DNA from: Syncephalis fuscata S228
Lineage: Eukaryota; Fungi; Zoopagomycota
Length of the DNA: 64,000 nt
Reading direction: 5' to 3'
Assembly (NCBI GenBank): GCA_025786725.1
Contig: JAHLTZ010000005.1
Coordinates: 744,001-808,000, forward strand
This document shows, one piece after another, positions 1-64,000 of this stretch. The position numbers and the translations under genes were made by a program. Under the pieces are notes generated by a model, which did not search any database, was not told the DNA's origin, and saw nothing but the letters and a program-made list of their open reading frames with translations. Each line of letters begins with the position of its first letter. Position 1 is the first letter of the stretch.

Positions 1-3000
1 TAGTATGAGAAAAGACCGCTAGACACGTGCTGCCAACTCTACTGTGGTCAGAATAGTAGCAAGGACAATATAGCTAGTGGGTAGATAGTAATAGAAATAG
101 ATATAGATATGCCGAGAAACCCGTTGACACAAACATACATACATACAAAAACAAAAGGCGTTTCAAGTTAAAAGTAAGTAATAAGCGGAGTGAATACAGA
201 GAGAACAGAGTAAAATAAAGCTTTACCACAGAAAGGTCACCAAGACAACAGTACAAAAGATTTGTTGTTTTTGTTTTTGTTGTAGTTATTGTTATTGTAA
301 AGTGGATAGTAAAAGGTTTAAAAGCAACAAAGTGTAGTAATAGCTGGACAACTTTTGGCGCTCATCATAAGTGTGCGAGAATGAAAGATTGGTACGTGCT
401 ACGTGCGTATGCAAAACGTGGTCAGGTATAGAGAAAGACGTCGTAGACTAATGAATGTAGTGACAGTGGCGAAACAAAGAAAGATCTGGTAATAGCTAAA
501 GAAAGATAGCAAGGGGTGTTTAATGGCAAAAGTATGGATGATGAAAGAGAACCAAAAAATGCGCACTATTTCTTTCTTTTGTGTAGCGCGCAGATGATCG
601 ATAGTGGTCATCGGAGCCATAGGCGACAAAAGTAGCTTCTCTGCCTAAAAAGAGCAAAACCAGTCTAAACAATGGCTCATTTGGTGGTATCCTTTGCATG
701 GTGCAATTGATCCATGCAAAAGAAAAAAGTAAAGGCAAATAAACCTATTTGTAGTAGGCCTCGGATAGTCTAGACAATTTGTAACAATGCAGACTATCAT
801 GCAAAATGGACGACAAAATGTAATACGCATCACAATGACCATTGGTCTATAATAAAGTTTTTATGAGCTACTTACCGTCAATCTTTGTGCTCCAAGCAGT
901 TAATGAGATATGAATAAGGCAGCTGCCACTAGCAATGATGCGAATAGGTCGGTTAATCTAAGCGTGTGATGGTGTACAGATGAGAGTAGAAAACAATGCA
1001 GCCGCGTACACCTACGTGCATGCAAGCGCTAGATGTAGCCTATGTGCGCTGTTTTAAGAGAGAGAAGGCGAGAAAGAAAGCGAACAAACAAGTGAACGAC
1101 GAACGAAAAAACAGAAGGAAAGAGAGAGGGGGGAGGTCTAGGTAACCGAGAACTACCACAACAACAAACGAAGTGGTATTTATGAGTGAATTAGCAAATA
1201 AGCAGGGTATGCAAATAGCCAAGTGGCAGGTACAGCAAGCAAGGAGGTGAAATAGAAAGTGCAGCAAATGATGTTGAATAAAGCTTTGTTAATTGGAGTT
1301 GGTTGCGGTAATAAAAACGAAAAACGATTGAATCAAATCGTAGCAGCAGAGTAGCCAAGCACGGCGTCACACAAGCATGAAATACGTACACATGTCCATC
1401 TATAAATGCATGCACCAACAAGAGTAACATAATGGGCATTGCTTATCAGTTGTAATGATTGGTGTTTGGAAAGGCTCGGCGAAACGAGCTGATGGACGGA
1501 CCACGCACTACTTTGACACATGGTGCACGATCATGCAATGATGTCATAGAATGTACAATGGACTACTAGATAACAGATGACGACAGGCAGCTTTGCAATC
1601 TGGATAAGTAAAAGATAGTCTATGCCAACATTTTTAAGGGTGAACAGGTATAGTTTAATAAAAATGCAGATATAAAACAGCTAGACTGGCTGGCGAAAGA
1701 AACAGCGGCCGCAGTGGACAGTCAGGTGTAGGCTATCTTGCACTGCTGGCAGTTTCTATAATAGAACTGAAGCATGCTTGCTTGCTCGCATGATAAGCTG
1801 ATTTAGTGACAACATTCAAGTTAGTAGTATTCAGTAGCATGCGGATGATAAAGGAGATCAATAGTGGAGATACTGCATTGAGCAATTATGCAAGGAGATG
1901 CATTGCTGAATCAAGACCGAGCTACATTAGACGAAATAGAGCAGTACCGACAATAAATAACTTATATTAATTATAATTTACAAAAGCTTAATGATAGCTG
2001 TAGTTAAGTGGAGTTTTATTGGGCACAAATGATGTAATAGCGCCTCAATTGTTGAGGCAATAATTATAAACGATGCGACGATGGCGATGCATCTTTCGAT
2101 ATTACTAAGCAAATTACTTGAGAATGCATATTCATCTATAATTTGTAATGGTTGCTATTAAAAGAAATGACCCCGTTCAATGAAAAAATACATGGATTTC
2201 ATATGCGGTATTTCAATTCTTGTTCAATGACGACTAGCGACTAATGAAATTGATGCGCATAGACATCATTGGACTCTACATACAGCATATTAATCGTAAA
2301 ACAGCGCCAGTTATAGTAAGGATACCCATGTGCTGTGAGAAAATTTATACGCTTTCCCATGACAAACTTTAATGAAATATGATCGTGGGACAATACTTTG
2401 TTATTGTTGAAAAGCAATTTACGTAGTTTTATTTGATATTTACAATAATAAACTTATTATACTGCTACACAGCTCTACGTAATAAACGATGACACAAAGT
2501 CATGCTTTCTATCAATTACGACATGCAATATACATTTTGCGTGATGAAATACACAATAAAAATACCAACCAATCAGTTGATTATAACTCAGGCCTCTCAT
2601 TATAGGATAACAGTCATTCAAAGTTTTTTGGGATGTGCTCTTAGCCACCGGTATTTTTTTGCACCGCATTCGTTTCACGCACCTGATTTCGGTCAATGGA
2701 ACTGGACTGCTCGGCACACGCGCAAGCACACACAAACACACCTACCCAACACCGTTCAGGCTTCTTTGTTTTTTTTTCTTGATTGTTGTAACGTTTCACC
2801 AATGCAATAGGCGTATTGGGACTATTTCTCTCGTACATCACCTGAACTTACACAATCGTAGGCAGGCAACGACGATGGGTGAATAACCCGTGGACAAGCC
2901 GTGCTGACTATTTTCAAACCTGATTATAAAATGAAGAAAAATATTGCTTTTCTTTTGAATAACGAACTCAGCGCCTTCACCTTCGCCTCATATTCCCACC

Positions 3001-3420
3001 CATTGTAACTGAACCACTGTTCAAATCAATAACGGTATTTTTTATCTATACCATAGCTTAACGATTAAATTGTTTGCCCCCTAGTTATTACTGCTTTTTA
3101 CGAACGACATTTTTGAACTTTTTTAACGTCAATAGCTAGCAAACAAGTATTACTACGCCCACGTAAGTTAAACTGATCATTTCCGGTTTTATGTGCTATT
3201 TTAGTCCGCCATTTCATATCGGCTCTCATGAATACACTCCGCTTTTTTAGTACATAAATTCACGATTCGCATAACGTGCCCTCCACGTATTTGGCAATTG
3301 ACCGTTCCAACATTTTCCTCGATCCTACCTCCCTACTCCTTATTCTTGATCTACTCTTTTAACTAACTTATTCATATCTCTTCAGCCGTGCTGTACTAGC
3401 AAGTAATAGTCTATAACACC

Positions 3421-5005
3421 ATGGAGGAAATGACCGAAAAAGCCACGGCCAATATTTCGCTCGCCAATGACAGTAACGAACTTGTCGTCAAGAACGAACA
3501 GCCGCTTAAGCAGCAGAAACTTGATGAAGATCCTCCAGCGGACTGCGAAAAATTAATTGCAGGAACCGTTCCATGGTCTGCATGGTTCATTGTCGGTACG
3601 GAGCTATGCGAACGCTTCGCCTACTATGGTTCATCTCTTATTTTCCAAACGTATATGCTTGACGAACTGCACCTTCCTAAGAACAAGGCCACAGCCATCA
3701 ACCGTGGTTTTGTTTTTCTTGCCTATTTTACCACAGTTATTGGTGCTATCATTGCTGATGTAAAATTGGGTAAATTCCGTACTATTATTCTATTTCTCTC
3801 TTCTACACTGCCGGTCTTATCATTCTATCGGCATCGGCATCAGGATCCTCGCTCTCTGTTGGATTTGGCCTACCCGGTTTCATTATCGCTACCTATCTTT
3901 TCATTGCTAGCGGTACCGGTGGCATTAAATCAAATGTATCGTCGTTTGTTGCCGACCAAGTCAGGCCTGGATTCAAGCCCACCAGCACGCCAGGTATCTA
4001 CGTTGACTCACGTCTTACGCTCGAGGGTATTTTCCGCTACTTCTACTGGGCCATCAATGTCGGATCATTCCTTGGTATGCTTATCTGTCCCATCGTAGCT
4101 CGCAACAGCTACTCTTTGGCCTATGCAGTACCGGCCATTATGTTTGTGCTTGGTATTCTTCTGTTTATACTCGGACGCAACCGGTACTACAGCAAGCCTG
4201 CATCTCCAGACATTTTACTTAAAACTTACGGCTGCATCAAATACGCACTTACCCACCGTGAAGACAAATCGGTCGAGCATTGGCTACACCGTGCCAAGGT
4301 CCCGGGACAAGCCTGGGATGACAAATTTGTCAGCGATCTTGCCGAAACACTCAGCGCTTGCAAAGTATTTTTCTTCTACCCATTCTACTGGGCTCTCTAC
4401 GGTAACATGACTGATTGCTTCATCAGCCAGGGTGTTAGTATGGAACGTCCTAGCTGGCTGATGCACCACAACTTAACCTAATCAATGCCATTGTTATTAT
4501 CGTGGCAATTCCCGTTATGGACTCATTTATCTTCCCAGCGCTACGTCGTTGCGGCCTACGTCTCGGCCCTATTACCCGTATCACCATTGGCTTTGGCATT
4601 GTAACAGCTGGCTTTGTCTACGTCACTGTTTTACAGCACTTCCTTTACCAGACTGGTCCATACTATGACTTTACCACTGTGCCCAAAGACGTCGAAAAGC
4701 CATTCAACAATCTGTCCGTCTGGTGGCAAGTTCCTCCCTATATTGCCATTGGTATTTCCGAAATCTTCGCCTCGGCTACTGGGCTTGAATTTGCCTACAA
4801 GCGCGCCACCCCCGAACTCAAGTCGATTGTTATGTCGCTATTCCTTTTGACTAACTGCGGTGGCTCTTTGATTGGTTTGATCCTTGCTGAATGGTCTACC
4901 GATCCGTACTTTGTTACTATTTTCGGCATTGAAACCGCCGCAATGGCCGTGGTCACAGCCGTTTTCTACTGGTGCTTCCGACACTTGGATAATGTTGTTG
5001 TTTAG
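3421..5005 (+). CDS. PTR2: POT/PTR family proton-dependent oligopeptide transporter (2 apparent frameshifts)
   Basis: ExxERFxYYG motif (TELCERFAYYG), GAIIADVKLGKFRTI, WQVPPYIAIGISEIFASATGLEFAY. Spread over ORFs 3421, 4077 and 4502, joined by 1-nt shifts near 3790 and 4470. Confidence 0.93.
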
Positions 5006-5111
5006 TTTCTTATTATATAAAATTGGATTTACGAGTTAGTTATATTATTTGTCTTGTTTGTGTATATGTATATGCTTGTGTGTAAAATGAATCCTATTAC
5101 TTCTTAAATAT

Positions 5112-5865
5112 CATTCAATCTATTGAACATGGGGACGGGCGGTAAGTTTTATTAATCATCAAATCATCACATTTATTGTGATTTGGAGACAAATGGCTAA
5201 CATTTAATAACGTTCAATCTATTGAACATGATGATGGGTGGTGAATGACATCAAAGTTTAAACTACTTATCGTAGATTTATTATTCAACATGCATATATC
5301 CTTTATTTACCTATATAGTTACCATTATTTATTTAAAATAATATACATTATTTAATGGCATATTATACACATTTTATTGCTTATATATTGCAAGTACATA
5401 TAGTTTGATTAGTAAGATAAGCAAAAAATGAGTTTTATGAATAATAAAGTTAGAAACAAACTTACAGTGCCATTGAATAGTGCGTATTAATTAAACAATA
5501 AAAGAGCAAAAGAATATAAAGAATATGCAAAGTAAAGTGGCGATTAGCAGCATTGAAGCTAATGAGCATATATGCATAATCAATGAGCGACATTGGTCGA
5601 AATTCATAAATAATAGAGTATCTAGTATATCATAGAATGATATATAGTAGTATGTAATAGAATGGGAATGATATAAATAAATGGTGGATATATGCATACT
5701 GGATAATGAATCTACAACGATGAGTATTTGATGATTAATGTCACTCACCACCCATCATCATGTTCAATAGATTAGATGTTAGTCATTTAACCACCAAATC
5801 GCAATAAATGTAATAATGTGATGATTAAATAAAACTCATCACTTGTCCCATGTTCAATAGAACGA
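5112..5865. repeat. Imperfect inverted repeat pair (~140-bp arms, ~480-bp AT-rich spacer), MITE-like
   Basis: 5115-5255 (tctattgaacatgggg...tctattgaacatgatgatgggtggtgaatgacat) is an imperfect reverse complement of 5733-5862 (atgtcactcaccacccatcatcatgttcaatagatt...cccatgttcaatagaac). Confidence 0.7.
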
Positions 5866-6201
5866 AAATGTAGTCCAACTACGCGAATGTTATTAAAAAC
5901 AGCCATTTGACTACTAGGTGATAATAATATTAAATATACATAATATTCAATTTAGTAAATAAATAACAAAACCTATGTGCTTTTAAATCAAAAGTTAACA
6001 TATACCAATACAAGCTATTACTTGGTCATTTAAGCTATAATATTTAAGATTAAAGTCGTAATATAGCTATAATATCAAATATGATAATACAAATCAAAAA
6101 CAAGCATCAGTTGTCTTTATTTTTAGCTACATGCTATTGTTTTTATTTATTAAAATCAGTTATTATAAATTATAGGTATTATATGGTAGTTTATATTAAG
6201 T

Positions 6202-8063
6202 CTAAGGCTTTCGTGCCCAGTAAAAATGAAACTTGGCTGTAGCACGCTCAACGTTTACTTCATTTTTAGCCGATCGCGCTAATGCCATGAAAGGATCTTT
6301 GTTAGGATCGATGGGCGACGATGGTATTGTATCAAAGTCATCAGGTAATGCTGGTAACCGGGCCATGTTCCGCGCCCAGTATATTAACGTATCATTCGGA
6401 TCGATGTCGTGTGGAATGGCCAAAATTGCTTTGTAAACAGAAAAGTAGAGCATTTTCATAAAACGCCAAGTAAATTCACCACGAACTGACCCCCAAGATC
6501 CTATTGGAATTTCCACAGCGTGATGATGTATATCGGTAAATCCGGCCAATTGAAGTAGCTGGTCAAAATACGGGTCACCTTAATGTCTATTCCTTGAGCT
6601 AGTAAATTTTCTTTCATCCAGCCATTAAGTATTTTGCAACATCGGCCCAGGGGTGCAATATCGGGGTCAAGTTCAACGAGTTCTATGTATCCGCCTGGTC
6701 GCAGCATTCGGTAAGCATCGCTTATACGAAAGGCCCATACTTCAAGAGGCGTGTAGAAAGACATCATTCGTTGGTGGATATAATCAAAATAACCATCGCT
6801 ATAGGGAGTTCTAGTGATCGAGCAAACATTAGAAAAAGCTAAAGAGCAGTGGTAGATTTGAGTAACATACGTTTACAAAGATTAACTATATCTATTCGAC
6901 AGTTGGGTGACAGTGCCGATTTACTAGATTCGTCTAAAGAAAATCCCTCACATCCACGGATTTTACATGATGGAAACTGCTTTCCCATAGACTGCTCACG
7001 TCAGTATCTAGACCGTTGTACTTTTAATAAGCAATTACTTACTACAATCCAAGCGCCGTCTTTCGCGCCAATATCCAAAATTCTACGCGGTTTTGTAATG
7101 GGCGCTGCATAGTCTTTTCTTATGACATAACGCAATAATTGCTGCACTAAATGATCTCTAAATATACAAAATACGTCGTGTTATAATCATACGCATATGC
7201 TTGCTCGTTTGCAATTACCTTGATGCCAAATCTTTTCTCGATTCTAGAAATTCAACACACACGCCAGTTATGCATCTTGCACAGTAGCTCACGCTATCTG
7301 TTTGCTGACATGCTCGCCAACGTGGAAAAAATCGAGTTGTCGGTGATGTTCGTCGACTGACCGACATTTGTCGCTGCATTTGACTCTGCTGCTCGCCTGA
7401 TTTCTCCAAAATGTGCTTCCATGTCGTATAGAATGATATAAATGCTGTCGACGCGTCCTGGTTAAGCTTTATTCCACTCGCTTGTTTAATGGGCACGTGA
7501 ACATAGTACTGGGTCACTGCTGCGCCTGAATCAGGAGATGGGCTACACGGACTGCTGTTTGTTTGATGGTGCGTCTGTTCTGGCATTAAATAAAGAGCGG
7601 GCCCAGTTTTACTGCGCTTGAGCTTCTCTCTGTTTTTGGCCAAGCAACCGGCAACGGTTTTTTTCATCTTTGCCACATTGCTAGAATGTCCCGCATCACA
7701 TATTAGTCTTTGTTCATGAGCAATGCCTCGAGAAGAACCCGGAAGCCGCTGCATAAGCTCTTTGCCTGGCATCTGGCCGTTTCCAAACTCGTTATAACCA
7801 TATCTGTCTTCGTCGCCTTTGATTGACGCGGGCGCCGAAGCTGGCACGAGATCTATTTCCTCTAACGCCATTTTAGACAGGTACTGGTGAGGCGAAAGGT
7901 CTCGTTGCAAGTCGACCGTATTTGGAAGCAATGCACTAGCTGCCTGCGCTTTTGCTTTTTCATTGGTGTCGCCTTCGGCCTTATCCTGGCAATGAGGATA
8001 CTGTTGATGAGGATTGCCGGTCCCATAAGGTTCTTTCCCCAATTGGCTTGTAGTTACACCCAT
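6202..8063 (-). CDS. Class I SAM-dependent methyltransferase (LaeA-like/Methyltransf_25) with long disordered N-terminus; spliced
   Basis: ILDIGAKDGAW motif I (~7050-7085), YFDYIHQRMMS, RMLRPGGYIELVELD, C-terminal FHFYWARKP. N-terminal MGVTTS fits an MGxxxS myristoylation motif. Introns near 7160-7218 and ~7000-7040. Confidence 0.8.
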
Positions 8064-10145
8064 GTCTATAGATACATTTCACGCACACGATCAGGTGTTA
8101 GTAATAAAGGATAGGGCTTCACTAATTGAAATCAAGAAATAGGCAGATATTTTATTATGAAACTCGGCTGCTAGTTTATATCTAGTTGCATAGTTAGCAA
8201 CGAACACAAGCGTGGGATGAGCAAATGTTTCAGCCGATGCCGGACGAGTCTTGTTAAACTAAACGGGGCGAGTAAGTGTGCATATTTTTTGTCTTTTTGT
8301 CTGTCTCATGTTGCTAAAACATTCGCTTGCATGAAACCAGTTAACATGCTTTGAATACAATTGGTCGGTGGTTTACGACATGAATCAACTCCACATTCAG
8401 TAGCTGGGAGCAACCAATGAACTATAGTAGAATGTGCCGTAGCGAAAAGATAGCAGATACAACTAATATACAAACAACTCTGTAAATAAACAATTGCGCT
8501 TTAAATGATTTATAAAAATGTGTATTACACTAACAACTAAATGATAAGGCCATAGTTGCAAAATGCCATTAAACAAGGAATAATAGCTTTCCTTTGCCTG
8601 TTTGCTGTTGAAATAATCGACATAGTTTACATGGGGAAGTTTAGCCGCCTCGTGGCTTACGCATGTTCGTGGTGAACGATACTATAGTGCCAAATGTTAG
8701 TCATGCGGCTCTGGTTACTACGTGGCAATGCACTTACAAGGAAAGTAATATCTGAAGCTGATAGCCGGCGCTCCATCTATCGTCGAATCATGCTGCTGGT
8801 GGTTATGGGCCGGGATAGAGTCGCTTTTGTCCAAGGTGGAATGTGCAGTCTCTTTCGGTGCTGAGGTGTAAGGTTTGATGTTTAGTTTGGAGAGTAAATG
8901 TTGCTGAGCAACGGCTTGGATCGACGCGTCCATTATTAATACTACTACACTACTGCTATTGCTGATACAAATAGTAATAAAGCAAACTATTGGCGCAAAA
9001 GCACTAATTTTATGTAATGCGATGTACAACTAGGTCTATCGAGGCGTAGCGAGGAAGGATTGGAAGGAATGAACGCGAGCGATAGGGGGGCAGAGCAATG
9101 TTGGCCGGTTAAATGGACTTTCTTGGTTCTTGAGCATGCGCCGACGTATTTGTACAGACCATCCTGATGCGGCCAAAAGCATGATGTCCCGCAAGTATGA
9201 GAGCTTCCGTGTATCCAGCTGGCCTGAGCGATTCAATAAAGCCCATATTTAGTTACGTACATGCAGTGCAAAGAGTAAATCCAACAATTGAATACCAGCT
9301 GCAGCTGCAGCTTTGCACGCACATAGCCATAGCATGTGAACTCGACAATAGACACAATCACGCAAGTTGTCAGGCGCCATTTTGAATGTTGCCAAATACT
9401 GACGACGACAAGTTCAGCATGTCACCAGCTGTGGTAGAGCTACTTAAATGCTAGGATCCTGATATAGTAATCAGCTACCACATGTACTGATGTGGCACAT
9501 GTCTTCCCAGCAACATCCTTATTTGAACAGCTTGAAAGCACCCACAAACACACACACACCTCCACACGCACACATGCGCACATTATTAAATTATTGGTGT
9601 GTTAATTGCATTCACACAGCCACGTAAGACAAATATGCTACTTTTTACTGGTGTACCAAAATACACAACGATTAACACGACATGTTGGCGAAACTAAGTA
9701 GCACCATAATGCACTTTACAACAATCGTCATTATAATGGCCATTGTTACCGCCTCTGCTATATTAAAATTCAATAAAACTGCTTCTATACTTAGATCGCT
9801 TTGTACATATATGGGCGAATGGGCTTGATTTATATATATGTATGTATGTATAAAACATCCTGCTACATGCAACGCTGTAAAAAAGAAAAATAAACAGGTT
9901 TCTAGCTTACAGGAATGACGTTCAATGGTGGTGCACAACAAGGCCGTTGGTGCTACCGCTTCTCCTATGGCATTTTCGTTTCAAAAGACATAACTATAAT
10001 TCTATTGGGTTCTAGTATGGCCGTCCCATCTCGGCCGATATTGCCTGACCACGATTGACGCATCATCTTGAACATTGGCTAATAAATAAACGATGCCAGT
10101 GTTATACATCAGATAACTCCATTCTACTGTCTATCCGTTATAGCT

Positions 10146-11959
10146 ATGAAATTTCTAACATCAAAAGTATGGCTATCAAATATTCTGTTGTCGCTATTGG
10201 CGCCCGCCACCTATAGCGCCGACAGCAGCCCATCTTCTCTACGATTCTACTGTCGGTTACATTGGGAACGCGTACACATTCAGTTCCTTTATTGGAAATT
10301 GGAAAAGAGTTGCTGAAGCGCAACCATCAGATTTTCTACGCAGCAAACGATGACCAAATTAGCTGGGCCGCCCATGTACTGAGGTGAAAACCATTAGTTA
10401 TGGTAAAAACTTTTTAACCCGTCCTGAAGTGGCTGCCCGTGCTAAAGGAGTAATTTATGCCAGTGATAATGTCGAGTCGGCTGAAGTGCCAGGCGATCCC
10501 ACGGCACTCTTCTATCTCGACTATACCATCGAGTATCCGCTGCTCCGTAGAATCATCTCGGGCGAGTGGAGCGACGGCAAGCCTATGGATGTCGTACTGT
10601 GTGATTTAATGGCCATTGCGTGTATGGACGCCGCCTATAGCCTTGGTGTCCCCTACATTATCTCCAGCATGGGCATTGGATATCAAGGTAATGAGGATGC
10701 ACCAACAGACATTTCAATGCAAAAATACATTAACCTGTACAACTATGACGACTACTAGGTTATGGCCACCAGCCCTATTTACCAGTAGTGCCTGGTAGCT
10801 TTGGTGTTACGCTAGAACATGCATCATTCTGGCAACGTTTTAGTAATAGTATCATTCTACCCGCTATTATAAAGTGGAAGCAATACAAAAATTTATCGTT
10901 ACAACATCAAAAACAGGTGCAATTTGGCGTAGAGTCTTATTCCGGACTTACCAAGCGCTACGACGATGGACTAGTGATTATTTCAACTTTTCCTGGACTG
11001 GAGGCAGGTTAATGAACCATCTGGTATTATAGCAATTAACTAGCTAAAACTAGCCTCCTATTCCACTGGCTGCCCATATTAGTTACATTGGGCCAACACT
11101 TCCCAAAGAGTATCCACCAATGACGGATGAGGTCGAATTATTCCTAAAAAATCGCAGCCGTGTTGTATTTGTGGCTTTTGGCAGTATTATCGTTGTGCCA
11201 CCAGAACGATATGAAATGCTTGTCACTGCACTTGTGGCAGCTTATCGCGCCAATCTACTAGACGGTGTTATTTGGGGCATGATGAATACAAACGCTAAAG
11301 ACATGCCTAATGTTATTTATCGTGAAAATACCGGTACAGGTGTACATACGGAAGAACATCGCATAAAAGACATGCTTTCTGGAGAACATCCATTTATTTG
11401 TATTATAAATCGTGCGTCACAGCGTGCTTTATTAAAACACCCCTCGGTAAAACTATTTGTTTCTCATTGCGGTCTTTTATCCGTTCATGAGGCGATAGAT
11501 GCTAAGACGCCAATACTGGGCATTCCAGGATTTGGTGATCAGCCACAGCTAGCATTGCACGTTGAACATCTTGGTATAGGACGCCGAGTACTATGGCCAT
11601 CGGTTAACACGCCTGAAATGCAAAAGAAATTGCACGATTTATTAGGCAATGAACATGCTAGTGGACTACAGGAAAACTTGGAGAAAGTTGCTTGTATGGC
11701 CACGATTTATGGACGTCGTCTACCATTTGCGGCGGATCTCGTTGAACTAGCAGCCATTCCAGGTGCTATTAAATTGTTGCAATCAGCCGACCGAAGAATG
11801 CCGTGGTGGAAAGCTCAGAATATAGATGTATGGGCAATATTAACATTGCTTTTATTACTACTTTCTGCTGGCACTATCTACTCTGCTATTCGGCTAACAT
11901 GTCATTTTAAATTAATGACCCATCGTGTTGAAGTAATTAACAAAATTAAAGCAGCTTAA
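10146..11959 (+). CDS. UDP-glycosyltransferase (GT1/UGT), N-terminal signal peptide and C-terminal TM helix; 2 introns
   Basis: VVFVAFGS; UGT signature ASQRALLKHPSVKLFVSHCGLLSVHEAIDAKTPILGIPGFGDQ; C-terminal hydrophobic helix. ATG at 10146 (MKFLTSKVWL...). Confidence 0.9.
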
Positions 11960-12769
11960 TTGATGCAGCAAATACCACATTGCTATTGATTAATTAATAA
12001 TACGTATGCTTATTACTGTCGTTAAAGTCACTACTTTCCGAGTATGTAATAGTTAAAACAATAAAAAAACATTAAAATTAAATAAGGTAATGTGCAATTA
12101 AATATAAATTATATTTATTCAATCGCTAAAATAACTTGGTTTCTATACTAGGTATTTATTTATCATGATAATAATGGTAATAATAGCAATAAATAAAATA
12201 AATAACAGTTATACTAGCATTGTTACAATTAATTAATTACATGAATAAGCAGAGTTTCAAATTAAACTTGTGCATTTACTATACTTAAAATTCGCTTTCA
12301 TCACACATTTTATACTATTTAACTTTTATTAAACATCTGGAGCTATTTTACTTTTAGTCCCTATCCTTAAACTGAAGGATGAAAAAAATTATAGCTTAAA
12401 TAGTAAACCGTCGATTAGTTGTTGTACTGAAAAGCGTTATTTGTTGAAGCAGTGTTATATCAATTCCGATTGAATTAATCAGTGTCAATTAATCACCACT
12501 ATTTTTAATATCGAAATAAATAAATAGTATTTGATGCTACAATAAAATATAATAACTAAATAAATGTTAATCCATATTATTATTGCTGTAAAGTATTCAA
12601 AGCATTATAATTTGATATTTAATGTCACTCACCATCCAGTTACATGTTTAATAGAACAACAAATGTGTAGTTCAGTCAAGTAAAGAATGTCAATTTAGTC
12701 TTTTAACACTGAATTACATGAGTCTACTCATTATTTAATATAGGGAAGTTATTATAAACTGACTTTACA

Positions 12770-13510
12770 TCTTTTATTTACTCATTTCACCATTTTTCTT
12801 ATTACTATCTTATATTCTTTTTATATATTCTATTTAGTAATATATTATCCGATAATGCCAAATATAACAATATAAATAACATGTGTATTTGAACATCAAT
12901 AAAAACACTATTCAATTCCTAGTCCTTATTTCTCTTATTTTACACTAACATCTCTTCAAGTAACCTCAACGGCATGCCGTATATTCTGGTTACAACTGTC
13001 GCCCCAAGATCTTTCTGGTGAAGATACTCAACCTATCATTATTGAATAAGATAAAGGCCATCTGTTTCATCAATGTCGGCAAAGCATCTGCGTCTACAAG
13101 TTGATACCAAGAGTGCTTAAGACAATGGTGAACATCAGAAATGCTGATCGTCCTACCTTCTTGTCGCCATAAACGAGTATTTACATCGTAAATCTGCCAT
13201 AATACAATATTAGAAAATCAAAAAATAAAAGAGATCATTTAGACGCAAGAAACCACATTGTTGTAGTGACAGCAATAACAACAGCGGAACGACATGGAAT
13301 TGCGATCAATGGCTTTTATTAATATTCTATCAATTTTTCTACGCATAGCCAACAACAATGATTGGTCTCGTGAATTTCAAAGTAGTCAAATGGAAACATT
13401 ATGGCTATGTTTCTTGTACATAATAGTATTGATTTCAATTGAAGCCAATTTTGCTTTAAGATCCAAATTATGAGAGTCAAAGTAAAATTGAGAAATTTTG
13501 AAAGGCTAAA
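12770..13510. repeat. Dispersed repeat family, copy A
   Basis: High identity to 19650-20410 and 36890-37720 (e.g. gtaacctcaacggcatgccgtat...tctgcgtctacaagttgataccaaga...caatggtgaacatcagaaatgct). Confidence 0.9.
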
Positions 13511-15092
13511 CATGCCTGATAAAAAAAGTTAATTACAATAAATACAACAATGTTAATTTGAAGCTTTGTTTACATAATTCAATTAGTTATAGTAATATCA
13601 ACAGCAATTCCAACCGTGTTTTATTTGTCAAAAAGACTCCCAACAATATACTGGCGGCAAATGCAACTTAAAAAATATAATACAAGAATAGGTTCTGTAA
13701 GGATTATTATTAATAATATTGAACTAGTAGCTAATACTTAAATAAACGTTTATTGAAAAACAAAAACAAACTACTAATGAAGCAACTATCAAAATAAATA
13801 AAGTGTAATGCAAATAAAAACGATTTAATTAACAAATAGTTTTAAAATTTAAATTTAACCAACAAATAAAACTAGTTTGGCTTATTTAGAGTGTTTTATG
13901 TGTTAGATTTAACAATTAAACAATTCTGAATTACATGAAAGTACTATTGCTTTAAGTAACTTGAGTTAATTAGCTGGTGTATCAAACAAGAGTGAAGATA
14001 TGCAAAATAATGCCGTCAACATGGAATTTGTCATTGATAAACTAGAACAATCTACTCGTAACATTCATTTTTAAACATCGCAGTAGTCGCTCCAGTGTTC
14101 TAATTTAAAAAGTTGTGGAACATGGCGAAAGAAGCTTAAAAGGGTGCTGTGACGAATCATTTAAACCGCTTGATTTGTATTAAATCTTATGATATTTTTA
14201 TTAACTAAATAAAGATAACTTTTCCACAATATTAAGCACGCTATTGGTTGTTTGATGTGATTTGGCAGTTAAATAGCTATAATAGTCACACATTTAAACG
14301 GAGTATCCGCTTTATTGAAGATGAAACTGGCTGTTGAGTGTCATTGATCATTGAACTATTTACTTATCATTATTATTGTACTGTACATATCTATCCTTTA
14401 TACATATACTATATGTCCGTCTATATCATTAATATTGTAAATTGCAAAAACTATATTAATAAAAGCTAAAAGTTTATTGCTAACTGTATTCTTTTAGCAG
14501 ATTTTGATCCATTCCGTTCATTGCTCTTGGCTAATTGCATACAGTATAGTTTTGTTATTACTATTCACGTATTCGTTTTGTCTATTTATTTTGTTTTATA
14601 ATATCGTATGCTTTATTGCCATGTTTTATTAAAAAGCTTCTTTATTCTAATTTCAGCATAATATTGTTTGGCTATATGATAATGATAGCTTTGCTACTAT
14701 CCATACCAATCTATGCCTATAGCTTAGGCGATATAATTATACACATTTTGTTATTAATTTAACTATTTGATTGATAATTGTCATTATTGAATGCAAATAG
14801 AACATGATTAAAGATATAGTAAATTGATTGTATATAGCTAAGATGGAACCATAGTTTTATTACTATAAGCTTGCACAGTTGAATAGAAGCAACTAAATGC
14901 AAGCTTGTTAATAAAATAATGATTCCATTGATTAGAGACTGGATAAACCGGAGCATTGGCCAAAACTTGATATATGGATAGACAGGACGGCGTAGTTGTC
15001 AAATGATCTTGCTTTTCACCGAATATATACCTAAAGTGTATTGGAATAGTGGTTTGGTTGCACTATCAATGCTGATGTCTTGAAACCATCGA

Positions 15093-17870
15093 TTATGCTG
15101 TATTTACAAATAAAGATATTATATGTTATATGATTAATTTATACTCTATCAATATATAATGTTACTTACGGCCTATTAATAGTAAGTTGTTGATACACAT
15201 GGTGCATAACATGTGATTAGTAAGTAATCAATTAACATACAATACAACTTACATGAGCCTAAGGTTGATTTATTGGTGAATACAGTACATGGTATATATA
15301 ATTAATGTATCGTCAATTAATATACAATACTAATTACCCTCTATTAATATTAAATAATCAGTACAATTAACAAATAGCATAGTTAATGTATAGTCAATTA
15401 ATATACAATATCGCTTACTCTCTATTAATATTAAATAATTGATACAATTGGTAAATAGTATAATTAATGAATAATCAGTTAATATACATTAACTCTTACT
15501 TTCTATTAATATTAAATTATTGATGTACATGGTACACGATATATAATTAGTTAATAGTCAATTAATATACAATACTACTTACTGCCTATTATATTAAGTT
15601 GTTGGCGCACATAGTGCATTGTATACAATTAGTGAATAATCATTAACATACAATACAACTTACAATCTATTAATGTTAAACAATCAGTACAATCAGTAAA
15701 TAGCACAGTTAGCGTATAACCAAATATAATATACAATATCACTTACAATCTATTAATATTAAATAATCAATACAATCAGTAAATAGTATAATTAATGTAT
15801 AATCAAATAATACACAATACAACTTACCCACTATTGATATTAAATAAGTACAATTAGTAAATATTATAGTTAATATCACTACCGCTTACCGCCTGTTAAT
15901 ATTAAATAATTGATACAATCAGTAAATAGTATAGTTAATGTATAGTCAAGGGATATACAATACAACTTACGACCTATTAATATTAAATAATTGGTACAAT
16001 CAGTAAATAGTATAGTTAATGTATAGTCAATAATATAAAATATTACTTACAATCTATTAATAGTAAATAATTATACAATCAGTAAATAACATAGTTAATG
16101 TATAGTCAACTAATATAAATATACTTACAGACTATTAATATTAAATAATCTACAATCAGTAAATAGTATATTAATGTATAGTCAATTAATATACAATACA
16201 ACTTACCTTCTATTAATATTAAATAATTGCTACAATCAGTAAATATCATAGTTAATATCACTACCGCTTACCGCCTATTAATATTAATAATCAATACAAT
16301 CAGTAAATAGCACGGTTAATATATATTAGTTAATATAATATCACTTACTAGCTATTAATATTAAATAATTAATACAATCAGTAAATAGCACAGTTAATGT
16401 ATAGCCAGATAATATAAATACAACTACCACTATTGATATTAAATAATCGGTGCAATCAGTAAATAATATAGTTGATATGTAATAACTATAATATCACTTA
16501 CGCTCTATTAATATTAAACATTGGTACAATCAGTAAATAGTATATTTGATATATAATGATTATAATATCACTTACGCTCTATTAATATTAAATAATTGGT
16601 ACAATCAGTAAATAGCATAATTAATATATGGTTAGTTAATATGCAACACCACTTACCCCCTATTAATATTAAATAATTGGTATCATTAGTAAATAGCATA
16701 GTTATTTATAGTGAGTTAATATGCAATGTTACTTACTAACTATTCCAGCAGTTATTGATGCACAATGCATGACACAATTAATTTATAAGCCAGCACATAC
16801 AATGCTACTTACTGCCTATTAATATTAGGTTATTGATATACATAATATAATTAATGTATAAACTACCAATATACAATGCTACTTACAAGCTATTAATATT
16901 TGTTGATACACACAATACATAAATATAATCAGTGAGTAATTAGTTCATATACAATACAACTTACCAGCTATTGCATTGAATTGTTGATACACATAGTACA
17001 TTATGTATAATTAGTTCATAGTCAGTTAATATGTAATGTTTCTTACCAACTATTCCATCAGGTTATTGACATACAATGAATGACACATAATTAATACATA
17101 ATTAGCTAATATGCAATGCTACTTACTGCCTATTATTATTAAGTCATTATACACAATACACGATATGTAATTAGTCAATGCTCAATTGATATACAATATA
17201 ACTTACAATCTATTAATATTAAGTTGTTGACATACACGGCGCATGGTATAAAATTAACGTATAGTCATTTAATACACACTACACTTTACCCTCTATGTCA
17301 TTAAGTTGTTGATACATACAATACATGATATAATTGATTTATAAGTTATTAATATACAATATCACTTACTGCCTATTAGTATTAGGTCATTGATACAGTG
17401 CATAACATGCAATTAGTAAGTAATCAATTAATATACAATACAACTTACATTGCTCTAATATTAAGTTATTGATGGATGTAGTGCATGACACATAATTAGT
17501 GTATCTCTATTGATATGCAATACAACCTACTAGCTATTAATATTAGTTTATTGATAAACACAGTGCATATCATGTAATTAGTAAGTAATTGATTAATATA
17601 CAATACAACTCACATAGTTCTAATATTAAGTTGTTGATGAATACAGTACATGATACATAATTAGTGAGTAGTTGGTTAATATGCAATATCACTTACGACC
17701 TATTATAATCATTAGTTAAAAATACTATTAGTAAACATAATTCGATAATATATTTGTTAATACTGCAACATACCACCACGACGAACTAAAGTTGGTTTAG
17801 CATCCACCATGGATGTACTGGCCACAATAGCCACGACAATGGTGCAAACGGCGGCAATAGAAAGCTTCAT
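15093..17870 (-). CDS. Micro-exon gene encoding a 69-aa secreted six-cysteine peptide precursor (35 exons: leader, 33 micro-exons, terminal)
   Basis: Exon 1 (17870-17774) encodes MKLSIAAVCTIVVAIVASTSMVDAKPTLVRRG plus 1 nt, followed by a GTATGT donor. Each repeat unit on + reads cttac-NNN-ctatt, i.e. on - acceptor AG / exon / donor GTAAG. Concatenated exons give GQLSKQCKDCIAACIREQLASEVYCRVDYCKKKGSCP and stop TAA at 15095-15093. One unit (16428) needs 1 base restored. Confidence 0.9.
15098..17773. repeat. Tandem array of ~34 related introns (unit 62-85 bp, mostly ~80)
   Basis: Approximate consensus (+): ctattaatattaaataattggtacaatcagtaaatagtatagttaatgtatagtcaattaatatacaatacaacttac, separated by variable 3- or 6-nt spacers. 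Confidence 0.95.
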
Positions 17871-18246
17871 GGTGATATTGATTTGTTAAGACAAACAAAT
17901 AAAAGAGATAGTAGAGTGTGGTTGGTATAGAATGGAGAGTAGTGCGTGTATAGCAAGAAGTAGAGTGTGATAATGATATTCTAGTTGGTTGTGTATATTT
18001 TGTGGGCTATTTATACTTATGATTATGCTGAGATGCCAGTATACTGTAGTATATGAGGTACAACATTGATGTGTAGTATAACCAATAAAGCAATCCAAAT
18101 AATGATTTGAGGTCCGCGTGTACCAATAGATTGATGACATGATAAAACACCCCAATTTTGATTTCAACCTGCTCGGCATTTACACAGATAACGCGGCAAT
18201 TCCAATGAGCAGTACATATGCGATAGAAACATGTACATTATTCTGC

Positions 18247-18612
18247 ATTTTTTGTTACACAATTTAACTATTTGGTAAAAACAAGTATATTATTTAGTTT
18301 TGTAAAAGCGATAGTAATGTCTTTGCCGCCATTTCTACCGATTCAGTCCTCAATATCTGCATGCATACTAAACAGCACACAACCTGCCCAGTCTTTACTT
18401 CAATCTGTTAGTCATTTGCACGAGTGCTGTAGCGGTGTTATAATCCAGTACATATGATAAAAATAGACATATTCGCCTGTATTTTTGTTACACAGTCTAA
18501 CTATTTGGTAAAAACAAGTATGTTGTTTGGTTTTGTAAACATGGTAAAGACGCCTTTGCTGCCATTTCTACCGATTCGGTCCTCAATATCTGCATGCATA
18601 CTAAACAGCACA
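18247..18612. repeat. ~130-bp direct repeat upstream of the micro-exon gene
   Basis: 18247-18379 matches 18481-18612 (tttttgttacac...aactatttggtaaaaacaagtat...gccatttctaccgattc...ctcaatatctgcatgcatactaaacagcaca). Confidence 0.85.
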
Positions 18613-19649
18613 TAGTACTGGCGCAAAAACAAGTCTAATATATCAAAATAATATTTTTATACACATTTTTACTGCTGTACATAGGTCAGCCATAATTTTT
18701 AAATTATAAAATGTATTGATTGGTACATGTATGCATTTCATTCGACACTATGCCCATTGTTATCGGGTAATCATTGCTTTGAATTCACAATGTATCACAT
18801 CCAGGCATATCATGCCACATGCTGTGCAACTACCATCATTCAAATGACGGCTAATCTAAATTACCTGAAATCAATTATACAATAAGTACTATTTGTAGGG
18901 TGATGCATCATAGCATTTTGAGCAATGGAACATTCCAACAAGTCATTTTCGTCATCAGTTTTCAGGTGTAGACTAAATTGCATCGGCTAGATTGCACACA
19001 ATACAATATGCAGACACTAGACTAAACACAATAGAAAGTTCTGCTCAAATATCAGCAATTTCAAGTGCATAATATCAATGGGCTGCATATCAACCGGTAA
19101 TCATCCAAGGCCTAACTGCTGTCCACATTTCTGAAACCACTTCTGACAAGTCAAGCAAGATGGAATATAGAAAAACAATTAACAGCTCAAAGGCTTACTG
19201 GTTTAACCTATAGCAAATTATTATAGCTATGCTAATATAACTATATTTATCAAAAGTTGACCGTTGCTGATGCAATTAGAACAGCAGCAATATTAAACAG
19301 ATAACGCACAGAAAACAGAGAGCTGTAGATAGAACTAAAGCAATAAGTTTTAGTAATTAAATAACTTATTATTGTCACTATACTTTATAATTCTGGTTGT
19401 TTGTATGAATAAATATTTACAGTCACATTGTAACTTCTTATATACTCACATTTATACAACCACCAACTAAGCCAATTATTATAAGACTTAATCTAATATT
19501 TATCAGAGTAAACAGCTAGTATTATACACTATTGCAATATAAAAACATTTTTTATTTATTGATTATTAATAAAAGTGTATAGCTATATATTAAAATAAAA
19601 CAAAACATCGGATTGAGCGCGCAATATTTATATGGTCAAGTCATTTTTA

Positions 19650-20410
19650 CCTTGACTTCACATTTTTTATTTATCATTTCACCGTCTTTCTTATCGCTAT
19701 CTTATCGTTCTATTCAGTAATATATATCTGATAAGCCAAATATAACAATATAAATAGCATGCGTATTTTAACATCAATAAAAAACATATTCAATCCCTAG
19801 TCTTTATTCTCTTATTTTACACTAATATCTTTCAAGTAACCTCAACGGCATGCCGTATCTTCTGGTTACAACTGTCGCCCCAAGATCTTTCTGGTGAAGA
19901 TACTCAACCTATCATTATTGATAAGATAAAGGCCATCTGTTTCATCAATAGTCGGCAAAGATCTGCGTCTACAAGTTGATACCAAGAGTGCTTAAGACAA
20001 TGGTGAACATCAGAAATGCTGATCTCCTACTTCTTGTCGCCATAAACCAGTATCTTACATCGTAAATCTCCATAATACAATATTAGAATATTAGAAAATA
20101 GAAAAAATATTCAGACGCAAGAAATCACACTGTTGTAGGTGCAATAACAAAAATGCGGAACGATATGGAATTGCAGTCTAATGGCCTCTATTAATACTCA
20201 ATCAATCTTCTTAGACATGGCCAACAACAACAATAGTCGGCCTCAAATGTTCCAAGGAAATTAAATGATATGTTACATTACTTATTTAAATTAATTTATT
20301 AACAATATTTTAATAGAAAATAATATAAACATGTTCCATATAGCAGTGCGACTTTAATTGGAACGAACTTTGCTATGGGGATTTCAAATGTGAAAATCAA
20401 AGTAAAATAG
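19650..20410. repeat. Dispersed repeat family, copy B
   Basis: Near-identical to copy A over ~19700-20080. Confidence 0.9.
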
Positions 20411-20786
20411 TTCTTTAATCCGGAATGAAAATACTAGACTATCTCAAACTAATACAATTACTGCCGAGAACGCAGGCTTGTTTTCCAGTAAGACTTTTAA
20501 GACATCAAAAGTAAGTTTTTATTTAAATATTTAAATTATTACTGATACAATTTTCTGTTACATTTAATTATATTTTATGGAAATGATTAAACAATATTTC
20601 AAAATTCGATAATGCAAGCATATCTTGTAATGCCAATTATTAAATTATTTCCGCACTTTTAACATAATTTCTACCTTTTTAACAATTACGTTTATTATAT
20701 AATAAACATATTGCTAAATTGTTTTAATTAAACAATAAACTATTATAATGGTGCACACGTAAACGTAAATAAGTATTTTATTCCCG

Positions 20787-22469
20787 TTATGCTTGCTTCT
20801 CCTGCATTTGCTGTTCGGCAAGCTGTTCGGCAAGCTGTTTACGGGCATCAGAAAGCATAACTTGGAATGCTGCGTAAACACCGTCTACAACGTGACGTGC
20901 CTGGTTGGGATAGGCGGGCGAATCGTCAGTAATCGCGTTGTACCAGACATTTCCGTTATATGAGGATATGCCCATTGAGGTTAGACCTAAGGAAAGAGAT
21001 GGCGGCAAGGCAACAAAATCGAGGCAGCGATGTTTTTCCTCTCCATTTGAAATATAAAGCGTTTTGTTGGACCAGGAACATTGGTAACTACGCCATGGGC
21101 ATTGTTTATGACGTGTGTCATACTAGATTACGCATTAATATAATTAATAATGATTGTTAAATTTCAATTATTTAGATTACTTACCCTGAGATCGAATAAA
21201 GGCCTGGTGCCACACTGCTCATGAGACGTACGCCCATACTCATGAAAAACGCATTAAAGATGTCTTGATCTTGTCCATATGCTTCTTGGCGTTACTGATC
21301 GCAGCATCGGGTGTTGTGGACGAAGGTAGAAGCGGAAGTTTCAAGTATTCTAGACTAGCAAGATTTTCGATACGGTTGTCACCAGGAAGACGGAGGCCCT
21401 TTGGTATAATAATGCTTAATGCATTGTCGCGGCCGTGTCTTCTCAAGGGTATTCGTGAGTGTCTTTATCAATGGCATCGAAATACGCGGCAAATGAACGT
21501 TCCATACAAGCTAGCATAACATCGTTAAGCGTTGCTCCTGGATGGGCGGCACGAACTATTTTAATGTCATCCATAGGTATTGGCTTCGACCAGGAAATAC
21601 GCTTCTCGCTAACTTGTGGCCCATCATACATAAAGCCTTTACGTTTAAATGTCCTTCCGTGGATTGTGACCAAAATAAGCTGCCATATACCAAGTAAGAA
21701 ATTCCAAAAGGCCGTGAAAATATTGCCTCTAGCTGCTTTTATTCTATCTTGTGCCTGACGTATTTCTTCGTCCGAAACCTCCAAGCCATCCATCATTGAG
21801 CTAAGAGCAATAATAAAGCCTTGTCCATCAGTAATGGAGTGGTGTCCACCAAAGCCAAATATTGAGCGATTACCCGATACACCACGTATCAGTATCGCAC
21901 GCCATAATGGATAATCCATATTGAAAGGCTTCCATACAAAATCACCGATAACATTTCGATCATCGTACGCTCATACTCCTCTTTCTCCGCATCAGAAAGA
22001 CCCTCCATTGCGCTAAGATCCACGTCTTAACTTGGAGATTGTCCTTGACGGTCCAATCACGCTCGATCTCTTTAGATTCACCTGCGTCGTCGACTACCGT
22101 CTCAACAATGGGCTCAAGGTCAGCCCATCGACCCAATTTCCAAAGTGTGCCCGGAATACAACGTTGGCGGAATTTTGGATGACTATCCCTTAGTCTTTCC
22201 AATAGCGCCAAAGCAGTGCTAGGCTGCATATCGCCTTCAACCCAGGTGTATGATGACACGCTGAAATTGCACTCGGGCGTCGTCGTGCGCATGTAGAGGT
22301 TGTCATAGCCTTGCAGTTTCGATGTATTGGTGGGCTTGGACTTCTTTTTGGTCTGCTTTGGTGTCTCTACTTTAATGCTCGTGGGGATGATCTTAGCCAT
22401 CGACTCCTCAGTGCAGTGAGACTGATCGTCGGTATGATCATCAGGAATATCAATCACATGTGTCGCCAT
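20787..22469 (-). CDS. Wax ester synthase/diacylglycerol acyltransferase (WS/DGAT)
   Basis: Catalytic HHxxxDG (GHHSITDGQG), PLWRAILIRG, ATLNDVMLA, TNVPGP, C-terminal SMGISSYNGNV. One intron ~21123-21185 and several 1-nt shifts. Confidence 0.9.
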
Positions 22470-25326
22470 ATTAAATTAGATTAAAGAAAATAGTAATAAA
22501 ATGTGTAGATGTAATATAATCAAACCAATTTTGCTACAAATAGCTCAAGCCGTGTAACGTGCCTCAGTTAAAAACAATATAGGGCGACTGTTGTATTGTT
22601 GCGGGTATACAGTAATATAGATATATAGACAGTTTTTGAAGATTAATAGTGAAATTCTAACTTTAACAGAAATAGAATATATATATACGTATGTGGTGTT
22701 GTCGATTGACAAACAAATTTGTTGAAATTAAAAGAAACGACATTAGCTTGCCCACAACGAAAAGGCCAAGTTTAAGCACATGGTTACACGACAGGCTATG
22801 GCATAAACGAGTTTAGTATCAGTATCATTGTTATTGGCATCACCACTGCGCTTTCTATGGTTGTTAAATCCCATGGATCCAATCAGTGATTATTCTTGAT
22901 TCGTGCACACGCAATGCCAAAAAGCATTACTAGTTTGTACATCGACTTACGACAATAGTCGTATTGTGCAAAAAAACCTGATTAACGTGCTTTACCGGTT
23001 AATAAAACGGTATTCACCAGAGGCAAAGCATGCATGATCATGGGTGTGTTGATCTGAACAAATGAACGTTGTATTTGAGCTTCAAGCTATGCTAAGTCAC
23101 CATATGTATCAATTGTTGATTTTGCCAAGTTGTTTGGCTTATGGCATGTTCATTTTGTTATAGACAAACAGTAAGATTGTATGAATTCTATCAGACTTGT
23201 TAAAATTTGTAAAAAAGTATATCGGAAATGTTGGGCAATTAACAGTTTAGCGTGTTTATTTGATGTAGAAATCCAAGTATATTTTAAGCATGTATATGTG
23301 TGCGCGTACCAAAAAAGAACAGCTAAATGTACTGATAAACGCTACACTGGCAACGATACAACGAATAAGCATGTAGTTTGCGATGGCTGATCCGATTGGT
23401 TTTGCTCAGCCGCAAAGTACTCAACCACGCATGATTGCACACCATTGTGATTAGCAAGCAGTTGCAAGTGGTGAAATCGCCATGAGATCCTGGGGGTGGC
23501 TATTGAGCGATGCGATATCTATAAGCGCACATCAAACGAAATGATATCGATTAAAGTAAATACACGCACATATGCACACACACACAATATATATATATGG
23601 TATAGTATTAAATATATAGACTATAAAATTATAAAATTATAACTTTAAAAAACATGAATACATGTATCATGTAATAAAAAAGAATAGATCAAGTATTAAA
23701 TTAGCAATAGCTTATTACTGCTTGGCTATTACAAAAATCTAGGTAGAAATCTGGATAGAAATTTAAGGCAAATTGAAAATAGAATTCTATTTGCATGGAA
23801 AACTTGAAATTGTTCACTGGTCGTAATATGATTTACTCTATGATATCAGCATGACGTTTAGCATGTGCGTCAGAAAATGAATTAAAAAATAAGTCCATGA
23901 AGCGTTAAAGTTGCTATCATAATCATTACAAAATATGATGCACAATACGTTCAAAAGTTCTTGGTATTAAGAATACCGAGTTGTGACTATCGTTTATGTG
24001 CGCAAATTAGCAAAAGACATTGTACTAATATATTGATATATATAGCCAATATTGCCATCATGACTTCGGCCATACACCTGTATTTTAACAGCTATTGTTG
24101 GAGCTTGTGCCGGTTTTGAAACTGATATGATTGATTTGAAAACTTGAATAGCTTATTATACGGTTTAATAATAATAGCGCAAGTTTGCCCAATCATTAAC
24201 AGTGGCGGTATGTATGCGGTCCATATTGAATATCAAACAACTTACACAGTAATCGCCTGAAACTACCATGTGGATGATTGTTACAGAAATCCATGGTCAT
24301 TTAGCACTAAGACTTGTACATCATCCCTTATTTGAAAATATTATTTCAATAAACTACTGAACTTACTTGAAATTTTGTATCAGCTTGAAAAAACAATTTA
24401 TTTTTTACACTCATATTATAATTAAATGTGCTATTTGTAAAACAAAACATGCTAACACAGTAATTTACTTGATGTTTGCTATATCATTACTTAAATTACA
24501 CATATCGCATAAATTGTTCACAGTAAATTATTGTCATTAATGATTGCAATGACAATTTAAAGCCCATTAAAACGTATTAATAATTCAATTAAACCATTGA
24601 TTCGAAGTAATTGGCAGTCACTCAAGTGCACATTTGTGTGGTAGCACAATGTAACCATTGAGTACTATTTCACAATGTAGTTTACCAACCATTAATTGAT
24701 GGTAGCTAGCTACTTTGATCATTGTTGGTAAGGACTTTTAAGAATCAAGACCTTTAATGTTATCAGATCTCTGCCATCAATACACTTTATTAACTTATAA
24801 TTGTATATTAATAGCTACCATTTATTTATATCACTTAAATGTCAGTGTATGGCATAAATTTAGCCGGTAAACCTCACCCAATATTGTTTAAACAGATGAT
24901 AGCCTGGCTTGATCTCTATACTATATAGATGTATAGATCAAAATCAGCATTTGGCAGTCAGCATCAATTCATTAGAATTAAAATGAAAACCGTCACATTA
25001 TGCCATCTTTTGTTGGTATGGTATAATTGATTGTTGATAACAATGGCGACAAAAGGTCGGACTATTTTAGGAATGTGCGAAAATATAACAGCAAAATCTT
25101 CAGGCGTTCAAGTTACACTCACTTTCCACGTGTATCTCGATCCTTAATTGAATCCCAGACATGAAACAACATTATTGTTTTCCCGCTTACTTGCTAGCGA
25201 TAAAACACATCAAACGCACATCGGTGACCTAATAAAACCAAGCAGTTTTGCCTATTATTCTGAAATGTTTCCCCCAGTAGTTCACCTTCTGATTTTTCTC
25301 TTGCTCAGTGCCAACAGCGTATAGTC

Positions 25327-26808
25327 ATGCTGTTCCATGCTAGTCAGAAAGTTCTTGTCAGTATCGAGCTCCAGGAGAGCGCTGCAGTACTACGCGGCAA
25401 TGCAGAGGAGTCCGTGGGCACCGTTCTACGTGGCGCTGTGGTCGTTACCGTAGCGGAAGAGTGTCGCGTCCGTAGCATTAGTGCCCGCTTCCGAGGTCGA
25501 ATGCGTTTATGGTGGAATAAAGGTATGCAGCAACAACTACAGCAATTCAGTACAAGCGCCCTTTTAATACCCGATTGTCAATGGATAGACGGCGAGCCGC
25601 ATCATACGGTTCGCGAAGAAAAACGCACACTTATTGAGCGTATCTGGACTTTTCTGCCCCACGGCAAACATTCACATACAATGCGGCCAGGTGTTTATCG
25701 ATATGCTTTTGAGGAACTATTACCGGGTAATCTTCCGGAGACAGTTTGCGTCGAATACGGCAAGGTTAACTACCAAATACTCGCTACTGTCGAACGACCC
25801 ATGCTTCACCACAATCACACTGCTGAGCGGGAGGTGCGTATTGAACGTCATCTGTACCCAATTCCCCTCGATTGGCTTGATACGTGCCAAGTGTCGGATG
25901 TGTGGCAGCACCGCGTTGCGTATTCAATGTCTATACCTGCCCGCGCCGTCGGCTCTGGTGATGTCGTGCCTATTCGAGTGGAGTGGCAGCCAGAGCGTGA
26001 GGACACCCGTGTACGCGGTGTTATTTTCACGCTTGTGGAACACGTCCAATACCGTCCTAATCACTTGGTAATCCAGCGCGACCAGCGTTGTGTTGCCCAG
26101 CATTCGGAAAAACTAATAGACCAGAATGGCAGCGGTGGCAGTGGTGACTGGTCGCGTACTTTTTTCTTCCGTTTGCCAGACAGTGATTATCGTCATCCTA
26201 CGCACCGTGTTCAGTGTGATTGTCGTACAACTTGGATTCGTGTAAAGCATCGGCTACGTGTTCATGTAGTATTCGAAGATGGCCTAGGTGCCGCTAAAGT
26301 CTATGGTATTATTCCTATTGTTGTGCTATCGCAATCACCGCGTAATCTTGATGTGGATCCACCTGGCTATGAAAACTATCAACGAGGCGCACTTATTATG
26401 AGTGCGCCAGTAACACCAAGACCTGCTTCTATTGCTGACGATAATGATGAGGATGATAATGGTACTAACGACAATGATGTAGGCAATATAAATAGCGAAC
26501 TTGAACTTTCTGGTTTACAACGACGTCAGTTAAGACGTACCTCTTCCATTCCGTCCACAAGAGAACTGGGACGACGTGCACAAGCAGTATCGATGACACT
26601 GGAGGGATTTCCCGCTCTTAATGAGCCTTCAGCGCCATTTACTTCGTATATACCAAGCTCCATTCCTTCTTGGGCAGGCAATTTTGCCGCACTACCTTCT
26701 TACGAATCGGTTATTCGCCACCGACAAAACTCGCTACCGCAATACAACGAAATTGTGGCCAATTTCGCGGCACTCAACATACAAAATTCTACACCTCAGC
26801 TTTCATAG
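25327..26808 (+). CDS. Alpha-arrestin (ART-type Rsp5 adaptor)
   Basis: VLRGAVVV, PGVYRYAFEELLPGNLPETVCVEYGKVNYQILATVERP, IRVKHRLRV; PY motifs PPGY, LPSY, LPQY. Probable in-frame intron ~25523-25588. Confidence 0.9.
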   Translation: MLFHASQKVLVSIELQESAAVLRGNAEESVGTVLRGAVVVTVAEECRVRSISARFRGRMRLWWNKGMQQQLQQFSTSALLIPDCQWIDGEPHHTVREEKRTLIERIWTFLPHGKHSHTMRPGVYRYAFEELLPGNLPETVCVEYGKVNYQILATVERPMLHHNHTAEREVRIERHLYPIPLDWLDTCQVSDVWQHRVAYSMSIPARAVGSGDVVPIRVEWQPEREDTRVRGVIFTLVEHVQYRPNHLVIQRDQRCVAQHSEKLIDQNGSGGSGDWSRTFFFRLPDSDYRHPTHRVQCDCRTTWIRVKHRLRVHVVFEDGLGAAKVYGIIPIVVLSQSPRNLDVDPPGYENYQRGALIMSAPVTPRPASIADDNDEDDNGTNDNDVGNINSELELSGLQRRQLRRTSSIPSTRELGRRAQAVSMTLEGFPALNEPSAPFTSYIPSSIPSWAGNFAALPSYESVIRHRQNSLPQYNEIVANFAALNIQNSTPQLS

Positions 26809-26929
26809 CGCTAAATTAATATCAAGTAATTAGATCTGGCCCCTCCCCCTCCCCCTTAGTAGGCCACTCCATTTATTCATTAATATTTGCATCAACATAA
26901 TTATAAATTGTAATGTCATAAAGTATTCT

Positions 26930-28588
26930 TTATTCAGTCTTTTTGCTCGCTTTCTTTTGTTTAATCGAAAGACAGTTGATATCGAGATAGTTGCAAATGT
27001 CACGGATCACCGCTTTGCAGAAGTATGCATAGGTAGCTCCGACCAAGGCTAGACTGGCATATAGATAGGTGGTCTCGTGGGTAAATGAAATAATTGGTTT
27101 CCTATTCATGTAAATTAATTAAAATCAGTCCAGCTGTTAGTCTGTTATTAATAATTTCTGATAATACTTACATATTGAATAGTGGCAATAAAGCGTTTAA
27201 TGATCCAAATAAGAGTGGGATTTGGGTGATGTTGAAGAATGGGAACGATGATTTAACTACATGAGCCAGAATAATACGGCCGACCATTATGCCGAATGTT
27301 GCGCCGATATAGAAAATAAAGGCCACCAAATGATGTGTCAACAGTTCAGGCGATGTTCTAAGCCATGAATAGGTTGCGACAGAGACTGCGCCAAATGGTA
27401 CCAGGCCTACAATTGCATTAAACAATTGAGATGTCGTTGACTTTTTGGCATAAATAACATTGGCCACGCTATTGGCAACAAATTAGCGCGAGAAAAAAGA
27501 GTAAATATTTACTTACCTGCTAGCAATGTTATATATTAGAATAGTAAAAGAAACAACAACTACTACATGGTTAAGTTGACCATTAGGTACCAGACTATCG
27601 GGAAGAATACGCTCTAAGCCTAAAACCTGTTTATATGGCAATAGCCAAAATGATGGGCCTAGTAGCAAATCATTAGTATTAATTAATTAATTAATTTGTT
27701 AAAAATAAACTACCTAAATAACCGGTCATCAACAATGAAATAACAATCATAATGACGCCCTCAACAGGTCCACTAAAGTAGCTGAGATAGAGTGTACCGG
27801 TATGATACTCCTCCCAAGTGGTCAAGTAAAAGTTGGACAGCGCTATAAAGTATTAATTATTTGGCTATATATATATATATATATAAGTATTGCTTACCTG
27901 TAAACACCGAAAGAACTGTCCACCACGATTGTCGTAGCTGCAAGGCTTCCACAATAACAATAGCACCGACCTAATCAATGTTAACTACTACTTGCAGTCA
28001 TTTTTCTATTGCTTACAGTGGTATTAAGCGCATCACAACCTAGATAATAATAGCGAAACATTAATATGCAGTCATTCAAGTACTTTTATATGATTTCGAA
28101 CCTACCATGATCAAAAAGCTCGCCAAGTGGGCCAGAAGTACCGGTACGACGTGCTTGTTTTCCGTCAATGGCATCAAATGATTGGTATATCCAAACACCT
28201 AAACCCGCGCTATATTGACATACAAGAATATAACCAGTGTTAAACTATTGCTCATTAGCTTTATTATTAATGTTTGCCTACCTATAATAGACCCAATTGG
28301 GACAGTGGCCCGACAAATCACGATCATAATAAAGTATTAAAAGCATGTTAACTACGACGCAGCCAAAGCCTAGCAACGTAATAAGATTTGGTCTGGAGGC
28401 CAAAGCATGCTAGGTTTTAGTATAGTATAGCTGTCAACTTTAGCTACTTACGCCATCCATAACGGAAAGAGTTCGACCAGACGTGTCCAGTAAGGTTGTA
28501 GAATATACTTGGACACTAGCGAGTTATCTACACCACTGTACTTGTATTTCTTCAAGTTTTCAAGCTGAGTCGGAGATAAATAGGCCAT
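26930..28588 (-). CDS. EPT1: Choline/ethanolamine phosphotransferase (CDP-alcohol phosphotransferase), multi-exon
   Basis: [34 protein letters not shown]; [27 protein letters not shown]; [16 protein letters not shown]1 and CPT1 cannot be told apart from this alone. Confidence 0.88.
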
Positions 28589-28597
28589 TTTAACGTG

Positions 28598-28642
28598 GCT
28601 GTGCGCGTGTGCGTGTATGTGCGTGTGTGTGTGTGTGTGTGC
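28598..28642. repeat. (TG)n-type microsatellite
   Basis: gtgcgcgtgtgcgtgtatgtgcgtgtgtgtgtgtgtgtgtg. Confidence 0.85.
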
Positions 28643-29322
28643 TTATGCACTAGAAAATAAACAAACTGACAAGCGGGTAGCTGAGTAGATACACGTAGGC
28701 TGTCGTAAAATGGCGGTAGCAATAAAGATATTATAATGTAATTACGGAGTAGTAATTTTATGTTTTTTTATTTTTCTACTAACGATTGATTGGCAGACGA
28801 ATAAGTAACTTTATATCACATGATTGGCATGTGGTAATATTGTCAAATAAGACAATGTAAGGTATTTTTGATATACACCGTAGTATGTTACTTATTGAGC
28901 ATTAATTACTAATGAATTGAGCAAATAAATAAGCATAGCTATAATAGTTGCATTGCTGCATGCCATTATACATTGATTTGACCGCTATCGTTTCAAGTCG
29001 ACTAATATCGCAGCAGTGTATTGTATAAATATTAAATGTCGTTTGAAGATACAGGTAATCTGGCAATCTATATTTAACCTGGTACAATGATACCAAATTG
29101 TAGGCAAGTTTGGCATTGCATCATGAGAGCAAGCTGAGCCATTTCAATAGCAAACTGGTTACTGCGTATTTCTGCACATCAAGGCAACCGGCTGATAAAT
29201 ATAGACCTGAACGCCATAGAGTTCTGGCGTATGCGCTTTTGTCCTTTTTTCAGCTTTAAACGTTTAACGCCAAAGTCATACTATTTTTTGCTATTTTTGC
29301 ATATTTAGAATATTTATTTAAA

Positions 29323-30544
29323 ATGGATAAACAATTTCTAAATAAGCCATTGTGTTTTACAACCATTAATGGATTTAGTTGTCAGGAAGAAAATCAAAAG
29401 CATTTTTTTGATTTAATTATTGTTTGTAGCATTGTAAGCTTTTCAGTTATGATATTGGCCGCTGTGATAATGATTTACCGATACAATTATGGCTTATTTA
29501 CAGGATTCTTTCAATACGTTAAAGGATATCGAATACCAAAGCCTATCAATACGCTACTTACAGTTATATTTATTTCAAAATTATCCAGATTCATCAGCCT
29601 GGTGCTTTTATTGTTTGATGTGCCAAACGTAGCTAGGATACGTGTAGTGCTTAATTATCTAGGCACACTACCTATTTCACTGGCTCAGCTGAATTCATTC
29701 TAGGCATAATCATTTACATTCCATTGCTATTTTCTACTCAGTTCTTGCCTATCCATCATTTTGAAGCTGAATCTAGTGATGAAAGCGACAAAGGCAAAGA
29801 GGAAGATGCCATTAGTATGCCTCGACTGGTTTTCGCCATTTATACGCCATCAATTCGTACCATCTATTTAGCAAACGTTTTTTCCTTTTCAGTTTCAATT
29901 ATAGTCGGTATAACACTAGCTACATTACGCATCGTAGCAATGTGCTATCATAATGAAGATTTATTTACGATGCCAACTATTCTGACGTGGTAATGCTTTT
30001 TACAGGATCGTTTATACTTTCAGTAGCTAGCGGTTATTATCTTTACGGATTCCATTGTCTTGCACACGAGTGTGCACATCAACTAAGCGACAATAAGATA
30101 ATGAGCACCATGATGCAGACAGCGGCACGTAATCTTCGAAATCTGTTTTTTGGCTTATTTATTGGCTTTTCTGGACTTATTGTTTTTTCAACAATCATTG
30201 GTACAATAAGTGCTTATATTCTCAATGTGCGGCTTCAAGTAATCGATATTCTGATACAAGAAGTGTTTATATACCCAATAATTCATATAGCAATGCTGAT
30301 AATTATTTTAAAAAGCTCGATGAATCAGGTTAGGTATAAAAAAGCACTTATTGAAAAAAACACTAGTAAAGAGAATTCAATCAAAGCCAGCAATAGCTGT
30401 AACCTTTGTGATGCAAATAACAACGGCGCCAGCACTGTCATGTCGCTACCTGTGCATTTAGACGACATTACGCTAATATGGCAAAGCTTTATAAGACCTT
30501 GTCCAGCAGTAGAATCGCCAAGCATGTATCATAACATTGTTTAA
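29323..30544 (+). CDS. Intronless multi-pass (~7 TM) membrane protein of unknown function, 2 frameshifts
   Basis: Three consecutive hydrophobic ORFs (29323, 29724, 29987) that join by 1-nt shifts; about 7 hydrophobic segments and a polar C-terminal tail. Confidence 0.7.
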
Positions 30545-31214
30545 TAAATAGGATGTAGGAGATTGGTGCTAATGCCACATATGTTAAATTGTAACAGCCG
30601 TGTTGTAATAATAAAAATGTACACTAATCCTAAGCCACGCGACACTAGTTATTGCACCTTATCAGTTTTTTTTCATGTAGAGCTTGCAAAAATTTAAGTT
30701 TATGCTTTAGATTATTATGGCTTGTAAAAACTAGTTTGTGGCACACTTTTGTTGCATCGCGTGGTATTGTACACCCAAAAACTTCATATTAGTTGCTATT
30801 GATGTTTTTCATGGTAAATATTTGTTTTTTAAATATTGCAAACATTTAAAATTTTACCTATATTTCATAGAATGTTGCTGTTTTTCACATTAAATCAATC
30901 CTCGCTTTGTGTCATGCTTTTATTTGCTTTATTAAATCATTCCCATTTGCCACGTGTATGGTCCTCAACTGGTTTATGACTGGTAAACGCTGTTTTTACA
31001 ACTAGATTAAGTTAGTTTTCTCGTGCTTATTCTATATTTGTATTTTACACTGCGGGTAATCATTTGAAAGTACTTATTGTAAATTTGCGCTTCCTGCAAT
31101 TATTTATAAAGTTTTTCAAATGGTTGCTAAATTGAATTTTACTGCAACATTACGCACTATCGTTTTATCACACACAATTTATATCGATTGCTTTTTCAAT
31201 AGCCTATTGTTATA

Positions 31215-32348
31215 ATGATATTTAGACACGTATTTACAGCCATACCTGCTGTCGCCTGCATATTAGCTACGACATTTATTCCCCAGGCTACATCAGACAA
31301 TATCCAAGCCACATCATTTCTCGGTGAACCGCTAGGGAAATGGGGCGCTTTTAATCAACCTAATCTAAAGATCGTCATGCAAATAAAAGAGATCAGCAGT
31401 ATTATGTAGCATCTGGAAAGTATGCTAAGCATACGGTTATTATTCGATGCCAAGGTGCTACAACAAACCTTGGCCAAGAGCGTATTGCATATGAAGTAAG
31501 CAAACGATTTTTAAACATTTATTTATTAACAACAGTGCCAAAAATCTAGCTTCTTAGAAAATTCAAAACCGAGGCTGATACATCAAATGTTGATGGCCAG
31601 CAATTTGTAGCTGACCCGCTGCACGATTTTAGCTTTAAAGCTATGCACTGCTTTGTAATGTCTGATGAAGACCAGACACTTGAAAGTTACACAAAAACAT
31701 GAGCAATTCTCAAAAAATTGCCGTATTACCCAGAATACTTAACCAGGTCTTACGTGGTATGTAAATCATCGTTTTTGTCACATAAAGTGTTTTAATATTT
31801 ATTTTTATTATAGGAGTAAATTATTTACATAAAGCTCAGCTAGTACATGGTGACATTTCTACAACGAGTAAGTAATCATTAAAATAGATCGTCTATTAGT
31901 AGAGTTACTCGCTAACGTATTTATTTAGATATCCGTGTCACCAAGCCAATTTTGGGCAAACCCAGTGTGCTAATCACAGGCTTTGGTCATTCAAAGCATA
32001 TTACATCTGATGAATTAACAACCATTCAAGTTACCGCCAAATACAATATGTCACCTGAATCTATTTTGCAAATTCCATGCAATTTGCGCAAACACGACAC
32101 TTGGGCTATTGGCGCTACAATTTTTAAAACTCTTTATGGTAAATATCCTTATCAACATTTTGCGGAAGAAGCAGCGAAAGGCCAAGATTCTAAGCAATTT
32201 ATGCAAACAATTTATCGAATTCGTGATTCTGGCATTAGTTTATTGCCAGTAATTACAGAAAATGGTGCCAAATTCAAAAAATTAGCACCACTGTAGCGGA
32301 TATAAAAATGCTGCTTTCACCAAGATTTGAGGAGCGTTAACTCCAAAA
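31215..32348 (+). CDS. Secreted protein-kinase-fold protein (probable pseudokinase), 3 introns; 3' end approximate
   Basis: Signal-like N-terminus MIFRHVFTAIPAVACILATTFIPQATS; GVNYLHKAQLVHGDIST catalytic loop; ITGFGHS in place of DFG; YNMSPE; DTWAIGATIFKTLYGKYPY. Confidence 0.8.
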
Positions 32349-32454
32349 ACATTTATAGCGCATCAGCAAAGTCTTAAGACATCATAGTAATTCCATTTTG
32401 TGTATGAAAGCAAAAGTAAAAATAGATGCGCTTACATATGAGCTAGCGTACGTT

Positions 32455-33075
32455 GACTCTCATTTTTTATTTACTTATTTCACTCCCTTTTCTTAATACT
32501 CTTAGACACAATTAAACACTTATTCACTACTATAACATGTATAATATTACATCCAACATTAATTAATTCATGTGTAATTATCAATACAATAATGTAATTA
32601 ATTAGTTATTTTTATTATTGCTTTAATATATATATTGTCATTTATTTAGTCAGATTAGCTATAGGGAAAGTGACTGTTTAATAAACGACATTTATATTAA
32701 TTATATTGATCTTGAGCTTACATCACAAATATGTCCAAAATACAATAGTAGAAGATTAGAAAATAGAATAGACCATTTAGATGCAATAATCGACACTGTA
32801 CGTAGATATAACAACAACAAATGCGAGAGCGATATGGAATCGCAATTATATGGCTTCTATTACTATTTGATCAGTCTTTCTACACATGGCCAACAACAAT
32901 AATAATCGGCCTCAAATGTTTTAAGATAATTAAATAGTATGTTACATTGTTTATTTAAATCAATTTATTAACAGCATTTTAATAGAAAGCAATATAACTG
33001 TTTTATTATGCATAATAAAAACAATATGACTTCAATTGAAACGAATTTTACTTTAAGAACTCAAAATAGGACAAT
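32455..33075. repeat. Dispersed repeat family, copy D (internally deleted)
   Basis: 5' part matches 57185-57320; 3' part has gatatggaatcgcaat...ggcttctatt...acacatggccaacaacaa shared with copies A, B, C and E. Confidence 0.8.
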
Positions 33076-33167
33076 CAAACTACAACCCAATCAAATATAA
33101 ATATTAAACAGCATAACAAGTACAATAATCAATCAATCAATCAATCAACACTGATCCATATAATTTA

Positions 33168-36784
<3,617 letters not shown>

Positions 36785-36889
36785 TATTCTAGAACTAGAA
36801 ATAACAGATGGTGACAGTTGATAAAAGGAAGATGGTATTAGGAAACCATGTGAATAAAAAGGAGCTACTGTACTTTTTACATTTTGTTT

Positions 36890-37720
36890 ACTCATTTCAT
36901 CATCTTTTTCTTATTGCTATCTTATTGTTTTATCTTCTTTTTAGTTGTTTTATTCAGTAATATATTATACGATAATGCGAATATAACATATAAATAACAT
37001 GCGTATTTAACATCAATAAAAACACTATTCAATCCCTAGTCTTTATTTCTCTTATTTTACATCAACACCTGTACAAGTAACCTCAATGGCATGCCGTATA
37101 TTCTAGTTACAACTGTCGCCACAAAATCTTTTGATGAAGACACTCAACTACCATTATTGCATATGGTGGAGACCATTTGCTTTATCAATGGTTGGTAAAG
37201 CATCTGCGTCTACAAGTTGATACCAAGAATGCTCAAGACAATGGTGAACATCAGAAATGCTAGTCATCCTGCCTTCTTTGCTATCATAGATGTGTATCTT
37301 ACATTGCAAATATGCCCAAATGCAACAGTAGAAGATTGGAAAATAGAAAAGACCATTCAGACGCAAGAATCCACACTGTATATAGTAATAACATAACAAC
37401 TGCGGAATAACATGGAATCGCGATCAATGGCGTTTATTAATATTCGATCAATCTTTCTACGCATGACCAACAACAATAATCAATTTTAAATATCTCAAAT
37501 AAATCAAATAATATGTTATGTTATTTATTTAAATGTTTAATACTATTACTAATACAATGTTCATTACATTTAATTCTACTTTATGGAAATGATAATGCTA
37601 TTACATTTATTAATATTTATCATGGATAATGGTTTAAACACAATTTAATCCAATCAACTCGTCAACTATTTAAATTGCTACAACTGAATGCGTAAAATGA
37701 TTAATGATTTAGAGGATGCA
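36890..37720. repeat. Dispersed repeat family, copy C
   Basis: Matches A and B internally and E at its 3' end (aatcaactcgtcaactatttaaat). Confidence 0.9.
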
Positions 37721-38457
37721 AGGCACAATTCAACTATATGAATAATGTAAATTGTATCCCCGTCACGCTATCGTATGACCTGCATGTGTGTAGTCTATTA
37801 ATCCATCTGTCGTATTGCTATCAGAGGGGGGGACTGAGCAATACAAGGTAGATAGAACACTGGCAGAAATAGTAACCAAATTATATAATTGAAACTTAGC
37901 TACTTTATTAGAAAATGAAATGTTCATCGGCATTTTATAGCTGGATATCTGGTCGGCGATGTGGTGCCTATGTACCACGTGATCTGGATATTACACCACA
38001 CCATCCATCCATCCACTTGTCTACCAACACCGTCTATATCTAGGTAAGAGTATCTAACAACAGCATACGACTATTTATTAAACTAAACGTTTTATTCATC
38101 CATCCATCCATCCATCCATCCATTTATCTATTAAATACGTATCTATAGATTATTACGTAAAATATAAATGCTTTATTAAATCATCAATGATGTGTATGTG
38201 TACAAGTGTATTAATATTATTATGATTGGTATTAGTATTATCGACATTCCTATTAACATTCCTATAAATCACAAATACTTAATAAAATGGGGATAAATGG
38301 TGTCAATTACTACACTTTTATATTTAAATTATAGTGATACCAACGGCAATAACAACGACGACGACGACGTCAGTCAATACTTGTCTACCATTAAATACGT
38401 GTGTTTATTCCATTTTCTACTACTTGGCCATTTCTTTATTGTTTACATCAGAGCAGC

Positions 38458-40754
38458 ATGTTCACCAAAGACCCTACTACCAGTCTGTTTCTCGGTGGCG
38501 AGCGAACAAGCGGACAAGATGTCCGTTCACAAAATGGTTTGTAGCCTAATCGCCGTCTTAATAGATGCATAAACTAATAGATGCTGTCGCGTACGTCATC
38601 GATCATAACGATAACTACTGGACTATTGTCTATAGTCTTGGCAGCTCAATCGATTGCGAATGTCGTAAAGAGCTCGTTGGGCCCGGTAGGATTGGACAAG
38701 ATGATGGTCGATGAGATTGGTGTAAGTATATGGGCTGGACAGGCAAGTTGAACACAGATTGATGCATATATGACTGTAGGATGTCACCATTTCGAACGAT
38801 GGCGCCACCATCTTGCGCATGCTTGAGGTAGAACACCCAGCTGGCCGTGTTTTGGTTGAATTGGCAGAGCAACAGGATAAAGAAGTAGGCGATGGTACGA
38901 CAAGCGTCGTTATTGTAGCGGCAGAATTGTTGCGTCGAGCCAACGAGCTTGTAAAGAATAAAATCCATCCAACAACCATTATTACCGGCTATCGTCTGGC
39001 CAGCAAGGAGGCTTGCAAGTTTATCGCTGACCAGATGACGATTAAGGTAGATACACTAGGTCGCGACTCACTTATAAATGTGGCCAAGACAAGTATGTCT
39101 AGCAAGATTATTTCCTCGTAAGTAATGTAAATGGCGTATGGTCAATTATGTTAATATTCTATTTATTAATCTACGGCATTTGACCAATAATAATAGTGAT
39201 AGCGACTTTTTCGCCAATATGGCCGTGGATGCCATGCTTGCGTCAAGACGGCCAATTCTCGTGGTGATGTTAAATATCCAGTCAAGTCTGTCAATGTTCT
39301 AAAGGTTCATGGTAAAAGTGCCACTGAAAGTGTATTGGTTAACGGCTATGCACTCAACAACACTGTGGCCAGTCAAGGTAGGCTATATGGCTAGTATTTA
39401 GACATTTAAATAGCACTGTTGTTAATGCGATGATAAGGTATGAAGACGCAAATTAAGAATGCCAAGATTGCTTGTCTCGATATCAATCTGCACAAAGCAC
39501 GTATGGCTTTGGGTGTGCAAATAGTCATCGATGATCCAGAACAGCTAGAAAGTATTAGAAAACGGTAAGTTACATCAGTATTGGTATAGTAATACTGGTA
39601 TTGATTTAATACGATATTTGTAAACGATAGTGAGGCCGATATTACACTAGAGCGCATTAAGAAGATTCTCGATACAGGCGCCAATGTTATTTTGACCACC
39701 AAAGGTATCGATGATTTGTGCCTTAAATGCTTTGTTGAAGCTGGTGCCATGGCAGTACGTCGTTGTAAGAAGGAAGACTTGCGCCGTATGCTAAAGCAAC
39801 TGGAGGTGAGCATTTAACAGAATATACCAAATAGTATACTAACAATATTTTATTTTATTTGCCGACATTTAGCCACTTTGGTATCAACTCTGGCCAATCT
39901 AGAGGGCGAAGAGACATTTGAAGCCGCATATCTTGGCCAGGCCGATGAAGTTGTACAGGAACGTTTTAGCGACGATGAATGTATTTTGGTCAAGGGCACC
40001 AAGGCCCATAGCTCTTCAAGCATCATTCTACGTGGTGCCAACGATTATATGTTGGATGAGATGGATCGTAGTTTGCACGACAGTCTGTGTGTTATTAAAC
40101 GCACTTTGGAAAGTGGCAGTGTTGTGCCAGGTGGTGGTGCCGTTGAAACTGCACTTAGCATTTATTTGGAAAACTTTGCCACCACACTTGTAAGTTGCTA
40201 TAGTCATTACTGCTGTATTTATGCTAATGAATGGCTGTTTATAATTGAATAACAATAGGGATCTCGTGAACAATTGGCCATTGCCGAATATGCCAATGCT
40301 TTACTGTCCATTCCAAAGACTCTTGCTGTGAATGCAGCCAAGGACTCTACAGACTTGGTGGCTAAATTGCGAGCCTATCATAATGCCGCGCAAAGCACTT
40401 CGGGCGAAAAGGATAAACAAGCGTTGAAATGGTTAGTCTATTTTATTGTTTGATATTATTATCATTATTATTATTATTGTTGTTGTTGTTACTGTTATTA
40501 CTATTATTACTATCATCATTACTACTATTATTACTATTATTAATGAGTGGAATTAATTATTTAGGTATGGTCTTGATCTAATTAAGGGCGAGACCCGTGA
40601 CAATGTTCAAGCCGGTGTACTCGAGCCAGCCATGTCAAAGATCAAGTCATTGAGATCAGCCACAGAAGCAGCCATTGCCATTCTACGTATCGATGATATG
40701 ATTAAGGTGGCCCCAGAACCTCAAGGTCCACAAGATCCCCATGACCATATGTAG
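38458..40754 (+). CDS. CCT1: T-complex protein 1 subunit alpha (CCT alpha)
   Basis: [82 protein letters not shown]. Confidence 0.97.
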
Positions 40755-40927
40755 TCATGATAAATGAAAATTGATATTTGTCCATTACGACCACGCCAGC
40801 GACATGCACGTAAAATGAATCGATGACCGATGATAGTCGTTTTATAAATAATTTTATCAATATTTATTACGTTTGTTATTATATTATATATTGTTATTAA
40901 TGCTGCCATGTTTATAACAAATGGTGA

Positions 40928-43334
40928 TTAAGTGGCTGTGCCTGGTTTAATCTTTGTAGAAAGATAAGCGGCAAACAGCACACTAATGCCACCTAATCGA
41001 AGAATCCATCCAATAGCCATGGGACTATGTATAGTCTCACCCGTATCACCTTCACTGCCATGACTATTTGCAGTAGTAAAAGTATCAAATAAAGCAAATA
41101 GAATACTACTAGTAAATGTACTAATAAATTGTGGTATTACCACATAAACATTATGAATACCGAGAATCTCACCGGCACAATCGCTTAAACGTCGACCATT
41201 AAGTGTGGGCCCTATGACATCATCATCTTCAATGATATTCAGACTGTTATTATTGTCTTCTTCATCTTCTTCATGGTTATTAGATGGTGATATACCCACT
41301 ATCATAGCATCTTGATGACCGCCTTCACTTTGTTCAGTAGATTGTGGATTGGCCAGTGGATAGTATTCAGGTACTTGGTCCCATGAGTACTGCTTGTGGT
41401 GGTGGTGGCATCGCTGATGTATTGTTGTGTTGTTGTTGTTGCATTGGTTATACGATCTGACACATCGGCATCACTATTAACAATTTCACCAATCAAGGCA
41501 AATGGTGCCCACATCATAATAGCCCAGGAAATACCACAAATAGATATTAGCAGTGTGGCAAACCATACGGCATCAGTAAGTATAGTGGCAATCATTGAAC
41601 CACCGAAAATTAAATGAGCCAATGTGTAAATACGATTAAGGTTGAACCATCGTTCAATATAGTCAAGTAAGCTGTTGGTCAATGATTTTCTCGCATAAGA
41701 TGATGTGCTCGATGCTCGTTGCCATCGATTAGATCCAGTGGCTATGGTTATCGGTAGAATACAGGCCGTTACAAATGATACAATTGAATAAAGTAGAAAT
41801 GCAAATGAGCCAGTACGGGTTGCCTCACCAACTTGATCCTTATCAGCTTGTTCACTGGTCAAATTACCATTACCGGCCAATTCACCCACCCAAGTAGTGG
41901 CGTAGAAAAGAAAAGGAAACCAGCCAACCCATGCAAAGAATTGTACATTACAGATGCGTTGAATAGATGGCGGTAATTGACGCATAGTACGTAAAAGTTG
42001 TCGTGTAATACTAGTTGACTGCTGAAAGACATTGACACAAGTTTGCCTATTATTAATCATTAATTAATTAATAGTCTAATAAATGATACTATTAACCATA
42101 ATGATTGATATGGCTTACCATGGATTGAAAGAGGACTGTGTAATGACTGTAGTAGTTACAGAAATTGAAGGTGCATCAAAACTGCGTTCATGAATGGTAA
42201 AACACGTAATACCGACAGTCAAGAGTAGAGCAAAGGAAGCAATGGCACATAGTACTTTCATTTGAGTGTTGCCAAATCCATGAAATGTACTTACTAAATC
42301 TATCATGCCACTATAAGATGTACGATGGTTATTAGTGATATCGACATCAAGTGTCAATACTTACAGGAAATAGCCACATACACTGCCTACACCAATCATA
42401 CCACCAGCCCATGCATTGCCTCGTTCTTGCTTCTCAGCCGGCAATACATCAACAATCAAGGCACGTATACTTGCTTGTACTATATATATATATACTGATT
42501 AGTCCCAAGTATGGTTTTATGCTATTATTTATTAATAAGCTTACCGGTGTTGATGGCAAAATCAACCATATAAAAGGCAAAGACGGCCACTACGATGCTT
42601 AATGTAGCTGGCTATATAATCGTTTAATTGGGGTGTCATAGAATCTAGTATTGCATACCTCATAATAGCCAAAAGTGAGTATACTGGCTATTTCTTTGGC
42701 CCAACCAATGAGTAATAGTGAAAATACAACAACTAAACTACCGCCTAGCATAAACGGTCGTCGTCGACCGAACCGACTAGTGCAACGATCGCTGAGTGCA
42801 CCGACCAGCGGTTGCATAATCAATCCTAATAATACACAATAATATGCAGGTCATAAAAATGCTGAATATTAATGGTACACTTATTACTAAATAAACTACT
42901 TACCCGACAATGGGCCGGCTAACCACACTAGCGACATTAACGAACGACTCATGCCTAATGACAATAAATAGGGGGTGCCTAATGTAATAATGGATATCAC
43001 TTGGATTAATATCAATGTCTAAAATCGTAGCCAGTTAATACTTGCCGTAGCCTAGTTCAACCGTCCCTAGAGATAATTTTAGTCAATTTCTATATATATA
43101 TATTGATAGTAAAAAAACACTTACAAGTAAATTGCATTCTACATATACATATATACAAGTGTGGCATAAAATGAGTTACAATACTTGTTAATATCGCTGA
43201 TATTATAACTTACCCGACTAGCGATATAGTTAAAAGACCTAGTTTCCAACTATCGCGCCATGTTGCTCCTTCTCCTCCTCCTACTGCTACTTCAGCTGGA
43301 TTTTGTCCAACTGACAAGAAATGCCACCAGTCAT
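40928..43334 (-). CDS. GPH/MFS sucrose/alpha-glucoside transporter (Sut1/SLC45-like); start approximate
   Basis: [84 protein letters not shown]. Confidence 0.92.
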
Positions 43335-44129
43335 GATCTGGTTATGTTTATTTTGTAGAATGGGGATCTTTAACTCTTTACTGTAATAGTAAGCTGTAGA
43401 TATACAAGAAGCAGACGACAAAAAGGGAATACGCAGATGGCGATTGTACTTTATAAAACGAGTCGGTGTAGAATAGGAAACAACAGGATTTAACACTAAT
43501 TGCCAACAGGCTATCGTTGAAGATTGCGCCGCAAAGTATATTGATGGCCGTTTGGAAAAAGGGGTCTCTTATCTGTACGCGTGGGCATGATAGGATATTG
43601 GCCTATAGATACGGTTTTTGAATGACGTCGTCTAAAACAACCAGATTAACGCTAGACCTTTGGTGTGGCAGTTGTATTTGCTGTCCCATTTGTTGCTATT
43701 CTTCGCGTTCTATTTATAGACATTGTATTCAAGAATCCTTTGAAAGGATTAAGCGGTTCCGTTGACAAGATTAAACGGTTAATAGATAGATGGGATATAG
43801 TCAGCTATATTAAATAGTAATAACTTGGATCGATTTAATAAAGTTAAAAGTGTCAAGTGTGATGTATTGGCGTATAATACAACTATGTTGCATTAGAATG
43901 TTACATCAGCTGTTGTTAAATTGTAGTTATAGTGGTATTATAATGTAGCTACTAGTATTTATTTAATTCACGATAGTTTTGCCAAAGAAGCTAAATAAAA
44001 TTATTTAACCGCCTAGCAATCATGTTGTTGAAATACTAATGGGTTGGGTTTATATGGTGGATTGGGACTTGGTATGTAGTTAACTAGAAAGCTAGCTATG
44101 GTAATTTCTTGCCCGATATACACTTCAAA

Positions 44130-45080
44130 TTAAGCATCAAGACTTCTTTTGCTATTTCCGAGTCCCTATAAATTTTAAAGCATTTATAATTTATGCAAAT
44201 ACATCGAGATAGCTATATTATATACTGTTTACATATTAGACAGATTATGACTTACCACTGTTGGCAATTTTACAAATAAAAACATGGAATTTTACTTAAT
44301 TAGTATTTGCTACACATCAAGTACAAAGACTTACCGACTATTATATTGATTTAATAAATATCACTGAATGAGTCGCAAAATATTTGTATATCAGTCTAAC
44401 TTACTCCCTATTATTATCATTGTTAAAAAGCATGTTAAAAGTTAGTAAGTTTATGATAGTCTATTAGTAAATAATGTATCTTACTATCTATTTAGTTAAT
44501 ACACCAAATGGGCATTAGCAAGCAACATATAGTGGTTAGTTTTAATTAAGTGCTGGAAGGCGTGATTTACTATCTAATGGAATCAATAAACATACGCACA
44601 CACATATATTATTGTTAGTATTTATATAACAGTAATAAGGCACGACTTACTTTTTGTAATAGTTGTCAAATATAACAGTGTCAAGTTATATTTAATTAGC
44701 ATTAGTAAACATAAAAAATTTTCACTTACCATTTATTAATTGTTATTCAACAGATAGCACATTGGCTGTTATTATAAAACAATCCCATGATCGTTTTCCA
44801 AGCTGGAACTTACCAACTATTGGCAGTAAATTATTAAAACGTAGCAAAGCAGAGAACGTATAATGAGTCAACAAATAGCTATCTTTTAGTTACAACTTAC
44901 GTTCTAAAAATCACCCATTCATTAAATAAATAGAGTTTAAATTAGTGTATTGAATATCTAATAGCATTTCAATGTACTTCGGCGATTGAGAACCGGCTTA
45001 GCGTCTGCCATACTAATACTAGTTACAAAAATAACGGCCAAAGCTGCAGTCGCACAAATGGTAGCAATAGAAAGCTTCAT
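44130..45080 (-). CDS. Second micro-exon secreted-peptide gene (paralog of 15093-17870)
   Basis: Exon 1 (45080-44978) encodes MKLSIATICATAALAVIFVTSISMADAKPVLNRR plus 1 nt. Micro-exons follow at ~80-bp spacing (44901, 44814, 44730*, 44651*, 44571, 44485, 44405, 44335, 44256), then a terminal exon 44165-44130. Spliced product KLDENNRIVGLGNSKRSLDA. * marks acceptors that read AA instead of AG. Confidence 0.72.
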
Positions 45081-46554
45081 GGTGATGTCGATTTTGTGGA
45101 ACAAATTGATATGAAAAACAAGATGGTATGGCAGAGAATAAACAAGAGAGAAAGAGAGAGAAAGAGAAATCAGAATGATTAAAAGCAGGCTACAAGCCTT
45201 GGCTATGTCCTATTTAAATTTACAGCAAAGGCAGCCTACTATATTCTATACTGCAGATAGTACTATTAAAACGTGATTCTAGCCAATGAAACTATGTCAC
45301 CTGATAGTGATAGCTGCATCATTATTATCGTCATTGCTCGGCACCCAATAAATAATCTTTGTAGTTGTCCTGTATTAAAATATCTCTTTATGAAAACATG
45401 GTTATTACACTGTGTAAAATGTTGAAAAAAGTCCAAATGAACGGTTTAAAAAATGAAAAGCGTTATATTAGTTACATTAATGATCGAATGATTTTTTTAA
45501 TTTTAGATTCAATGAAATTTTATTACTATGTCTTGTTTGAATGCAATGCTACAGTAATTATTTGTATTGCAGCTAAATTTCCATTATGAATATAAACTAC
45601 AACTGAAAAATATCGATCCAAATGTGCAATCCATATTGAAGCATGTATCTAGCGATCATCATATCGTAAGAAAGGATTAATTGCCAAAGTTTCATACAAA
45701 AAAGTTGTATTGATCAATAACGTCTTGTTGTAAACATTATCGCTTCCACTGGTGTGCCTAACACACATCAAGAACTATACTAGTCACAGATCTCGGTAAT
45801 AAAAATTCCGCTTGAACGGAGTTGTAAGGAATATCCAATCAAACATATGTATACTATATTTGAATATTGTGCGCATTCAGCAATTGAGTAGTGATTTACA
45901 GTAGCATCTGTCTGTCTTGAAATTTGAGCATTTCTATAACCATTGAATGTTGAATTCCACACTAGTTGTTATTGAAATAAAGTATTTTTTAAACAAATAA
46001 ATGTTTTTGGAATTTTTATATAAATTGATGTCGAATGTTCTACAGTCTATATGCATCGTTCGACAATCATACCATATGGAGTTGAAATTTATATTTATTT
46101 GTAACAAGTTTAATCTCAGCACATTTATACATATTTATACATAAAAGTATCTTTTTAACATATGTAAAACATTGCATAGTCTTAAGCTCAATCAATTTTG
46201 CTACATATATGTAAATTGCCATTTTGAGTTGCGGTCGGTAATGTAACATTTTAAACTCGGTTACTTTTGCCATTATGTAGATTACCTTTTTGAGCTACGG
46301 AGAATATTGCTGCGGTTTTAAATCCAGCTGGATTTACACGTGGCATATTCGCATTACCTTTTTTATGCCAGACAATTTATCGGTCATAATCTTTTAAATT
46401 TGCTATAAAATGCTCATAGCTTAACCATCTATTACTCCATATACTCCTCATACACACTTCGCTTATACTGCTATCTCTAGAGGCACTTTACGAATTTTAC
46501 TTTTACATAGAGCCTACAGCCTACTACCCTTGTCAAACAATTAAATTTGCCATA

Positions 46555-47679
46555 ATGCTTTCCAATTCCAAGTCTCTCATTGCCCTCTTGGTCGCTGCAT
46601 CGACACTAGTATCTGCTAGTGCACCTTCTGTGTCGTCTGGAGCCGCTCAAGACCTAGTGAACGAACGTCAGGGACTACTATTTGGAAGAAAAGCTTTATT
46701 TATTCCAGAATTTACCGGTACGATACAACATTAAGTCGACTATGTCGCCAAATGAATCTTAATAAGATTGAAAAGCAATATTAAACATGTATTCTAACCT
46801 AAATTTACATATTTGCTTAAACACATCAAAATAACATTTAGTTAACGAAATATTTGAAGGAAAATTAAACAGGCCTGGTGTATTCGGTATACCTAATCTT
46901 GTTGTCGAAAAAGCATTCTATAACGAAGGTGGTTATATTGTAACTAGCTCAAGAATAGGCAAAAATAAAGTACAATTTATTTGCGGAGATGACAGAACAA
47001 CAGCATCAACTTTTCGATTCTTTATGGTATGTTCACATATAATATTAGTCTATTGCTAACGTGCTTAAATAAATAACAGGATGCCTATACGCATTCAGAA
47101 TCCAATCCAGCGCTTTTTACAGGCACTGAATATGTCACTGGTCCTACAACGCGAATAGTAGAATCCAAAGTTGAATGTTTTCTGGGTACTCAAAGCAATG
47201 GCGGCACATCTTTGGACGATCTAATTGCAGAAAAAAACATATCAACTGATGCAGCAAAGCAATATATTGAACGAATTTCAAAAGGTAAATGAATACATAA
47301 TTAAAATAAGCACTATTAACATAGCATCAATTAGGTCTACAGTACATGCGCAAAATAGGATGGATTCCTACCAATATGGATTATAGTAAGCCTGATTAAG
47401 CTTTATTCTGCATTAAAACGACACTAATACGTCGGTTTAGACTTTGTTGGCGATAAAACTGGATATCTATTCTACAGATCCCATGCCGACAGTGTTGATT
47501 TGAACTCCAAAGATTTAAGTCCAGTTATGAAAGATAAGGCAATTAAAAGCTATAACGAAAAGCTTTGGGAGATATTCACACAGCTATACAAGATAATTCT
47601 TAACACCAAGGATGTAAAAGCGGCAAAAAAAGAGGCTATAAAGAATCACTCTAACTTGGCAATAGCATTTGGCCATTAA
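46555..47679 (+). CDS. Secreted protein with degenerate kinase-like fold, 5 exons (not in ORF track)
   Basis: MLSNSKSLIALLVAASTLVSA signal. GT-AG introns ~46718-46841, 47027-47079, 47285-47334 and 47386-47440 give an open frame ending LAIAFGH*. Contains GVFGIPNLVV and IERISKGLQYMRKIGW (kinase alphaE-like). Confidence 0.75.
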
Positions 47680-48470
47680 AATCAAGTGTTATCGATTAGA
47701 TTCTTGCCATAAAGTCAGAACTATCGTATATTTAATCAATTTTGATTGTTTACGGGTGCAATGTCTAGTAATATTACAAGTTATGCTATTTTGAATTGTA
47801 AAATGAAATGCCATCACCAATAAATCCGACTTTAGATAATTGCTATTCTTTAATTGTTACTTTTTTGATGTTTTTAATAATTAATAATGATTAAATTGAG
47901 CAAACTGCTTATTAATTTGCTTATCATAATAACGCTAATAAGTTTATTTATACGATAGTAGCTAGAAATATATGCGTTATAATATGCACGCTATACATGA
48001 ATAGAATGGTGGTATTTTACACATCAGTCTATGCCATATATATATATATTCAATGACATAGAATATCGCGATGAAATTGTTTGAATACTATGTATAAATA
48101 TAAATATCCAAAGCTTATATATAGACGTAAAATACAGTTGATAGTCGGTGTAGATAAGGTATAGTCTAAAAAATATGCCGTTTGATGCATCATCATGCTA
48201 CATTCAGTATAATTAAAATAATAGAACAAAAGAACGTAAAATGTAAGCGTACAATTTATATTAAAACATATCTTCAACGGTAATTATAGCAAAATATAAT
48301 AACTATCTTTAGATTTTATTACTTTCATTTCAGATATGCTAATCAAAGAACAGGACGATTCTATCAGTGTGACATTGACAATTCATTTATTCACTTTCGT
48401 TACTGCTCTGACACTCCATTTTACTGTACTTGCATTATTGTTTATAATTCGAGCTATAAGCCTATCGACC

Positions 48471-51794
<3,324 letters not shown>

Positions 51795-52483
51795 TACCGC
51801 CATTGAATATAATAAATAGAATACCATTGATTCCAAGTAGATATATGCAATTATAGATCTACCATGCTTAATGTATAGGTATAGGTATAGGTATAGGTAT
51901 AGAAATAAAGAAAGGAGGCATCTATATATAAATAGGATGATGTATAAAGTGATGGGTATATGATCAATGTATGCAGTGTTGTATCACCGACATCGAATTG
52001 ACATCCCCCTTGAAGAATACCAAGAAATATGGCATTAACTGATGGGTGTCCATTTTTCTTATACAAGTGACTAGTGTGTATACGCGTCTAGTTTTTACTT
52101 TAACACCACTTAAAACACTTCTTTCTACTTCTTCTACTTCTACTTCTACTATCTATTTAGATTAGTGGTCTATTCTCTTTTATTCTCATCTCATCAAGTG
52201 CCTTGTAGAAACATTGATGGTTGTTGTTTTGGTATAACTGCGCTATTGATTCTCCACTTACTCTCCTTTGTGTGAACATAAATAGTCCCTTGTTCGCAGG
52301 CGAATACCACGAGTGCTGTCGTTCTAACTAGCGTGCCATCTCTTTACACTAGCATAACCAAGCGGTTGCATTATTGGTTCTATATATACCCATATATACA
52401 ATTCTTTCTTTACTCTTCAACTCTTTAGCTGCTAGTCGAACAAGTATAGTCGTGTGTAGTTACTTACTCGACGATAGCCTACT

Positions 52484-55400
52484 ATGCTATACTCGATACG
52501 CACGCTGTTGCGTCGTTGGCAGCCTGCATCGTTCAATGATCCCGCTCACTTATTCTCATCCCGTTGGCCGTCCATTTATAACCAACGAATTAAAGCAACC
52601 ACTCTACTCGGTCTAGTATTTGCGGGTATAATACTTGTAGTGTTACTTGGTTATATGACTGTAGTCAATCATCAAATGATAACCAGATCACTGTTAATCA
52701 AGCCTAAAACAACAACAACAACAACAACAACAGATGCAGATACAACAGTGTCACAACCACTTGATAAATTACTAGCCACCAAGCCTCAATTACCTTTATT
52801 ATCAATTAATAATGAGCATACAGCCAATTCATTACATCCACATGTCTATCCAATGGATCATGAACAGTATCGTTATTATGTTTTATCGTTAACCGACGAT
52901 CATATCGATGAAGTGGCTTCATTACTTGAAATTGATTATGTAGGACCTGTAGGAGAATTGGCATCATTTCATTTATTCCGTACCTCTTTGAATAACATTG
53001 ATGTATCAGTTCATTCTACTAAACCAACCTCATCCCTATTGTCTATTATGGGCGATAGTACAATGAGTTGTTCAACGCTAGTTAAAAGATCTTCATTGGC
53101 CAAACGCGATATTCAATATTTAGTTGATAGAGATGAAGTGATGCAACAGTACAATTCATTAGTTGAATCAACACTACATCCAAATCGTTTAAGTCGACGA
53201 GATATTCAAGTGGTACTGTCAATTAAGCATATATCACCACAAATCCCTTATAAACGACATCGACGTGGTGTTGTTTCATTTAAAGGCAATTTTGATCAAC
53301 AAAAGAAGATTGTTAATGCATTAGGCATTCACGATCCAGGCTATCGTTATCAATGGCATCTCTTTAATCGTGATCAGGCAAAGAATGATATCAATATTAC
53401 TAGTGTATGGCAACAAGGGATTACTGGCAAGAATGTGGTTATTGCACTCGTTGATGATGGTATTGATTTTACTAGTGAAGATATTAAAGAAAACTTTGTA
53501 AGTATTATATATATATGTATATATGTATATATGCATATAGATAGATAGATAGATAAATTAAGATTAGTAGTTTCTAACTAGTTATATAGTTTGCTAAAGG
53601 TTCCTATGATTTTAATGATCATGTTAAAATGCCTATGCCTCGTTTACCTGAAGATGTACATGGTACACGGTGTGCAGGAGAAGTAGCTGCTGTACGTAAT
53701 AATGTATGCGGTATTGGTATTGCGTATGAAGCAAAAGTAGCAGGTAAATACTCATTTATTTATCGTATTTACAAGTTAATATAACTATTTAATAGGAATC
53801 CGTATTCTATCATCAGATATTACAGATGTCGATGAAGCATTATCGCTCAACTATGGCTATCAAGATAACCATATTTATTCTTGTAGTTGGGGTCCACCTG
53901 ATGATGGTCAGTCAGTAGATGGACCACACACAGTGGTACTTGATGCCATGATCAACGCTATTCGTAAAGGACGTGACGGTAAAGGCACTGTATTTGTATT
54001 TGCCTCTGGTAATGGCGGTATCAATGATGATCATTGTAACTGCGATGGCTACACCAATAGTATCTATTCGGTAACAGTCGGGGCTATTGATCGATATAAC
54101 CAACATCCATACTATTCCGAGGCATGTTCAGCCATGATGGTCGTTGCTTATAGCAGTGGCAGTGGCAGTTACATAGTAAGTACCCAGTATAGTTACCGGT
54201 GGATGTTATTAATAGCTGAATAGTATACAACGAATAATGGACAAAATAAATGTTATGGGCAACATGGCGGTACATCGGCCGCTGCTCCACTAGTAGCGGG
54301 TATCTACGCCCTTGTTCTATCTATTCGGTAATTATTTTACAGTTATATAATTGGTGAAACTCATTGCTGTTCAATAGACCCGATTTAACGTGGCGAGATA
54401 TACAACATTTAACTGTGAATTCAGCTGTTACTTTTAATGAAGAAGATAAAAGTTGGTCTAAAACCGCCACTGGTCTAATGCATAGTAACAAGTATGGATT
54501 CGGTAAAATTGATACATTCCGTATAGTTGAACTAGCCAAGAACCATACCATAGTTAATCCACAAGCCTTTATTGAAAGTGACATGTCCCATGTTAATCAA
54601 ACCATTCACTATGGACGAGATGGAATTAATAATTCTATTACACTGACTCAATCACAAATGACCACCCATGGATTCCAACATTTGGAACATATTACAGTCA
54701 CCGTGAATATTGAACATGACCGTCGAGGTGATCTAGAAGTGTTCTTAATATCGCCCAATCATGTGATATCTAAACTATCGGCCATTCGTAAAAATGATCA
54801 AAGTCTAGATGGATTCAAAGATTGGACATTTATGACTGTTAAGCATTGGTAAGTAATGGGGTATTTATTGTTGTTAATACTAACCATATTATAGGGATGA
54901 ATCACCCATTGGAGAGTGGACATTGAATGTACGGGCCAATATCAATCCTAGACTAAAAGGCCGTCTAGTAGATTGGAGGATTAAATGGTGGGGCAGTTCA
55001 GTGTCTAATCACTCGACCAATGCACCATCTATTGCACCTATACCAGCACCTATGCCGATAGCCACCAATACTACATCTACTTCCAAGATAGCAGTTGAAC
55101 CACCGAATGAACAGAATAAGACAATGGCTTCTGCTCATAACAGCACGACCGATGAAGCCAATCAAGCTAATAGCACGATGAGTATTAATCCAAATAATCC
55201 TGGATCAAGTGTCGCTCGAATGCACTTTATTGGTTATGCAGCATTTGGTGTTGTACTCGCTCTAAGTATTGCCGGTCTAGCTTATTGGGGCAAGAAGCGA
55301 TTCTATGACCGTCGTCGACGTGGTTATGGCAATGATGGGTATGAATTCCATGCCTTGGATCTAGATGCAGATACAGATACAGTGAATGGTATTACACAAC

Positions 55401-55711
55401 AAACCCGTCGATATGTAACTACGCGTGAATTGTATGAGGCATTTGGTGAAGACGATGATGATGATGATGAAAATGATAGTAATAGTCAGCATGAAGAAGA
55501 TGAGGAAGAGGATAATGAAGAGGGTAAACGTATGCTTAATACTAAATCCATAGAATCTACATTGCCTATAACATCATCGATAGCCAGAACAACCCTTAAT
55601 TCATCTATTACTACACCAACACGGGCACGTACAGGAGAATTAATGTATGAAAATGAATTACTGTCTGAAGATGATGATGATCCAAATAATCATCCATCCA
55701 CGACTCATTGA
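52484..55711 (+). CDS. KEX2: Kexin (subtilisin-like proprotein convertase) with P domain, TM helix and acidic tail
   Basis: ALVDDGID, HGTRCAGEVAA, YSCSWGPPDDG, VFASGNGG, HGGTSAAAP, RPDLTWRDIQH, P domain WTFMTVKHW, TM helix, YEF tail. Confidence 0.96.
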
Positions 55712-55920
55712 TCCTATTCAATTGACATCTATTAATTGCCTCTATTCAGTCATTCATTATCTATTCATTCTATGCATACTGAAATACATACATACATACA
55801 TAAATATATATATCCACACACACTATCTACACATATATCTCTATATAATACTTTTGAATAAAATGAATCGTATTTGTAGTTTATGAATGATCGATGCACC
55901 ATAATAAAGAAGTATTTTCA

Positions 55921-57042
<1,122 letters not shown>

Positions 57043-57184
57043 CTAGAAGGCAAGAACGTATTGAACTATCATTGCGTCAGCATGATTGATGATTGGTGGC
57101 GGATTATAGAGAATGGTTCTGAGTGATGATTTCATTATATCACGTGATTATATTATTTATGCTAACAAAGAGGAGCTACTGTGA

Positions 57185-57865
57185 CTCCCTCATTTTTTAT
57201 TTATCTATTTCACTCCATTTTTAAATACAACTAAACATTCATTCAACTATAACTGTATAATATTGCATCCAAAATTAATCAATTCATGTGTAATTATCAA
57301 TACAATAATGTAATTAAATATGCACATTACGGTATTAGTTGAAGTTGAAATAACATTCAATAAAATAAAAGGCTTTTTACACTGAATTGTTAAATATCTT
57401 TGTTGAAATGGTCTACAAGTATAAAATAATAAAATAATTGCTATTAGTAAATATAACTATTATAATATCAAATGTGGTTCAAGTAAACAGAAACAAGATA
57501 GAAAAGAAATAAATCATATAACAGTTTGATGCGCAGTATGCAAACAGGCAACAAAATAATGAGAACGATATGGAATCGCAATCATATGGCTTCTATTAAT
57601 ATGCGATCAATCTTTCTACACATGGCCAACAACAACAATATCGACCTTAAATGTTTAAAGAAATCAAATAGTATGTTACATTGTTTATTTAAATGTTTAA
57701 AATTATTATTGATACATTTCTGTTACAATCAATTCTTTCTATGAAAATGATAATGACATTACATTACGTTAATATTTATTGTGAATGATCATTTAAACAC
57801 AAATTAATATAATCAACTCGTCAACTATTTAAATCGTTACAATTGATTGTGTAAAATGATTTGCT
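57185..57865. repeat. Dispersed repeat family, copy E (internally deleted)
   Basis: Matches copy D at the 5' end and copy C at the 3' end. Confidence 0.8.
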
Positions 57866-58013
57866 GCTTTGGGGACTCCAAATGTGGGGCCAATAAAGGA
57901 TGATGTGGAATGAATCACCACTAACAATTACCTAACTATTCTATAGTGTCGTGCTTATTTTTTATGTTACCACTGTTGCTATTTCCTTTATTTCTTACTT
58001 AGTTGTTATCAAT

Positions 58014-61000
58014 ATGTTAGATTTAAATGAATGTGCTCTTTATTAGAGTCGCCAAGTCGACTGAACGACAAGAAGGCGAAGCATTATTGCAACGGACACT
58101 TACGGCGTATCGACGCGAAATGTCCGAGCAATACACGTCTAATGACTGGGCTCGACTCATTGAAGCACTACTTGTATCAGTGGAGCTTGAACGCGCCGCT
58201 TTAATTGCCAAAACACGAACTGCAGCTGGTCAGGCACGATTGGAAACGCGACTTTCTCGACTAGCCCGTGATCTGTGTAGTGTATTGGATATAGGTCACT
58301 CACAATTAACACCGCGTATTGTACGTGCTATTTGGGAGAACGCCCTTGGTGTATTGCCACTACGCGAAGATGAACTATGTAAACCACTACTACTCGACTA
58401 TGCCCGTATACTTAAATGTCTATTATGCCAACCTGTTTATCGTAATCGTATTGTATCGCCTGATTGGGAACAATTAGTAGAGATTTGTCGATGTGGATTA
58501 AATCATATTTGTCAACGTGTAGAGAAACATCAAAGTCAGTCACCAGAACAGCGTAAGTCATTAATGATAGCTATCATAATTAGTGCATTAATATATTTAT
58601 TGATTAGGGGCTATGGAAAGTGAATTGGCCCAATTACTATGTGTGTTATTATCGGTAGAGACTGTTTCATTGGTAGAACATACTACGGCGCTACTTGATC
58701 TTTTATTGGATTACTTTAAGCATAGAGATACTGAAACAAGTGGACGTGCTTATATGTTGGCGGCTACAAATCATCTACTTTATGAAATTGGTATTAATAA
58801 GCTGGAAGAAGTACAGCAATTTACACGTACGGTATTTCCATTTATTGCTGCTGGATGGGATACAAAAGATTTAACTGTACGAAGACTTGTATTTCAATTT
58901 ATGCAATGCCACTTTATTGATTTACATTCATTCATGGAAACAATATCTTGTATTGAAGAAGAAAAAGAAGAGGATAATGAAGATACTGATGAAGAGGAAC
59001 GGCATAAATCTCCTATGAATAATTCAATCAAATCGGTTAAATCGTTATTATATACACAACAATTATCTTATTATGATTATTTAGTTACTGAACTATCATC
59101 GATGCGTTTATTTATGCCATTACGTATTGAACATATACACTTTTATAGTGGACATCCTTATAATTCAGTATTTAGTGATAATAATAATAATAATAATGAC
59201 GATGAGAAATTACAACTATTTACTCAACCAATGATAATAGCTTCATCTTTATTAATGGAAGATAGATCGATGGTTACTAGTTGGTCAACATTAGTATTAA
59301 CAGCACATATATTCCTTTCAGTGGGTATTCAACAACAGCAACAACAACAACAACAAGAAGAAGAAGAACCACAGAAAGAGGAACAAGAATTAGAACCATC
59401 AAATAGCGGTAATTCAAGTAAAAAAACTAAATTATCGCAAAGAAACGAACGACCTGTAAAGAAAAGTCGTTTTACAGACTTTGTTGAATTATTTCTTATT
59501 GAATTACAACGACCTTATTCTTTTACTACTGAAATACATACACAAAGTTATCATCAATTATTGTTTTTTATACTACAGGATACACAACGGGCGCGTTATT
59601 ACTTTCAACCAAAACATTATCCAATACTTTTACGTCATTATTTGATCGTATTGAAATAGGTCGACCTGAATTACAAGCATGGGCATTTGCTTGTATAGCT
59701 GCTCTTATTCGACTAGCCTCAATAGAGCAACTTGATGAACTGTCTCGCTATCTACTAGATGACTATTATCTTGATCGATTTATTACAGAAATTAGTACTA
59801 AATTAAATAGTGCCCATGTCTCTGTGCGTACCTCACATTTACTACTAGTGAGTGTGGCGTATCAATGGCCATTACCACGTACTATAGGGTCAGTGTCAAC
59901 ATTAATAGAGGAGAAGCCATGTATTACATTAGATACACTCCTTTCTATGACCAATACATTTACAACACCTATTGCTTTGGAATTACTGGTACAAGTGGGT
60001 CTATTATCATTTACATCTACATCTACATCTACATCTACCGCATCTAATGATTTACATGTCAATCGATCCAGTTTAATTGAAGCATTTTATGAACAATGGC
60101 AATTACAATTATCTAATCAATCTAATGGTACAGAAGTAGTAAACGAAGTATGGTCATTAGATACACTGCAATGGTTACGCTACTTCTTTCCAATGTTGAC
60201 TCGCACAAAACCGGGTTTGTTAAAACGACCTTGTTTATCATTAACAGCAACTATGTTATCAGAAGAAGTTATCTATGCTCTACGATCCATCACATTACAA
60301 CGTTATACTAATGGATTAAAGAGTCGACCATTACTATTAGCTAGTAATACAAATAAGCATGCATCGGATAAAGAACATAGTATAGAAGGCGTGACTCAAT
60401 TATCTAATCTATGTCTACGACTTGTTCAACTAGTCGATAGTAATAGTAGTAATAATAGTAATAACAATCAAGTTAAACAACATTTAACTATGTATATTTA
60501 TACATTAACAGTCATTAGTTTTATAGCAATATCTATTATTGATGATCCAGTAATGACGCCAGTATTCTTTTCTGATGAACTAGTTAATTCAGTAGAAGGA
60601 CTGGTTAAATCGATACAACAAATACCTAATGAAGTAATTGGATCAATTGATGTATTGGTATTGATAGATCAACTAATTAGACTTGATACACGTCAGCCCT
60701 ATTTAATTAATCCGTCGAATATTAATGTAAAAGATTATAAATTGGCCCATCAACTATCTCAGGTGTGGCATCGCTTTGCCATATTGCCATTGCTTCAGTC
60801 ATGGATTGATCAATGGTCACCTATTATATCTGATATTATTAATGATGATGATGCATTAATAGCCACTAAACAAGAATCACCATCAATGACTACCACCACT
60901 ACGGTCATGGCTCATTTAGACGACAATAATAGTATTAATATGAATATTAATAATAACGATACTATGGTATTAGATGAATTTGCCGATTATGATACTATTC

Positions 61001-64000
61001 ATTTATGGACACGACGTGAACATGTACAATCTAATCGGCTATTTTTAAACTTTTACCGTTTACCAATTCTATCCAATCGATCAACACTGTCATCATTACC
61101 TGCGTCTAATCAGCGTGTGATACGGGCCAAACAAGCTATCATGTCCACTTTAATAGCTGATCTATTAATTATTCTAGTTGAATTGGACGACCCAACTACT
61201 TACTGGTCAAGATTAACAAATCGTTTACTTCATTATAATACACTCCATCTATTAAATGATCCTTATATTCAATTGTCATCTACATCGGTGATAGAAGAGT
61301 TGCTATCAACCTATCAAACATTACTTGAGAATCGACAAACTGAAAAGGATCGAGATGCGCTAATTACGGTGTTACGTGGATTTAGTGGTGTATTGCAGTT
61401 AATTCAACAAAATAGACAACTGGAATTAACACCAACACTATTTGATCGTATCAAAGTGGTCGTTGGATGGTTTGATAAATTAAACGGTAAACGTGTACTG
61501 CCATGGCGTGTACGCATTGAATATTATCGATTAGTGGCCACTTTATGGTCTATAGCAGATGTCACTAAAGATGTAACCGCATCTTCAGCTTTATTTATTA
61601 ATTTACTAGGATCGATTGATGATGGAGAATTCTTAATTCGCATAGCCTCTACTCATATATTCACCCAGGCCATTACTATTCATTCTGGTGGATTATCATC
61701 AACCAAATTTGAAATGATATTACATCGACTTAATGTACTTGATCATACTGTATCATCGACTATTTCACGACTATCTATGCTTGCCCATTTAATCATATTG
61801 ATCCAGGTCGATTTGGCGATACGTTATTACCTGAATTATTTAGATTTAAATTGATGTATCCACCATTAATGAATTACTTGAAACGACTACTTTATACGAT
61901 TGCCCATTCATTAGACTACGATACTTGTGAATCATTGTTATGGGCTTATCGACGGCCGATCATTGTTACGGCTATTCATGAGGATCGATTATGGCAATTG
62001 CCTATTCAGCTATTTGGTACGGAAACCATGGAAAAGTTTTGTGAAAAGCTTCAAGTATTACTGGCCTCTTGTTTAATGGCTTCTATGACTGTTCAGTCCA
62101 CCTCTATTGCCGAACATCATTTAATACAACTGGCTCAACATTTGCATATTCAATTAGATGCACTATTAATGAATCATTATGCCGCTATTGTAGCCGTTAT
62201 TCTGCCCATGTACTTCACCGATCGCCGTCAAGATGCTGATTATGTTGTTAAACAATTTCTACGCCAACGATTAGGCGCTAATCGATTTGATCGTTTAATG
62301 TCACAACAAATTGCTGGTGTACTTGGCCAATTACTGGCCCTTACCTCCAATCCAGATCATATTCATTTATTGGAACGATTAACGTCGCAACAAGTCACCC
62401 AGGAACGGCTAGCGCGTATTATAGTTAAACCACCCATCAGTAGTGATGCTACTACTGCTACAACTACTACAACTACGACGACAGTCATATCTACGCTTTA
62501 TTATTCAGTTGAAGTGATATTACAAGCAGTTGAATATCTAGCCCATATGTTTAATGAAGGAACATTGGGCGAATTTCTTAAACCGTTAAGACTATCGTTT
62601 ATATTCCATAGTTTATTTGAAAATATTGAAAAGTTAAAGAATATTGAAGAACAACGCCGTCTATTTAATATTTTTGTTTAATCACTGCCATGAGTAATAT
62701 GAATGATGGCACTAATAGCTATCTATTACGTATGCTTATGTATAGAACAGCTAAACTATTAGGATCAACAGCCCATCTAGTTAATACGACAAATCGATTA
62801 CTACTCTATTTAGGCGAGATGGTTATTGAACCTATTAAGACATCACTATCAGGCAACGTTAGCGATATTCTATTTCTATTTGAACAAATTATTCCAGAGA
62901 TGATTTCAGTTGCCATGTCCAATCCATTGGGTGAATCGATTAATACATCATGTTATGGCAAGTCATTCGACAATTAACAAGTACATCAACAGAAGGCATA
63001 GAGGATAGTTCAGTTAAACAATCCATTGATCGTATTATAGTATTAGTGACTTGGGTAGAGAGGTCGTCTAATACATCAACTATCGATCCATTAACACCAA
63101 GTGAATCGGCTTTACTTTATAAACGTTCATATTTAAAGTTACGGGGACCAATTCAACAACAATATATTACAGGGTTACGACAAACAATAACCACTGATTT
63201 ATCATCTCATACCAATACGTCTAAACCGCTTAACTTTCTCGTTACTTCGTTAAAGACAGCAACGGATATTAAGGCCAAAAGTAATATACTTTACTGTCTA
63301 GGTGAATTAAGTGCCTATTTTGATCGTAATCAATACAACGATACACTTAAATCCACCCAGAATATTAAAAGAAAGTCTACTGATGGTGTCGTTGAAGCAG
63401 CTCGTCGATATGGTGTTGATATGGTAATACGTCTGCTATTTGATGATGAAACAATTGTTAGTGGATTTGCCGCCCATATTCTAATGCGTATATTTGCCAC
63501 TGAAGAGGGCGGCACTATATTCCGTGGGTTAGACGATGAATCACGTCATCTATTATCTATATTCTCTAGTGCACATCAACCATCATCAGATAGTATAAAA
63601 GGCATTTCATTAACGGATAAAGTATGGCGTAGTCATACAGATAACTTTGACCAATGGATTCGTACTGCCACTTGTACTATAATCGATGCAATAGGCGATC
63701 CTGTACTACGTCATATGGTTAAACTGTTAGATTATCGGCCACGTCTTGGTGTTGATCTATTGCCTAATATGGTCCACTTGCTACTCTATAGACATGCCAC
63801 ACGACATCCTACTTGTCAGCATAGCGATGAACATTGTCCACGCTATCAATTATCAATAGCATCGAATGAATGGCTGAAACAAATGGTTATGGAACATTCA
63901 ACAGCAACTTCAGTATTGTCATTAAATCAGCAGTTAATTACAGATACTATACTATCCATTATTGCTTATTTAAGAGGTCAAATGAAACCATCTGAAGCAA
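58014..64000 (+). CDS. TEL1: Probable Tel1/ATM PIKK, N-terminal HEAT region (runs off the window; several 1-nt frameshifts)
   Basis: N-terminus resembles the TAN motif (L..KSTERQEG..L; WARLIEALL..ELER; RLETRLSRLARDL), followed by a long helical HEAT-like region with CLGEL at ~63295. The kinase domain is not in the window. Confidence 0.65.

What the first reader, a model, noticed from the sequence alone, without database searches (positions are those of the whole stretch)
15583..17209. Cysteine spacing appears to come from block duplications of intron+exon cassettes
Seen: the distinctive intron variant ctattcca... recurs 4 units apart (16740 and 17050), each time followed by ...gctacttac-tgc-ctatt. 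This matches the peptide repeat D-C-I-A / A-C-I-R (CxxxC). The short ~60-nt intron ending atcactaccgcttac-cgc recurs 5 units apart (16272 and 15890), matching S-E-V-Y-C / R-V-D-Y-C (Cx4C). Adjacent units 16502 and 16576 are near-identical (agc, agc). Inference: the introns record how the peptide was assembled residue by residue through tandem duplication.
Basis: partly seen in the sequence, partly recalled or inferred. Interest (0 to 1): 0.8.

Follow-up and report, generated by a model that had tools for sequence, protein, structure and literature searches.

The report
One-codon-per-exon peptide gene, cassette copies

Summary
Observation confirmed. On the minus strand, 17870-15093 is a gene with a signal/pro-peptide exon, 34 homologous introns of about 78 nt, 33 micro-exons (3 nt, three of 6 nt, all phase 1) and a last exon carrying the stop.

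The genome is Syncephalis fuscata. It holds at least 300 copies of this gene type. First-stage notes on other pieces of this genome describe the same kind of gene; none had been followed up.

No RNA data could be obtained, but the comparative evidence for coding is strong:
- 589 micro-exons in 20 parsed genes (21 loci examined) are 3, 6 or, in four cases, 2 nt long.
- Splice positions are 93-100% conserved; exon positions only 30-36%.
- Reading frames are open, with 15.9% Cys and even Cys counts.
- Intronless paralogs carry, contiguously, the sequence that splicing would produce (16 of 17 nt for this gene).

Interpretation partly supported. Cassettes are copied, but only 1 of 4 units (offset 4) and 2 of 5 units (offset 5) are alike. 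The cysteine-splitting introns of the supposed duplicates belong to different classes. The Cx2Cx3C core is shared position by position with paralogs, including intronless ones.

The parts
17774..17870 (-). Exon 1 (97 nt, ends in phase 1). It encodes a signal peptide and a short pro-segment ending in RR. The donor is GTATGT.
   Evidence: The same exon is found at more than 300 loci.
15098..17773 (-). Array of 34 introns (59-80 nt) and 33 micro-exons. There are 30 of 3 nt, including one dead unit, and 3 of 6 nt (17619-17614, 17454-17449, 15258-15253).
   Evidence: Exon and intron table. Junction consensus AATAG|NNN|GTAAGT.
14704..15097 (-). Last exon and 3' region. The stop codon TAA lies at 15095-15093, directly after the last split codon.
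   Evidence: This region is 86-93% identical in at least 270 loci.
17050..17126 (-). Intron 9, class L ('ggaatag' acceptor). It follows the GCA exon of Cys 2 and is the positional counterpart of intron 8 in paralogs.
16740..16812 (-). Intron 13, the second class-L copy, after the GCA exon of Cys 3. It is 79% identical to intron 9 and 84-86% identical to intron 8 of L060, L058 and L069.
16210..16274 (-). GCG exon plus short intron 20 (62 nt, GTAAGC donor).
15831..15892 (-). GCG exon plus short intron 25 (59 nt). It is a sister copy of intron 20: 90% identical, tree support 80/84.
16132..16206 (-). Intron 21, 92% identical to intron 26 (15827-15750). The enclosed exons differ (AAG against TGG).
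16430..16575 (-). Introns 16 and 17 with the AGC exon between them. This adjacent sister pair is 86% identical with tree support 98/96.
16352..16429 (-). Dead unit. TGG is followed by TAGTTG, so there is no GT donor. It most likely merges into one 150-nt intron (16501-16352), which removes one codon and keeps six Cys.
15503..15663 (-). B-F cysteine cassette: intron 28, GCA exon, intron 29. It is 90-91% identical to the cassette of L062/L063. Its intron class differs from that of the intron splitting the preceding Cys.
16816..17448 (-). Conserved 'head' of the array (introns 5-12, classes B-C-F-D-L-P-G-C). It encodes the Cx2Cx3C core and is collinear with paralogs.

Best explanation
The region is the middle of a real minus-strand gene of Syncephalis fuscata. 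It belongs to a family of at least 300 secreted pre-pro-peptide genes.

Architecture (shown):
- The mature cysteine-rich peptide is encoded one codon per 3-nt exon.
- Each exon sits between near-consensus splice sites (AATAG|NNN|GTAAGT).
- The introns are mutually homologous, about 78 nt long, and all in phase 1.

How the array changes:
- Because every intron resembles every other, misaligned recombination or gene conversion copies, deletes or overwrites short patches of 1-3 cassettes (inferred from the patch pattern).
- Splice-site mutation can also silence a unit. In both cases the reading frame is kept.

- At offset 5 there is a gene-specific copy of a two-intron patch, [GCG exon + short intron + next intron].
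- At offset 4 there is an old second copy of the class-L intron that follows a Cys GCA exon.
- The six-cysteine framework itself (Cx2Cx3C ... three C-terminal Cys) is inherited from the family ancestor. Spacing differences between paralogs come from gain and loss of loop cassettes (class A), not from 4- or 5-unit blocks that carry cysteines.

Inferred rather than shown:
- Splicing has to proceed intron by intron, since two spliceosomes cannot share a 3-nt exon.
- The intronless paralogs are most simply explained as cDNA-mediated intron loss.
For: The gene is real:
- The two-unit pattern has 2037 hits in the genome, against 0 for the reversed control.
- More than 300 loci share the 5' part and more than 270 the 3' part.
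- In 20 parsed genes (21 loci examined) the 589 micro-exons are 561 of 3 nt, 24 of 6 nt and 4 of 2 nt. None is 1, 4, 5 or 7 nt or longer apart from the 6-nt ones.
- Donor and acceptor positions are 93-100% conserved, against 30-36% for the three exon positions. There are 7 dead units against 589 live ones.
- The phase-1 frame has 15.9% Cys, against 0.2% and 3.4% in the other frames.
- Shuffling the exon order gives an open frame with a combined probability of 5e-13.
- Cys counts in intact genes are 6, 4, 6, 6, 8, 6, 6, 4, 6, 6, 6.
- Intronless paralogs share the flanks up to the exact exon-1 and last-exon boundaries.
- Those paralogs contain, contiguously, the conceptually spliced sequence: WIN 16/17 nt, L059 18/19 nt, L058 z=5.4.

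Patch copying:
- Identity matrix and offset diagonals and the intron tree.
- Intron classes and their link to Cys codons: 40 of 64 class B/D introns split a Cys codon, against 23 of 237 class A introns.
- Matches to paralogs by position.
- Recent 2-3-unit copies at offsets 2, 4, 11 and 13 in paralogs.
Against: - The public annotation contains only the intronless members.
- The patch and block readings cannot be fully separated. A block duplication followed by conversion of three units would look the same.
- Class A introns are so alike within and between genes (mean 83% and 82%) that 90-92% is only about the 95th percentile of the background.
- Trees of the flanks do not settle whether the intronless form is derived or ancestral.
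- Only 21 of roughly 300 genes were examined.
Confidence: 0.6

Rival explanations
1. One reading: two tandem block duplications inside this gene created the CxxxC and Cx4C spacings. One block was 4 units (D-C-I-A to A-C-I-R) and the other 5 units (S-E-V-Y-C to R-V-D-Y-C). Later divergence blurred most of the units.
For: - Reciprocal-best intron pairs lie at offsets 4 (9/13 and 2/6) and 5 (20/25 and 21/26).
- Exon triplets repeat at those offsets: GCA/GCA and TTG/TTA; GCG/GCG and ATT/ATT.
- Copies of 2-3 cassettes that carry Cys do occur in paralogs, for example L063.
Against: - Only 1 of 4 units and 2 of 5 units are alike.
- The Cys-splitting introns of the two supposed copies are in different classes, and the codons differ (TGT against TGC).
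- The B-F cassette and the whole head are shared by position with paralogs.
- The Cx2Cx3C core exists in intronless paralogs with nucleotide-level homology.
- i9/i13 is unresolved in the tree.
- There is no family-wide excess of identical exons at offsets 4 or 5.
Confidence: 0.15
2. The introns do not record assembly at all. The family was originally intronless, and copies of one intron spread into an existing coding sequence at every codon boundary. On this view the intron similarities reflect when and from where introns were inserted or homogenised, not how residues were added.
For: - Intronless members exist and are more diverged from each other (49-88% protein identity).
- The tree of the 5' flank places them outside the micro-exon genes (92/78).
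- Spliced micro-exon coding sequences are homologous, codon for codon, to contiguous ones.
Against: - No known mechanism places about 30 introns exactly 3 nt apart and all in phase 1.
- The tree of the 3' flank nests the intronless genes among micro-exon genes, with a divergent micro-exon subfamily (L029) outside them.
- Precise loss of all introns with the flanks kept is the expected footprint of cDNA-mediated intron loss.
- Paralogs differ by whole-cassette insertions and deletions.
Confidence: 0.18
3. The recurrences reflect constraint rather than copying. An intron that follows a given exon triplet (for example the GCA of a Cys codon) may need a particular sequence to be spliced next to a 3-nt exon, so similar contexts converge on similar introns.
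For: - Intron class correlates with the codon that is split: classes B and D with Cys, and class L always after a GCx exon.
- Class A introns are as alike between genes as within them.
Against: - The similarity runs along the whole 60-80 nt, including shared deletions and a 5' end found only in this gene's introns 20 and 25. That points to descent, not convergence.
- Cys codons are also split by class A, C, E and K introns.
Confidence: 0.08
4. The array is a non-coding 78-81-nt satellite inside a dispersed repeat, and the peptide reading is coincidence.
For: - Tandem Repeats Finder reports it as a tandem repeat.
- The whole unit of more than 5.5 kb is repeated about 300 times.
- The genome annotation does not call these genes.
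Against: - Three hypervariable bases sit between invariant splice signals.
- Spacer lengths are almost only 3 or 6 nt.
- Open frames, Cys enrichment and even Cys counts.
- Contiguous paralogs match the spliced product.
Confidence: 0.03

Closest known systems
Micro-exon genes (MEGs) of Schistosoma. The description is from my own knowledge; a MEG paper surfaced (PMC3723592) but was not read.
   Same: They are secreted products with a conventional signal-peptide exon, followed by a run of very short symmetric exons whose lengths are multiples of 3. Skipping or adding an exon therefore keeps the frame. They form lineage-specific, fast-evolving families in a parasite.
   Different: MEG exons are about 6-36 nt and their introns are ordinary and unrelated to each other. 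Here nearly every exon is a single split codon (3 nt) and the introns are tandem copies of one 78-nt sequence. The host organism is a fungus, there are about 300 copies, and no sequence relationship was tested.
Aphid 'bicycle' effector genes (10.1101/2021.09.24.461719, abstract seen; details from my own knowledge).
   Same: A large, rapidly diverging family of secreted cysteine-motif proteins that is recognised better by its exon-intron structure than by its sequence, with many micro-exons in one phase.
   Different: Bicycle exons are tens of nucleotides long, and the introns are not tandem repeats of each other. It is an animal lineage, not a fungal one.
Isolated 3-nt micro-exons, such as those of RPS24 and cytohesin-1, and plant micro-exons (PMC12207440, PMC6314551, PMC8831610, title/abstract listings only).
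   Same: They show that a spliceosome can include a single 3-nt exon.
   Different: Those are single exons flanked by normal ones. Here 30-40 of them lie in a row and encode an entire mature peptide. The full-text searches found no such array.
Recursive splicing at ratchet points (Drosophila Ubx and long introns; my own knowledge).
   Same: A long non-coding stretch is removed in successive steps at juxtaposed acceptor and donor sites. An ordered, stepwise removal is what a 3-nt exon demands.
   Different: Ratchet points leave no exon (AG|GT). Here 3 nt are kept at each step and they carry the coding information. The stepwise order was not shown here.
Introners and introner-like elements of algae and fungi (my own knowledge).
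   Same: Many near-identical spliceosomal introns in one genome that descend from one another.
   Different: Introners are scattered through unrelated genes by transposition. The copies here lie head to tail inside one gene family, always 3 or 6 nt apart and in one phase.
Conotoxin- or defensin-type precursor families (my own knowledge).
   Same: A conserved signal and pro region, a dibasic processing site, and a hypervariable mature peptide with a conserved cysteine framework.
   Different: In those families the variation arises in an ordinary exon. No homology was found: Pfam gave nothing above threshold for the intronless paralogs.

Membership tests
   At offset 4, introns 7-11 against 11-15 are 66, 69, 79, 77 and 71% identical. 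At offset 5, introns 20-24 against 25-29 are 90, 92, 80, 74 and 80%. In the tree only i20/i25 is a supported sister pair.
   At offset 4 the classes are D and C (69% identity). At offset 5 they are A and B (74%), and the codons are TGT and TGC.
   Met for the short introns 20 and 25, which share a 5' end not seen in any examined paralog. Not met for introns 9 and 13: 79% to each other against 82-86% to intron 8 of paralogs.
Micro-exon gene architecture (MEG-like) | The first exon encodes an N-terminal secretion signal. | tested here: met
   The translation of 17870-17774 shows a hydrophobic core, a small-x-small site and then an RR site. This was read directly from the sequence; no signal-peptide predictor was available.
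Micro-exon gene architecture (MEG-like) | The internal exons are very short, symmetric, and multiples of 3 nt. | tested here: met
   There are 561 exons of 3 nt and 24 of 6 nt. The 4 exons of 2 nt occur in copies that then lose the frame.
Micro-exon gene architecture (MEG-like) | Transcripts show the micro-exons spliced in, with exon-skipping variants. | not testable with these tools
Micro-exon gene architecture (MEG-like) | Sequence homology to schistosome MEG products. | not tested
   The joined peptide has no reference and was not sent to any search tool. The intronless paralogs have no Pfam family above threshold and their only relatives are in S. fuscata.
Introner-like elements | Near-identical introns dispersed in many unrelated genes. 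| tested here: inconclusive
   All listed hits of the two-unit pattern lie in tandem arrays. Single dispersed copies were not searched for.
cDNA-mediated (reverse-transcriptase) intron loss, for the intronless paralogs | All introns are removed precisely while the promoter and 3' flank of the locus are kept. | tested here: met
   Homology between L075 and the window runs from 19223 to 17775 and resumes at 15097-14704. The coding sequence between is contiguous.
cDNA-mediated (reverse-transcriptase) intron loss, for the intronless paralogs | The intronless copies are nested within intron-bearing lineages. | tested here: inconclusive
   The 3' tree nests them; the 5' tree places them outside with 92/78 support.

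The most novel reading that the evidence does not exclude
The one-codon-per-exon layout may be an evolved engine of diversity. Every intron is homologous to every other, and every exon is a symmetric phase-1 triplet. Recombination or gene conversion between any two introns, within a gene or among about 300 paralogs, can therefore add, delete, move or swap single residues (cysteines included) without breaking the frame. Skipping of any exon would do the same. On this reading the intronless paralogs are reverse-transcribed snapshots of spliced mRNAs, so the genome itself archives proof of the splicing.
Probability: 0.35. Interest if true: 0.92.

Novelty: new variant of a known kind. Interest (0 to 1): 0.78.

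Why it matters
Single 3-nt exons are known, and so are micro-exon gene families. I found no report of whole peptides written as 30-40 consecutive single-codon exons with mutually homologous introns, present in hundreds of copies.

If transcripts confirm it, several things follow:
- It sets a new lower limit for how densely a gene can be interrupted.
- It gives a natural test bed for how spliceosomes handle adjacent introns that share a 3-nt exon.
- It shows a way to evolve disulfide-rich secreted peptides residue by residue.
- It means a large secreted-peptide repertoire of a mycoparasite is invisible to standard annotation, since only the intronless members are annotated.

For the specific claim, the practical lesson concerns what the introns record. 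They record local patch copying and loop growth. They do not record the origin of the cysteine framework.

Tried and rejected
- More paralogs. The analysis therefore rests on 21 complete genes, partial loci and 3 distinct intronless genes.
- Protein searches. Searches with exon 1 (by reference) and with P0007 found only S. fuscata proteins. These are the intronless members plus a few models with non-Cys tails. The look-up of encoding contigs had no record of them.
- Joined sequences. The spliced peptide and coding sequence have no reference, so they were not sent to any database, fold or atlas tool.
- Domains and fold. Pfam gave nothing above threshold. AlphaFold2 on P0007 alone gave a low-confidence helical model (pLDDT 66), so no fold search was run.
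- Direction of change. Trees of the 5' and 3' flanks disagree on whether introns were lost or gained.
- Faster change in exons than in introns between matched units (0.28 against 0.055 per site). I do not rely on this. Class A units cannot be matched reliably, and the cleanest pair (L058/L069) shows no excess.
- Protein-level similarity between micro-exon peptides and intronless paralogs was significant for only one pair. The nucleotide-level test was more informative.
- Long terminal direct repeats around the gene were not found at 120 nt or longer.
- ARAGORN found no tRNA in the SINE-like insert.
- Literature. Six word searches found no description of such arrays.
Full report
WHAT IS AT THE COORDINATES

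Read on the minus strand, the window holds a gene that starts with an ATG at 17870.
- Exon 1 (17870-17774, 97 nt) encodes a typical secretion signal and a short pro-segment ending in RR. It stops in phase 1 at a GTATGT donor.
- Then come 34 introns of 59-80 nt, separated by 33 micro-exons. Thirty are 3 nt and three are 6 nt.
- Each micro-exon lies between an AATAG acceptor and a GTAAGT donor.
- The last exon starts at 15097, and the stop codon TAA is at 15095-15093.
- One unit (16429-16427) has lost its GT. It most likely merges into a 150-nt intron.

Read in phase 1, the micro-exons spell a peptide of about 36 residues with six cysteines.

Pairwise global alignment of the 34 introns gave these results.
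- The 'ggaatag' introns 9 and 13 are reciprocal best matches at 79%, offset 4.
- The short introns 20 and 25 are reciprocal best matches at 90%, offset 5.
- Their downstream neighbours 21 and 26 are 92% identical, offset 5.
- The adjacent introns 16 and 17 are 86% identical.
- All seven reciprocal-best pairs lie 5 units or fewer apart.

A maximum-likelihood tree supports only i16/i17 (98/96) and i20/i25 (80/84) as sisters. It leaves i9/i13 unresolved inside a well-supported clade of 17 'head and tail' introns.

THE ORGANISM AND THE FAMILY

A neighbouring arrestin-domain ORF is 96% identical to a protein of Syncephalis fuscata, a zoopagalean mycoparasite.
- A strict two-unit pattern occurs 2037 times in the 29.4-Mb assembly. 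Its reversed control occurs 0 times.
- The 5' part of the gene has more than 320 candidate copies and the 3' part more than 270, at 86-92% identity.
- I fetched 20 complete paralogs. I parsed them with a rule that ignores the reading frame: a donor-like pentamer, plus the most upstream AG within 12 nt.
- The 589 micro-exons found are 561 of 3 nt, 24 of 6 nt and 4 of 2 nt. No other length occurs.
- Donors are GTAAGT in 506 cases and GCAAGT (GC-AG introns) in 11. Acceptors are TAG in 576.

First-stage notes on other pieces of this genome describe the same kind of gene. None had been followed up.

IS IT REALLY CODING?

Four independent lines of comparison argue that it is coding.
1. Position-wise conservation. 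Donor positions 1-6 and the last five acceptor positions are 93-100% conserved over 554 internal introns. The three exon positions reach only 30-36%. Only 7 units have lost their splice sites, against 589 live ones.
2. Reading frame.
   - The phase-1 frame, which is fixed by exon 1, has 15.9% Cys, against 0.2% and 3.4% in the other frames.
   - It has no internal stops in the 14 genes counted as intact.
   - Shuffling the order of each gene's own exons keeps the frame open with a combined probability of 5e-13.
   - The Cys counts of intact genes are all even.
3. Position of the stop. It falls in the last exon, or one codon before it.
4. Intronless paralogs.
   - The annotated proteins KAI9591999 (P0007) and KAI9593080 (P0006) carry the family's signal and pro region followed by 6 or 8 Cys.
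   - Both are encoded without any intron.
   - Homology between the P0007 locus and this window runs from 1.35 kb upstream of the ATG to the last base of exon 1. It resumes exactly at the first base of the last exon.
   - The conceptually spliced coding sequence of this window's gene matches the contiguous paralog at 16 of 17 nt, at the same distance from the pro-site (P=0.006 by codon shuffling).
   - Those 17 nt are spread over six micro-exons and about 480 nt of genomic DNA here.
   - L059 matches at 18 of 19 nt, and L058 matches another intronless gene with z=5.4.

The joined peptide and coding sequence were built only inside scripts. They have no reference, so they were not sent to any search or folding tool.

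TESTING THE INTERPRETATION

Clustering 593 introns from 20 parsed genes gives classes that line up between paralogs.
- A 'head' (classes I, J/G, B, C, F, D, L, P/M, G) encodes the Cx2Cx3C core.
- A long stretch of class A forms the loops.
- A 'tail' holds B-F and related cassettes, and class H is the last intron.

Cys codons are split mainly by class B and D introns: 40 of 64 of these split a Cys codon, against 23 of 237 class A introns.

This gene's introns 1-12 are collinear with positions 1-11 of paralogs, for example intron 10 with L059 intron 9 at 95%.

The '4-unit block' therefore lies inside a framework that predates the gene.
- Only the class-L intron recurs. The identities at offset 4 are 66, 69, 79, 77 and 71%.
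- Each L copy is closer to intron 8 of paralogs (82-86%) than to its partner (79%).

In the '5-unit block' only the first two introns are alike (90, 92, then 80, 74, 80%).
- The two short introns share a 5' end and a deletion seen in no examined paralog. That copy is therefore real and specific to this gene.
- The two cysteines, however, are split by introns of different classes (A and B) and use different codons.
- The second cysteine sits in a B-F cassette that is 90-91% identical to the one in L062/L063.

Across the family, identical exon triplets are in excess only at offsets 1 and 3, not at 4 or 5.

WHAT DOES HAPPEN IN THE FAMILY

Very recent copies exist in paralogs, but they too are patches of 2-3 cassettes, at any distance.
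- L063: introns 19-20 against 23-24 at 100% and 99%. This adds a Cys (YC/HC) that its sister copy L062 lacks.
- L056: introns 10-11 against 23-24 at 99% (RC/RC, offset 13).
- L060: introns 14-16 against 25-27 at 95-100% (DNI/DNI, offset 11).
- L055: offset 2.

Paralog pairs differ by insertions and deletions of whole cassettes. Copying of cassettes, cysteines included, is thus a real mode of change. The unit of change is a short patch, as expected from gene conversion or misaligned recombination between homologous introns. It is not a tandem block as long as the offset.

MECHANISM

Shown:
- the architecture;
- the conservation pattern;
- the patch copies;
- the dead units;
- the intronless paralogs.

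Inferred:
- Splicing has to remove the introns one after another. A 3-nt exon cannot be held by two spliceosomes at once, and each removal gives the next intron a normal upstream exon.
- The intronless genes arose by recombination with a cDNA. That would make them a genomic record of the spliced product. The flank trees do not settle the direction, so the opposite polarity keeps about 0.18.
- The products are processed at the RR site and are secreted, disulfide-bonded peptides. Their role is unknown. Pfam finds nothing, and an unaided AlphaFold2 model of P0007 is helical but of low confidence.

COMPARISON WITH WHAT IS KNOWN

Single 3-nt exons are documented. Schistosome MEGs and aphid bicycle genes are micro-exon families of secreted proteins. 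None has single-codon exons in long tandem runs with mutually homologous introns. Six full-text searches found no such description. I therefore class it as a new, extreme variant of the micro-exon gene kind.

VERDICT

The underlying object is highly unusual and worth direct transcript work.

Noticed in passing
window 44170-45080 (minus strand): A second, more divergent member of the family lies in the same window. Exon 1 encodes a related signal and pro-peptide ending in NRR. It is followed by several 3-nt exons (AAC, TTG, ATA, ATA, GGA, TCG) between longer, dissimilar introns. Several units have lost their AG or GT, so the copy is possibly decaying.
   Followed up: partly
L065:1419-1814; same site in L056, L058, L062, L066, L067, L071, L072 and L074: A SINE-like insert of about 400 nt sits in 9 of 20 paralogs. 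It has an A/T-rich tail, a 16-nt target-site duplication and a box-B-like motif, and lies antisense to the gene. It is always right after GTATATTA near the 5' end of an intron, which turns a 78-nt intron into one of about 490 nt. ARAGORN finds no tRNA in it.
   Followed up: partly
L075:1500-1709; L078:251-460 and 1500-1733: These are intronless paralogs of the family: the genes of P0007 and P0006, plus one unannotated. They have the same flanks. At least 18 loci in the genome match P0007 over most of its length without introns.
   Followed up: yes
L029 (G000:C1:573694-576787), minus strand of the locus: A divergent subfamily has a related signal exon (MKFSIAVVC...), about 15 micro-exons of 3 nt between much more diverged introns, and no cysteines in the phase-1 reading. 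Its stop again falls at the start of the last exon. The architecture is therefore older than the burst of copies about 90% identical.
   Followed up: partly
window 13500-19290: The repeated unit is much larger than the gene. Paralogs align from at least 1.35 kb upstream of the ATG to at least 1.5 kb beyond the start of the last exon, which is as far as the flanks I fetched reach. No long terminal direct repeat was found. How about 300 copies of a unit longer than 5.5 kb spread is unexplained.
   Followed up: partly
window 18249-18379 and 18482-18612: A 131-nt direct duplication (88% identity) lies upstream of the gene. Relative to L075 this window carries an extra segment of about 240 nt there.
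   Followed up: partly
e.g. L058 intron 9, L061 intron 2, L069 intron 9: Eleven of 589 micro-exon donors are GCAAGT (GC-AG introns). They recur at the same array position in several paralogs.
   Followed up: no
window 15097-14990 (minus strand); L060, L073: Read in phase 0, the last exon is open for about 30 codons (HNRWFQDIS...). Copies with a 2-nt exon (L060, L073) run into this frame instead of stopping. Whether that tail is ever made is unknown.
   Followed up: no
proteins P0004, P0005, P0009, P0013, P0014: These annotated S. fuscata proteins have the family's signal peptide but short tails that are not Cys-rich. They may be gene models that ran from exon 1 into an intron of a micro-exon gene. 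This was not checked.
   Followed up: no
window 17614-17619, 17449-17454, 15253-15258: The 6-nt exons occupy the same total length as 'TAG + 3 nt' in ordinary units. This fits an acceptor moved 3 nt upstream, as another first-stage note proposed. There are 24 such exons in 20 parsed genes, and none of 4 or 5 nt.
   Followed up: partly
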